Part shown: positions 1-39,253 of the stretch, piece by piece
How positions within the stretch are numbered: the stretch's first letter is position 1
Layout of the letters: each line of letters opens with the position of its first letter
Virus genome (UHGV): UHGV-1369056
Origin: a virus
Strand: one strand, 5' to 3'
Length of the DNA stretch: 39,253 nt
The notes under the pieces: model-generated
What the model was told of the DNA's origin: nothing
Databases searched by the model: none
Seen by the model: the letters and a program-made list of their open reading frames with translations, nothing else
Translations under genes and position numbers: made by a program

Positions 1-78
1 ACAACCATAAGTCACAACCATAAGTCACAACCATAAGTCACAACCATAAGTCACAACCATAAGTCACAACCATAAGAC
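1..78. repeat. Tandem array of a 13-bp unit ACAACCATAAGTC (5 perfect copies plus 1 imperfect copy); the array continues across the window boundary
   Basis: Direct reading: units at 1-13, 14-26, 27-39, 40-52, 53-65, variant acaaccataagac at 66-78. The last 13 nt of the window (ataaccataagtc) are a further near-copy. Confidence 0.9.
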
Positions 79-722
79 ACCAACGCCTACAGTCAAAGGC
101 CTACAGTTAATCGACACACAGCTATAGACTTAAGGTCAAAGACATGTTAGTCAAAGACTATATCCTCTTACACCATGGGGCCGACGATAGCTTACTCAAT
201 ATTATTTCAAATTACCTATTGACTACAGGTCTAGACTATGGCTTAATAGATTCCGTCAACACGACACGGCAACAACCGATAGTGAAGACGCCGGGTCATC
301 CCGGTTAAGTAGACAGCCTGATAAGTCATACGAACAACAGGCAGATGACAGAAGCAGTTGACAAGCTGTACCGACTTAAAGTAGTATGTACCACGTAGCA
401 AGATGGCGTAGGGATAGGAACCGAGAAACCTGCCCGAGACCAGCCAAGGATAAGGCACCAGCTGTGAGTCGAATTCGGTCACTCACCGCATAAAAGAATA
501 ACAGGTTGACAGCCTCCTTTAAAAGCTGTAAGCTGTACCACATCGAAACGACAGTGAGTCCCAACACTGAAACGGGATAGCACGGCGACGACAGCCAACG
601 CGAATGCTCTTTAACAATCTGGATAAACTCTTAATGTGCGCCGATAGCGACTAACTACAGGGTCTTTGAGTCTACATCTGAAGGCCTTGACTGATAGTCA
701 CTAACTTAAATAGGGTAACATT

Positions 723-899
723 ATGAAAATCATAGCGATGAACGAAGAACTGGGCGTAATCTGGTATACGGCTAACGACTATAAGTATCGCACTAAGCAT
801 GTGATAATCTACGGATTGTCTAAGACTGAGTGGGATAGCCGTGAGCAAGCGCAGGACGCGTTCAATAAGTGCCTGAACCATGCGTTCAATTGCCAGTGA
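723..899 (+). CDS. Hypothetical small early protein (58 aa, MKIIAMNEELGVIWYTANDYKYRT...)
   Basis: ATG at 723, TGA at 897-899, read by hand (below the 60-aa cutoff of the ORF track). Same strand as all other genes; preceded by a copy of the repeated early element tgatagtcactaac. Weak SD. Confidence 0.35.
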   Translation: MKIIAMNEELGVIWYTANDYKYRTKHVIIYGLSKTEWDSREQAQDAFNKCLNHAFNCQ

Positions 900-980
900 T
901 TAACTACAGGTCGTTAGACTCATAGCGGCCTGATTGATAGTCACTAACATACACACAATTAACTTTGAGAGGATATAAAT

Positions 981-1325
981 ATGGAACGTAACGCTAACGC
1001 ATACTATGACCTGCTGGCTGCAACCGTTGAGCTGTTCAATGAGCGTATTCAGTACGACGAAATAGCTGAAGGCGATGATTATTACGATGCGCTGCATGAA
1101 GTCGTAGACTATATGGTTCCGCACTATTACCACGAGATTTTCACGGTAATGGCTGCTGATGGTATAGACCACGAGTTTGAGGACTCTGGGCTGATGCCTG
1201 AAACCAAGGATGTAACGCGTATACTGCAAGCCCGCATCTATGAGGCGCTTTATAACGACGTGTCTAATAGCTCGGATGTGGTCTGGTTTGAGGATGAAGA
1301 GGCAGACGAGGAGGATTGCGAGTGA
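981..1325 (+). CDS. ocr: Ocr-like anti-restriction protein (T7 gp0.3 homologue), DNA mimic
   Basis: 114-aa acidic protein; the segment VPHYYHEIFTVMAADGIDHEFEDSGLMPETKDVTRILQARIYE closely matches T7 Ocr as recalled (VPHYY..IF.VMA.EGID.EFEDSGLMPDTKDV.RILQARIYE); acidic C-terminus; SD gagagg upstream. Confidence 0.9.
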   Translation: MERNANAYYDLLAATVELFNERIQYDEIAEGDDYYDALHEVVDYMVPHYYHEIFTVMAADGIDHEFEDSGLMPETKDVTRILQARIYEALYNDVSNSSDVVWFEDEEADEEDCE

Positions 1326-1482
1326 TAGTGACTTATGGTCTCTGCCAGCACCACGTCACCAACGCCCGGCTTATGGTCAAGACCGGGCAGTTAAACCACG
1401 ATGCGACTATGCGCCACCTGAAAGCGGTCTATGAGGGCCGCAAGCGTATACACGACAGCTTACACGATGAGGATAACCAACA

Positions 1483-1683
1483 ATGACACGCAACGATATA
1501 ATTGATAGACTTAAGTCCGTATATCTGGTAGGTGATGGGCCAATACGCATAACTGCCAAGAGCTATGAAGGCAACATACTAGCACCTGAGGGCACAGCAT
1601 ATCGGATATCATTTACCGACCTTATCACCTCCAAGCGTAGGACCGTTACGCTGTGGCCTAACACTGTAGGATTCCAAGGGTAA
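1483..1683 (+). CDS. Hypothetical early protein (66 aa)
   Basis: ORF in the early region, + strand, SD-like gaggat upstream; no recognisable motif. Confidence 0.4.
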   Translation: MTRNDIIDRLKSVYLVGDGPIRITAKSYEGNILAPEGTAYRISFTDLITSKRRTVTLWPNTVGFQG

Positions 1684-1689
1684 GCAGAA

Positions 1690-1815
1690 ATGTACCAGAT
1701 AACTTATAGCAGTGAACAGGCGTTCTACGATGGGTGCTACGAGATGATGAAGCGCGGGGCTTGCTACGTGGCTAATCACCATAGCTTGACCATAACGCTG
1801 ACAGGTGGATACTGA
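1690..1815 (+). CDS. Hypothetical small early protein (41 aa, MYQITYSSEQAFYDGCYEMMKRGACYVANHH...)
   Basis: Hand-read ORF, ATG 1690 to TGA 1813-1815; below the ORF-track cutoff; Cys/His-containing; weak SD. Confidence 0.25.
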   Translation: MYQITYSSEQAFYDGCYEMMKRGACYVANHHSLTITLTGGY

Positions 1816-1971
1816 GTGATAAACGAGAGGTCATCGACTGATAGGTGGCCTCAAAGATTATCACTTACATTGATAGGGGTTAACTATGAGTGTGGGATAT
1901 TTGGTATGCCTAGCGCCAGTTATCTGGATGATAGGTTATGGGATATACGATTGTATTAAACGGAAATCACT

Positions 1972-2169
1972 ATGAGTATCGAACTATTGATAGCCATAGG
2001 CTATGGACTTATCGCCTACATGCTGATGAGAGACATCAACAAGGCACGTAAAGTCTATAAATTCAACTATGCACGTCTGGGCCGCTGGACTGTACGCCAA
2101 CCTAATGGGCGATTCGCGCGTAACTTAGCGAACGTCTGGGATATAGCAACTCTTGGGAGCAAACTGTAA
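1972..2169 (+). CDS. Hypothetical early protein (65 aa) with hydrophobic N-terminus (possible membrane anchor)
   Basis: ORF on + strand; N-terminal LLIAIGYGLIAYML hydrophobic stretch; stop overlaps the next ORF start (TAATG). Confidence 0.4.
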   Translation: MSIELLIAIGYGLIAYMLMRDINKARKVYKFNYARLGRWTVRQPNGRFARNLANVWDIATLGSKL

Positions 2170-2495
2170 TGAACAAGTCATACGGGATTAATTTGGTACG
2201 CTCTATGGACGCAGAAATGAACATGTTAAGCCTACTGGCTACCGGGTATCGTCACGGAACGTCAAGTCACACCGCACGTCAACAGCAGGAGCGGGACCGT
2301 GTACTACAGGCACGACTCAGGGCAGAGGGCCATAAGTCCGAGCTGATGTGTCTGGCGTATGGTGGACGACCAATCACCGACGATGGTAAACTTCTGGTCT
2401 CAGGCTGGAAGGCGATAGACCAACGGTCAACCATCAAGCACACGACTCACGGTGACTTCAGTCATCTTCACGCTAACCCTCTGATATGCAAGTAA
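2169..2495 (+). CDS. Hypothetical early protein (108 aa), in the position T7 gene 0.7 occupies but not a protein kinase
   Basis: ORF directly upstream of the RNA polymerase gene; no kinase motifs and far too short for a gp0.7 homologue. Confidence 0.45.
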   Translation: MNKSYGINLVRSMDAEMNMLSLLATGYRHGTSSHTARQQQERDRVLQARLRAEGHKSELMCLAYGGRPITDDGKLLVSGWKAIDQRSTIKHTTHGDFSHLHANPLICK

Positions 2496-2500
2496 TTATG

Positions 2501-2523
2501 ACTTAACTATCACTATAGGACTC
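2501..2523 (+). promoter_or_regulatory. Phage RNAP promoter (-17..+6), ACTTAACTATCACTATAGGACTC
   Basis: Matches the 11-copy consensus cTAAACTATCACTATAGG; the CACTATAG core is identical to the T7 class III core; sits upstream of gene 1. Confidence 0.75.
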
Positions 2524-2592
2524 AAGGTCTAAGACTCCAAGTGAAAGACCAAAGAGACTTTAAGTGAAAGACTAATAACAAGGACTTTAAGT

Positions 2593-5274
2593 ATGAGCGT
2601 CATCTCTATTGAAAAACACGACTTCTCTGATGTGTCGAACGCCATTGAGCCGTTTAACCTGCTGGCTGACCACTACGGGCAAGACCTTGCAGTCAAACAG
2701 CTTCAGCTTGAGCACGAGGCATACACTGAAGGCGAGCGACGTTTCATCAAGAACCTTGAGCGCCAGACTGAGCGCGGGGAACTGGCAGACAATCAGGTCG
2801 CCAAGCCTTTGATGCAGACTCTGGTCCCTAAGATTGCGCAAGCCGTAAGGGAGTGGCATGAAGGGCCAGACGGGAAGCTGTCAACCTCTCGTCCTAGCGT
2901 GGCGTTCACCATGTTGAGCACTGAAGAGAAGGCCGTCAAGGACCGCTCTCTGCGCATCTCATGTGAGTCTGCTGCGGTTATCATACTGAAGGTCATACTC
3001 TCCAAGCTGGTCAAGCCTGAAGGGATACCGATTACACCGATGGCCTCCGCGATAGGTCGCACACTTGAGGACGAAATCCGCTTCGGCCGCATCCGTGACA
3101 AGGAGAAAGAGCACTTCAAGAAGGCGATAGCTGATAACCTGAATAAGCGGGCCGGGGCGTCCTACAAGAAAGCCTACATGCAAGCGGTCGAGGCATCCAT
3201 GCTGGAGCAAGGCCAACTGGAAGATGCGTGGGGGACTTGGAGTCCTACAGAGGCTGTCCACGTTGGCATCAAGATGCTTGAGATTGTCATCCAGTCAACA
3301 CAACTGGTCGAGCTTAAGCGGTACGGTGCTGGCAATGCAGCGGCTGACGTAGAGATGGTCCACCTGTCAGACTGCTGGGTCAAGAAGATGGCACAACGAG
3401 GATTCAGCCTTGCGGGTATCGCTCCAGTCTACCAGCCTTGCGTCGTTCCACCTAAGCCGTGGACTGGTGTCGTAGGCGGTGGGTACTGGGCCAAAGGTCG
3501 CAGACCGCTGCCCCTGATTCGCTTAGGGTCTAAGTCAGCGGTGGCACGTTATGAAGACGTATACATGCCTGAAGTCTATGACGCTGTGAATATCATCCAG
3601 AATACACCTTGGAAAGTGAACAAGAAGGTGCTGGACGTGGTGAACATGGTCGAGAAGTTGAACAACACACCTATTGATGACATCCCTCAGATGGAGCCAC
3701 TGAAGCCTGAAGACTATGCGGGTGAGACTGAAGAGGAACTCAAGGCATGGAAGAAGGCTGCTGCTGGTATCTACCGCCGAGAGAAGGCCCGGCAGTCACG
3801 TAGATTGTCACTGAGCTTTATCGTTAACCAAGCGAACAAGTTCTCTCAGTTCAAGGCCATCTGGTTTCCGTACAACATGGACTGGCGCGGTCGCGTCTAC
3901 GCTGTGCCGATGTTCAACCCTCAGGGTAACGACATGCAAAAGGGTCTCCTGACTCTGGCAGTCGGTAAGCCTATTGGTGCTGATGGTTTCAAATGGCTGA
4001 AGGTCCACGGTGCAAACTGTGCGGGTATTGATAAAGTAACCTTCGAGGAGCGCATCAAGTGGGTGGAAGATAACCACGACAACATCATGGCTACCGCTAA
4101 GGCACCGATGGACAGCATTGAGTGGTGGGGTAAGTTAGACTCTCCGTTCTGCTTCCTAGCGTTCTGCTTCGAGTATGCTGGCGTAATGCACCACGGTTTG
4201 TCTTACTCCTGCTCGCTGCCGATAGCTTTCGATGGGTCCTGCTCTGGGATTCAGCACTTCAGCGCGATGCTTCGTGACCACATCGGTGGGCATGCAGTAA
4301 ACCTAACGCCATCCGGTAAGGTCCAAGACATCTATCGCATTGTGTCTGACCGCATTGAGGAGGAACTCAAAGTCCTGCTGGTTAACGGTACGGACAACGA
4401 GATGGCAACTCACGAGGACAAGAAAACTGGTGAGATTACCGAGCGTCTCAAGCTGGGGACACGAGAGCTGGCCCGTCAGTGGCTGACCTACGGTATGTCA
4501 CGCAAGGTCACTAAGCGTTCGGTCATGACTCTGGCCTACGGGTCGAAAGAGTACGGCTTCGCAGACCAAGTATACGAGGACATCGTGATGCCAGCGATTG
4601 ACTCAGGGTCTGGCGCTATGTTCACTGAACCAAGCCAAGCGTCTCGCTTCATGGCTAAGATGATTTGGGAAGCTGTGAGTGTGACAGTAGTTGCTGCGGT
4701 TGACGCGATGAAGTGGCTTCAAGGTGCTGCCAAGCTGCTGGCTGCTGAGGTGAAGGACAAGAAGACTGGAGAAATCCTGAAGCCTTGTCTTCCGGTACAC
4801 TGGGTCACACCTGATGGGTTCCCGGTATGGCAGGAATACCGCAAGAAGGATACCACTCGTCTGAACCTGATGTTCTTAGGGTCATTCAACCTTCAGCCTA
4901 CAGTCAACAAAGGCACGAAGAAAGAGCTGGACAAGCACAAGCAGGAGTCAGGCATTAGCCCGAACTTCGTCCACTCACAAGATGGTAGCCACCTCCGAAA
5001 GACTGTAGTCCACACTCACCGCAAGTATGGCGTGATGTCATTCGCAGTGATTCACGATAGCTTCGGGACCATCCCGGCTGACGCTGAGTATCTGTTCCGT
5101 GGCGTCCGTGAGACGATGGTAGAGACTTACCGCGACAACGATGTGCTGCTTGACTTCTACGAGCAGTTTGAATACCAGCTTCACGAGAGCCAGCGCGACA
5201 AGTTGCCTGAGCTTCCGAAGAAAGGTAAACTGAATATCGAGGACATCTTGTCTTCAGACTTTGCATTCGCTTAA
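2593..5274 (+). CDS. 1: Single-subunit DNA-directed RNA polymerase (T7 gene 1 homologue)
   Basis: 893 aa; C-terminus ...HSQDGSHLRK...IHDSFGTIPADA...FAFA and many internal blocks are characteristic of T7-type RNAP; SD upstream. Confidence 0.98.
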   Translation: MSVISIEKHDFSDVSNAIEPFNLLADHYGQDLAVKQLQLEHEAYTEGERRFIKNLERQTERGELADNQVAKPLMQTLVPKIAQAVREWHEGPDGKLSTSRPSVAFTMLSTEEKAVKDRSLRISCESAAVIILKVILSKLVKPEGIPITPMASAIGRTLEDEIRFGRIRDKEKEHFKKAIADNLNKRAGASYKKAYMQAVEASMLEQGQLEDAWGTWSPTEAVHVGIKMLEIVIQSTQLVELKRYGAGNAAADVEMVHLSDCWVKKMAQRGFSLAGIAPVYQPCVVPPKPWTGVVGGGYWAKGRRPLPLIRLGSKSAVARYEDVYMPEVYDAVNIIQNTPWKVNKKVLDVVNMVEKLNNTPIDDIPQMEPLKPEDYAGETEEELKAWKKAAAGIYRREKARQSRRLSLSFIVNQANKFSQFKAIWFPYNMDWRGRVYAVPMFNPQGNDMQKGLLTLAVGKPIGADGFKWLKVHGANCAGIDKVTFEERIKWVEDNHDNIMATAKAPMDSIEWWGKLDSPFCFLAFCFEYAGVMHHGLSYSCSLPIAFDGSCSGIQHFSAMLRDHIGGHAVNLTPSGKVQDIYRIVSDRIEEELKVLLVNGTDNEMATHEDKKTGEITERLKLGTRELARQWLTYGMSRKVTKRSVMTLAYGSKEYGFADQVYEDIVMPAIDSGSGAMFTEPSQASRFMAKMIWEAVSVTVVAAVDAMKWLQGAAKLLAAEVKDKKTGEILKPCLPVHWVTPDGFPVWQEYRKKDTTRLNLMFLGSFNLQPTVNKGTKKELDKHKQESGISPNFVHSQDGSHLRKTVVHTHRKYGVMSFAVIHDSFGTIPADAEYLFRGVRETMVETYRDNDVLLDFYEQFEYQLHESQRDKLPELPKKGKLNIEDILSSDFAFA

Positions 5275-5289
5275 CAGCAGGAGAAGTAT

Positions 5290-5520
5290 ATGTCAATGAA
5301 ACTTGTAGCACACAACAAGGCATTCAACGATGGGTCAGGACGTTGCCATGTAGAGCTTACTTATAAGGATTTAGTCATTCTCCGCGAAAGATTACAAGCA
5401 GGTGTGACTGGGTGGATTCAACCTAACGAGTACAACCTTATAGCCTCGATTGATGAAGTGCTTAACGCGTGGAGGGAAGACGAGCGCACTCAATATCCGT
5501 CATTCCCTATGATTAGATAA
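5290..5520 (+). CDS. Hypothetical protein (76 aa), accessory gene between gene 1 and gene 1.1
   Basis: ORF with SD gcaggagaagt upstream; no T7 counterpart recalled at this position. Confidence 0.5.
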   Translation: MSMKLVAHNKAFNDGSGRCHVELTYKDLVILRERLQAGVTGWIQPNEYNLIASIDEVLNAWREDERTQYPSFPMIR

Positions 5521-5530
5521 GGAGAGAGTT

Positions 5531-5746
5531 ATGAATTTTGCACACAAGCAGGCTGGAGTTAAGGGCGGGACTCAAATCGTGACCGTAACAGAACACAACG
5601 GCAAGGGTCTGGTGAAGACCACTGTCATTCCTACCGAGATGTCAAAACAGCTTAACGTCCCATTCAAGACCCTCGTCTATCTTGTGGAATCCAGCCACGA
5701 GAAGTACCTGAAAGACGCAGTGTCCAAGCTGGAGCAGACCAAATGA
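5531..5746 (+). CDS. Hypothetical protein (71 aa), accessory gene between gene 1 and gene 1.1
   Basis: ORF with SD aaggagag upstream; unknown function. Confidence 0.5.
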   Translation: MNFAHKQAGVKGGTQIVTVTEHNGKGLVKTTVIPTEMSKQLNVPFKTLVYLVESSHEKYLKDAVSKLEQTK

Positions 5747-5820
5747 CACACCTACAGTTACTGGCCTTGTGGCTGGGAGCACTAGCAGTATTCACTTTAA
5801 TCCAACGCAGAAGAGGTTGA

Positions 5821-5843
5821 CCTAAACTATCACTATAGGATTA
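5821..5843 (+). promoter_or_regulatory. Phage RNAP promoter, CCTAAACTATCACTATAGGATTA
   Basis: Consensus match; upstream of gene 1.1 (as T7 phi1.1). Confidence 0.8.
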
Positions 5844-5890
5844 GACTCAAGGTCATGACTTAAAGTCGTGGCCTTCATGATTAACCCTAT
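5834..5890 (+). promoter_or_regulatory. RNase III-like processing stem-loop (copy A of 3)
   Basis: Upper stem aaggtcatgac/gtcgtggcctt (5849-5859 / 5865-5875, including G-U pairs) with loop ttaaa, flanked by lower stem tatagg/cctata. Shares the motif agactcaaggtcat...gtggcctt with copies at 12895 and 35630, with compensatory changes. Confidence 0.55.
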
Positions 5891-5914
5891 AACCTAAACA
5901 ACTGGAGCTACAAC

Positions 5915-6094
5915 ATGTATCAGAACACTATCAACTTCGAGCGCATCCGTGAACGTCAGAAGACTGAAGGCTACATTCCGAAGGGCCGCAAGCTGAACAA
6001 GACAAAGCGTGGAGGCGGTGTCAAAGGTGCTTTCCGTAACGCTGAAGGCAAAGACTCTATGGTCAACCAAGAGAAATACTTCGTAGGAGCATAA
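5915..6094 (+). CDS. 1.1: gp1.1-like small basic protein (59 aa)
   Basis: Hand-read ORF; contains KGRKLNKTKR, matching the T7 gp1.1 motif (GRKLNKTKR) as recalled; SD ctggagc upstream. Confidence 0.65.
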   Translation: MYQNTINFERIRERQKTEGYIPKGRKLNKTKRGGGVKGAFRNAEGKDSMVNQEKYFVGA

Positions 6095-6096
6095 AC

Positions 6097-6384
6097 ATGG
6101 GCATGTTTTCAAGAGCGCATAGCGGCAACCTGAACACTCTGCGTACAGCCATCCACAACTGGCAGACCGAGACGGAATACAATGCAGAGGTCAGCACTTG
6201 GTTTGACCCAGTGATGAACAGGCACTGCGTCCGGGTGGTTATAGTCCACAGCCATACGAAAGAGGTCCTAATCGAGAAGGACTTCACGGAGTACCCGAAT
6301 ATTCATGACGAAGACGTGCAGACCGTAGCGGTTGCCACTTGGTTTAACAAACAGTTCAACGACTACACTGGTCGATTCCTTTAA
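6097..6384 (+). CDS. 1.2: gp1.2-like protein (host dGTPase inhibitor homologue)
   Basis: 95 aa; N-terminus MGMFSRAHSGNL resembles T7 gp1.2 (MGRLYSGNL); position between 1.1 and ligase. Confidence 0.7.
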   Translation: MGMFSRAHSGNLNTLRTAIHNWQTETEYNAEVSTWFDPVMNRHCVRVVIVHSHTKEVLIEKDFTEYPNIHDEDVQTVAVATWFNKQFNDYTGRFL

Positions 6385-6401
6385 TTCTGGAGACATTAAC
6401 G

Positions 6402-7493
6402 ATGACAACTATCAAAACTAACCCGCACCGCGCTGTAGATTACTCTGAGTCTGGCGTTAAGAAGGCGCTGGCTGCTGCCGGGTCTCTGGAAGCTGAAGTT
6501 AAGTATGACGGTGTGCGGTTGAATATTCCGGTCTTCCCTGATGGGCGAACTGAATGGTTAAGCCGTGAGTCAAAGACGCTTCCGGCCTTAGACCATTTGT
6601 CAACAGTTGGTCAGGACATCGGAGCATGCCGTGCGTCCGACTGGCGATGGTTCCTGAAGCAAGCAGGACATGAAGTCTCTGGCCTGATGATTGACGGAGA
6701 GGTGATGGTCAAGGGTGTAGACTTCAACACATCCTCAGGTCTTATCCGCACCATGTGGTCTGACCGCAAGAACTACAAGTGGAACATTAACCCTAAGGCC
6801 GATATGGAGACCAAGAAGTCTAACAAGGTTCCATTCCAGATTAGCCCTGAGTTCCTACAAGTGGTCGTCTACGGGGTCATCGACCTTAACGTCATCAACG
6901 ACCCGAAAGCCGAAGGTCCCATCCATAGCGTCACTCGCCTGAAGGCCGAAGCTATTGTCCCTCTCCTCCAGAAATACTTCCCGGAAATCGACTGGGTTCT
7001 GTCTGAGTCTCACACGGTCTATGACCTTGAGTCGCTCAACTCCCTGTACGAACAGAAGCGTCTGGAAGGACATGAGGGTCTGGTAGTCAAGGACCCGCTG
7101 GGTAAATACAAGCGTGGCAAGAAGTCTGGCATGTGGAAAATGAAGCCTGAGGAGACCATCGACGGGACCGTGTGTGGCCTCGTGTGGGGGACTCCTGGTA
7201 AGGCGAACGAAGGTAAGGTGATTGGCTTCGAGGTGCTGCTTGAGGATGGCATGGTGGTTAACGCCTGTGGTCTGACTGAAGAACAGAAGGACGAGTTCAC
7301 AGCTAAGGTTAAACAGACCATTAGCTTCCGTGAGGACTTTGAAGACTTCGGGTCTGAACCTGAAGACACCAACCCCTACCACGGCTGGCAGTGTGAAGTC
7401 CTATTCATGGAGCGGTTCCCGGATGGCTCACTCCGTCATCCCAGCTTCAAGTGCTGGCGTGGAACGGAAGACAATCCAACCGTTAAGAGCTAA
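6402..7493 (+). CDS. 1.3: ATP-dependent DNA ligase (T7 gene 1.3 homologue)
   Basis: 363 aa; adenylation lysine motif EVKYDGVR; blocks KGVDFNTSSGL, EGHEGLVVKDP, KRGKKSGMWKMKPE, DGSLRHPSF and GTEDNP match T7 ligase. Confidence 0.96.
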   Translation: MTTIKTNPHRAVDYSESGVKKALAAAGSLEAEVKYDGVRLNIPVFPDGRTEWLSRESKTLPALDHLSTVGQDIGACRASDWRWFLKQAGHEVSGLMIDGEVMVKGVDFNTSSGLIRTMWSDRKNYKWNINPKADMETKKSNKVPFQISPEFLQVVVYGVIDLNVINDPKAEGPIHSVTRLKAEAIVPLLQKYFPEIDWVLSESHTVYDLESLNSLYEQKRLEGHEGLVVKDPLGKYKRGKKSGMWKMKPEETIDGTVCGLVWGTPGKANEGKVIGFEVLLEDGMVVNACGLTEEQKDEFTAKVKQTISFREDFEDFGSEPEDTNPYHGWQCEVLFMERFPDGSLRHPSFKCWRGTEDNPTVKS

Positions 7494-7503
7494 CTAAACG
7501 TCA

Positions 7504-7540
7504 ACCCAGTGGTCTTCGGACTGCTGGGTTTCTTTGCTTT
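7504..7540 (+). terminator. Intrinsic terminator (early TE analogue) with UUCG tetraloop
   Basis: 11-bp stem acccagtggtc/gactgctgggt with loop ttcg, followed by ttctttgcttt; located just after the ligase gene, where T7 TE lies. Confidence 0.7.
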
Positions 7541-7576
7541 GTGCTAGCTAGCTATCGTCTGGGCCACCAGCCTGAC

Positions 7577-7599
7577 CCTAAGCTATCACTATAGGACAA
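7577..7599 (+). promoter_or_regulatory. Phage RNAP promoter, CCTAAGCTATCACTATAGGACAA
   Basis: Consensus match (one deviation, G at -12); upstream of gene 1.6. Confidence 0.7.
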
Positions 7600-7626
7600 C
7601 CATAACTTCGACCTAAGGAGGCCGAC

Positions 7627-7887
7627 ATGTTTAAGAACTTAATGTTCAATCGTTATACCAGTACATTCCACCTGTCTAACAACCCATTCGCTTGCATTGA
7701 GCGCAACGAGAAGCTGGGCTACTTCGGGAAGGCCGTTAAGCTGTCACCTACAGTCTTCGCTCTGATTACTCCGGGTAAAGCTGAAGAGGCTCGCCAGAAG
7801 CGTGAGACCAACGTACCCGTGGTCTACACTAAATGGCCTCGTGTTCGTCTGTTCGTTGAGTTCGTGAAGGAGGTGGTCAATGATTAA
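7627..7887 (+). CDS. 1.6: gp1.6-like protein (86 aa)
   Basis: Position and size equivalent to T7 gene 1.6; strong SD aaggagg; weak similarity only. Confidence 0.55.
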   Translation: MFKNLMFNRYTSTFHLSNNPFACIERNEKLGYFGKAVKLSPTVFALITPGKAEEARQKRETNVPVVYTKWPRVRLFVEFVKEVVND

Positions 7888-8320
7888 GGTCGGGGATGTT
7901 GTTCGCTACGCTGGGACGCATAGTCAATTTATTGGCCGCTATGATGGTAAGGTTCTTAGCGTATGTAACTCAGGGGACTCAGTAGAGGTGAAATGGCCTG
8001 GGCTTATTGAGCCAGTTAAACACGGTAAAGCCGCACTAATTATCACCAATACTGTTCAGGACAAACCAGAAGTCCGTGACGACGCTGTACGCAAGCCATC
8101 CCACTATCAGGTCTTTGACGGCGTAGAGTCCATTGAGATTATCGCCCGGTCCATGACTGTCAGCGAGTTCCGTGGTTTCTGCATGGGTAACGTCCTGAAG
8201 TATCGACTACGAGCTGGCAAGAAGTCCGAGCTGGCTACTATGGAGAAGGACCTGAACAAAGCGGCCTTCTATCAGGAGCTGTTCGACCTGCATAAGGGTA
8301 AATGCTATGATTCCGAGTGA
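7880..8320 (+). CDS. 1.7: gp1.7-like nucleotide kinase (C-terminal domain conserved, N-terminal region divergent)
   Basis: The C-terminal 75 aa (KPSHYQVFDGVESIEIIARSMTVSEFRGFCMGNVLKYRLRAGKKSELATMEKDL...HKGKCY) closely match the T7 gp1.7 C-terminus as recalled; SD gaaggagg. Confidence 0.8.
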   Translation: MIKVGDVVRYAGTHSQFIGRYDGKVLSVCNSGDSVEVKWPGLIEPVKHGKAALIITNTVQDKPEVRDDAVRKPSHYQVFDGVESIEIIARSMTVSEFRGFCMGNVLKYRLRAGKKSELATMEKDLNKAAFYQELFDLHKGKCYDSE

Positions 8321-8402
8321 GTGGTGCCGGGAGATGTACGAGAAGACTCTCAACCCGGACTACATTACGTTATACAACCAATGGAAGGAGCGCGGTTTAT
8401 GA
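8307..8402 (+). CDS. Small ORF (31 aa) overlapping the gene 1.7 end and gene 2 start (gene 1.8 position)
   Basis: Hand-read [34 protein letters not shown]; its stop overlaps the gene 2 ATG (ATGA). Position corresponds to T7 gene 1.8; identity not established. Confidence 0.3.
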
Positions 8403-8557
8403 CTGAGGTTGAGAAGAAATACATCGTGGAGCTTGAGGGTCGCGTTCAGTCCTTCGAGGTTCCGGTGTACGCAAAGTCTCTCGAAGAGGCTACCTTGAAG
8501 TCCCAAGAGTATGAGGACGCTGGGTTTGTGGTCGGACGGATTCGTCCTGAGGCCTAA
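8399..8557 (+). CDS. 2: Gp2-like inhibitor of host RNA polymerase
   Basis: [35 protein letters not shown] matches T7 Gp2 (SFEVPIYAETLDEA...AGFEVTRVRP). ATG 8399 with SD aaggag is preferred over the GTG at 8321 used by the ORF track. Confidence 0.8.
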
Positions 8558-8575
8558 ACTATCACTGTAGGACAG
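8553..8575 (+). promoter_or_regulatory. Phage RNAP promoter variant (CACTGTAGG core), CCTAAACTATCACTGTAGGACAG
   Basis: Consensus match except G at -3; upstream of the SSB gene (T7 phi2.5 position). Confidence 0.55.
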
Positions 8576-8614
8576 ACGTCCAGTTCGTAACTTTAAATTA
8601 GGAGATTTACACCA

Positions 8615-9313
8615 ATGGCTAAAGAGCAACTGAAGACTTTCACCACTCCGGTAGCTGGTATCGTTGAGCCTTACGCATGGCTGAACAAAGCAGACACCAA
8701 GTTTAATGAGCGTGGTGAGCATAAGGTTAACCTGACGTTCGACCTGAGCAACCCGAAGGTCCGTAAGATGATTGATGTCTTACAGAAGATTCACGACGAT
8801 GCGTATGCGAAAGCACTCGCAGACCACGAGAAGAACCCACCTCAGGTTCAGCGTGGCAAGAAGCCTATTGAACCACGAGAAGGCGACATGCCGTGGATTG
8901 AGAATGGTGACGGTACTGTTACCCTGAAGTTTAAATGCTTTGCGTCTTACCTGAAGGATGGTAAGTCAGAGCCTATAGTATTACGGTTCTACGACACCGA
9001 TGCTAAGTTAATCCGTGACGTCCCGAATATTGGCGCTGGCTCCAAACTGAAGGTCAAGTTTAAAGTCCTGCCGTTCAAGTGGAACGCTGCGACTGGTGCA
9101 AGCGTTAAGCTCCAGCTTGAGTCATGCCTTCTGGTAGAACTGAAGGAGTGGAAAGGTGATGGTGCTGGTGGCGATGGTGGCTGGGGTGATGATGAAGACC
9201 TCGGTACTGGCTACAAAGCGTCAACCGATGGTGACTTCGGGTCTGATGACTTCGGTGACGATGGTTCCGAAGGTGGTGACGACTCTAACTCTGGTGGCGA
9301 TTACGACTTCTAA
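8615..9313 (+). CDS. 2.5: Single-stranded DNA-binding protein (T7 gp2.5 homologue)
   Basis: 232 aa; KKPIEPREGDMPW, GGSKLKVKFKVLPFKWNAATGASVKLQLES and an acidic C-terminal tail ending in DF, as in T7 gp2.5. Confidence 0.95.
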   Translation: MAKEQLKTFTTPVAGIVEPYAWLNKADTKFNERGEHKVNLTFDLSNPKVRKMIDVLQKIHDDAYAKALADHEKNPPQVQRGKKPIEPREGDMPWIENGDGTVTLKFKCFASYLKDGKSEPIVLRFYDTDAKLIRDVPNIGAGSKLKVKFKVLPFKWNAATGASVKLQLESCLLVELKEWKGDGAGGDGGWGDDEDLGTGYKASTDGDFGSDDFGDDGSEGGDDSNSGGDYDF

Positions 9314-9765
9314 TGGCCCAATGGTCTGCAAAACGGGGGCACTCTGTGGGTGCCTACCGCTCTGGACTTGAAGCCAAGAACCAGCAGTGGCTGGAACAGA
9401 ACGGCGTCAAAGCGGAGTACGAAAGCCATTATATCAACTATGTGATTCCGGCTTCCGACCACAAGTACACACCAGACTTTATCCTTCCTAACGGTATCAT
9501 CGTGGAGACCAAAGGTATCTTCGATAGTGATGACCGTAAGAAGCACCTTCTGGTACGAGAACAACACCCTGAGCTGGACATACGGTTCGTGTTCTCAAGT
9601 TCCCGCTCCAAGTTATACAAAGGGTCTCCGACCACGTATGGCGCATGGTGCGAAAAGAACGGCTTTAAGTTTGCCGACAAGTTTATCCCAGTTGAGTGGC
9701 TGAGGGAGGTGACTGTACGTCTTCCTTCCGGCATCCTCATCCCTAAGAAGAAAGGAGTTAAGTGA
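9313..9765 (+). CDS. 3: Endonuclease I, Holliday-junction resolvase (T7 gp3 homologue)
   Basis: VGAYRSGLE, YVIPAS.H.YTPDF.LPNGI.VETKG, DSDDRKKHLLVREQHPELDIRFVFSSSRSKLYKGSPTTYG match T7 endonuclease I. Confidence 0.95.
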   Translation: MAQWSAKRGHSVGAYRSGLEAKNQQWLEQNGVKAEYESHYINYVIPASDHKYTPDFILPNGIIVETKGIFDSDDRKKHLLVREQHPELDIRFVFSSSRSKLYKGSPTTYGAWCEKNGFKFADKFIPVEWLREVTVRLPSGILIPKKKGVK

Positions 9766-10220
9766 TGATTACCTGTAAAGACCTTGAAGTTGGAACACGT
9801 TACAGATTCTCAAAGAACACACTGATGAATAACCCCCAATTCACTGATGCTGTTTTTGAAAAGCGAGAAGACCATAGCGTAATTGTGGAGAAGGGGTGGC
9901 ATCCTGAGGATTACATTGGGGAGACTACCAGCTGGAATGGTCACGAGACCTACAGTGTAGAAGTTGTTGAACAGCCTCAGGTCCTGCCAGCTTCTAGCGT
10001 ACCGCCTGTGACTGTGAAGCGTGAAGTCCTGACAATCGACAAGATTGGTGTAGGTCAGACGTTCATCGTCCACGGAAAGCCTGAAGAAGTTTACGTGAAG
10101 ATTAGCAACTCACACGTCTTCAACCATAAGCGTCTCCAGATGCACACCACGGACGCACAACGCTTCACCCAGCACCTGAATCTGGTGGTCGTAGAATTGG
10201 TGGTGTACAATGGTAAGTAA
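9765..10220 (+). CDS. Hypothetical protein (151 aa), accessory gene between endonuclease I and lysozyme
   Basis: ORF with SD aaaggag; ATG 9765 is preferred over GTG 9762; no recognisable motif; T7 has no gene of this size here. Confidence 0.5.
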   Translation: MITCKDLEVGTRYRFSKNTLMNNPQFTDAVFEKREDHSVIVEKGWHPEDYIGETTSWNGHETYSVEVVEQPQVLPASSVPPVTVKREVLTIDKIGVGQTFIVHGKPEEVYVKISNSHVFNHKRLQMHTTDAQRFTQHLNLVVVELVVYNGK

Positions 10221-10668
10221 GGTACAGTTCAACCCACGGTCCCGTACTGACGCTATCTTCGTTCACTGTTCGGCTACCAAGCCAGAGATGGACATCGGGG
10301 TAGAGACCATCCGTATGTGGCACAAGCAGCAAGGATGGCTGGACGTAGGCTACCACTTTATCATCAAACGTGACGGTACTGTGGAAGAGGGCCGCCCGGT
10401 CAATGTCGTAGGGTCACATGTTAAGGACTGGAACTCACGGTCTGTAGGCGTCTGCCTTGTAGGTGGAATAGACGCTAAGGGTCAGTTTGAAGCTAACTTC
10501 ACTCCAGCCCAGATGAACTCCCTGCGCAACAAGCTGGCTGACCTGAAGGTCCTGTATCCTCAGGCAGAAATCAAAGCACACCATGACGTGGCACCGAAGG
10601 CGTGTCCAAGTTTTGACTTGCAACGCTGGCTATCTACCAACGAACTGGTCACTTCCGACCGTGGTTAA
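10210..10668 (+). CDS. 3.5: N-acetylmuramoyl-L-alanine amidase / T7-type lysozyme (gp3.5 homologue)
   Basis: TDAIFVHCSATKP, GWLDVGYHFIIKRDGTVE, GVCLVGGID, ANFTPAQM, HH.VAPKACPSFDL.RW and C-terminal NELVTSDRG are near-identical to T7 lysozyme. Confidence 0.97.
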   Translation: MVSKVQFNPRSRTDAIFVHCSATKPEMDIGVETIRMWHKQQGWLDVGYHFIIKRDGTVEEGRPVNVVGSHVKDWNSRSVGVCLVGGIDAKGQFEANFTPAQMNSLRNKLADLKVLYPQAEIKAHHDVAPKACPSFDLQRWLSTNELVTSDRG

Positions 10669-10692
10669 TAAACTCTAAAGGAGAACAACTCA

Positions 10693-12677
<1,985 letters not shown>

Positions 12678-12730
12678 CTGGGAGTCATTCGACGAGTGGC
12701 AAGAACTCAACGATTCAGACAGGAGAAATA

Positions 12731-12895
12731 ATGCTAAGAAAACTTAAAGCTCGCTACCATCGGTTCATGTACAAATGGTGGAGCGACGCAGCAACCTGCC
12801 TGTCCAACATTCTGGGAGACCAGAGGTTCGACTCTAAGGCATGGAAGAAAGCTAACCGTAAGTTTATGTATCACTTCTTGCGTACAGACTTATAG
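12731..12895 (+). CDS. Hypothetical small basic protein (54 aa)
   Basis: ATG 12731 with SD aggaga, in frame with track ORF 12656..12895; position corresponds to the T7 4.x small genes. Confidence 0.4.
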   Translation: MLRKLKARYHRFMYKWWSDAATCLSNILGDQRFDSKAWKKANRKFMYHFLRTDL

Positions 12896-12941
12896 GTCTA
12901 AACTCAAGGTCATTCACATAGAGTGGCCTTTATGATTAGAC
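12895..12941 (+). promoter_or_regulatory. RNase III-like processing stem-loop (copy B of 3)
   Basis: Lower stem gtctaa/ttagac, upper stem aaggtcatt/agtggcctt, loop cacatag; same architecture as copies A and C; located just upstream of the DNA polymerase gene, like T7 R4.7. Confidence 0.55.
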
Positions 12942-12958
12942 TAAACGGAGGATTAACC

Positions 12959-15130
12959 ATGTTTGACCTTAAGAGTATCTGGGGTTCTGACATCGAGACC
13001 AACGGTCTCCTTGATACAGTCTCCCAGTTTCACTGTGGGGTCCTGATTAACGCCGAGTCGAATGAGACCCTTAAGTATGGGGTAGCTCCGATGGTCGGTA
13101 TCGTCGGTGGCTTCAAAGAGTATGTTCATAAAGTGGAAGAGATTGCCGCATCGCCTGATGGTATGCTGGTATTTCACAACGGTATCAACTATGACGTACC
13201 GGCTATCGACAAGCTGAAGCGTCTGTACTTTGGGAAACGTTTTAACTTCCCGAAACACAAGATGATTGATACATTGGTGCTGGGACGCTTGATGTATCCA
13301 AACATCAAGTTCTCAGACATGGGAGCGGTGAAAGCTGGTCGTCTGCCGCCTCAGATGATGGGACGCCAGTCTCTTGAGGCTTGGGGTTATCGTCTTGGTG
13401 AGATGAAGGGTGAGTACAAGCATGATTACGTTGCCAAATGCAAGGCTGAAGGTATCAAATATAAGGCTGGGGACGAATGGTTGTTCCCGTCTCAGGAGAT
13501 GCTGGACTATAACGTTCAAGACGTTGTGGTAACACTGGCTTTGTTCAAGAAGTTCCTGACTGACAAGTATTACTTCCAGTCTGAACAGTTCGCTTTCGAC
13601 CAGATTTATGCGTTGCGTCTGGAACATGATGCTGCGTGGACCTGTGCGAAGATGGAACGTAACGGATATCCGATGAACATCGAGATGGTCGAAGGCTTAT
13701 ATCGTGAACTCACCGTCAAACGTGCAGAGTTGCTGGACAAGCTGCGTTCGACTTTCGGTAGCTGGTACGCACCAAAGGGAGGCAAGGAGTTCTTCAAGCA
13801 CCCACGGACAGGCAAGGACCTTCCGAAGTATCCGCGAGTCGTGTACCCTAAGGTAGGTGGCATCTTTAAGAAGCCGAAGAACAAAGCTCAACGCTTAGGT
13901 CTTGAACCTTGTGAACGCGATACGCGAGACACGATGGAGGGAGCACCGTTCACACCTATCACCTACGTTGAGTTTAATCCGGGAAGCGGAGACCACTTAG
14001 CGAAAGTCTTGATGGAGCGGGGCTGGGAGCCTGTGGACTTCACTGACACAGGGAAACCTGTAGTCGATGACGAGACGTTAGAACACGTTAAGTTGCCAGA
14101 CGCAGAGGCTCAGGCTTGCGTAGAGCTGGTCCGTGAGTATCTGGTAGTCCAGAAGCGCATAGGTCAGGCGGCTGAAGGTAAGAACGCATGGTTGAAACTT
14201 GTAGGTCCAGACGGACGTATGCACGGTTCAATCAACCCATGCGGGGCAGTAACCGGACGTGCGACTCACAGTTCACCAAACATGGCTCAGGTCCCTGCTA
14301 ACGGTGCTCCGTATGGTGAGATTTGCCGTGGTGCTTTCGGTGCAGCTTGGAACAAGACGGATGGTAAGCCAGACCCTTGGATTCAAGTGGGTGTGGATGC
14401 TTCAGGTCTTGAGCTTCGTTGTCTTGGGAACAGAGCGGCTCCGTTTGATGGTGGTGCATATGCGAAGACTGTGGTCGAAGGTGACATCCACTGGGCCAAC
14501 GCAGTAAACGCTGGGTTAGCACCTAACGTCCCACGCGATAAGTCGAGCCACGACCATGATGCTTTCCGTGACAACGCTAAGACGTTCATCTATGCGTTCC
14601 TGTATGGTGCAGGGGCCGCTAAGATTGGACTGATAGTAGGCGGTGGGAAGAAGGAAGGTTCAGCTCTCATGAAGAAATTCATTGAGGGTACACCAGCCAT
14701 CAAAGACCTCAGGGAAGCTGTGAGTAATACGTTAATCTCAGACTCTAAGTGGGTGGACGGTGAGAATATCGTCAAGTGGAAACGCCGTTGGTTGCGTGGA
14801 CTTGATGGTCGCCGTATCCACATCCGGTCGCCGCACTCAGCACTGAACGCATTACTTCAAGGTGATGGTGCGGTAGTCTGTAAGCACTGGATGGTTCTGA
14901 CGGAGAAGAAACTTGAGGAGGCTGGTTATGGTAACGGTTGGGATGGGGACTTTGCGCTAATGGCTTGGATTCACGACGAATTGCAGATTGCGTGTCGTAC
15001 TCAGGAGATTGCCGAAGAAGTCGTCCGTATTGCACAAGAAGCAATGCGTGAGGTCGGACGTTTTTATAACTTCAAGTGTGAGCTTGATACGGAGGGTAAG
15101 ATTGGACCAACGTGGAAAGAATGCCATTGA
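12959..15130 (+). CDS. 5: DNA polymerase (T7 gp5 homologue, family A)
   Basis: Exo motif DIETNGL, FHNG.NYDVPA, GEMKGEYK, YNVQDVVVT, HPRTGK.LPKYPR, KVGGIFKKPKNKAQR, AVTGRATH, DASGLELRC, DNAKTFIY.FLYGAG, HDE.Q and C-terminal GPTWKECH match T7 gp5. ATG 12959 with SD ggagga is preferred over ATG 12923, which lies inside the upstream hairpin. Confidence 0.97.
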   Translation: MFDLKSIWGSDIETNGLLDTVSQFHCGVLINAESNETLKYGVAPMVGIVGGFKEYVHKVEEIAASPDGMLVFHNGINYDVPAIDKLKRLYFGKRFNFPKHKMIDTLVLGRLMYPNIKFSDMGAVKAGRLPPQMMGRQSLEAWGYRLGEMKGEYKHDYVAKCKAEGIKYKAGDEWLFPSQEMLDYNVQDVVVTLALFKKFLTDKYYFQSEQFAFDQIYALRLEHDAAWTCAKMERNGYPMNIEMVEGLYRELTVKRAELLDKLRSTFGSWYAPKGGKEFFKHPRTGKDLPKYPRVVYPKVGGIFKKPKNKAQRLGLEPCERDTRDTMEGAPFTPITYVEFNPGSGDHLAKVLMERGWEPVDFTDTGKPVVDDETLEHVKLPDAEAQACVELVREYLVVQKRIGQAAEGKNAWLKLVGPDGRMHGSINPCGAVTGRATHSSPNMAQVPANGAPYGEICRGAFGAAWNKTDGKPDPWIQVGVDASGLELRCLGNRAAPFDGGAYAKTVVEGDIHWANAVNAGLAPNVPRDKSSHDHDAFRDNAKTFIYAFLYGAGAAKIGLIVGGGKKEGSALMKKFIEGTPAIKDLREAVSNTLISDSKWVDGENIVKWKRRWLRGLDGRRIHIRSPHSALNALLQGDGAVVCKHWMVLTEKKLEEAGYGNGWDGDFALMAWIHDELQIACRTQEIAEEVVRIAQEAMREVGRFYNFKCELDTEGKIGPTWKECH

Positions 15131-15245
15131 CGGAAAGTCCCAGCACTTCACTGGTGCTGCTAGTGAGCTATATGCAAGCTTTAGGCTGACAGCCAATGGG
15201 CATCAAGTGTTCCTCCCAGCATTCACGCAGTCAAAGGCAGACTTG

Positions 15246-15500
15246 GTGGTCGATATAGACGGGACCCTTACGAGGGTTCAGGTCAAGACCGGAACGAAGC
15301 TGAAGAACTGTAATAGCATACAGGTAAGGCTGGGAGGATGTGGTAAGCCGACTTACAGTCCTGGAGACATCGACCTACTAGCGGTTGTTTATCAGGATTT
15401 CCTCTGGCTTATACCGTTCACTGAAGAGGTTAGAGTCAAGACCTCTATGTGTATAAACTTAACGTCTGACAAGAAGTACGGACAATTTAAACAGGAGTAA
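15246..15500 (+). CDS. Hypothetical protein with a PD-(D/E)xK-like motif; start codon uncertain (no in-frame ATG)
   Basis: The frame is open from 14988 (inside gene 5) to 15500 with no ATG after the gene 5 stop; GTG 15246 (SD-like aaagg ~9 nt upstream) or GTG 15207 are possible starts. Contains DLVVDIDGTLTRVQVKTG, resembling the PD...(D/E)xK nuclease core; rich in rare codons (agg, ata, aga, cta). Confidence 0.3.
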   Translation: MVDIDGTLTRVQVKTGTKLKNCNSIQVRLGGCGKPTYSPGDIDLLAVVYQDFLWLIPFTEEVRVKTSMCINLTSDKKYGQFKQE

Positions 15501-15505
15501 CACTA

Positions 15506-15790
15506 ATGGCTATTACTAAACGTATTCGTGTAAGTTTCGACCTGAAGATGGTTATTAACTCAAAGGAAGAAGAGACCGTGTGTCGCCAACTGGCTGAGAT
15601 GACTAAAGCCTACGCTGATGGTGAGAAGTTGGATGGGCTTCAGTTGGCTCTGGTCAAAGCAGCAATCGAGTCAGGCCCTGAGTCTGCCCTTGAAATTGTC
15701 GCCAAGAAGAACATCAAGGAAGAGCTGGTAGACTCCTTTGGTGAGGGCCAGTTCGGTGTGTCCAACCTGCGATTCGAGGTCAAGCAATGA
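15506..15790 (+). CDS. 5.5: gp5.5-like protein (H-NS-binding protein homologue)
   Basis: N-terminus MAITKRIRVSFDL resembles T7 gp5.5 (MAMTKKFKVSFDV); position between genes 5 and 5.7. Confidence 0.75.
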   Translation: MAITKRIRVSFDLKMVINSKEEETVCRQLAEMTKAYADGEKLDGLQLALVKAAIESGPESALEIVAKKNIKEELVDSFGEGQFGVSNLRFEVKQ

Positions 15791-15996
15791 GTGAATACCT
15801 TCGGGTCCTTGCGGCCCTTAAGTCCTGCCCGAAGACCTTTCAGTCCAACTATGTGCGCAACAACGCTGCGCTTGTGGCTGAGGCTGCGAGTCGTGGACAT
15901 CTAAGCTGCCTGTCTATGGATGGGCGTAACAACGGTGCGTGGGAGATTACAGCTTCTGGCACCAAGTTCCTGAACCAACACGGAGGCTGCCTGTGA
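15787..15996 (+). CDS. 5.7: gp5.7-like protein
   Basis: 69 aa; LKSCPKTFQSNYVRNNAALVAEAASRGH.SCL...GAWEITASGT.FL is near-identical to T7 gp5.7 as recalled. Confidence 0.85.
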   Translation: MSEYLRVLAALKSCPKTFQSNYVRNNAALVAEAASRGHLSCLSMDGRNNGAWEITASGTKFLNQHGGCL

Positions 15997-16859
15997 GCGA
16001 AAAGAAAATAGCTCTGGTGCTGGACGGTGACTACTTAGTGTTCTCTTCTATGGCTGCTGCCGAGGACGAGACAGACTGGGGTGATGACATCTGGACCCTT
16101 ATCTGCGACCATGAGAAGGCTCGTCGTATCCTTGAGAACACCATCGCTGAAATCGTTAAGAAGCGCAAGGCGTGGAAAGACGCTAAGATTGTGATGTGCT
16201 TTACTGACGATAACAACTGGCGTAAGGACGTTCTGCCTACCTATAAGGCCAACCGTAAAGGTTCTCGCAAGCCTGTAGGTTACAAGAAGTTCGTAGCCGA
16301 AGTGATGGCTGACCCACGGTTCAACAGCTTCCTACGTCCTACGCTTGAGGGCGATGACTGTATGGGTATCATCGGGACCCGACCTCAGATTGTCGGATGT
16401 GACCATGCGGTTCTGGTGTCCTGTGATAAGGACTTCAAGACCATCCCGAACTGTGAGTTCTTCTGGTTAACCACTGGTGAAATCCTAAGTCATACGACTG
16501 CCGAGGCAGACTACTGGCACATGGAGCAGACCATCAAGGGTGACACTACAGATGGCTACGGTGGGATTCCGGGGATGGGCGAGGACACAACTCGTGCGTT
16601 CCTTGACGAGCCGTACTACTTCGTGCAGGAGAGCCGTGAGCTTAAGACTGGCAAGAACAAAGGCCAGATTAAGACTGAGTGGAAGAAGTATCCTAAGCGA
16701 GAGGACATGACGTTGTGGGACTGCATGGTTACACTGGCTGCTAAGGCTGGCATGACCGAGGAGGAACTTCTGGTCCAAGCTCAGGTCGCTCGTATTTGTC
16801 GAGCCTCCGACTATGACCCTAAGTCCAAGGAGGTCATCCTATGGACACCATCCATGTAA
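15993..16859 (+). CDS. 6: 5'-3' exonuclease (T7 gp6 homologue)
   Basis: LVLDGDYLVF, WR...LP.YKANRK...KPVGY, LEGDD.MGII, SCDKDFKTIPNC.F.W.TTG.IL, IKGD.TDGY.GI.G, TLWDC....AKAGMTEE match T7 exonuclease. Probable GTG start at 15993 (SD ggagg 8 nt upstream, overlapping the 5.7 stop) rather than ATG 15939 inside 5.7. Confidence 0.9.
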   Translation: MSEKKIALVLDGDYLVFSSMAAAEDETDWGDDIWTLICDHEKARRILENTIAEIVKKRKAWKDAKIVMCFTDDNNWRKDVLPTYKANRKGSRKPVGYKKFVAEVMADPRFNSFLRPTLEGDDCMGIIGTRPQIVGCDHAVLVSCDKDFKTIPNCEFFWLTTGEILSHTTAEADYWHMEQTIKGDTTDGYGGIPGMGEDTTRAFLDEPYYFVQESRELKTGKNKGQIKTEWKKYPKREDMTLWDCMVTLAAKAGMTEEELLVQAQVARICRASDYDPKSKEVILWTPSM

Positions 16860-16933
16860 TTTACTGGGTCGGACTTCTGGCCCTTTACTGCATGTACAAG
16901 TGGTTCGGGTCGAACAACCGTCCTAAACACTGA
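16841..16933 (+). CDS. Small hydrophobic protein (30 aa, MDTIHVIYWVGLLALYCMYKWFGSNNRPKH)
   Basis: Hand-read ORF with strong SD aaggagg 8 nt upstream; overlaps the end of gene 6; position of T7 gene 6.3. Confidence 0.35.
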   Translation: MDTIHVIYWVGLLALYCMYKWFGSNNRPKH

Positions 16934-16985
16934 GTCTAGCCGATAGTCATATCCTATCAATCCAACAGTCATCCATAGGTGAAAC

Positions 16986-17008
16986 ACTAAACTATCACTA
17001 TAGGGACT
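16986..17008 (+). promoter_or_regulatory. Phage RNAP promoter, ACTAAACTATCACTATAGGGACT
   Basis: Consensus match; upstream of gene 6.5 (as T7 phi6.5). Confidence 0.8.
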
Positions 17009-17069
17009 TTAGGACCTAAGATATGACTATAAGATAGACTTTAGTCTTAACTTAAAGAGGAGATTCAAG

Positions 17070-17342
17070 ATGGCGATTAATGCTATTGAAAACGTTGTTA
17101 AGCAGTTACAAGAAGAAAGACTTGATGTCCCGAACATCTCCCAATCTGCCATCCAGTTCCTGCACGTATTGTTCAACGCAAGCTACGCTGAGAAGATGGG
17201 AGCTATCAGTCTCCTCAAGCAGCAGGGCTACAGCGATGCGTTCATTGCAGGGTTCATCAAGGGTCTCCAGTATTGCTCTGACACTCTCGACTCTGCGATT
17301 GCTATGCGTCGTGAGCTGAAAGATACCGTTCAGTTCGATTAA
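17070..17342 (+). CDS. 6.5: gp6.5-like protein (90 aa)
   Basis: Position and size; SD aagaggag; follows a phage promoter. Confidence 0.55.
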   Translation: MAINAIENVVKQLQEERLDVPNISQSAIQFLHVLFNASYAEKMGAISLLKQQGYSDAFIAGFIKGLQYCSDTLDSAIAMRRELKDTVQFD

Positions 17343-17356
17343 CTGTAGGAGGGACT

Positions 17357-17581
17357 ATGTGTTTCAGTCCAAAGATTAGCACTCCGAAGCCTTCGGTCCA
17401 AGCACCTGAACCAGCACCTCTGAGTGAGGAAGTTGCGTCAGTTGACATCGGGGCTGAATCTGATGTGGACACCAACGAGACCAAAGGTATCAAAGACCTG
17501 AAGGTCAAGAAGGAGTCTGCACCTAAAGATAAATCGTCAGTTAGCCGCGCTATGCGAGCCTCTGGCGTCAACATGGGGTAA
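17357..17581 (+). CDS. 6.7: gp6.7-like virion protein
   Basis: N-terminus MCFSPKISTPK and EPAPL.EEV.SV match T7 gp6.7 (MCFSPKIKTPK...AVEPAPLTQEVSSV). Confidence 0.8.
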   Translation: MCFSPKISTPKPSVQAPEPAPLSEEVASVDIGAESDVDTNETKGIKDLKVKKESAPKDKSSVSRAMRASGVNMG

Positions 17582-17585
17582 GACA

Positions 17586-17990
17586 ATGCTACCATATCTC
17601 AACTCACGCGAAGGTCGCCACATGTGCGCTTGTCGCCTCTGGGAAGACGGGCAGTCTAACTTCAAGTCATTCGAGGACTTCAAGGCTCATACTTACCGTA
17701 TGGCTGACGAGTTCGACGGTGAAGAATACACAATCTACGATGTCTCAGGTCAACCAGTAGCGTATCTCTACATGCTGGCTACCGCATCTTGGCACCGACC
17801 GACTCCCGGTCTTGACCTTTCAATCGTCGCTATTCGTCGTGACTCGCAGTCCTCCCGCAAGGTTCTTGAGACTGTCAGGCACATCATAGACGAAGAGTGC
17901 AAGCGTTGGGGTCTTGGCTGGTATTCTCGTGTCAAGCATGTTTCTGGGTCGGTAGACATCGTAACAACTAAGGAGATTAATCGTGGGTAA
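17586..17990 (+). CDS. 7: gp7-like protein (host-range / virion assembly protein)
   Basis: Position and size (134 aa) equivalent to T7 gene 7; no sequence match checked. Confidence 0.5.
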   Translation: MLPYLNSREGRHMCACRLWEDGQSNFKSFEDFKAHTYRMADEFDGEEYTIYDVSGQPVAYLYMLATASWHRPTPGLDLSIVAIRRDSQSSRKVLETVRHIIDEECKRWGLGWYSRVKHVSGSVDIVTTKEINRG

Positions 17991-18231
17991 ATCAATCAGT
18001 AAGGCTTTCAAGAAAGTAGTAAAAGGTGCGTTAGGGACCGTTGGTCTTGGCTCTGATGACGCGCCTAAGGTTGTTGAGGCTCAGACCCCAGCAGCACCAG
18101 TGGAAGTACCGAACGACAAAGTGGAGGATGTGGATACTGACACAGCCGCATCTGACGAGAAGAAAGTGAAGCGTTCCGGTAAGCGTAGCCTTCAGGTCTC
18201 TCGTACCTCTGGTGGCGGTATTTCTATTTAA
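17983..18231 (+). CDS. 7.3: gp7.3-like tail/adsorption protein
   Basis: Lys-rich N-terminus MGKSISKAFKKVVKGA and C-terminus SLQVSRTSGGGISI resemble T7 gp7.3 (...SLSVARSSGGGINI). Confidence 0.8.
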   Translation: MGKSISKAFKKVVKGALGTVGLGSDDAPKVVEAQTPAAPVEVPNDKVEDVDTDTAASDEKKVKRSGKRSLQVSRTSGGGISI

Positions 18232-18242
18232 GGAGGTGACGA

Positions 18243-19811
18243 ATGGCTGAACGTGAAGGGTTCGCTGCTGAAGGAGCCAAAGCGGTCTATGACCGACTGA
18301 AGAACGGTAGACAGCCATATGAGACACGCGCTCAGAACTGTGCTGCTGTCACTATCCCGTCACTGTTTCCTAAGGAGTCCGACAACTCGTCTACTGAGTA
18401 CACAACTCCGTGGCAAGCTGTAGGTGCTCGCTGTTTGAACAACTTGGCTGCAAAGCTGATGTTGGCGTTATTCCCTCAGTCACCGTGGATGCGACTGACA
18501 GTCTCCGAATATGAGGCCAAGACCTTGAGTCAGGACTCAGAGGCTGCTGCGCGTGTTGACGAAGGGCTTGCTATGGTCGAGCGTGTGTTGATGGCCTACA
18601 TGGAGACTAACAGTTTCCGTGTGCCATTGTTCGAAGCTCTGAAGCAGCTTATCGTCTCCGGTAACTGTCTGCTCTACATTCCAGAGCCTGAACAGGGTAC
18701 TTACAGTCCTATGCGAATGTACCGCTTAGTGTCCTACGTTGTTCAACGTGATGCTTTCGGTAATATCTTGCAGATTGTGACTCTCGACAAGGTAGCGTTT
18801 AGTGCTCTACCGGAAGACGTTAAGTCCCAACTCAACGCAGACGACTATGAGCCTGACACCGAGCTGGAAGTGTATACGCACATCTACCGTCAGGACGACG
18901 AGTATCTGCGCTACGAGGAAGTGGAAGGCATTGAGGTAGCAGGGACCGATGGTTCTTACCCACTGACTGCCTGTCCGTACATCCCGGTTCGAATGGTTCG
19001 ACTGGACGGTGAAGACTATGGTCGTTCTTATTGCGAGGAGTATCTTGGGGACCTGAACTCGCTGGAGACGATTACAGAAGCTATCACCAAAATGGCTAAG
19101 GTAGCCTCCAAGGTGGTGGGCCTCGTTAACCCGAACGGTATCACGCAACCTCGTCGTCTGAACAAGGCGGCTACAGGTGAGTTCGTGGCCGGTCGCGTTG
19201 AGGACATCAACTTCCTGCAACTGACGAAAGGTCAGGACTTTACGATTGCCAAGTCGGTAGCTGACGCTATCGAGCAACGTTTAGGCTGGGCCTTCCTTCT
19301 TAATAGTGCTGTTCAGCGTAATGCTGAGCGAGTGACTGCTGAAGAGATTCGTTATGTTGCTGGAGAACTGGAGGCGACCTTAGGTGGCGTGTACTCAGTA
19401 CAATCCCAAGAGCTTCAGTTACCTATCGTCCGTGTGCTGATGAACCAGCTTCAGTCTGCTGGCATGATTCCTGACCTTCCGAAAGAAGCGGTAGAGCCTA
19501 CGGTATCCACAGGTCTTGAAGCGTTAGGTCGTGGTCAGGACTTGGAGAAGCTGACTCAGGCAGTCAACATGATGACTGGTCTTCAGCAGCTCTCTCAGGA
19601 CCCAGACATCAACTTGCCGACCCTTAAGCTGCGACTTCTGAACGCTCTGGGTATCGACACCGCTGGTCTTCTGCTGACTCAGGACGAGAAGATGCAACGT
19701 ATTGCTGAACAATCCGCTCAAGGAGCTGTGGTCAACGGTGCGTCTGCTGCTGGTGCCAACATGGGTGCTGCTGTAGGTCAGGGAGCTGGTGAGGACATGG
19801 CTCAAGCCTAA
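18243..19811 (+). CDS. 8: Head-to-tail connector (portal) protein, gp8 homologue
   Basis: 522 aa in the gene 8 position, the size of T7 portal (536 aa); SD aaggaggtga. Confidence 0.9.
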   Translation: MAEREGFAAEGAKAVYDRLKNGRQPYETRAQNCAAVTIPSLFPKESDNSSTEYTTPWQAVGARCLNNLAAKLMLALFPQSPWMRLTVSEYEAKTLSQDSEAAARVDEGLAMVERVLMAYMETNSFRVPLFEALKQLIVSGNCLLYIPEPEQGTYSPMRMYRLVSYVVQRDAFGNILQIVTLDKVAFSALPEDVKSQLNADDYEPDTELEVYTHIYRQDDEYLRYEEVEGIEVAGTDGSYPLTACPYIPVRMVRLDGEDYGRSYCEEYLGDLNSLETITEAITKMAKVASKVVGLVNPNGITQPRRLNKAATGEFVAGRVEDINFLQLTKGQDFTIAKSVADAIEQRLGWAFLLNSAVQRNAERVTAEEIRYVAGELEATLGGVYSVQSQELQLPIVRVLMNQLQSAGMIPDLPKEAVEPTVSTGLEALGRGQDLEKLTQAVNMMTGLQQLSQDPDINLPTLKLRLLNALGIDTAGLLLTQDEKMQRIAEQSAQGAVVNGASAAGANMGAAVGQGAGEDMAQA

Positions 19812-19829
19812 ACTATCACTATAGGAACA
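19807..19829 (+). promoter_or_regulatory. Phage RNAP promoter, CCTAAACTATCACTATAGGAACA
   Basis: Consensus match; upstream of the scaffold gene (as T7 phi9). Confidence 0.8.
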
Positions 19830-19926
19830 CCGAAAGTAAGAGTGACTAAGCCGACCATATGGTAGCCGTTAGTCCCACACTACAAGTAGGTGTTTACCTA
19901 TTAACGACTTAAAGGAGAATGACTCA

Positions 19927-20811
19927 ATGTCTCAATCAGTTTATGCCGAGTTCGGCGTTAGCTCTAATGCAATCACTGGTTCCGTTGAGGACCTGAACGA
20001 ACACCAGAAGTCTATGCTTGAACAGGACGTAGCTGTTCGTGATGGCGACGACGCTATTACCTTCAAGCAACTGGAAGCCGAAAACGAAGAGGCGACCGAA
20101 GAAGACGAGAACGTCGAAGAGACTGAAGGTGAAGAAGACCACGAGTCCGATGACGAAGAGTCTGAGACCGATGGTGAGCAGCCTGAGTTCATCGAACTGG
20201 GTGATGCACCAAAAGAGCTGACCGAAAGTGTCACCGCTCTGGATGAAAACGAAGCTGCATTCGACGACATGGTGTCTTCTGCTGTAGAAGCTGGCAAGGT
20301 CACTGCTGATGAAATTACCGCTATCAAGGCTGAATACGCCAAGGACGGTAAGCTGTCTGATGCATCCTACGCTAAGTTGCAGGAAGCAGGTTACACCAAG
20401 CGTTTCGTAGATTCGTTTGTCCGTGGTCAGGAAGCTCTGGCTGAACAGTATGCTGCTGGTGTGGTTCGCTACGCTGGTGGTGCTGAACAGTTTAATCGCA
20501 TCCTGTCACACCTTGAGTCCAACGACCCATCAACTCGTGAAGCACTGGAAGCTGCTATCGTTCGTAAGGACATTGCGACTACCAAGGCTCTGCTGAATCT
20601 GGCTTGCAAGACTCTGGGTAAAGCTGTGGGTGTTAAACCTCAGCGTACCATCACCACTCAGGCTAAACCTGTGGTCGCACCTAAGGCTCCTCAGACCGAA
20701 GCATTCAGCTCCAAGTCTGACATGATTAAGGCTATGAGTGACCCGCGATACCTGCGTGACGCTAAGTACACGATGGAAGTTCGCGCTAAGGTAGCTGCCT
20801 CAAGCCTGTAG
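19927..20811 (+). CDS. 9: Capsid assembly (scaffolding) protein, gp9 homologue
   Basis: 294 aa, highly acidic N-terminal half (E/D-rich), position between portal and capsid genes. Confidence 0.85.
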   Translation: MSQSVYAEFGVSSNAITGSVEDLNEHQKSMLEQDVAVRDGDDAITFKQLEAENEEATEEDENVEETEGEEDHESDDEESETDGEQPEFIELGDAPKELTESVTALDENEAAFDDMVSSAVEAGKVTADEITAIKAEYAKDGKLSDASYAKLQEAGYTKRFVDSFVRGQEALAEQYAAGVVRYAGGAEQFNRILSHLESNDPSTREALEAAIVRKDIATTKALLNLACKTLGKAVGVKPQRTITTQAKPVVAPKAPQTEAFSSKSDMIKAMSDPRYLRDAKYTMEVRAKVAASSL

Positions 20812-20812
20812 G

Positions 20813-20835
20813 ACTAAACTATCACTATAGGGAGA
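20813..20835 (+). promoter_or_regulatory. Phage RNAP promoter with GGGAGA initiation region, ACTAAACTATCACTATAGGGAGA
   Basis: Best consensus copy; +1 to +6 GGGAGA as in the strongest T7 promoters; upstream of the major capsid gene (as T7 phi10). Confidence 0.9.
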
Positions 20836-20937
20836 CCAAGAGATAGACTCAAGGTTCCCCTATTACTTCAGTCCATACGGATTGGGCATACAGTAAGTAA
20901 TAAACTTTATCTTTCAATTGAATAGGAGAATTATCAT

Positions 20938-21981
20938 ATGGCAAACGTTCCGGGTCAGAAAATTGGTACAGACCAAGGTAAAGGCAAATCCAGTTCCGAC
21001 GCTCTGGCGTTGTTCCTGAAGGTATTTGCTGGTGAAGTCCTGACCGCATTCACTCGCCGCTCTGTAACTGCTGACAAGCATATTGTCCGTACCATTCAGA
21101 ACGGTAAGTCTGCTCAGTTCCCGGTCATGGGTCGCACCTCTGGTGTGTATCTGGCTCCGGGTGAGCGACTGTCCGATAAGCGTAAAGGTATCAAACATAC
21201 TGAGAAGGTGATTACCATTGATGGTCTGCTGACTGCCGATGTGATGATTTTCGACATTGAAGACGCGATGAACCACTACGACGTGGCTGGTGAGTATTCC
21301 AACCAGTTGGGTGAAGCTTTGGCTATCGCTGCTGATGGTGCGGTTCTGGCTGAAATGGCTACCCTGTGTAACCTCCCAGCTGCATCCAACGAGAACATCG
21401 CTGGTCTTGGAACTGCTTCCGTACTGCAAGTTGGTAAGAAAGCTGACCTCGACACCCCGGCTAAACTGGGCGAAGCAATCATCGGTCAACTGACCATTGC
21501 TCGTGCGAAGCTGACCTCCAACTACGTTCCTGCTGGCGACCGTTACTTCTACACCACACCGGACAACTACTCTGCAATCCTCGCGGCTCTGATGCCTAAC
21601 GCTGCTAACTATGCTGCGCTGATTGACCCAGAGACTGGTAACATCCGTAACGTGATGGGCTTCGTTGTTGTTGAAGTTCCGCATCTGGTACAGGGTGGTG
21701 CTGGTGAGACCCGTGGTGCCGATGGTATCACTATCGCTTCCGGTCAGAAACACGCATTCCCAGCGACTACTGCTGGCGACGTTAAAGTTGCTATTGACAA
21801 CGTTGTGGGCCTGTTCTCTCACCGTTCTGCTGTGGGTACTGTGAAACTGCGTGACTTGGCGCTGGAACGTGACCGTGATGTCGATGCTCAGGGTGACCTG
21901 ATTGTTGGTAAGTACGCTATGGGTCACGGTGGTCTGCGTCCTGAAGCGGCGGGCGCACTGGTTTTCAGCCCAGCGATGTAA
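20938..21981 (+). CDS. 10A: Major capsid protein 10A
   Basis: 347 aa; ALFLKVF.GEVLTAF, GKSAQFPV.GRT, HTEKVITIDGLLTADV, DIEDAMNHYDV, AAILAALMPNAANYAALIDPE, NVMGF.VVEVPHL, HRSAVGTVKLRDLALER, KYAMGHGGLRPEAAG are near-identical to T7 gp10A. Confidence 0.98.
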   Translation: MANVPGQKIGTDQGKGKSSSDALALFLKVFAGEVLTAFTRRSVTADKHIVRTIQNGKSAQFPVMGRTSGVYLAPGERLSDKRKGIKHTEKVITIDGLLTADVMIFDIEDAMNHYDVAGEYSNQLGEALAIAADGAVLAEMATLCNLPAASNENIAGLGTASVLQVGKKADLDTPAKLGEAIIGQLTIARAKLTSNYVPAGDRYFYTTPDNYSAILAALMPNAANYAALIDPETGNIRNVMGFVVVEVPHLVQGGAGETRGADGITIASGQKHAFPATTAGDVKVAIDNVVGLFSHRSAVGTVKLRDLALERDRDVDAQGDLIVGKYAMGHGGLRPEAAGALVFSPAM

Positions 21982-22112
21982 GCGCCTTTAGCCAACCTAA
22001 CGTCGCTACTGTAGCGGCTGTACCTGAAGAGGAGACTCTAACTCCTCAACAGAAAGCTGCGCGTACTCGTGCTGCGAACAGGGCCGCTAAACTGGCTGAG
22101 TCCAACAACTAA
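20938..22112 (+). CDS. 10B: Minor capsid protein 10B, produced by -1 ribosomal frameshift near 21960-21966 (G GTT TTC)
   Basis: Heptamer G GUU UUC lies in the 0 frame 15 nt before the 10A stop. The -1 frame is open to TAA 22110-22112 and encodes ...EETLTPQQKAARTRAANRAAKLAESNN, matching the T7 10B extension (EETLTP.Q.AARTRAAN). Confidence 0.65.
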
Positions 22113-22116
22113 TTGA

Positions 22117-22156
22117 AACCCCTTGGGTGCCTTCGGGTGCTTGAGGGGTTTTTTTT
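22117..22156 (+). terminator. T-phi-like late terminator
   Basis: aaCCCCTTGGGtgccttcgggtgcTTGAGGGGTTTTTTTT: GC-rich hairpin plus T-run, very similar to the T7 T-phi sequence (AACCCCTTGGGGCC...TCTTGAGGGGTTTTTTG) and in the same place after the capsid gene. Confidence 0.9.
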
Positions 22157-22166
22157 CGGAGGATTA

Positions 22167-22598
22167 ATGAAGGTATGTATAGGATGCCACACGGAGAAGG
22201 ACTTGGGGTCTTTCACGCCAAATGGCAGGACATGTAAGGGCACACAGAAATACAGAAGCAGATGCCGAGAGTGCGAGAACTCAAGGCAGGCTGCCATACG
22301 AGAGGAAGCTCCCAACAAATCACGATACTCAGCGGAAAGACTTAAAGGCTACCAACTTAAAAGCTCGTTCGGTATGACATATGACGAGTGGTTCTCCCTT
22401 ATGGAGTCTCGTGGTTGGGCCTGTGAGATTTGCTCGCGAACAGTAGAGACATCTGGTAGAACACTGGCTGTAGACCACAGTCACTCCACTGGTGAAATAC
22501 GAGGCGTGCTTTGTCAGAGGTGCAACTGTGCCATAGGACTCCTAAGTGAGAATCCAGAGCATATTGCAAACGCTATACGCTACCTTAAAGGAGATTAG
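22167..22598 (+). CDS. HNH endonuclease (endonuclease VII-like), probable homing endonuclease
   Basis: HNH motif AVDHSHSTGEIRGVLCQRCNCAIG plus N-terminal Cys cluster CIGCH...C...CREC. ATG 22167 with SD ggagga is preferred over 22113, which lies in the terminator. Codon usage atypical for this genome (aga, agg, ata). Confidence 0.8.
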   Translation: MKVCIGCHTEKDLGSFTPNGRTCKGTQKYRSRCRECENSRQAAIREEAPNKSRYSAERLKGYQLKSSFGMTYDEWFSLMESRGWACEICSRTVETSGRTLAVDHSHSTGEIRGVLCQRCNCAIGLLSENPEHIANAIRYLKGD

Positions 22599-22600
22599 TA

Positions 22601-23167
22601 ATGGCTCAATACATTCCACTGAATGCTAACGATGACTTAGACGCCATCAACGATATGTTAGCTGCTATCGGTGAACCAGCAGTCCTACAGCTTGACGAGG
22701 GGAACGCTGATGTCTCGAACGCTCAACGTATACTGCATCGTGTCAATCGTCAGGTCCAAGCTAAAGGCTGGAACTTTAACATCAACGAAGCTGCTGTCCT
22801 GACACCTGATGTCCAAGACAATAGGATTCGATTCCTTCCGTCATACCTTCGTGTAATGACTGCTGGGGCCACCAGCTACTACAGCAACATGGGTGGATAC
22901 CTGTACGACCTGTCCACTCAGTCAACCACTTTCACTGCCCCTATCACGGTAGAGCTTGTGGAGATGAAGCCATTCTCCGAGATGCCTGTGGTCTTCAGGG
23001 ACTACATCGTCACTAAAGCTAGCCGTGAGTTCAACGCTAAGTTCTTCGGTAGCCCAGAGTCAGAGCTATACCTTCGTGAGCAGGAAGCAGAACTCTATCA
23101 GCAGGTTATGGAGTACGAGATGGACACTGGTCGCTACAACATGATGTCAGACATCGGGAGGGACTAA
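22601..23167 (+). CDS. 11: Tail tubular protein A, gp11 homologue
   Basis: 188 aa; INDMLAAIGEP, RILH.VNRQVQAKGWNFNI, RDYIVTKASREFN.KFFG.PE and MEYEMD.G.YNM match T7 gp11. Confidence 0.93.
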   Translation: MAQYIPLNANDDLDAINDMLAAIGEPAVLQLDEGNADVSNAQRILHRVNRQVQAKGWNFNINEAAVLTPDVQDNRIRFLPSYLRVMTAGATSYYSNMGGYLYDLSTQSTTFTAPITVELVEMKPFSEMPVVFRDYIVTKASREFNAKFFGSPESELYLREQEAELYQQVMEYEMDTGRYNMMSDIGRD

Positions 23168-23394
23168 TGGCTAGTCACAACCTGAAGATTCACCGCCAGC
23201 ACTTTGGTCCGGTACAGCTAGGTCTAAAGACAGCAGAGCTGAGACTTAACGACCGGGACTTTAAGGTTGGCGATTGGCTTATCCTGAATGAATGGGACAA
23301 CGGGTATACTGGACAACAGGTAGCGCGTAAGGTTGTCCACATTGCTGACGTTGGTGACATCGCTGAAGGATACGTCCTAATGAGTATGATTTAA
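23167..23394 (+). CDS. DUF3850-like (ASCH/PUA-like fold) small protein
   Basis: 75 aa; LKIHRQHFGPVQLGLKTAELRLNDRDFKVGDWLILNEW fits my recollection of the DUF3850 pattern (H.LKI.P.YF..V..G.KT.E.R.NDRDF.VGD.L.L.E); start overlaps the gp11 stop (TAATG). Confidence 0.55.
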   Translation: MASHNLKIHRQHFGPVQLGLKTAELRLNDRDFKVGDWLILNEWDNGYTGQQVARKVVHIADVGDIAEGYVLMSMI

Positions 23395-23403
23395 GGAGGG
23401 CCT

Positions 23404-25761
23404 ATGCCACTAATTACTCAATCAATCAAGAACCTTAAAGGTGGCATTAGCCAGCAGCCTGATATACTGAGGTTCTCAGACCAAGGCGAGGCACAGGTTA
23501 ACTGCTGGTCATCCGAGAGTGATGGCCTCCAGAAGCGCCCACCTACAGTCTTCAAGAGACGTCTTAACATCGACGTTGGGAGTAACCCTAAGTTCCACCT
23601 GATTAACCGTGACGAGCATGAGCAGTATTACATCGTGTTCAATGGGTCCAACATTCAGGTAGTTGACTTGAGTGGCAATCAATACTCAGTGTCCGGTGCG
23701 GTAGATTACGTTAAGTCCTCCAACCCACGAGATGACATCCGTGTCGTTACCGTGGCAGACTATACGTTCGTCGTTAACCGTAAGGTTGTCGTCAAAGGTG
23801 GGAGCGAGAAGGCACACTCTGGTTATAATCGTAAAGCTCGTGCTTTAATTAACCTGCGTGGTGGACAGTATGGTCGCACCCTTAAGGTAGGAATAAATGG
23901 AGGCGTTAAGGTAGAGCATAAGTTGCCAGCAGGTAATGATGCCGAGAATGACCCTCCTAAGGTTGATGCTCAGGCTATCGGTGCGGCTCTGAGAGACCTT
24001 CTTGTTGCTGCTTACCCTACCTTCACGTTCGACCTTGGGTCTGGATTCCTGCTAATCACAGCTCCTTCAGGGACTGACATTAACTCAGTGGAGACGGAGG
24101 ATGGCTACGCTAACCAGCTAATAAGCCCAGTCCTAGACACTGTGCAGACAATCTCTAAACTACCTCTTGCAGCTCCTAATGGGTATATCATTAAGATTCA
24201 AGGTGAGACAAACAGTAGCGCCGATGAATACTACGTGATGTATGACTCCAACACTAAGACGTGGAAGGAGACAGTGGAGCCGGGAGTTGTCACTGGTTTC
24301 GATGCCACCACAATGCCACATGCTCTGGTCAGACAGCCTGATGGCTCCTTTGAGTTCAAGACTCTGGACTGGTCTAATCGTGGTGCTGGTAATGATGACA
24401 CAAACCCTATGCCTAGCTTCGTGGATGCTACAATTAACGATGTGTTCTTCTACAGGAATAGGCTGGGGTTCTTGTCAGGCGAGAACGTAATCATGAGCCG
24501 TTCAGCCAGCTACTTTGCGTTCTTCCCTAAGAGTGTGGCGACATTAGGTGATGATGATCCTATTGACGTAGCTGTAAGTCACCCTAGAATCTCAATCCTT
24601 AAGTATGCCGTTCCGTTTAGCGAGCAGCTACTACTTTGGTCAGATGAGGTGCAGTTCGTGATGACAAGCTCAGGGGTCCTTACCTCGAAGTCTATCCAGC
24701 TTGATGTAGGCTCAGAGTTTGCCTTAGGAGATAATGCCCGACCGTTCGCTGTAGGACGCTCAGTCTTCTTCTCAGCACCTCGTGGGTCATTCACCAGCAT
24801 TAAGCGATACTTCGCTGTAGCAGATGTGTCTGACGTGAAGGATGCCGATGATACCACTGGTCACGTACTGTCCTATATCCCTAACGGGGTGTTTGACATT
24901 CAGGGAACAGGGACTGAGAACTACATCTGCGTCAACTCTACAGGTTCATACAACCGAATCTACCTCTACAAGTTCTTGTTTAAGGACGGCATACAGCTTC
25001 AAGCCTCTTGGTCGCACTGGGAGTTCCCTAAAGCTGATAAGATTCTGGCGTCTGCGTCGATTGGCTCTACCATGTTCATTGTTCGTCAGCACCAAGGCGG
25101 CGTGGACCTTGAGCACCTTAAGTTCATCAAGGAGGCAACTGACTTTCCATTAGAGCCGTATAGACTCCACGTTGACTCCAAGGTGTCTATGGTAATACCA
25201 ATTGGCTCATACAACGTTGACACACATAAGACTACGGTTGACATTGGTGCTGCTTATGGTGGCAACGCTCCGTCTCCCGGTCGGTACTATCTGATTGACA
25301 GTCAGGGTGCTTATGTGGACCTTGGGGACTTGACTAGTATCTCTACTGTGGTTACCCTCAACGGCGATTGGTCAGGACGCACAGTGTTCATCGGACGGCC
25401 CTATCTGATGTCCTACAAGTTCTCACGGTTCCTGATTAAGATTGAAGATGATAGGGGCACTCAGTCGGAAGACACTGGTCGTCTACAGCTTCGTCGGGCT
25501 TGGGTCAACTACAAAGACACTGGCGCTCTGAGACTCATTGTCAGAAATGGTGAGCGGGAGTTCGTGAATACCTTCAACGGGTACACCCTTGGTCAGCAAA
25601 CCATCGGGACTACAAACATTGGTGACGGGCAGTATCGCTTCGCTATGAATGGTAACGCATTAACCACGAGTCTAACCTTAGAGTCCGACTATCCTACCCC
25701 AGTGTCAATCGTTGGGTGTGGCTGGGAGGCGTCATACGCTAAGAAAGCTCGTTCCGTCTAA
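23404..25761 (+). CDS. 12: Tail tubular protein B, gp12 homologue
   Basis: 785 aa in the gene 12 position, the size of T7 gp12 (794 aa); SD aaggaggg. Confidence 0.9.
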   Translation: MPLITQSIKNLKGGISQQPDILRFSDQGEAQVNCWSSESDGLQKRPPTVFKRRLNIDVGSNPKFHLINRDEHEQYYIVFNGSNIQVVDLSGNQYSVSGAVDYVKSSNPRDDIRVVTVADYTFVVNRKVVVKGGSEKAHSGYNRKARALINLRGGQYGRTLKVGINGGVKVEHKLPAGNDAENDPPKVDAQAIGAALRDLLVAAYPTFTFDLGSGFLLITAPSGTDINSVETEDGYANQLISPVLDTVQTISKLPLAAPNGYIIKIQGETNSSADEYYVMYDSNTKTWKETVEPGVVTGFDATTMPHALVRQPDGSFEFKTLDWSNRGAGNDDTNPMPSFVDATINDVFFYRNRLGFLSGENVIMSRSASYFAFFPKSVATLGDDDPIDVAVSHPRISILKYAVPFSEQLLLWSDEVQFVMTSSGVLTSKSIQLDVGSEFALGDNARPFAVGRSVFFSAPRGSFTSIKRYFAVADVSDVKDADDTTGHVLSYIPNGVFDIQGTGTENYICVNSTGSYNRIYLYKFLFKDGIQLQASWSHWEFPKADKILASASIGSTMFIVRQHQGGVDLEHLKFIKEATDFPLEPYRLHVDSKVSMVIPIGSYNVDTHKTTVDIGAAYGGNAPSPGRYYLIDSQGAYVDLGDLTSISTVVTLNGDWSGRTVFIGRPYLMSYKFSRFLIKIEDDRGTQSEDTGRLQLRRAWVNYKDTGALRLIVRNGEREFVNTFNGYTLGQQTIGTTNIGDGQYRFAMNGNALTTSLTLESDYPTPVSIVGCGWEASYAKKARSV

Positions 25762-25768
25762 CTTATTG

Positions 25769-25818
25769 AAGGGCCTATAGATTTACCTTAACTATCACTA
25801 TAGGGACTATAGGCCCTT
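25769..25818 (+). promoter_or_regulatory. 12-bp perfect inverted repeat (aagggcctatag / ctataggccctt) bracketing a phage promoter
   Basis: Arms at 25769-25780 and 25807-25818; the promoter core lies in the ~26-nt loop; only read-through transcripts from upstream would contain both arms. Confidence 0.5.
25786..25808 (+). promoter_or_regulatory. Phage RNAP promoter, CCTTAACTATCACTATAGGGACT
   Basis: Consensus match; upstream of gene 13 (as T7 phi13). Confidence 0.8.
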
Positions 25819-25837
25819 AAGGTTATAAGGAGACTTT

Positions 25838-26308
25838 ATGTATATTCGCAAGGCTACGGAACCAGATGTCCACTACTTTCTGTGGCATCTTTCAGCAGAT
25901 GATGTTAATGAGTGCAAAGCAAACTATGGGTCAACCGTGGGTCTCTCTGAGAGACTGCTTAAGCACCTATCCCCATCATCTGTGGTTTTAACGAACGGTG
26001 TAGGTGAAGTGTTTGCCTATGGTGGAAACCAAGGGGATAACGTATGGTTCTTGACTTCTGGTCTGGTCCACAAGCTGAGACCTAAAGAGAAGCGAGAGTT
26101 CATAAAGCGTATCTCTGAGTACAGGGACTTAATGTTAGACCAATACGGGACCATCTGGAACTACGTGTGGTCAGGCAATAAGTCTCACATTAAATTCTTG
26201 AAGTTGCTTGGGGCTAAGTTCCATGATGATTGGACTATCAGCCCGGTAACTGGTGAGCGTTTTCAATTATTCACTATCTCTAAGGAGGACGTATGTGTGA
26301 ACCCGTAA
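25838..26308 (+). CDS. 13: Internal virion protein A (gp13-like), by position
   Basis: 156-aa ORF between gp12 and gp14 with SD aaggagac; assignment positional only. Confidence 0.55.
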   Translation: MYIRKATEPDVHYFLWHLSADDVNECKANYGSTVGLSERLLKHLSPSSVVLTNGVGEVFAYGGNQGDNVWFLTSGLVHKLRPKEKREFIKRISEYRDLMLDQYGTIWNYVWSGNKSHIKFLKLLGAKFHDDWTISPVTGERFQLFTISKEDVCVNP

Positions 26309-26880
26309 GTATCGGCATGGGTATCATGGCTGTAGCCGGGGCCACTATGTCCGCATCCCAGCAGGCCAAGGCCGAAGGTGCAGCAATTGACGCTCAGAAC
26401 CGACAGGCTCAGGAAATGGTTAAGCAGATGAACTACTCTGACGCCAACCTGAAGATGCAGGAGCGAGACCTGAAGGAGCAGCAGATGGCTGAACTGACAG
26501 AGACCACGCTCAACGGTATCCGCAATCAGGGCATGGTCCGAGCTGCGGTGGCTGAGTCCGGACTGGAAGGTAACTCTATGGACAGGATTGAACGTCAGGT
26601 AGAAGGAGATACAGTCAAAGAGCGAGCAGGGATTACCGAAAGTTACAACCGCGATTATGCGGCTATCTTCGGGAACCGTATCGCCAACATTGAGAACACA
26701 AAGTCTGCTATCCGTGGTCAAGGTAGAATCATCAAGACCAGCCCACTGGCTCATGCACTTAATGTTGCCAGCGCCGGGATGCAGGGATACGCTGCTGGTA
26801 AGTCTATCGCCGGGACTTCAAGCTCTGGTGGTTCTGCACCTATTAGTGCTGCTAAAGGCACACCTACAGGTCATAGCTAA
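26293..26880 (+). CDS. 14: Internal virion protein B (gp14 homologue)
   Basis: 195 aa; the central region (NGIRNQGMVRAAVAESGLEGNSMDRIERQVEGD...ESYNRDYAAIF) resembles T7 gp14 as recalled; position. Confidence 0.8.
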   Translation: MCEPVSIGMGIMAVAGATMSASQQAKAEGAAIDAQNRQAQEMVKQMNYSDANLKMQERDLKEQQMAELTETTLNGIRNQGMVRAAVAESGLEGNSMDRIERQVEGDTVKERAGITESYNRDYAAIFGNRIANIENTKSAIRGQGRIIKTSPLAHALNVASAGMQGYAAGKSIAGTSSSGGSAPISAAKGTPTGHS

Positions 26881-26891
26881 GAGGAGGACTA

Positions 26892-29174
26892 ATGGCTAGT
26901 AATATTGAATCAGCTCTGGCTAATCGGACTATGGGTCGTGGCAGAGCGCCGGGTAAAACTATCGCCGTCAACTATCAAGCAGCCAGCGTTCAGGCTCCAA
27001 CTGGTGACTCCGGTCTGGCTCGTGCGTTAACTAACTTCGTTGAGTCTGGGACAGGATTGTACAAGCAGTTCAAGGACGATGAGAAGACCAGAGCTGACGA
27101 GCGGTCTAACGAGATTATCCGTAAGTTGACACCTCAGCAGAGACGTGAGGCTATCCAGAATGGCACATTGCTGTATCAGGATGACCCTTACGCTATGGAA
27201 GCACTTCGAGTCAAGACTGGTCGTAATGCTGCCTTTGCTGTAGACGACGAGATTAACGTTAAGATTCAGAACGGTGAGTTCCGCACACGTCAGGAAATGG
27301 AAGAATATCGCCACCAGCGACTTCAGGATGCCGCTAAGTCCTATGCTGAAGAGGCAGGTATTAACCCTACCGACGAGTTCTTCCAGCGTGGATTCAACGA
27401 TAACATCACGGACCGAAACATCGCTATCTACGGGTCCTTCAATAAGTATTTCAGCAAGCAGTCTGAAGAGACAGCAATGTTGAACACTCGTATTGAGTTG
27501 AACTCGTTCCTTAACGATGGGGACCTGATGCGTTCGCCTGAGTCTGGAAAGACCTTCATGGCCTACCTTCGGGATGGACTGACGACTGCTGCTATACCTT
27601 CGGACCAGAGAGCACGAGAGGTCATCACCCAGACGGTCCGTGACGCAATCCAGAAGTCAGGAGGCTCAAACTTCCTACAGCAAGTACGAGGCGAGCGAAT
27701 AACCCTTAACGGTGTGGACGCTACAGTCGAAGAGATTGTAGGACCTGATGTCTTCAACGCTGCTATTGTTGAGGCACAAGGAACTGAGTACAAGCTGGTG
27801 GCTAAGTATCAGGAAGACTTAGCGTTAGGCGTTCAGTCTGCGATTCTTCAGGATGACCCAACCATTGGTCTTGCCCAGATTCAGAAACTCAAGGAGCAGA
27901 ACAACCTGCTTCAGCCGGGTGAAGAACTCACTCCTCAGCGTCAGATGCTTATTAATGCCGAAGCCAGCTTACTGGAAGCGGTCAAGCGTAAGTCTGCTGA
28001 ACAGGCAAAGGAGAACACTAAGTTAATCCAGACCCAGAACAAGCAACTGGTCATCGACCAAGTTTATCAGCGACGTCTGGCTGGGGACAACGTGTCCACC
28101 AACTATGAGGACCTTCCGGTCTCTGAAGCTACAGGAGAGTTCAAGCGTTCAGACATGAACAACTATGCGTCTGCCAAGCTACAGCAGATTGACCAGATGG
28201 ACATCCCTGAGGCTGCTAAGGACGCTCAGAAGGTGGCATTGTTAAGAGCTGACACTAACAACGGTCCGTTCCGTAATGCCTTCCAGACGCTTACTCAGGA
28301 CGCTGCTGGTGAGTGGCAAGCTGCGGTCATCCGTGGACAGTACGACCCAGACAAGATGAAGCGCTTCGAGTCTCTTCGTCGTGCCTACACTCAGGACCCT
28401 TCAAGTTTCGCTGCTCTGTATCCTGACCAAGCTCAGTTGTTCTCTACGTTCGACCAGATGGACAAGATGGGTCTGGACCCTCAGACGATGATTGAAGCTG
28501 ATAAGCAAGCTGCAAGTCAAAGCCGTGAGATGCGCATGGAGTCAGACAAGGCGTGGCAGGAGTTGAAGAACGACTCTCGGAATAAGGACCTTTCGCGTCT
28601 TCCTACGTCTCTGGACTCAAGTGCTCGTAAGGTCTGGGACTCATGGTACTATCGTACAGGTAACGCTGACGCTGCAACTCAGCAGACTCAACGATGGCTG
28701 AATGAAAATACCGTAACGTTCCAGTCTGAAGGCTCTGACGGTAAGTCCATCGGCATGGTGTCCAAGCACCAGCTTATGGTCGGGGATAACCCTGAGTCGT
28801 GGCAGGTAGGTCGAGACATTATCGACACCGCCCGTAAGCAGCTCATTAAGGCCAACCCTTGGGTAGTGAACTCTCAGTTGTCCGTTGTTGAACAGAACGG
28901 CTCTATCTTCCTCCAAGACGCTACAGGTACTATTCGTATTCGCTACGATAAAGAACTTGTAGGTAAACTCTACCGCGAACAACAGCAGAAGGCACAGGAT
29001 GCCGCATACGCTCAGGCAGAACGTGACGCTAACAAGCGAGCGCGTATCGTCGGGACTAAAGCTGCTGGTGATAAACGTCGAGCTGACCGAGAGGCCGACA
29101 TCGAGAAGCGCGGTGGGATGTACAATGACGTCTCACTGGAGGGTATCGCAAACGTACTAATCGGTAAGGAGTAA
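26892..29174 (+). CDS. 15: Internal virion protein C (gp15 homologue)
   Basis: 760-aa ORF in the gene 15 position (T7 gp15 is 747 aa); SD gaggagga. Confidence 0.85.
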   Translation: MASNIESALANRTMGRGRAPGKTIAVNYQAASVQAPTGDSGLARALTNFVESGTGLYKQFKDDEKTRADERSNEIIRKLTPQQRREAIQNGTLLYQDDPYAMEALRVKTGRNAAFAVDDEINVKIQNGEFRTRQEMEEYRHQRLQDAAKSYAEEAGINPTDEFFQRGFNDNITDRNIAIYGSFNKYFSKQSEETAMLNTRIELNSFLNDGDLMRSPESGKTFMAYLRDGLTTAAIPSDQRAREVITQTVRDAIQKSGGSNFLQQVRGERITLNGVDATVEEIVGPDVFNAAIVEAQGTEYKLVAKYQEDLALGVQSAILQDDPTIGLAQIQKLKEQNNLLQPGEELTPQRQMLINAEASLLEAVKRKSAEQAKENTKLIQTQNKQLVIDQVYQRRLAGDNVSTNYEDLPVSEATGEFKRSDMNNYASAKLQQIDQMDIPEAAKDAQKVALLRADTNNGPFRNAFQTLTQDAAGEWQAAVIRGQYDPDKMKRFESLRRAYTQDPSSFAALYPDQAQLFSTFDQMDKMGLDPQTMIEADKQAASQSREMRMESDKAWQELKNDSRNKDLSRLPTSLDSSARKVWDSWYYRTGNADAATQQTQRWLNENTVTFQSEGSDGKSIGMVSKHQLMVGDNPESWQVGRDIIDTARKQLIKANPWVVNSQLSVVEQNGSIFLQDATGTIRIRYDKELVGKLYREQQQKAQDAAYAQAERDANKRARIVGTKAAGDKRRADREADIEKRGGMYNDVSLEGIANVLIGKE

Positions 29175-29179
29175 ACATA

Positions 29180-32100
29180 ATGGCGACTCGTGGTATTCGC
29201 AATAACAATCCGGGTAACATCCGGGTAAGTAAGGACCAATGGGAAGGAATGACTGGAGATGATGGCGCATTCGTCACCTTCGATAGTCCAGAGTCTGGCG
29301 TCCGAGCTTTAGGTAAAAACCTGCTGTCCTACGGTCGCCGAGGTTATGACTCCATCGAGAAGATTATCAACCGATGGGCACCTCCTAACGAGAACGACAC
29401 TAAGGCTTATATTGACTCAGTGGTGGCTGCAACTGGTATTCCAGCTACCCAGAGTCTCGACCTATCGGACCCTGACACCCTGTCTTCTCTGGCTCAAGCT
29501 ATCAGCTTCCATGAGACAGGCTCCCGGTACGACCCTGAAGTCTATCAGAAGGGAGTCGCACGAGCACTCAATGGCATTAGCCCAAAGACTCCACCAGTAA
29601 GCGCTAACGTATTTGACGCACTCACGGAAGGACTCAAGGCTAAACCTAAAGCAGCTCTGGGTGAGAACCTTCCGACCGCTGCTGGTCTGAATATTGAGGG
29701 TCAAGCACCTGAAGCTCCAAACGAATCGTTCGGTGAGATGTTCTATAAATCTACTGGCAAGACCATGCAGGAGCGAGAAGACCGCTCTACGTGGTTTGGT
29801 TTTGGTGCGGCTACAGAAGCTGAAGTGAAGAACTCTATGGTCGGCGTGGCTATCCGCGCTGGTCAGACTGAGGACTCACTGGATGTCATTGGCGATGTGT
29901 TCAACCCGACGCGATGGAACAACCATAAGTGGTCTCGTGAGGAGCTGGACCAGATTCGTAACGCTGGAGTTCTTCCTCAGTATTACGGGGTCATTACTGG
30001 TGGCTCACCTCAGAACCTGACCGAGCTTATTAACTTGGCGCTTGAGAACCAGAAGTTGGACCAAGAGAAGGCCAAGGCAGGGATTGGTGCTCAGTTAGCT
30101 GCTGGTGTGATTGGTGCTGGTGTAGACCCGCTGACCTACGTTCCTATAGCTGGACAGGTTGGTAAAGGTGGTAAGCTAGTAAACAAGATGTTCACCGTGG
30201 CTGCTCAATCTGGAGCACTGGCTGGTGTGTCCGAGATGGCCCGTACCTCAGTGGCTGGCGGTGATGCTCATGTGGCTGAGGCTATCCTTGGCGGTGCTCT
30301 CTTCGGTGGAGGTATGACTGCTATCGCTGATGGTTTAGGCAGAGCCTTAGGTCGTAACACTAACGAGTTCGCTGGTCCAGCCACACGTCTGGAAGCTCGT
30401 GAGACAGCCCGTAACGTTGATGGTCAGGACCTGTCTCGTCTACCTATTCAAGAAGGTGAGGAGACCTTTAGTCATCAAGGCGTTAAGTTAGCTGACGTTC
30501 CGAATGAGCCGGGTAGTGTACGACTTGAAGATGGTTCAATACTGATTGGTGAGAACCCTCTGAACCCTAAGACACGTAAGGTCTTTGACGAAGTGATTGA
30601 GCCTGAACGTGCAGCTGCTGGTGTGAACCTTGGTGGACTAACTGAGATTGGCCTGAAGCTGCTTCGGTCTGAGAACCCTGAGATTCGTGGAGTCGCTGCC
30701 GACTTAGTGCGTTCACCAACCGGTATGCAGTCAGGGGCCTCAGGTAAAATCGGGACCACTGCGTCAGACGTATTCGAGAGACTTCGTGCTGTGGACCATC
30801 GGTTCTACAACGACATCGACGACGCGGTTACTGAGGCGCTCAAGGACCCATACTTCCAGACAGCATTCTGGAGAGACTCTGGCGCATTCCGTCAGGACAT
30901 CTACCAGCGTGTGTCTATGGCTATTGAAGACGGAAGTGGGAACCTGAAGGCTGAACTGACTCCGGGAGAACTGAAAGTCTATGACCTGCTGAAGAACCAG
31001 TTTGACGCCAAGCGTGAGATGATGGAGAACCCGGCGATGTTTGGTCGTCCAGACGCTCAGTCTATCTTTCCGGGTAGCCGATTCAAGGGAACCTACGTCC
31101 CACATGTATATAGCAACCAGATGAAGGAGCTGTACATCAAGGAACTTGGAAGTCCAGAGGCACTACAGGAGGCCATCAAGAAGTCATGGTTGACCAGCTA
31201 TGCGTCTCGACCTGAGGTCAAGAAACGTGTGGACGAGGCACTCTTAGAGGCTGACCCTACGTTGACTCCAGAAGGACTTGCGGCTGCGGTAGATAAGTAC
31301 GCCAACGATAAGGCTTATGGTATCTCTCACACCGAGCAGTTCGAGCGTTCATCCGTAATGGAAGAGAACATCAATGGTCTGGTGGGTCTGGAGAACAACA
31401 GCTTCCTTGAGGCTCGTAACCTGTTCGACAGCGATATGTCAATAGTTCTTCCTAATGGTCAAACCTTCAGTGTCAACAACCTGCGTGAGTGGGACATGGA
31501 CAAGATTGTCCCGGCATACAACCGTCGAGTTAATGGTGACATTGCTATTATGGCTGGTACAGGCAAGACAACGAAAGAAATGAAGGACTTGGTTGAGACC
31601 ATGATGAACAAGGCTGGTGATGACGGAAAGTTGAAAGGTGAAGTATCTACCTTGCGTGACACACTTAAGATTCTAACTGGTCGTGCTCGACGTGATGGTG
31701 CTGACGATGCAGCCTTCGCTACCGTGATGCGCACAATGACAGACCTATCGTTCTTCGCTAAGAATGCCTATATGGGTGTTCAGAACTTAACGGAGATTGG
31801 TGGTATGCTGGCCCGTGGTAACGTTCGTGCAATGCTGCATGGAGTCCCAATTTTCCGTGACCTAGCCTTCCGTAACAAGAAGGTTGGGGCCTCAGAGATT
31901 AAGGACCTGCACAATGTTATCTTTGGTAAGGAACTTGATGACTCAATACGCCCATCTAAACAGGATGTCATTGACCGTCTGCGGTCTTACAGTGACCTCG
32001 GTCGTGGTACAGCTACAGCTCTGGGGACTGCCAAGTATTACACTGGTGAACTTGCAGTACGCTCTCCGTTCACTAAAGTTCTCAACGGTACGACCAACTA

Positions 32101-33067
32101 CCTGTTAGATGCTGGACGTCAAGGCTTCCTGTCTGACATCGTGGAGCATAGCCTGACTGGTAGTAAGCGTAAGTTCGATGACCGCTGGCTGAAGACCGCT
32201 GGTATATCTGACGAGCAGTGGAAGGGCATTAAGTCATTAATCCGTGAGTCAGTGACTCGTGGTCCAGACGGGAAGTACACCATCAAGGATAAGAGGGCGT
32301 TCAGTCAGGACCCAAGGGCTATGGACCTGTGGCGTATGGGTGACACCATCGCTGACGAAACGTTACTCCGGCCCCACAAGCTGTCAAACATGGATGCCAA
32401 GGCTTATGGTCCTCTCGCTAAGACTGTCCTTCAGTTTAAGAACTTCGTCATCAAGTCCATCAATGGACGTACCATGCGAACCTTCTATAACGCCACGAAG
32501 AACAACCGAGCGATGGATGCTGCTCTATCTACCGTGATGTCTATGGGTCTGGCTGGTATCTACTACATGGCTCAGGCTCACGTCAAGGCTTACGCTATGC
32601 AGGATGGCAGAGACCGTGAATACCTCAAGCAAGCTCTTGACCCGACGATGATTGGTTATGCGGCTCTGTCCCGTAGTTCACATCTGGGTGGTCCACTTGG
32701 GGTAGCTAACATTCTGGGTGGCATCGCTGGGTATGAGGACACTAAGATGCTCCGTTCGTCTATCCTACCTCGTTCGCCTACAGAGAAGCCTGAACGTGCC
32801 ATCGCGTATGGTGCGGCTACAAGTGACCCTGTTATGAATGTTGTTGGTAACTTCTTGGAGCAGGTTCCAGCTTTCGGATATGCTGCTAACGTTGGCGCTT
32901 CGGCTTACAACTTGGCTGGCTACCTCAAGGCTGATACTCGCGTCAACGAGCGTGACTACATGACCGGGATGTATAATACGTTCCGTGAACTGGTTCCGAA
33001 CGACCCAATTACCCAGAAGCTGTTACTTGGAACGTTTGAGGAGCAAGGCATCCACATCAAGGACTAA
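29180..33067 (+). CDS. 16: Internal virion protein D (gp16 homologue) with a divergent N-terminal domain
   Basis: 1295 aa; from ~residue 200 onward long blocks match T7 gp16 (STWFGFGAATEAE, ARETARN, LVRSPTGMQSGASGK, NPAMFG, GTYVPHVY, SRPEVK.RVDE, KAYGISH, NSFLEARNLFDSD, AYNRRVNGDIAIMA, ILTGRARR, GTTNYLLDA, DPRAMDLWR, ALSRSS, FMTGM, VPNDP). The N-terminal ~190 aa (MATRGIRNNNPGNIR...) do not match the T7 transglycosylase domain. Confidence 0.93.
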   Translation: MATRGIRNNNPGNIRVSKDQWEGMTGDDGAFVTFDSPESGVRALGKNLLSYGRRGYDSIEKIINRWAPPNENDTKAYIDSVVAATGIPATQSLDLSDPDTLSSLAQAISFHETGSRYDPEVYQKGVARALNGISPKTPPVSANVFDALTEGLKAKPKAALGENLPTAAGLNIEGQAPEAPNESFGEMFYKSTGKTMQEREDRSTWFGFGAATEAEVKNSMVGVAIRAGQTEDSLDVIGDVFNPTRWNNHKWSREELDQIRNAGVLPQYYGVITGGSPQNLTELINLALENQKLDQEKAKAGIGAQLAAGVIGAGVDPLTYVPIAGQVGKGGKLVNKMFTVAAQSGALAGVSEMARTSVAGGDAHVAEAILGGALFGGGMTAIADGLGRALGRNTNEFAGPATRLEARETARNVDGQDLSRLPIQEGEETFSHQGVKLADVPNEPGSVRLEDGSILIGENPLNPKTRKVFDEVIEPERAAAGVNLGGLTEIGLKLLRSENPEIRGVAADLVRSPTGMQSGASGKIGTTASDVFERLRAVDHRFYNDIDDAVTEALKDPYFQTAFWRDSGAFRQDIYQRVSMAIEDGSGNLKAELTPGELKVYDLLKNQFDAKREMMENPAMFGRPDAQSIFPGSRFKGTYVPHVYSNQMKELYIKELGSPEALQEAIKKSWLTSYASRPEVKKRVDEALLEADPTLTPEGLAAAVDKYANDKAYGISHTEQFERSSVMEENINGLVGLENNSFLEARNLFDSDMSIVLPNGQTFSVNNLREWDMDKIVPAYNRRVNGDIAIMAGTGKTTKEMKDLVETMMNKAGDDGKLKGEVSTLRDTLKILTGRARRDGADDAAFATVMRTMTDLSFFAKNAYMGVQNLTEIGGMLARGNVRAMLHGVPIFRDLAFRNKKVGASEIKDLHNVIFGKELDDSIRPSKQDVIDRLRSYSDLGRGTATALGTAKYYTGELAVRSPFTKVLNGTTNYLLDAGRQGFLSDIVEHSLTGSKRKFDDRWLKTAGISDEQWKGIKSLIRESVTRGPDGKYTIKDKRAFSQDPRAMDLWRMGDTIADETLLRPHKLSNMDAKAYGPLAKTVLQFKNFVIKSINGRTMRTFYNATKNNRAMDAALSTVMSMGLAGIYYMAQAHVKAYAMQDGRDREYLKQALDPTMIGYAALSRSSHLGGPLGVANILGGIAGYEDTKMLRSSILPRSPTEKPERAIAYGAATSDPVMNVVGNFLEQVPAFGYAANVGASAYNLAGYLKADTRVNERDYMTGMYNTFRELVPNDPITQKLLLGTFEEQGIHIKD

Positions 33068-33085
33068 ACTATCACTATAGGAAAC
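33063..33085 (+). promoter_or_regulatory. Phage RNAP promoter, ACTAAACTATCACTATAGGAAAC
   Basis: Consensus match; overlaps the gp16 stop; upstream of the tail fibre gene (as T7 phi17). Confidence 0.8.
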
Positions 33086-33131
33086 TGGAGGCGCTACCAT
33101 AGGTCTCCATTTAAATCACAAAGGAGGCATA

Positions 33132-35132
33132 ATGTCCACGATTACACAATTCCCTTCAGGAAACACTCGGTACAGGATTGAGTTCGACTACCTAGCCAGA
33201 ACGTTTGTTGTTGTTACGCTGGTGAATAGCTCTAACCCTGCCCTGAACCGTGTACTAGAAGTTGGTCGAGATTACCGATTCCTTAATCCAACGATGATTG
33301 AGATGTTGGCTGACCAATCAGGTTTCGACGTCGTTCGTATTCACCGTCAGACTGGAACTGACTTAGTGGTAGACTTCAGGAATGGCTCAGTGTTGACAGC
33401 TAGTGACCTGACCAATTCGGAGCTTCAGGCTATCCATATTGCAGAAGAAGGGCGAGACCAAACTGTTGACTTAGCGAAGGAATATGCCGATGCTGCTGGT
33501 AACTCTGCTGGCAGCGCTAAGGATAGCGAGGACGAAGCACGACGAATAGTTTCGAGTATCAGGGAGGCTGGTCTAATTGGCTATATTACCCGTAGCTCCT
33601 TCGAGAAAGGCTTCACCGTTACACTATGGAACGAGGTCCTGCTAAGGGAAGAGGATGGTTATTATTACCGCTGGGATGGTGCTCTCCCAAAAACAGTGCC
33701 TGCAGGTTCAACCCCTGATTCCAATTGGACTAACGTAGGTAAGCTGAATGGGCTTGATGAGCACTCACCTGAGAACTTTGGGGCAATCCCGAACGACCCC
33801 AGCTTTGACTGTCTACCTGCTATAAAATTGGCCATAGCTACAGGCACATTAAACCTTGATGGCAAGGCTACCTACCACGTAACAGATGAGGTTGTTATCC
33901 CCTCTTACCTACGTGGGAATCTAAATGGGGCAACAATTAAAGCAATTGGTCCAACATGGCCTGCATTAAAATCTGTTGTTCGTGTTAGTAAATTTCCTAT
34001 TGGAACCAAAACCGTTGATGTAGCTAATACTGAGAACCAAGTACGAGGGCTACGTTTGATTGGCAGTCTTAACATAGACTGTGCAGACATTGCATCGTAT
34101 GGTTTTTACGCACGACTAATGTGTGCAGAATCCGAGATGGGTAGTATCTATGCATATAATGCTAATAGATATGGCATTGTAATGTTTGCTTGCTGGTATT
34201 TTCAAATGGGTACTCTCCATGCAAACAACTGTGCAAGGGGCGTGGCATTAGGTTATTCAACGGAAGGTGAGCAAGGGGATACCTATGTAAATGCTACACA
34301 CTTCCCTCACATTAGTGCATGGGGTACAGATAAGTCTACTGGACTAGGTTATGACCCAATCACAGATGATGCGAGTAAATATACGATAGGTGCTGGTATT
34401 ATCTTAGGTCGTGGTTTATCTACTAGTGTTGGTGTGATTTGCTCTGAGAATACATCTGGTGCTGGTGTGGTAACAATGGACCCTGCTGCGTGGGACATTG
34501 GGGTTATGTACTGCGAGGGCAACAGTAAAGACTTCACTCAGGTGGGTGAGCCGAAGGTATCATTATTGTCGTCTAAGGCTAACAGCGAGAGTCATACACT
34601 TACCATCTCTACACTTCACCTATCTGCTGGTTGTGGTATCTTAACCAGAAGTAATCAAGAGCGTGTGCTAATCAGAAGTCTTTATCGTTTTGATAATTCA
34701 AGAACCTTCCACTCCTATTGCACAGCAGACACAGTAGAGGTTGGTAGCAGCAACTACTATGTACTTAACGGGCATAATTACAACGCACCTGCTGCACTTA
34801 TTAAGGAACCCCTTAATGTAGATTTTGTGCGCTCAGGGCTGACTTTGAGTGAGTGGACAACTACCGTTATCGGTCATTTCGCCGGTAGTACAGCAGAACA
34901 GCAGCTTTATGTTAAGTTGCCAGCAAGTCCCAGTGGTCTGGACCTACAGATAGCTAGTGAGGAGGGGACAGAATATATCACTGTAACCGGTACAGATTTT
35001 AAAGCATCTCTAACTAAGAAAAGACTACCCAGTAAATTATATGAGATAAGGATTGGTGGGGTATCTACAGTACCCGTTGCCGATTGCTCTGTTCTAATTA
35101 GAAGTAGGAAAGGTGATTGGTACTACTGGTAA
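33132..35132 (+). CDS. 17: Tail fibre / tailspike protein (gp17 homologue): conserved N-terminal adaptor domain plus divergent C-terminal domain
   Basis: The N-terminal ~150 aa (FDYLAR.FVVVTL...DYRF...DF.NGSVL.A.DL...[12 protein letters not shown]) match the T7 gp17 N-terminus. The remainder is unrelated to T7, AT-richer, with Gly/Asn-rich repetitive segments that suggest a beta-helix. Confidence 0.9.
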
Positions 35133-35174
35133 CAACTTTGGGTCAAGGACGACCCGCTTTAAACTGGAGGTTTT

Positions 35175-35369
35175 ATGATTGAGTTAGACTTCAAGAATGA
35201 GGTCCTTAAAGCCTCTCCTATCGTTGGGACCGCTGCGGCTGATGGTGCCAGTCGGTTCTTCTTCGGACTTACACTGAACGAATGGTTCTACGTTGCAGCT
35301 ATCGCGTACACCGTTGTCCAGATTGGTGTGCTAGTCTACAAAACGATTAAAGGAGGTGGTAAAACATGA
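35175..35369 (+). CDS. 17.5: Holin (gp17.5 homologue)
   Basis: 64 aa; KASPIVGTAAADGASRFFFGLTLNEWFYVAAIAYTVVQIG is near-identical to T7 gp17.5. Confidence 0.88.
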   Translation: MIELDFKNEVLKASPIVGTAAADGASRFFFGLTLNEWFYVAAIAYTVVQIGVLVYKTIKGGGKT

Positions 35370-35629
35370 CGCAGATGGACTTAGAGAAGTTCCTCTTAAT
35401 GCTAGATACTGAACGTGCTCGACTCATGCTGCAAGACTTGCGGGATGACACTAAGCGTTCACCTCAGCTCTACAACGCCATTGAGAAGCTGCTTGCTCGT
35501 CACAACTTTGTGTTAAGCAAGGTGTCTGTTGACGAGAAGACGCTGGCTGATATGGAGGCCCTGAACGCAGAGTACGATAAGGTGCTTTCAGCGACTGAGG
35601 ATAATGACACAGGGTATGGTGTTCAATAA
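35366..35629 (+). CDS. 18: Terminase small subunit (gp18 homologue)
   Basis: 87 aa; FLLMLDTERARLMLQDL.D..KRSPQLYNAIEKLLARHNF matches T7 gp18 (FLEMLDTAMAQRMLADL.D.ERRSPQLYNAINKLLDRHKF). Confidence 0.88.
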   Translation: MTQMDLEKFLLMLDTERARLMLQDLRDDTKRSPQLYNAIEKLLARHNFVLSKVSVDEKTLADMEALNAEYDKVLSATEDNDTGYGVQ

Positions 35630-35679
35630 GTGTTAGACTCAAGGTCATTACTATATGTAGTGGCCTTTATGGTTAACAC
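35630..35679 (+). promoter_or_regulatory. RNase III-like processing stem-loop (copy C of 3)
   Basis: Lower stem gtgtta/taacac, upper stem aaggtcattac/gtagtggcctt, loop tatat; between genes 18 and 18.5, as T7 R18.5. Confidence 0.55.
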
Positions 35680-35730
35680 TAACTAGTGGAGGCGACTCTA
35701 CGTGAAATCTGATAAACCGGGAGGGCAACT

Positions 35731-36168
35731 ATGCTCGAATTTTTAAAGAGAGCGGCTCCGTGGTTACTTGCAGCAGTGATGTTTGCTGGTGGCTACCACA
35801 CCGCTAACAATAAGTGGGAGGCTAAGGTCAATGCAGAATACACCTCGAATCTTAAGGCATCGGAAGATACAAGGCTTGCTGTCCAAGCTGAAGTCAACAA
35901 AGTGTCCAAACGGTTTCAGGACGAAATGTCCTCGTTGGAAGGCAGCACTGATAGGATTATTGCTGACCTTAAGTCTGACAATAAGCGGCTGCGCGTCAAG
36001 GTCAACACCTCAGGTCTCACCGAGTCAGATGTCAGTCGATGCTTCCCTAATGGTAGAGTCGAACTACACCCAGAAACTTCTAAAAGTCTTATCCGAATAA
36101 CTCAGGAGGCAGACCTTAAGGAGAAGGCGCTTCAGGACACAATAAGGAGGCTCCAAGGTGTTAAGTGA
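35731..36168 (+). CDS. 18.5: i-spanin (Rz-like, gp18.5 homologue)
   Basis: 145 aa, N-terminal transmembrane segment (WLLAAVMFAGGY), coiled-coil-like remainder; position after gene 18. Confidence 0.8.
   Translation: MLEFLKRAAPWLLAAVMFAGGYHTANNKWEAKVNAEYTSNLKASEDTRLAVQAEVNKVSKRFQDEMSSLEGSTDRIIADLKSDNKRLRVKVNTSGLTESDVSRCFPNGRVELHPETSKSLIRITQEADLKEKALQDTIRRLQGVK
35831..36100 (+). CDS. 18.7: o-spanin (Rz1-like lipoprotein, gp18.7 analogue) embedded in the +1 frame of gene 18.5
   Basis: Embedded ORF contains a signal-like KAALIGLLLTLSLTISG followed by Cys (lipobox-like ISGC; Cys codon at 35990-35992) and a Pro/Ser-rich mature part. Start uncertain (ATG 35831 or 35783). Confidence 0.5.
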   Translation: MQNTPRILRHRKIQGLLSKLKSTKCPNGFRTKCPRWKAALIGLLLTLSLTISGCASRSTPQVSPSQMSVDASLMVESNYTQKLLKVLSE

Positions 36169-36595
36169 TTACTACAAAGTGGACCAGGCGAGTCCATCCG
36201 GTCTGGTCTCCGTTAGGACTGGAAAGCCTGTGGGGACATTAAGTCGGATGGGATATTGGATAGTACAGACACGAAGTCTAGGCAGTAAGCGGGCACATCG
36301 CGTGATATGGGAACTAACCAATGGTCCTATACCACATGGTATGCAAATAGATCACATCGACAGGAACCCCAGCAATAATACCTTAAGTAACTTACGGCTC
36401 GTTACTGCCGCTGAGAACACTTGGAATACGGGTAGCCATTATGACTCTAAGACGGGAGTGAAGTGCGTTACCCGTCACCAGAATGGTTATAGGATTCAGG
36501 TTAAACGCGGGAATGTCTATATGCGAACAACACGTCCTACTTTAGAGGAGGCTATCTCTGTCCGGGACCTAATGCTGGAGGGACTCTATGTCTAA
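36158..36595 (+). CDS. HNH homing endonuclease
   Basis: HNH motif [26 protein letters not shown]; GTG start at 36158 with strong SD aaggagg 7 nt upstream, overlapping the 18.5 stop; codon usage atypical (ata, agg, aga); inserted between 18.5 and 19. Confidence 0.8.
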
Positions 36596-38354
36596 GAAAA
36601 CACCTGTTGAAAGACAGGCAGAAATGACCCGAAGGATGAGGGACGACTTCGTATTCTTCATCTTCGTTCTCTGGAAAGCTCTTAGCCTTCCGGTTCCAAC
36701 ACGCTGCCAGATAGATATGTGTAAGAAGCTGGCTGCTGGGGATAATCGCCGCTTCATCCTTCAGGCTTTCCGTGGTATCGGCAAGTCGTTTCTGACCTGT
36801 GGTTTCGTGGTCTGGAAGTTATGGAACAACCCAGACTTGAAGTTCATGATTGTGTCGGCCTCAAAGGAACGAGCCGATGCGAACTCCATCTTCATCAAGC
36901 GAATCATCGACCTCATGCCTCAGCTTCAGGAACTCAAACCTAAGCAGGGACAGCGAGATGCGGTTATTAGCTTCGACGTTGGGCCAGCCAAGCCAGACCA
37001 CTCACCTTCGGTTAAGTCTGTTGGTATCACTGGTCAGTTGACTGGTAGTCGTGCTGACATCCTGATTGCCGATGACGTGGAGGTTCCGAACAACTCAGCG
37101 ACTCAGGCTGCCAGAGACCGTCTGTCAGAGCTTGTGAAAGAGTTCGACGCTATCCTGAAGCCGGGAGGTACAATCATCTATCTGGGTACTCCTCAGAACG
37201 AGATGACCTTGTATCGTGAGCTGGAAGGCCGTGGATACACCACTACTATCTGGCCTGCTCGTTATCCACGTGATAAGAAGGACTGGCAGTCTTACGGCGA
37301 CCGTCTGGCACCGATGCTTCAGGCAGAGCTGGAAGAGGACCCTGAGTCCTTCTACTGGCGTCCTACCGATGAAGTACGATTCGATGATACGGACCTGAAG
37401 GAACGTGAGCTGTCTTATGGTAAAGCTGGCTTCGCTCTACAGTTCATGCTTAACCCTAACCTGAGTGATGCCGAGAAGTACCCTCTGAAGCTCCGTGACC
37501 TTATCGTAGCAGACTTGGACCCAGCGTCTAGCCCAATGGTCTACCAATGGCTTCCTAACCCTCAGAACAAGCGTGAGGACGTTCCTAACGTTGGACTCAT
37601 GGGTGACTCATACCACACGTATCAGACTGTAGGTTCTGCCTTCAGCTCGTACACCCAGAAGATTCTGGTCATTGACCCTAGTGGTCGTGGTAAGGATGAA
37701 ACTGGATATGCGGTACTATACCAGCTCAACGGCTACATCTTCGCTATGGAAGTTGGTGGTATGCGTGGAGGTTATGAAGACTCTACTCTGGAAGCTCTGG
37801 CTAAGATTGGTCGTAAGTGGAAGGTCAACGAATACGTCATTGAGGGTAACTTCGGTGATGGTATGTACCTTGAGTTATTCAAGCCTGTAGCGGCCCGTAT
37901 CCATCCTGCGGCTGTAACTGAAGTGAAGAGTAAGGGTCAGAAGGAACTCCGCATCTGTGACGTTCTGGAGCCTATCATGGGGTCTCACAGACTTATCGTT
38001 AACGCTGCTGCTATCGTCCAAGACTACCAGTCAGCCTCTGATAAGGATGGTGTTCGTAACCCTATCTACTCTCTCTTCTACCAGATGACCCGTATCTCTC
38101 GTGAACGTGGAGCCTTGGCACACGATGACCGACTTGATGCGCTGGCTATCGGTGTACAGTTCTTCGTTGAGTCTATGGCTAAGGATGCCAACAAAGGCGA
38201 ACGTGAAGTCACTGAGGAGTGGCTGGAGGAACAGATGGAGAACCCACGGAAAGGCTTCGAGTCCATCCACACTGAGTTCTGGGACAATGGGGTCCGAGTA
38301 ACTCACGATACGGACGACGAGCTGGGACTAGGGGCCTACGTTACGTTTCACTAG
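36588..38354 (+). CDS. 19: Terminase large subunit (gp19 homologue)
   Basis: 588-aa ORF in the gene 19 position (T7 gp19 is 586 aa); Walker A-like QAFRGIGKS and Walker B-like ILIADDVE. Confidence 0.97.
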
Positions 38355-38363
38355 CTGAATGAA

Positions 38364-38412
38364 TAACTATAGGTGAAAGCTGCATGAATAAGCAGTTAGT
38401 AACCTATAGTTA
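38364..38412 (+). promoter_or_regulatory. 11-bp perfect inverted repeat (taactataggt / acctatagtta) with nested inner stem, directly after the terminase gene
   Basis: Arms at 38364-38374 and 38402-38412; the loop contains the inner stem ctgc/gcag; no T-run follows, so not a canonical intrinsic terminator. Confidence 0.45.
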
Positions 38413-38448
38413 CTACCAGTCTAACCTACTGTTTTACAAGGAGTTTAG

Positions 38449-38471
38449 ACTTAACTATCACTATAGGGAAG
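38449..38471 (+). promoter_or_regulatory. Phage RNAP promoter near the right end, ACTTAACTATCACTATAGGGAAG
   Basis: Consensus match; located after gene 19, where T7 phiOR lies. Confidence 0.8.
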
Positions 38472-38650
38472 ACCCCCGGTTACTTATAGTATTACTGTAG
38501 TGAATATACATATGCAGACTTTATGCAAGACCTTAGGAGGCAGACTCCGAGTTCTTACCTAAGGCTTGCACCGATGGAAGGAGGTGATATTAATCATAAT
38601 ACCTCCAATACAGATAGTCACCGACCATAGATACAGGAGGTATGTAGCAT

Positions 38651-38809
38651 ATGGCAAAGACCAAAGCTGTACTTAAAGCTCTGGCGACCAATCGAGCTAC
38701 ATACAGGTTTCTTGCTGCTGTTCTACTTGCTGCTGGCGTTACTGATGGAAGTCAGTGGGTCGGGTGGGTCGAGACTCTCGTATGTTCTCTGGTCTCTCAG
38801 TGTAATTAA
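38651..38809 (+). CDS. 19.5: gp19.5-like small protein
   Basis: 52 aa; RATYRFLAAVLLAAG...LVCSLVSQCN resembles T7 gp19.5 (RVTYRFLVVLCAALG...VVCSILTCSD) as recalled; SD aggagg upstream. Confidence 0.65.
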   Translation: MAKTKAVLKALATNRATYRFLAAVLLAAGVTDGSQWVGWVETLVCSLVSQCN

Positions 38810-38841
38810 CGCAATCATGGTAACGATTCATGAGCGGAAGA

Positions 38842-39005
38842 CCTAAGGTCAGTAAGTGGATAAAGACTCACTCTACTGACCTTAGCTACTGTAGTCAAGG
38901 ACTTTAGGTAACACCATTCAGGCTCTCACCTCTGGTCTACCTACTGATTGGTTCACTGGTCGTCATCCGATGGTCTTAGACCTACGGTCCTTGACCTACA
39001 GTAGC
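38842..39005. repeat. Cluster of inverted repeats in the non-coding right end
   Basis: 12-bp perfect inverted repeat ctaaggtcagta (38843-38854) / tactgaccttag (38874-38885), and a 17/18 inverted repeat ctactgtagtcaaggac (38886-38902) / gtccttgacctacagtag (38987-39004). Confidence 0.7.
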
Positions 39006-39253
39006 TGGCTCCTTAAGAGGGACGATGAGTTTTGGACCAAAAGTTTGAGACCACATCTCACAGTTCAAGAACCTCAAGTCTCCCCATAGGCCCTCTTTAA
39101 GTCCAGACCAAGGCCCTACCCCAGTCTATCATAAGGTTGGACCGGCTGTAAATACCTCAAGTCAACGATAGGTCATGACTATCGGTGGTGGTGGAGACGA
39201 TAGGTAGGGACTATTGGTCTGCCTCTGAGTCTCTATCTGTATAACCATAAGTC

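Follow-up and report, generated by a model that had tools for sequence, protein, structure and literature searches.

ASCH-domain proteins, among the closest described relatives of the protein considered here, are defined by the octapeptide GxKxx[E/T/S]xR (bioRxiv 10.64898/2026.02.27.708502). Nineteen of them were tested in that preprint, and ac4C was removed from tRNA by members of the GKTR and GKER types; the octapeptide lysine and glutamate were essential for this activity in TthASCH, EOLA1 and TRIP4, no activity towards the free nucleoside was seen with ZmASCH or TRIP4_ASCH, and some ASCH proteins bound tRNA or DNA in EMSA (bioRxiv 10.64898/2026.02.27.708502). Another ASCH protein, YqfB of Escherichia coli (PDB 9KYF/1TE7), is an N4-acetylcytidine amidohydrolase of the GKTR type with the catalytic residues Lys21, Thr24, Arg26 and Glu74 (PMC9599836).

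A solved structure of the DUF3850 family (PF12961) is that of 3IUW, an 83-aa structural-genomics protein of Enterococcus faecalis named “activating signal cointegrator” (NP_814290.1), which is a bacterial or prophage protein from outside any T7-like tail operon and is without a published function. In addition, ParB-CTPase-DUF3850 fusions have been described that are enriched in phages and prophages, are uniquely linked to parA and have DUF3850 in place of the canonical ParB HTH, their function being stated as unknown (2025 PNAS, PMC12704722). Our literature searches returned no biochemical or genetic experiment on any DUF3850 protein, in agreement with the remark of the first-pass annotation that the family has no established function in phages.

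In phage T7 the tail gene 11 is directly followed by gene 12, as had also been noted at first pass, with a spacer of only 23 nt between them. The window analysed here, the whole stretch of 39,253 nucleotides of virus genome UHGV-1369056, belongs to Kayfunavirus (K1F-like Studiervirinae, a T7 relative), and in it a small gene of the DUF3850 family lies between these two genes.

Genomic context and expression signals

The following features, all on the + strand, define the locus:

20815..20833, +, phage RNA polymerase promoter, equivalent of phi10 and nearest promoter on the 5' side (motif TAAACTATCACTATAGGAA)
22113..22157, +, Tphi-like terminator 3' of gene 10 (terminator scan, sequence)
22601..23167, +, gene 11, tail tubular protein A (Pfam Tube, 3e-46)
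23156..23162, +, Shine-Dalgarno GGGAGGG of the DUF3850 gene, within the 3' end of gene 11 (sequence)
23165..23169, +, TAATG stop/start overlap from gene 11 to the DUF3850 gene (sequence)
23167..23394, +, DUF3850 (ASCH/PUA-like) gene, a single domain of 75 aa, 8.5 kDa, pI 6.4 (ORF finder)
23221..23256, +, codons G19-R30 (GLKTAELRLNDR), encoding the ASCH octapeptide GxKxxExR followed by the DUF3850-specific N-D-R (conservation in 208 members)
23393..23400, +, Shine-Dalgarno of gene 12 (AAGGAGGG), overlapping the DUF3850 stop codon (sequence)
23404..25761, +, gene 12, tail tubular protein B / nozzle, ATG at 23404 (Pfam Phage_nozzle, E=0)

According to the ORF finder the DUF3850 ORF starts with an ATG and its translation begins MASHNLKIHRQHFGPVQLGLKTAELRLNDRDFKVGDWLILNEW. 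The junction DNA at its start reads GGGAGGGACTAATGGCT, so that the gene 11 stop codon TAA (23165-23167) and the ATG (23167-23169) have one base in common; the 75-aa ORF originally described at this junction, sharing 1 nt with gene 11, is thus found by both the ORF finder and direct reading of the sequence. The Shine-Dalgarno GGGAGGG lies five bases 5' of the ATG. At the other end of the gene the stop codon is TAA (23392-23394), and the Shine-Dalgarno of gene 12 that overlaps it is similar to the 11/12 spacer of Cronobacter phage GW1 (TAATAGGAGGTGATAATG).

Searching with the promoter motif, which was derived from the annotated phi9 promoter of phage PE3-1, yielded 11 promoters in the window versus 0.01 expected by chance, none of them located between the Tphi-like terminator and the end of gene 12. 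Genes 11, DUF3850 and 12 would thus be transcribed by read-through from phi9/phi10, since no promoter follows Tphi, and with this read-through the DUF3850 product would be a late (class III) protein. The promoter and terminator layout around genes 10-12 is the same in T7. Judging from these signals, we infer late expression of the ORF together with translational coupling to gene 11.

Two minus-strand ORFs in the same interval (23190-23360 and 23224-23340) were treated as spurious, because they are short and lie inside a plus-strand gene under purifying selection. An Rfam scan of the whole window returned nothing at threshold and hence no sign of an RNA element that would explain the region. 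The base composition of the DUF3850 gene (GC 0.482 versus 0.499 for the window, with an unremarkable GC3) gives no signal of recent horizontal transfer. A nearby ORF (22167-22598) carries an Endonuclease_7 domain (Pfam) and is endonuclease VII-like.

Family assignment and fold

The proposal that the small protein fits the DUF3850 pattern held up when it was compared with Pfam: DUF3850 (PF12961) matched residues 4-73 over profile positions 2-76 of 77 (E=1.9e-19) with 70.1 bits against a curated gathering threshold of 22.9 bits, and ASCH matched with 26.2 bits (E=1.4e-5; gathering threshold 21.2 bits). No other Pfam family, and in particular no nuclease family, was matched, and a scan of the protein against NCBIfam gave no family match. 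The structure 3IUW was recovered at 1.2e-10 by sequence and at 5e-24 using the family profile, and the AlphaFold2 model of the window protein (mean pLDDT 96.1, from a 104-sequence alignment) has the fold of this solved member, a PUA-like beta-barrel of the ASCH superfamily. Membership of the protein in the DUF3850/ASCH/PUA-like family is therefore solid.

PHROG 986, which is named “RNA-binding protein”, matched at E=2.8e-35, and the phage proteins collected in PHROG 986 and PF12961 share with the window protein the same domain and an enrichment in phages and prophages. The “RNA-binding” label that they carry was passed on by annotation transfer and does not denote a measured property. Many of them have N- or C-terminal extensions and are encoded in early or replication regions, whereas the window protein consists of the 75-aa domain alone and its gene lies between tail genes. 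A free-standing homing endonuclease was considered and rejected, as no HNH, endonuclease VII, GIY-YIG or LAGLIDADG domain was found by Pfam; likewise, a partition-like ParB-CTPase-DUF3850 protein was rejected, the window protein being a single 75-aa domain with genes 11 and 12, and no parA, as its neighbours.

Occurrence, selection and loss in Kayfunavirus

At the nucleotide level, the 11-12 region of the window shares 97-98.5% identity with that of Escherichia phages TM1, PE3-1, JSS1 and many other Kayfunavirus genomes. By tblastn, a 100% identical protein is encoded by several GenBank phages, and at least 155 phage records contain the protein at 80% identity or more. Alleles of 61-85% identity occupy the identical 11/12 site in metagenomic and isolate T7-like genomes, including Pectobacterium phage LET1 and contigs of ~40 kb, with their start overlapping the gene 11 stop; in divergent relatives (L012, L086 and L088) the same TAATG is found, the DUF3850 ORF starting at the final base of gene 11. 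The gene is thus the majority state at the 11/12 junction of Kayfunavirus and not peculiar to the window genome; more than 150 public genomes of Kayfunavirus already record the ORF, the family to which it belongs and its place. The possibility named at first pass, that the ORF is not conserved, does not agree with this retention at one junction in alleles down to 61% identity. The further remark that its placing inside the structural module is unusual fared less evenly: it is correct with respect to DUF3850 genes elsewhere (see below), but within Kayfunavirus the position is that of the majority.

Between divergent pairs, in which synonymous sites are saturated, dN/dS (Nei-Gojobori) is 0.06-0.14 for the DUF3850 gene, comparable to the 0.11-0.20 of gp12. 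A chance ORF is not compatible with such ratios, nor with the Pfam score and the number of phage records given above. The region is mosaic: relative to the window, L086 and L087 are 98-99% identical in gp11, 68% in the DUF3850 protein and 74% in gp12, and this drop in identity after gp11 places a recombination boundary at the 11/DUF3850 junction.

Several close relatives do without the gene. The type phage K1F matches the window at 99% identity in gp11 and 97% in gp12, and yet its genes 11 and 12 themselves overlap by TAATG. The alignment with phage pO2 reveals that exactly 237 nt are missing, from the DUF3850 ATG to the base preceding the gene 12 ATG, and gene 12 of pO2 takes over both the GGGAGGG Shine-Dalgarno and the overlap of the absent gene. 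Phage GW1, which also lacks it, has the T7-like order of TAA, Shine-Dalgarno spacer and ATG. The gene is hence accessory and dispensable for building the virion, and a tail or virion component of the T7 type is made most improbable by its absence from K1F with near-identical gp11 and gp12, from pO2, from GW1 and from T7. The GW1/T7 arrangement would represent the ancestral state, into which the ORF was probably inserted with preservation of the gene 12 Shine-Dalgarno, while K1F and pO2 appear to reflect secondary, precise deletions.

The 11/12 junction tolerates extra genes. In the Klebsiella phage IL33 (Przondovirus) an endonuclease VII gene occupies the same junction, and in phage B1 the DUF3850 gene is followed by a further ORF of 158 aa. 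IL33 and the window are alike in carrying an insertion at the 11/12 junction of an otherwise collinear module; yet the extra genes of the IL33 type are homing-type nucleases, whereas the window ORF has no nuclease match and is vertically maintained across divergent alleles.

DUF3850 beyond Kayfunavirus

An exhaustive search of 1.84 billion cluster representatives (50%-identity clusters) with the DUF3850 profile gave 16,153 matches at E<=1e-3 and 5,401 at E<=1e-10, many of them with extensions. Phage genomes encoding the domain include those of Kagunavirus, T1-like, P2-like, lambdoid, Listeria, Enterococcus and Gordonia phages and of cyanophages, and the nearest relatives outside the T7 group are 55-65% identical proteins from Erwinia and enterobacterial siphophages and prophages. 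In non-T7 viral contigs the neighbouring genes encode NinB, NinG, NinX, RusA, Dam/D12/N6_N4 methylases, helicases, primases, GPA, Mu Gam and HNH proteins; the phage neighbourhoods of the family are therefore replication, recombination, modification and nin modules and not structural ones, which makes the position in a tail operon atypical for DUF3850. A recurrent partner gene was sought among up to three genes on each side of the 64 non-T7 IMG/VR loci in which the gene was placed in an ORF, and none emerged, as the 342 neighbours fell into 246 clusters.

Domain fusions were surveyed with Pfam in 97 long members. DUF551 was found in 11 of them, a MazG-like dATP/dGTP pyrophosphohydrolase and HTH domains of LexA, Crp and MarR occurred as single cases, and most extensions had no Pfam match. 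Ten longer ORFs from viral contigs included one with a DnaA_C HTH and none with ParB; some N-terminal extensions in such ORFs may be artefacts of ORF calling.

Conserved residues and a putative base-binding pocket

In an alignment of 208 family members, each less than 60% identical to the query, the residues H4, K7, K21, E24, R26, N28, D29, R30, G35, D36, L40, E42 and G49 are conserved in 97-100% (K21 and E24 in 99%), and S73 is conserved in 93%. An F or Y occupies positions 13 and 32 in every member; at position 69, 86% have Y and at least 92% an aromatic residue. The window protein has all of these residues, those at the aromatic positions and S73 included. Its octapeptide G19-L-K21-T-A-E24-L-R26 fits the ASCH pattern, and the Lys/Glu dyad is shared with the ASCH proteins of the GKER type (Thermus TthASCH, 2DP9, human EOLA1 and the TRIP4 domain). 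However, GKER-type proteins comprise ~120-160 aa with extra helices, whereas DUF3850 is a minimal barrel of 75 aa that adds the invariant residues H4, N-D-R, D36 and E42. The 19 ASCH proteins tested in the preprint include no DUF3850 member, and the requirement for the lysine and glutamate was thus established in other subfamilies. For the aromatic residues that position the nucleoside in TthASCH, Tyr14 and Tyr81, the aromatic positions 13 and 69 of the family are putative counterparts.

Similarity to YqfB is marginal (E about 0.2). In the profile alignment K21 and R26 are in register, Thr24 of YqfB faces E24, and the alignment ends by residue ~47-55. Since the threonine is replaced by glutamate and the alignment stops before Glu74, which has no counterpart in the window protein, we do not consider the latter an amidohydrolase of the YqfB type.

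By analogy with ASCH structures, the conserved polar residues would line one pocket. The low isoelectric point and tiny size of the protein argue against a generic binder of polyanions. The DUF3850-specific residues H4, N28-D29-R30, D36 and E42 exceed what a simple deacetylase model calls for and may mean another substrate or metal-assisted hydrolysis.

Possible functions

That the gene encodes a real, selected and non-structural accessory protein of the DUF3850/ASCH type we regard as highly probable. Its origin might lie among the small genes that siphophages and prophages carry in their early regions, from which it would have been drawn and then fixed at the 11/12 junction, one of several gene-accepting junctions of the structural module. 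Expression would proceed from the late class III transcript extending past Tphi, and translation through TAATG coupling and the gene's own Shine-Dalgarno, which would yield a late product in roughly gp11-like amounts. The pocket, presumably built from H4, K7, K21, E24, R26, N28, D29, R30, D36 and E42 and including the Lys/Glu dyad, might then accommodate one nucleobase, probably a modified one, belonging to RNA, DNA or a free nucleotide; such binding is to be expected because the full polar pocket is kept, including an octapeptide whose dyad is catalytic elsewhere. By the same analogy to ASCH amidohydrolases, the most likely reaction would be hydrolysis of an exocyclic N-acyl-type group on the bound base, as by an ac4C deacetylase, and the outcome would be an altered chemistry of host or phage nucleic acids or nucleotides in the cytoplasm late in infection. 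As a whole, this combination of accessory origin, late expression and a deacylase with a base pocket is in our opinion moderately probable; the specific deacylase activity taken by itself is put forward tentatively and could well prove wrong. Any benefit must be conditional, as close relatives without the gene are viable; at the same time, K1F and pO2, from which it was lost precisely, demonstrate how easily it is deleted, and its retention elsewhere therefore implies that a benefit exists.

A possible but rather doubtful alternative to a base-modifying enzyme is a non-catalytic protein that binds RNA or DNA only, be it as a reader of modifications or as a trans-acting module like that of the ParB-DUF3850 proteins, and that influences translation, the stability of transcripts or transactions on DNA at a late stage of infection. 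The PUA-like fold is common to the YTH, EVE and SRA readers, tRNA or DNA binding by some ASCH proteins was seen in EMSA (bioRxiv 10.64898/2026.02.27.708502), the ParB fusions encoded beside parA use DUF3850 instead of the canonical HTH (PMC12704722), HTH fusions exist among DUF3850 members, and PHROG 986 bears its annotation as “RNA-binding protein”. The last point is, however, a transferred annotation, a protein of 75 aa with a pI of 6.4 offers little basic surface, and an invariant set of Lys, Glu, Arg, Asp, Glu and His without an aromatic cage is typical of catalysis rather than of reading. A tail assembly factor or minor virion protein, i.e., a small beta-barrel that aids the assembly of gp11 and gp12 or rides in the tail, would account for the placement within the tail operon but is hardly credible given the natural variants that lack the gene. 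The virion data at hand are shallow on this point: gel-band proteomics of phage B1 identified six proteins and reported neither the 75-aa ORF40 nor the tail tubular proteins, and the Citrobacter phages SH3 and SH4, for which virion LC-MS/MS data exist, have genomes without the gene.

Also highly improbable is a passenger without function, an ORF that is selfish or hitch-hikes and persists only because its removal would disturb the expression of gene 12. The junctions 11/12 and Tphi/11 do gather mobile genes (endonuclease VII of IL33, the endonuclease VII-like ORF of the window, the 158-aa ORF of B1), and the loss in K1F and pO2 was precise and harmless, but strong purifying selection (dN/dS 0.06-0.14 across alleles of saturated synonymous divergence), the preservation of every family-invariant residue in the window protein and persistence of the gene in more than 150 genomes speak against this reading. 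Very unlikely, too, is a role in counter-defence in which the pocket removes, converts or sequesters modified mononucleotides and thereby blunts Metis and PUA-Cal-HAD. These defences are triggered by m6dAMP, which rises in T7 infection when it is released by degradation of the host chromosome, and one of the m6dAMP sensors is itself a domain of the PUA/ASCH clan (bioRxiv 10.1101/2025.11.05.686725, 10.64898/2026.01.15.699771). The gene is accessory and patchy in the manner of anti-defence genes, and in one family member the domain is joined to a dATP/dGTP pyrophosphohydrolase. Yet neither preprint describes a phage inhibitor of this kind, counter-defence there consisting of DNA mimics or loss of the nuclease (bioRxiv 10.1101/2025.11.05.686725, 10.64898/2026.01.15.699771); moreover, the PADLOC models return only PDC-M07B (14 bits, E=0.007), which is not meaningful, and the pocket has no conserved aromatic cage.

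A bolder proposition, still unlikely in our view and argued from analogy, is that the 8.5-kDa protein serves the phage as an “eraser” or scavenger of a modified base. As an eraser, it would be an ASCH deacylase reduced to its minimum, taking ac4C or another, related N-acyl mark off the tRNA of the host late in infection and thus retuning translation; as a scavenger, its pocket would remove or sequester modified mononucleotides and blunt sensing by Metis or PUA-Cal-HAD. If either version were true, DUF3850, with ~16,000 representatives mostly in mobile elements, would constitute a class of effectors, hitherto undescribed, with which phages act on the epitranscriptome or against defence, and the window protein would be the smallest known ASCH enzyme.

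As a genome feature the gene is ordinary and matters little for the window itself. It is of interest as a member of a very large, mobile-element-centred family with a crystal structure and strikingly invariant polar residues, for which the reports on ac4C deacetylation by ASCH proteins and on bacterial sensing of modified mononucleotides suggest concrete assays. The Kayfunavirus copy offers a convenient entry, as it combines a bare domain with a tractable T7-like phage and with natural, near-isogenic phages lacking the gene (K1F and pO2). In GenBank, the same ORF is variously labelled “hypothetical protein,” “RNA-binding protein,” “activating signal cointegrator” and “DUF3850 domain-containing protein.”

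The gene 11/gene 12 junction

In phages K1F (L085, position 1940) and pO2 (L082, position 2067), which have no DUF3850 gene between genes 11 and 12, exactly 237 nt are missing, beginning with the ATG of the DUF3850 gene and ending with the last base before that of gene 12 (window 23167-23403). The gene 11 stop is joined to the gene 12 start as TAATG in both phages, and their gene 12 is placed behind the Shine-Dalgarno sequence that is used by the DUF3850 ORF in the window. The state in K1F and pO2 suggests that the segment between the ATGs of the DUF3850 gene and of gene 12 was secondarily and precisely deleted.

The T7-like relatives L086, L087 and L012 carry divergent DUF3850 alleles at the same junction, and their comparison with window 22601-25761 reveals a sharp mosaic boundary between gene 11 and the DUF3850 gene: identity is 98-99% in gp11, and drops to 68-85% in the DUF3850 protein and to 74% in gp12, while that of gp13 changes independently (67% in L086, 96% in L087).

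Different extra genes are found at the 11/12 junction in other T7-like phages. Klebsiella phage IL33 has an endonuclease VII there (L084, 2000-2503), and in phage B1, ORF41, an extra hypothetical ORF of 158 aa, is flanked by the DUF3850 gene on one side and gene 12 on the other (PMC12785254).

An endonuclease VII-like gene upstream of gene 11

The window itself carries an endonuclease VII-like ORF, located between a Tphi-like terminator upstream and gene 11 downstream:

22167-22598, + strand, intact endonuclease VII / His-Me finger ORF (Pfam Endonuclease_7, 2.1e-19); the start called by the ORF finder is a TTG at 22113

None of 216 related phage records covered this stretch (window 22167-22598), matches being limited to its first ~175 nt, and a two-piece remnant was present in phage Penshu1 only. 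Among 50,697 phage records, the top full-length protein match had 38% identity. The ORF resembles a homing-type endonuclease of the free-standing kind and, at that site, appears almost confined to the window genome.

A putative second homing endonuclease directly precedes, and slightly overlaps, the large terminase gene 19 (start 36588):

36158-36595, + strand, HNH_3 ORF (Pfam HNH_3, 6.7e-21)

Promoters and other genes

Allowing up to three mismatches to TAAACTATCACTATAGGAA, we found 11 phage RNA polymerase promoter-like sites in the window, compared to 0.01 expected by chance; together they make up a T7-like promoter map of the window genome:

2503, 5823, 7579, 8555, 10906, 16988, 19809, 20815, 25788, 33065 and 38451, + strand, promoter-like sites

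Three further genes were annotated:

33132-35132, + strand, gene 17, tail fibre/spike of 666 aa (Pfam)
981-1325, + strand, Ocr DNA-mimic homologue at the left genome end (Pfam ocr, 9.3e-32)
7880-8320, + strand, DUF3310 protein in the early/middle region

The gene 17 protein begins with a T7 tail-fibre N-terminal domain, followed by Tail_spike_N (TSP1/Gp66); its remainder, including the receptor-binding part, gave no further Pfam domain matches.

Follow-up and report, generated by a model that had tools for sequence, protein, structure and literature searches.

Exchange of a predicted beta-helix receptor-binding cassette at a short conserved junction in the tailspike gene of a Kayfunavirus-type phage

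Swapping of receptor-binding modules is a well-documented route by which phages change host. In Kayfunavirus, Gamaleyavirus and Lederbergvirus, pectin-lyase-like tailspikes with variable anchors have O-antigens or capsules as their targets (PMC10408124; PMC11990801), and conserved junction motifs such as 'motif one' have been proposed as possible recombination hot-spots (PMC10408124). The modular receptor-binding proteins of Kayfunavirus phages, i.e. the K1F endosialidase and those of CLB_P1, ST31, YZ1, ElsieAttenhofer (Bas105) and E1004 (9vvr), occupy the same genome position and have the same anchor as the tailspike analysed here. However, the modules of ST31, E1004 and K1F past residue 198 are unrelated in sequence to the cassette described below, and K1F has a Peptidase_S74 chaperone domain, which the present tailspike lacks. 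By contrast, the second tailspike of Gamaleyavirus-like (G7C/N4-like) 72-kb phages (protein P0035 on contig L004) has a module that is collinear with the present one from residue 199 to the stop codon and of the same GC content, while its anchor is different (PF18668-only, in a protein of 692 aa), the virion is unrelated and the genome encodes two tailspikes. The architecture of a PF18668 N-terminal domain followed by a beta-helix is also common to TSP1-4 of CBA120 (Kuttervirus) and to the Phapecoctavirus spikes UP17/TSP7_1. The modules of UP17 and TSP7_1 are 41% identical to the present cassette, whereas the catalytic domains of CBA120, at 9-16% identity, are detectable by structure alone; unlike the present tailspike, spikes of the CBA120/UP17 type belong to myoviruses and are assembled into branched complexes of several spikes. 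Compared with the pectate-lyase-like (PF12708) enzymes, which include phi29 gp12, GH55 glucanases, the AlgE4 epimerase and Acinetobacter and Klebsiella capsule depolymerases, the cassette protein falls below the Pfam threshold; their chemistry varies (hydrolase, lyase or epimerase), and their catalytic residues cannot be matched to residues of the cassette.

The stretch of DNA that we analysed (referred to as the window; 39,253 nucleotides of UHGV virus genome UHGV-1369056) amounts to an entire T7-like genome (~39.25 kb). It is syntenic with the Kayfunavirus ST31, and the 3.5 kb surrounding the tailspike gene are 98.9% identical to Escherichia phage TM1. The tailspike gene (Table 1) lies between the gene for a gp16 homologue (internal virion protein D; 29180-33067) and that for a type II holin (35175-35369), i.e. 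in the gp17 slot of a T7-like genome. On its 3' side, Pfam identifies type II holin, small terminase and Rz genes, and the gene order is as in ST31. The region 33700-35132, to which the original prediction referred, encodes residues 190-666. Two further ORFs are present downstream. A 145-aa HNH_3 endonuclease ORF (36158-36595, + strand; PF13392, E 6.7e-21) lies between the Rz and large terminase genes and overlaps both; it is covered in only 14 of the 357 phage records that match 35900-36900, for instance by gp3.8A of Citrobacter phage CR44b, and has the appearance of a homing endonuclease with a sporadic distribution. A 105-aa ORF (35783-36100, + strand) is embedded in another frame inside the Rz-like gene (35731-36168), which is the position expected of an Rz1-type outer-membrane spanin, and its product contains a lipobox-like stretch (...LSLTISGC...).

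Table 1. Coordinates of the tailspike gene, its domains and its junctions in the window.
Feature	Coordinates	Strand	Description
Tail fibre/tailspike gene (gp17 position)	33132..35132	+	666 aa; from the ORF list
T7 gp17-type N-terminal adaptor	33159..33473	+	aa 10-114; docks the protein on the tail; PF03906
Predicted helical neck, Ala/Asp/Glu-rich	33414..33566	+	aa 95-145; weak assignment
Tail_spike_N (PF18668, TSP1/gp66-type) small beta domain	33591..33722	+	aa 154-197; last domain of the conserved anchor
Crossover microhomology GGTTCAACCCCTGATTCC (G-S-T-P-D-S)	33704..33721	+	18 nt; five-way DNA alignment and BLAST end points 33721 (ST31) and 33726 (L004)
Exchanged receptor-binding cassette	33726..35129	+	aa 199-666; 43.8% GC, GC3 35%
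Right-handed parallel beta-helix (modelled)	33759..34691	+	~aa 210-520; N-terminal cap motif aa 216-235
C-terminal all-beta domain (modelled)	34809..35111	+	~aa 560-660; closer subfamily only; strands E563-657, pLDDT 73-93
3' junction and conserved intergenic spacer	35127..35174	+	Kayfunavirus homology resumes, ST31 98.2%; contains the holin ribosome-binding site

The anchor consists of an adaptor of the gp17 type, a predicted helical neck and a PF18668 domain; T7 likeness is confined to its first ~115 residues. Both anchor domains score above their Pfam cutoffs; PF03906 (Phage_T7_tail) matches with an E-value of 1.5e-16 and a score of 60.9 bits (cutoff 25.2), and PF18668 with an E-value of 2.7e-13 over a segment modelled with pLDDT 85-90. 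In a PDB sequence search, the chains of T7 gp17 (7boz/8dsp; 7boz_a has 553 aa) align to residues 6-115 only. From this limit and that of PF03906, the T7-like part is ~115 residues long. The original prediction, made from the sequence alone, was therefore right about the gp17-like N-terminus and about a downstream part unrelated to T7, there being no gp17 match past residue 115, but it had put the length of the match too high at ~150 residues. In the neck, DSSP assigns helices at residues 95-105, 107-124 and 129-145 of the AlphaFold2 model, where pLDDT is below 50. The PF18668 domain has matches in the PDB to CBA120 TSP1/3/4 and to gp13 in 9occ. Chain 9vvr_A, the cryo-EM structure of the phage E1004 tail spike, aligns closely with residues 1-198 (E 6.1e-114) and diverges thereafter; in Foldseek, its identity is 97% across a 120-column stretch. 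Because of the limits of the Pfam, T7 gp17 and 9vvr alignments, we assign residues 1-198 to the conserved anchor. Thus, the junction lies at residues 198/199 (33722-33726), after the second anchor domain, and not at residue ~150 or 190 as had been suggested.

A comparison of this gene with those of other phages gives direct evidence that the receptor-binding module was exchanged horizontally. Homology to ST31 runs at 94.4% identity until 33721 and is back at 35127 with 98.2% (BLAST). Between these break points, the Gamaleyavirus-like contig L004 matches exactly 33726-35132 in a gapless alignment with 85.9% DNA and 91.5% protein identity. The L004-type tailspike is found on 72-kb contigs; at 95% identity, the flanks on these contigs match E20 and F22, two N4-like Escherichia phages. 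Most of the differences in the L004 copy (151 of 199) are at codon position 3, and the module is, therefore, under purifying selection. Since the two are 86% identical in DNA, the cassette was not acquired directly from the Gamaleyavirus copy. While the flanks match 688 phage records, cassette DNA is present in only two of them (TM1 and EFA-1). With these two records, the ST31 break points, the copy in an unrelated phage and the variety of anchors described below, the exchange that had been proposed from the sequence is borne out.

In a five-way DNA alignment, the sequence to the left of GGTTCAACCCCTGATTCC is Kayfunavirus-like and that to the right is like the foreign module. The 67 nt at 33655-33721 are present in 186 phage records from several genera, and nearly all among the matches listed end at 33715-33721. 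Carriers of this junction motif, which corresponds to 'motif one' of PMC10408124, include K1F as well as non-T7-like phages of 44-47 kb and 149 kb. At the other end of the cassette, the intergenic spacer contains the inverted repeat GGGTC-aaggac-GACCC (35140-35155); a terminator scan did not call this hairpin. The crossover points are not the same in all relatives. EFA-2, which belongs to another Studiervirinae lineage and has a 768-aa fibre, shares 33481-35328 at 91.7% identity while its flanks are only 68-81% identical, and other crossover points were therefore used in that exchange. In UP17 (Phapecoctavirus), the DNA match is confined to an 80-nt island at 33705-33784 (85%). The junction region of the window matches the UP17 tailspike gene twice, at positions 5701-5750 (end of PF18668) and 5977-6056 (start of the module) of locus L003. 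These two matches are ~275 nt apart, so that the UP17 protein carries an insertion of ~70 aa at this point.

The module is rare. By tblastn it is found in nine phage records only, and among 1.84 billion representatives its family accounts for no more than 35 clusters (50% identity). The module of Escherichia phage TM1, deposited in GenBank, is 99.6% identical. Chromosomal copies of the module are found in Proteus, Providencia, Xenorhabdus, Salmonella and E. coli, and no copy was found at the DNA level in 5,426 complete E. coli genomes; an attempt to read the host serotype from prophages was dropped on this account. The anchors to which the module is attached are of the T7-tail, PF18668-only, P22 head-binding, tail-collar fibre and BppU types. 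The same receptor-binding domain is thus shared across unrelated phages, and the comparison with their tailspikes suggested in the original prediction returned copies in Gamaleyavirus-like and Phapecoctavirus phages and in a P22-like prophage. A literature search on the nearest isolates, TM1 and EFA-1, gave nothing useful, and both are absent from the supplements of PMC10408124. EFA-1 and EFA-2, the nearest relatives (GenBank MT350292 / MT350293; locus L002), are labelled 'Enterococcus phage' with E. faecalis as host. Both are T7-like Studiervirinae with enterobacterial-type tailspikes, EFA-1 is marked UNVERIFIED_ORG in one source, and the E. faecalis label is probably wrong.

An AlphaFold2 monomer model built on a 31-sequence alignment predicts that the central domain of the cassette is a right-handed parallel beta-helix. 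In this model, pLDDT is above 90 for most of residues 150-490, ~80-87 for residues 490-540 and 73-93 for residues 560-660, while the presumably trimeric N-terminus is poorly modelled. Foldseek matches the model with probability 1.0 to K2-2 TSP, Depo32, Sf6 and the CBA120 TSPs, and tailspikes are returned from both the PDB and BFVD. The model and these searches, which return tailspike depolymerases, agree with the beta-helix of depolymerase tailspikes that had been predicted. Searches by sequence returned little for the module. Pfam has no match past residue 198 in the full protein and, at E <= 10, gives no family, including beta-helix or lyase families, for the C-terminal part alone; queries of the PDB with the protein sequence or a close-family profile hit the anchor only and return no solved structure for the module; and PHROGs has a single weak match to it (9e-5). 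A wider-family profile matches the cap motif of phi29 gp12 (7.6e-11) and those of GH55 glucanases through the N-terminal cap motif of the helix (Table 1). PF12708 is matched by 7 of the 31 distant family members, while the tailspike protein itself is without a Pfam match there. Distant relatives of the cassette align to residues ~260-500 only. The C-terminal all-beta domain probably serves in trimer stabilisation or distal binding.

Based on the data reported here, we consider it likely that the protein is the single receptor-binding tailspike of a Kayfunavirus-type coliphage, in which the anchor of the lineage is joined to an acquired, polysaccharide-active beta-helix cassette. In this model, the lineage-specific residues 1-198 would attach the protein, presumably a trimer, to the tail. 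The cassette would have been gained by homologous recombination within a short cross-genus DNA motif encoding ...PAGSTPDS, with the second crossover at the stop codon and intergenic spacer; it is in this direction that we infer the transfer to have taken place. Most likely, the cassette binds a polysaccharide on the host surface and cleaves or modifies it via carboxylates in the helix groove, presumably as a hydrolase, lyase or epimerase, and this action would give the short tail access to the outer membrane. The modelled fold and the relatives of the cassette point to an enzymatic activity directed at capsule or O-antigen. By analogy with the Kayfunavirus, Gamaleyavirus and P22-like relatives (PMC11990801; PMC10408124), the target is most likely an O-antigen, and that of an E. 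coli-like enterobacterium would be more likely than a capsule.

The conservation of individual residues bears on this activity. Across the wider family, D226, S334, W355, G422 and G443 do not vary, and conservation is 90% or more at E253, R284, D316, Y326, E333, N387, Y460 and E462; among the closer relatives, E380 and E439 are likewise invariant. D226, E253, D316, E333, E380, E439 and E462 are, accordingly, candidates for the catalytic carboxylates. An AlgE4-like active site, for which G-Y-D-P (residues 406-409) was compared with the epimerase DPH motif, was dropped because the His is absent. Fold matches of equal Z include hydrolases, lyases and epimerases as well as the non-enzymatic adhesin PfbA. 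One alternative, which we regard as unlikely, is that the cassette represents a small beta-helix family with a chemistry or target different from those of the known tailspike depolymerases, e.g. an epimerase- or lyase-like enzyme acting on a type of O-antigen or capsule for which no phage enzyme is known; the module is found with at least five anchor types and in Escherichia, Salmonella, Proteus, Providencia and Xenorhabdus. It is also conceivable, if quite unlikely, that the module is purely adhesive and non-catalytic and only keeps the phage attached to a receptor, either glycan or protein. However, the acidic residues of the wider family listed above are strictly kept down to 17-24% identity, most of the structural neighbours are enzymes, and the characterised Kayfunavirus, Gamaleyavirus and P22-like tailspikes of the same architecture are enzymatic (PMC11990801). 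We, therefore, favor a polysaccharide-active cassette.

This cassette also differs from the remaining genome in base composition. The GC content is 49.9% for the whole window, 43.9% for 33700-35132 and 41.9% for 33900-34400; the lowest-GC stretch of 1433 nt in the genome is 33791-35223 with 43.5% (sliding window), and the dip has a z of -4.2 when all windows without overlap with the tailspike gene are taken as the reference. The AT-rich shift of the original prediction is thus confirmed by calculation. The same prediction described the residues as Gly/Asn/Ser-rich and repetitive. This description applies only weakly. The cassette has 9.6% Gly, 9.0% Ser and 5.3% Asn versus 7.1%, 8.6% and 5.1% in the anchor, which does not support a richness in Asn, and neither tandem repeats in the DNA nor internal repeats in the protein (self-BLASTP) were found, so that any repetition would be structural only, in the form of beta-helix coils. 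GC3 is 35.4% for residues 199-666, 45.5% for the anchor and 54 +/- 5% for genes, the tailspike gene having the lowest GC3 of all genes; in other words, the GC drop lies mainly at synonymous sites.

The unrelated module of ST31 in the same slot (L001 1424-3299) is equally AT-rich with 44.0% GC and a GC3 of 33.7%. Therefore, the dip marks the receptor-binding slot generally and not the present cassette alone, and modules in this Kayfunavirus slot may generally be low in GC. This similarity would also be compatible with the module being ancestral to the lineage and its AT-richness reflecting an amino-acid or codon constraint of beta-helix proteins or a tuning of expression. We consider this very improbable. 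Exchange is evident without recourse to composition, from the restriction of cassette DNA to two of the 688 related records, the sharp break points and the 86-92% DNA identity of the module in phages whose other genes share only 68% identity or are unrelated; moreover, the drop is mostly synonymous. As a sole explanation it is refuted by the break-point data. With regard to an acquired cassette, the Gamaleyavirus-like contig L004 has 43.6% GC throughout and 43.5% in its module copy; the base composition of the cassette is, thus, at home in that contig and foreign in the window. The match in GC between the cassette and an N4-like Gamaleyavirus with a 91.5% identical copy suggests that the cassette came from a pool of modules moving among more AT-rich phages. 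As an argument for a donor, GC is weak because the unrelated ST31 module has the same low value.

Although the adaptor is of the T7 gp17 type and close copies are annotated as 'tail fiber protein' in their records, a diverged canonical T7-type fibre with a coiled-coil shaft and a small tip that binds the LPS core is hardly credible, since gp17 homology is confined to the adaptor region, the model has a long beta-helix in place of a shaft and tip, and structural searches lead to tailspikes and enzymes acting on glycans; the modelled fold and the lack of gp17 homology past the adaptor rule out a canonical T7 fibre tip. An endosialidase of the K1F type was likewise ruled out, there being no Pfam match to a sialidase beta-propeller or to Peptidase_S74, and K1F shares only the DNA motif at the anchor's end.

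The architecture of this tailspike, the junction motifs and the sharing of modules across families have already been published, including for Kayfunavirus, and a near-identical gene is present in GenBank (TM1). What is new is limited to the rare beta-helix module family and the precisely mapped junction, and the swapped tailspike module does not challenge current understanding. Rather, it provides a clean and exactly mapped case of the way in which T7-like phages alter their host range, a whole cassette having been swapped at an 18-nt conserved junction. Such conserved junctions are practical splice points to engineer the specificity of phages or tailocins, and the module itself is a candidate glycan-degrading enzyme.

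Follow-up and report, generated by a model that had tools for sequence, protein, structure and literature searches.

Between the spanin genes and the large terminase gene of the phage analyzed here, a Kayfunavirus (Studiervirinae) represented by a 39,253-nt stretch of DNA (the window), lies a free-standing gene that we assign to the HNH(HNN)-AP2 homing endonucleases. It occupies positions 36158..36595 on the plus strand and encodes 145 amino acids in 438 nt from a GTG start. Pfam and PHROG identify the neighboring genes as those for a holin, the small terminase, an i-spanin with an embedded o-spanin and a T7-type large terminase. The upstream neighbor, gene 18.5 (35731..36168, plus strand), is the i-spanin gene according to PHROG 1327 (Rz-like spanin, 2.5e-56) and the annotation of Citrobacter phage CR44b; the o-spanin gene 18.7 (35831..36100, plus strand; Pfam O_Spanin_T7, 3.3e-19) is embedded in it in another frame, with a start position adopted from the CR44b annotation. 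The downstream neighbor, gene 19 (36588..38354, plus strand), encodes the large terminase subunit, TerL (Pfam Terminase-T7_RNaseH-like, 6e-38; PHROG 38), and is the likely reason for the targeting of this site. The HNH gene starts 7 nt behind a Shine-Dalgarno sequence, AAGGAGG (36144..36150, plus strand), that lies within the last 18.5 codons. The 18.5 stop codon, TGA (36166..36168), falls inside the first HNH codons and creates an 11-nt overlap, and at the other end the TerL ATG at 36588 and the HNH TAA ending at 36595 overlap by 8 nt in the string ATGTCTAA. An ORF of this extent and length, with a GTG behind a strong Shine-Dalgarno sequence, an overlap with the 18.5 stop and an end 8 nt past the terminase start, had been described in a first-pass annotation; the ORF call on the plus strand, the domain matches presented below and the spacings given here bear it out. 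The rare codons remarked on there are equally evident: the self-CAI of the gene (0.548) is the lowest among 18 genes, and AGG, AGA, CGG, CGA, ATA and CTA make up 11.1% of its codons versus 0.3-6.9% in large genes. The i-spanin gene is also rich in these six rare Arg/Ile/Leu codons (9.0%). Two minus-strand ORFs, at 36172..36321 and 36569..36757, were rejected as spurious; they are short, and the genes of this genome all lie on one strand.

The HNH gene has no dedicated promoter and is expressed from the late message, since no copy of the CTAAACTATCACTATAGG family lies between 33060 and 38446. Members of this 22-nt family, which end in CTAAACTATCACTATAGG and presumably are promoters for the phage's own RNA polymerase, occur in 11 copies (2498, 5818, 7574, 8550, 10901, 16983, 19804, 20810, 25783, 33060 and 38446). 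The nearest copy upstream of the HNH gene (33060..33081, plus strand) gives rise to a late message that begins upstream of the tail-fiber gene. A sigma-70 promoter scan of the region stayed at chance level with no convincing signal, and terminator-like hairpins near the HNH gene are weak and mostly on the minus strand, which has no called genes here or in annotated relatives. Rfam, searched at E <= 1 on both strands of 35000..37200, returned no family, which argues against an intron or known RNA element around the gene. We considered and rejected an intron- or intein-encoded homing endonuclease; the gene has its own start and stop between two complete genes, and no Rfam family was found. Two repeats were also observed. 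A hairpin-type 49-nt repeat (84% identity) is present upstream of 18.5 (35633..35681) and early in the genome (5841..5889), and the first of these copies occupies what we take to be the position of the T7 R18.5 RNase III site, a resemblance by position. The window opens (1..91) with five to six tandem copies of a 13-nt unit, ACAACCATAAGTC; such tandem repeats are typical of the terminal regions of T7-like genomes.

The encoded protein matches Pfam HNH_3 (PF13392) over residues 44-87 (E = 6.7e-21; 74 bits against a cut-off of 24.8) and PHROG 99, "HNH endonuclease", over nearly its full length (E = 5e-40). The first-pass annotation had singled out the lack of an HNH domain as the finding that would speak against its reading, and the domain search instead returned a strong one. 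NCBIfam yielded no match to the protein, and Pfam at E <= 10 recovered HNH_3 only, with AP2 and PF01844 both absent. The PADLOC matches are confined to "homing endonuclease" (HEase) models, and a defense-system reading of the gene was rejected on these grounds. The His-Me finger (beta-beta-alpha-metal) catalytic core spans residues 44-90 (36287..36427, plus strand) and contains the catalytic Asp-His together with structural and metal-binding Asn residues: H47, D65, H66, L79, R80, N87 and N90 are invariant and N78 is nearly so. An AlphaFold2 model computed with 27 homologs as input is confident (pLDDT 90.5) and predicts a C-terminal AP2-like DNA-binding domain (residues ~100-141; 36455..36580, plus strand), in which three beta-strands form a sheet on a helix. 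Since Pfam detects no AP2 even at the permissive threshold, we base this assignment on the fold; in more distant homologs, Pfam finds AP2 alongside HNH_3. The protein has one cysteine, C103, and no CX2C dyads.

The best solved structure by sequence is a weak match (E = 0.044), I-HmuI, the nicking homing endonuclease of Bacillus phage SPO1 (PDB 1u3e). The two proteins share the same D-H...N...N motif. However, I-HmuI resides within a group I intron and has a helix-turn-helix end, whereas the protein described here is free-standing and has an AP2-like end. We conclude that it is an I-HmuI-like His-Me finger nuclease with an AP2-like domain, that is, a member of the "HNN-AP2" class. Members of this class, also called "IPA-HNH" phage homing endonucleases, likewise combine an N-terminal HNH(HNN) with a C-terminal AP2 domain. 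They are free-standing phage endonucleases that are dispersed and prone to degeneration (PMC2248197; PMC10448857) and that occur sporadically beside essential genes (Magnani et al. 2004 as cited in PMC2248197 and PMC10448857). HNH proteins with Cys dyads, in contrast, have a fixed place near packaging genes (PMC2248197). The family of our protein occurs in 1,924 phage records at many scattered positions, T7 gp3.8 included. This T7 protein is 36% identical to ours over residues 7-105 and is encoded in the early/middle region, whereas the sub-clade at or above ~50% identity is tied to the large-terminase start.

The gene is already known. Its CR44b ortholog (YP_009007189; 97.9% aa identity) is annotated as "3.8A, HNH endonuclease / predicted homing endonuclease", a "3.8A" gene is annotated at the same junction in CR8, and a 2022 paper described the ortholog of Hafnia phage Ca, including identical GTG/TGA and ATG/TAA overlaps (PMC8861465). 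Over 2 kb, Salmonella phages ST16, ST56 and CHRF_30030 as well as CR44b match the region at 96-97% identity. The orthologs in these four phages and in vB_HpaA_yong1 share the junction, the ORF length (438 nt), the GTG/18.5 overlap and the ATGTCTAA overlap with the gene of the source phage and differ from it by point differences only, with a private 1-nt insertion in the yong1 record. The latter (MK610268, 40,286 bp) is the record of Hafnia phage Ca. Its HNH gene (859..1297 in our locus L012) contains an extra T after nucleotide 57, CCGTTTAGG versus CCGTTAGG, that shifts the frame, and the "homing endonuclease" annotated there has just 46 aa. Because six other carriers are intact, this T represents a mutation private to that record or an error in its sequencing, and we rejected it as a sign of lineage-wide decay. 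Hafnia phage Ca was also reported to undergo a spontaneous 397-bp deletion, present at >98% in small plaques and rare in large ones (PMC8861465).

Comparison of the 18.5/19 junction among phages that share 88-97% DNA identity over the surrounding 2 kb revealed five or more states among these Kayfunavirus relatives, in addition to T7, which has nothing there. The allele of the source phage, allele A, is found in 14 records at 95-99% aa identity; among seven copies inspected, six have the intact 438-nt ORF and the seventh is that of yong1. Allele B (101120B1-2, SR04, PRF-SP11 and others) is ~64-67% identical to allele A at the aa level, and 41 records fall in the 60-80% identity band to the HNH protein. 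Allele C, in pO91 (L008, 859..1245), encodes 128 aa with a different 3' end, and the N-terminus of pO91 gene 19 is recoded within a 29-nt overlap. Deletion scars constitute further states. Scar 1, in Penshu1, R1 and KM02, matches exactly a 384-nt in-frame deletion between two copies of GGACC that a direct-repeat scan and the scar sequences place at 36181..36185 and 36565..36569 on the plus strand; scar 2, in Ro45lw, is a separate deletion at a CTAC microhomology. These two are independent deletions, and the series as a whole contains two or three independent scars. Finally, the junction is unoccupied in eight records of the pO2 type (pO2 and seven others) and, in a second form, in IMG/VR loci L014-L022; in these relatives it has apparently never been occupied. 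In T7, a 21-nt spacer with no gene separates the end of 18.5 (37348) from the start of gene 19 (37370), in agreement with the first-pass statement that T7 has nothing between 18.5 and 19. In an independent sample of 80 IMG/VR loci picked by TerL similarity, the HNH family lies upstream of TerL in two and is absent from the other 78. The gene is thus sporadic at a single site and dispensable for its carrier, and the scars, the frameshifted copy and the published deletion together outline a cycle of gain, degeneration and loss.

These comparisons also dispose of the concern, raised in the first-pass annotation, that the frame might be a fused or ancestral part of gene 18.5 or 19, because close relatives lack the gene (pO2, T7) or carry deletion scars in its place. 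The comparative genomics proposed there supports insertion of a free-standing HNH homing endonuclease gene between the spanin and TerL genes, a reading on which domain search, predicted fold and junction genomics agree. In other T7-like phages, unrelated sequences occupy this position. L049 has an unrelated 53-aa ORF (MMWKTTYLFLDG..., about 2337..2498) at the same junction, followed by its own copy of an AGGAGG-plus-start region for gene 19, and L030 has an unrelated ORF of ~200 aa (about 1860..2480). The 18.5/19 junction looks like an insertion hot spot. In L093, a second HNH_3 gene (4701..5225; 174 aa) lies directly downstream of TerL, and the terminase gene is there flanked by two HNH genes.

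The 3' end of the HNH gene contains the start signals of its essential neighbor. The last HNH codons (..LEGLYV*) hold a gene 19 initiation region, GGAGGGA followed by 4 nt and the ATG (36577..36590, plus strand). In eight of eight HNH-bearing loci compared, GGAGG is present in the last HNH codons just upstream of the TerL ATG, and this ATG overlaps the HNH stop by 8-29 nt. In the pO2 type, this same AGGAGG precedes a GTG start codon of gene 19, which shares with 18.5 an 11-nt overlap like that of the HNH gene. Most simply, the insert would have captured the initiation signals that gene 19 originally used and would provide replacements at its own 3' end. Three homologs with 50-56% identity, P0007 (L034; assigned to the ORF by sequence match), P0008 (L093) and P0006 (L095), likewise immediately precede TerL, with an overlap; the phages that carry them have GC contents of 39.5%, 49% and 60%. 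The TerL of L034 is just 73% identical to that of the source phage. P0009, a ~47-52% identical homolog, is located elsewhere than at the TerL start. All four scar genomes retain the 3' region with the Shine-Dalgarno sequence and the gene 19 ATG, and all four have in-frame mini-ORFs (17, 18, 17 and 23 codons) that run from the HNH GTG to the TAA overlapping this ATG. The deletion in Ro45lw is out of frame, and an extra 1-nt deletion restores the stop at that TAA; without it, a ribosome would read 30 codons further. In yong1, copies of TGGA lie exactly 397 nt apart, and from the sequence we infer that the published 397-bp deletion, if it occurred at TGGA, would leave a 14-codon in-frame scar with the Shine-Dalgarno sequence. 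These features hint that translational coupling of gene 19 has been selected for, but fall short of proof.

Patterns of divergence indicate that the protein is maintained by selection. Allele A copies differ by 9-11 synonymous and 2 non-synonymous changes, a dN/dS of 0.05-0.06 that equals that of TerL (0.058); within allele B the value is 0.10. With a ratio as low as that of TerL, the HNH protein is evolving under purifying selection and has not become a relic. Identity profiles and mismatch tracks further revealed that recombination boundaries bracket the gene. In yong1, L013, KM02 and Ro45lw, 18.5 is a divergent allele (63-78% nt identity) as far as about 36000, and identity to the source phage is 91-100% from there through the HNH gene, so the 3' end of 18.5 and its embedded 18.7 (36000..36157, plus strand) co-segregates with the HNH allele and marks a left recombination boundary or a co-conversion tract. 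Phages 101120B1-2 and SR04 are 98-99% identical to the source phage to about 35990, divergent to about 36520 and identical thereafter, and in PRF-SP11 allele B is joined to an A-like 18.5 end at about 36160. In all three, the 3' tract at 36520..36595 (plus strand) is identical between alleles A and B and constitutes the right boundary of the exchanged cassette. The mosaic breakpoints at about 36000, 36160 and 36520 bracket the gene, although ordinary modular recombination would look similar; the pattern is consistent with, and not decisive for, nuclease-stimulated gene conversion with co-conversion of flanks. A similar mosaic pattern has been generally described for phage homing endonuclease genes (PMC10448857).

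Altogether, we consider it highly probable that this ORF is a free-standing HNH_3, or "HNN-AP2", homing endonuclease gene at the Kayfunavirus 18.5/19 junction that would spread by homing. It is dispensable, polymorphic among near-identical phages and lost by microhomology deletions. We envision a scenario in which, during mixed infection, the HNH protein would bind the unoccupied 18.5/19 junction of a relative through its AP2 domain and N-terminal strands and nick or cut it, I-HmuI being a nicking enzyme. Repair by recombination with the carrier's genome would then copy the gene along with flanking sequence, including ~150 nt from the 3' end of 18.5 to the left and the gene 19 start to the right. 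The carrier genome would itself be immune because the insertion splits the target. The cleavage or nicking, repair and immunity steps of this scenario are proposed by analogy with I-HmuI and the free-standing homing endonucleases of T-even phages. Two observations weigh against homing. The mosaic boundaries could have arisen by ordinary modular exchange among T7-like phages, and the dominance of the deleted form in small plaques of Hafnia phage Ca hints at a cis or trans benefit of the region, which a purely selfish model does not predict.

The position of the gene, immediately upstream of TerL and overlapping it, and at the same place in divergent T7-like phages, raises the alternative that the protein is a packaging cofactor that cuts concatemers with the terminase, as HK97 gp74 does. 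The authors of the Hafnia phage Ca study, in whose small plaques genomes with the 397-bp deletion predominate, raised this parallel themselves (PMC8861465). The gp74-type cofactors (Kala et al. 2014, summarized in PMC8861465 and PMC10448857) are also small His-Me finger proteins encoded beside terminase genes. However, they belong to PF01844, contain Cys dyads, act with another type of terminase and are conserved across their phage group, whereas the protein described here has no PF01844-type match at E <= 10, lacks CX2C dyads with its single cysteine and falls in the dispersed HNN-AP2 class (PMC2248197). Kala et al., as summarized in PMC8861465, linked the HNH cofactors to the Terminase_1 family; the TerL of the source phage is instead T7-type (PF22530 with a weak, sub-threshold match to Terminase_6N). 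The gene is moreover missing from T7, from the pO2-type and L014-type Kayfunavirus and from 78 of the 80 related IMG/VR loci, and it has been deleted from Penshu1, R1, KM02 and Ro45lw, which were isolated as plaque-forming phages. We therefore regard a gp74-like role as very improbable. The first-pass remark that HNH endonucleases recur beside terminase genes mixes gp74-type packaging cofactors with HNN-AP2 homing endonucleases, and the gene of the source phage is of the second kind.

It is somewhat easier to imagine, yet still unlikely, that the gene is kept mainly for an effect in cis, with a 3' end that now carries the only Shine-Dalgarno sequence and ATG of gene 19 and couples gene 19 to 18.5 while the nuclease may be idle. 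The GGAGG before the stop-overlapping TerL ATG in every HNH-bearing locus compared, the signals and in-frame mini-ORFs retained by the four scar genomes (with the frame restored in Ro45lw) and the identity of the last 75 nt in alleles A and B all accord with such an effect, as do the plaque-size phenotype of Hafnia phage Ca and the frameshift in its deposited HNH gene. But this accounts for the last ~30-75 nt only and leaves unexplained an intact 145-codon ORF, a dN/dS of 0.05 and invariant catalytic residues; the scars themselves show that the coding body is expendable. An effect in cis complements homing and does not replace it. As for the possibility that the ORF is an inactive, decaying relic of a homing endonuclease gene, the scars and the single frameshifted copy (yong1) in relatives, together with the poor codon usage of the gene, are what decay would leave behind. 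Yet the ORF is intact in the source phage and in six other allele A carriers, the differences among allele A copies are overwhelmingly synonymous (9-11 versus 2), the catalytic D-H...N...N set is complete and the predicted fold is confident, and we give this reading only a very slight chance.

As one more free-standing homing endonuclease gene in a T7-like phage, the HNH gene is ordinary. Its modest value lies in the natural series at a single junction, which comprises unoccupied sites, three alleles, two or three scars and a reported laboratory phenotype and which lends itself to measurements of homing, of co-conversion and of what it costs a phage to lose a selfish gene that absorbed the translation start of an essential neighbor. 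For engineering of therapeutic Kayfunavirus phages, it delimits a dispensable segment of ~380 bp of which the last ~30 nt should be kept. We also raise, as a tentative idea that may well prove wrong, the possibility that an HNN-AP2 sub-clade has specialized on the T7-type TerL start and become hard to lose by taking over gene 19 initiation and holding the sole remaining Shine-Dalgarno sequence and ATG of gene 19 in its last codons. In such a translational-coupling "addiction" to a selfish gene, a deletion would be viable only if a short ORF still ran from the HNH start to the stop that overlaps the gene 19 ATG. If true, this would explain why the scars are in frame and why Ro45lw has a frame-restoring 1-nt deletion, as well as the effect on plaque size reported for Hafnia phage Ca. 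The junction series and this possible "addiction" are the sole, mildly interesting extras of the locus.

The first-pass annotation had called the gene the second HNH endonuclease of this genome. Another free-standing nuclease ORF is indeed present, though it is of the Endonuclease_7/His-Me finger type and not a paralog; blastp and phmmer found no paralog of the HNH protein in the source genome, and the two other nuclease ORFs belong to unrelated families. The ORF at 22113..22598 (plus strand; 161 aa), probably the "first HNH" of that annotation and a free-standing nuclease, has Endonuclease_7 (PF02945, 2e-19) and a His-Me finger b4a2 domain and lies between the capsid gene (20938..21981) and the tail tube A gene (22601..23167). 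An "endonuclease VII" is listed among the extra genes of Hafnia phage Ca relative to phage ST31 (PMC8861465). The ORF at 14988..15500 (plus strand), possibly a third mobile nuclease gene, overlaps the DNA polymerase gene (12923..15130) at the latter's end and encodes a PD-(D/E)XK_5 endonuclease domain (PF11645, 5e-10).

Follow-up and report, generated by a model that had tools for sequence, protein, structure and literature searches.

Nested inverted repeats between gene 19.5 and the terminal repeat of a K1F-like phage genome include a candidate counterpart of the T7 M-hairpin

Background

Transcripts of phage T7 carry a series of RNase III processing hairpins, R0.3 to R18.5, and the T7 terminal repeat (TR) is flanked by arrays of CCTAAAG-type short repeats called SRL and SRR (Dunn & Studier 1983). 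For duplication of the TR during concatemer cutting in T7-like phages, the only structural clue is the M-hairpin of T7. One report (PMC2680503) places this M-hairpin adjacent to gene 19.5 and states that phages from which both have been deleted lyse late and form small plaques, which may be due largely to loss of the hairpin. For the M-hairpin region (element m) the same text cites Chung, Nardone & Hinkle 1990, Kim & Chung 1996 and Kim, Kim & Chung 1997, and it relays that deletion of the M-hairpin impairs concatemer processing and that the element was reported to be non-essential (Kim & Chung 1996). The T7 Pac signal is made up of PacB, which is recognised by gp18, and PacC, which is cut by gp19 (PMC9860248). 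Packaging specificity depends on sequences located no further than 5% from the termini, and the polymerase pauses at a signal in the concatemer junction to start maturation (PMC3276506); most insertion loci at the T7 genome ends are tolerated (PMC11482910).

The stretch of DNA analysed here, which we call the window, is the whole of UHGV-1369056 (39,253 bp), a complete T7-like genome that belongs to the genus Kayfunavirus (K1F-like). A preliminary description of the window, made from its letters, drew attention to dense inverted repeats in the right-end non-coding region and read them as part of a T7-like region for concatemer processing and packaging. T7 has been known to carry such an element since the 1990s, and the repeat region is a fairly ordinary part of the DNA-maturation region. 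All T7-like (Studiervirinae) phages have a maturation region between gene 19.5 and the right TR, and on balance we take the repeats to be its Kayfunavirus form.

Results and Discussion

Organisation of the right end

The right-end 900 bp have 222 matching phage records, the top identity being 96%. The assembly is permuted, holds one TR copy and has its breakpoint within the array just beyond the TR. The terminase large subunit gene (36588-38354) lies upstream of gene 19.5, and a phage RNA polymerase promoter equivalent to phiOR is found at 38445-38472 on the + strand; it fits the genome's own promoter consensus, CTAAACTATCACTATAGG, which has ten further sites in the genome, and it is 98.5% conserved in an alignment of relatives. 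A phiOR is annotated at the equivalent relative place in the T3, BA14 and K11 records. Transcription from this promoter crosses gene 19.5 and continues over the repeats. Just past the gene 19 stop there is also a perfect 11-bp inverted repeat (TAACTATAGGT / ACCTATAGTTA, 38364-38374 / 38402-38412) that includes a promoter-core-like AACTATAGG, and two other strong inverted repeats, at 16933-17040 and 25769-25818, flank phage promoters.

Gene 19.5 (38651-38809, + strand), the last gene before the right end, encodes a small membrane-type protein of 52 amino acids; 139 of its 159 alignment columns are invariant, and the homologous CDS in PE3-1 bears the note gp19.5. We note that the ECG4 record names this ORF "terminase large subunit". 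The repeats occupy the 247 bp of non-coding DNA between the end of gene 19.5 at 38809 and the start of the TR at 39057, which is the location originally given for them. In the K1F-like records examined the right-end repeat element is unannotated, the region being marked with "none" or with spurious hypothetical proteins; short "hypothetical protein" CDSs have been auto-annotated on both strands of the non-coding region in CHRF_30116.2, CHRF_30001 and EPr2. A protein-coding reading of the repeats, as ORFs of 25 and 39 amino acids, was rejected because their start codons and reading frames are lost in relatives.

The TR starts at 39057 with TCTCACAG, the physical left end. The sequence TCTCACAGTTCAAGAACC at this position is homologous to the left ends of T7 and T3, the T3 end TCTCATAGTTCAAGAACCCA (PMC3896407) matches TCTCACAGTTCAAGAACCTCA there, and the annotated DTR of phage EPr2 begins at the same motif. 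The right ends of K1F, EPr2 and SH3 map onto UHGV-1369056 at 39233, 39234 and 39238, respectively, and the TR, a single copy here, therefore runs from 39057 to about 39233-39238. TR lengths of 183 bp (measured) and 179 bp are reported for SH3 and K1F, respectively (PMC4925675). A scan of viral contigs with a 15-nt junction pattern, ACCAAAAGTTYGAGA, gave mostly chance matches and was not used. The sequence ATCTGTA is present at 39236-39242, exactly at the TR end, and resembles ATCTGTT, which we take to be the T7 class II pause/termination signal at the concatemer junction.

Directly left of the TR lies a conserved block, CGATGAGTTTTGGACCAAAAGTTTGAGACCACA (39027-39056), in which the majority frequency is 0.98 and 24 of 30 columns are invariant, and which can be aligned to T7 TATACCATAAAAATCTGAGTGACTA. 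This block is the likeliest candidate for the seat of sequence-specific recognition or cleavage. Like the pac signals of T3 and T7, the region as a whole is at the right end, no more than a few hundred bp from the concatemer junction; the pacB site, however, is recognised as duplex DNA and is not a hairpin, and the most conserved block here is 39027-39056 and not the repeats.

Two adjoining inverted repeats

A 12-bp perfect inverted repeat had been claimed, and it is exact: CTAAGGTCAGTA at 38843-38854 is complementary at 12/12 positions to TACTGACCTTAG at 38874-38885, with 19 nt between the arms. These arms make up the lower stem of what we call hairpin 1 (38843-38885), which consists of the 12-bp lower stem, a one-base bulge, an upper stem of 4-5 bp and a loop of 8-10 nt; in the window the upper part (38855-38873) reads AGTG, loop GATAAAGACT and CACT, plus a bulged C. 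Hairpin 1 starts 33 nt after the gene 19.5 stop. The long-range repeat with 17/18-nt arms that had been placed at 38886-38902 / 38987-39004 is also correct, but understated. The true arms of this second repeat, IR2, are 26 and 27 nt long and 70 nt apart: arm A is AGCTACTGTAGTCAAGGACTTTAGGT (38884-38909) and arm B is ACCTACGGTCCTTGACCTACAGTAGCT (38980-39006), with one bulged C, one T.G and one T.C mismatch as their imperfections. IR2 joins two repeat pairs, 38884-38894 / 38996-39006 (11/11) and 38894-38909 / 38980-38995 (14/16). Within arm A, just 3' of hairpin 1, is a conserved box GTAGTCAAGG with the core AGTCAA (38892-38901, + strand), and arm B holds two CCTACrGT motif units. Two near-palindromes had been reported between the repeats, and both GACCTAAGGTC (38840-38850) and GGTCTTAGACC (38972-38982) are present; the former, however, is the foot of hairpin 1 and does not lie between repeats.

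The IR2 spacer (38910-38979) is variable and holds, besides GGTCTTAGACC, three TGGTC words within 43 nt (38933, 38957 and 38971), an enrichment that ties the genome maximum and is not significant genome-wide. Clusters of GGGTC, TGGTC and GTGTC, which we take to be T7 primase recognition sequences, occur at the equivalent place in relatives and in T7, L025, AP10 and CR8.

Structure prediction, proposed as a check in the preliminary description, shows that the 186-nt stretch 38830-39015 folds far better than its shuffles. Folded as RNA it has an energy of -78.3 kcal/mol against -51.7 +/- 4.2 for the shuffles (z -6.3, 0/200), and folded as DNA the z values are -5.6 for the + strand and -6.4 for the - strand, with none of 200 shuffles reaching the observed energies. 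A sliding scan of the genome in frames of 180 nt, not registered on the region, puts the repeats among the 3 best of 1309 positions. Only 8 inverted repeats in the genome have an exact seed of 10 nt or more within 150 nt, and 2 of these are in the repeat region.

Conservation among close relatives

An alignment of 51 distinct copies, gathered from IMG/VR, metagenomes and GenBank phages, retains hairpin 1 in 51/51, and its lower-stem arms are invariant in the 50 Kayfunavirus copies. In the remaining one, CR8 (Caroctavirus), the lower stem carries two compensatory changes. Across the 51 copies 90.2% of structure cells pair, compared with 21-43% when the partners are slid, and three pairs have changes on both sides. 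Lack of conservation among relatives had been named at the outset as the result that would speak against a function; the majority frequency is 0.98-1.00 in the arms of hairpin 1 (12/12 columns of the 3' arm are invariant in a 17-sequence long alignment) and 0.95 in IR2 arm A, against 0.73 in the IR2 spacer. This last value was measured on 38916-38976, where 8 of 61 columns are invariant, and relatives have length variants of the spacer.

These data bear on the simplest alternative, that the repeats are functionless products of local composition or of mis-assembly at a genome end. An artefact is worth considering in a permuted, single-TR assembly that was opened beside a tandem array, but the same sequence is present in 50 other independent genomes and metagenome contigs, the shuffles never reach the observed folding energy, and conservation is stronger in the arms than in the spacer beside them. 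We regard this reading as extremely improbable and, in view of the conservation, as refuted.

Three unrelated sequences, AAGTGGATAAAGACTCACT, TCATAGCTGACGCTAC and ACGTGGGATAAACCCTCCAC, are found as the inner part of hairpin 1, and each of them retains a 4-5 bp upper stem. Among the upper-stem pairs, 26-39 is AU in 33 copies and GC in 18, and 27-38 is GC in 38 and GU in 13. The three upper-stem/loop versions are spread mosaically among otherwise close relatives, and the loop GATAAAGACT is identical in the distant genus Apdecimavirus (AP10 and Ayanbimpe). The mosaic versions and the loop held in common with Apdecimavirus suggest that the inner part may be exchanged as a module, or that the loop may make a conserved contact.

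The hairpin lies 160-165 nt from the TR in 37 of 47 relatives. Its distance from gene 19.5 ranges from 33 to 153 nt because small ORFs have been inserted upstream of the hairpin. These tiny ORFs, each with a ribosome-binding site of its own, differ among the several relatives that have them between 19.5 and the hairpin (L018 4041-4154 and L005 4051-4131; also L003, L006, L008, L019, L021, L211 and L289). Their products include a membrane-type peptide of 37 aa and an acidic one of 26 aa, and in every case the insertion lies immediately before the foot of the hairpin.

The history of IR2 is different. Arm A is near-invariant in sequence in 46 of 51 relatives, and when covariation was sought in the 51-copy alignment almost none was found in IR2, since its arms are invariant; most single variants disrupt pairing. 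The base at 39001 is A or G, so that its pair with arm A is T-A or T.G (pair 57-182, UA:18/UG:30), and in PE3-1 one insertion fills the IR2 bulge. In L206 and L282, the latter being the isolated phage CHRF_30116.2, only the outer 8-10 bp of IR2 are left; a short local hairpin takes its place in L020 and L212, and another long-range pairing in CR8. IR2 is thus truncated in one isolated phage and replaced in L020, which appears to be another isolate, and it is therefore not indispensable. Judged by these genomes, hairpin 1 is universal and IR2 is apparently a genus-level addition that is dispensable in some natural isolates.

Equivalent hairpins in other Studiervirinae

Two-tier hairpins in an equivalent position, with compensatory changes, are present in eight Studiervirinae lineages. 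In CR8, AP10/Ayanbimpe, L025, T7, T3, K11 and BA14 the equivalent hairpin follows the 19.5 stop by 27-57 nt and precedes the TR by about 120-190 nt, and each of these hairpins folds better than its shuffles (z -2.8 to -5.6 as RNA, -2.5 to -5.9 as DNA). The stem sequences differ: AGGGAT/ATCCCT in T7, CTTTAAGTG/CACTTAAAG in AP10 and CCTTAAGGTC/GACCTTAAGG in L025. Double compensatory changes are found at 4 of 14 predicted pairs among T7, T3, K11 and L048, and at 3 of 14 pairs in the set of Kayfunavirus, CR8 and AP10. In most lineages an AGTCAA box follows the hairpin, as TAGAGTCAAG in T7, TAGAGTCAAC in T3, TACAGTCAAT in K11, AAGTCAAC in BA14 and Ayanbimpe, and TAAGTCAAG in CR8. A BLAST comparison of the repeat region with T7 gave no alignment; the likeness is one of position and architecture plus a short box, linked through intermediates (CR8, AP10, L025, T3, K11 and BA14), and a cross-genus MAFFT alignment was structurally inconsistent. 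In the literature searched, no earlier account appears to bring together the fixed position, two-tier shape, AGTCAA box and compensatory stems across genera.

The T7 candidate is at 39568-39608, 29 nt past the gene 19.5 stop. It is centred on 39588, 190 bp away from the first base of the TR (39778); hairpin 1, centred on 38864, is 193 bp from 39057. The published M-hairpin presumably lies ~190 bp left of the junction, which fits the hairpin at 39568-39608; from this distance and from its being "adjacent to gene 19.5", we infer that the two are the same. The repeat region resembles the T7 M-hairpin region in several ways: an inverted repeat comes straight after gene 19.5 and before the right TR, its stem has two tiers interrupted by a bulge or internal loop, an AGTCAA box follows it, and it lies within the transcribed stretch from phiOR to the concatemer junction. 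It differs in that the stem sequences are unrelated, the lower stem is a perfect 12 bp here and 6 bp plus short interrupted segments in T7, and the second repeat has 26-nt arms here as compared with a reduced form in T7 (12-nt arms, 83%).

We lean to the view that hairpin 1 is the Kayfunavirus counterpart of the T7 M-hairpin and would aid concatemer processing and TR duplication at the level of DNA; its function in Kayfunavirus is suggested by homology of position and architecture. The original reading of the repeats as a T7-like concatemer-processing and packaging region thus gains support from the conservation, the cross-genus hairpin and the T7 M-hairpin. The treatment of all the repeats as one structure does not hold, as only hairpin 1 is universal.

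Short repeat units and a possible protein-binding array

IR2 is built of inverted copies of short units, CCTAmrGT and AGTCAAG, that flank the TR. The word ACCTAmrGT occurs 11 times in the genome where 1.2 are expected, and 4 of the 11 are in 38841-39002. Immediately right of the TR is a perfect 13-bp tandem array of ACAACCATAAGTC (6.2 copies, 1-80, continuing from 39241), and there follow two copies of CCTACAGT at 90-118 and three (A/G)GTCAAAG units at 100-160; together, the array and the units after it seem to correspond to the short-repeat array on the left side in T7. The short units are concentrated on both sides of the TR, as in the T7-group arrays. The likeness to SRL/SRR comprises a 7-9 bp unit (here CCTAmrGT) clustered on both sides of the TR and a tandem array to its right, but unlike in SRL/SRR several units here are mutually inverted, giving long inverted repeats, and the unit sequence and spacing differ.

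It is thus conceivable that the region is a K1F-like equivalent of the CCTAAAG-type arrays that flank the T7 TR, whose units would bind a phage protein, most plausibly gp18 in the manner of pacB; the inverted repeats, IR2 especially, would then be a by-product, and no hairpin would form. The excess of units in the repeat region and to the right of the TR would be expected of such an array, as would arms whose sequence is conserved with no covariation and a spacer between them that drifts. CR8 and L020 keep direct unit arrays and have no IR2, and gp18 is described as recognising PacB (PMC9860248). Hairpin 1 is left unexplained, since its stems change entirely across genera (T7, AP10 and L025) and the pairing and two-tier shape are kept, and three different upper stems within Kayfunavirus stay complementary. 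Co-evolving palindromic sites could mimic the covariation of the lower stem, but not the unrelated upper stems. A pure protein-binding array fits IR2 and does not fit hairpin 1, and as an account of the whole region we consider it improbable.

RNA or DNA

A second alternative places the action of the repeats in the + strand RNA, both that started at the phiOR-like promoter and that of late read-through transcripts, in which they would form a structured 3' untranslated region after the last gene. Such a structure might shield late mRNAs against 3' exonucleases, be an RNase III-type processing site, or shape the nascent RNA behind a polymerase paused at the concatemer junction. A role in RNA is possible because the repeat region is transcribed: a scan of 38300-39253 for intrinsic terminators found no terminator-like site between the promoter and the repeats or beyond, and no T run follows either stem. 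The hairpin is always close behind the last ORF, even where extra small ORFs have been inserted, and its bulged two-tier stem, with covariation in segments of 2-4 bp (T7, T3 and K11), suits RNA better than duplex DNA. The RNA energies are about twice the DNA energies, the small bulged stems of T7, T3 and K11 being weak as DNA (-7 kcal/mol), and states compatible with G.U are frequent on the + strand (pairs 27-38, 57-182 and 74-165). Against this, a count of variants as events shows no bias towards either strand (8 G.T and 11 A.C types), which makes the strand-specific wobble test uninformative, and the - strand folds as well as the + strand.

The T7 RNase III hairpins are also two-tier, with an internal loop or bulge, and are found in phage transcripts immediately after a gene; unlike them, the elements described here have no sequence or Rfam match, a scan of both strands of 38300-39253 with Rfam 15 having returned no family even at E = 10. 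We know of no RNase III site mapped after gene 19.5 in T7, and in the T7 literature the element by 19.5 is presented as a hairpin of DNA with a part in concatemer processing. Action as RNA is in our judgement unlikely, if a serious contender, and a DNA-level aid to concatemer processing is the reading followed below.

A possible role in duplication of the terminal repeat

Both the action at the level of DNA and the link to TR duplication are drawn from the T7 comparison, and the following steps are proposed. Replication would produce head-to-tail concatemers with a single TR between genomes. The phage RNA polymerase would start at the phiOR-like promoter (38445-38472), transcribe rightwards through the region and open the duplex, whereupon the inverted repeat could fold back on a single strand or be extruded as a cruciform. 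The fold would provide a structure-specific landmark, or a point of fold-back priming, ~190 bp left of the TR, and the terminase (gp18/gp19) and replication enzymes might use this point to cut the TR borders and duplicate the TR. IR2, which stacks directly on hairpin 1, would probably reinforce or extend the same fold-back or recognition function.

A broader version of this scheme can be imagined, in which the two-tier hairpin after gene 19.5 and the AGTCAA box would be a pan-Studiervirinae signal, read in the nascent RNA or in the strand opened by transcription, that recruits or positions a complex of terminase and RNA polymerase at a fixed distance from the TR and so couples transcription to TR duplication and cutting; the Kayfunavirus IR2 would be a clamp that joins the AGTCAAG box to its inverted copy. 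We offer this as a speculation with little probability of being correct as it stands.

The counterpart hairpin is a handle on the TR-duplication step, and as such will be unsurprising to a T7 specialist. It keeps its position, two-tier shape and AGTCAA box over at least eight lineages while its stems change, which makes it a concrete and mutable target, and the natural compensatory variants and the isolates without IR2 allow tests of structure against sequence. The element, unannotated as it is, should be kept intact when K1F-like phages that are candidates for therapy are engineered or rebooted from fragments.

T7-like phages also have a second, TR-proximal hairpin, GGCCTATGGAGTTCCTATAGGGTCC (39721-39746 in T7, which is our locus L044; loci L030-L056). 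At the equivalent place in Kayfunavirus, 39002-39027, it is not conserved as a hairpin. In L056 the TR-proximal hairpin appears to show compensatory variation.
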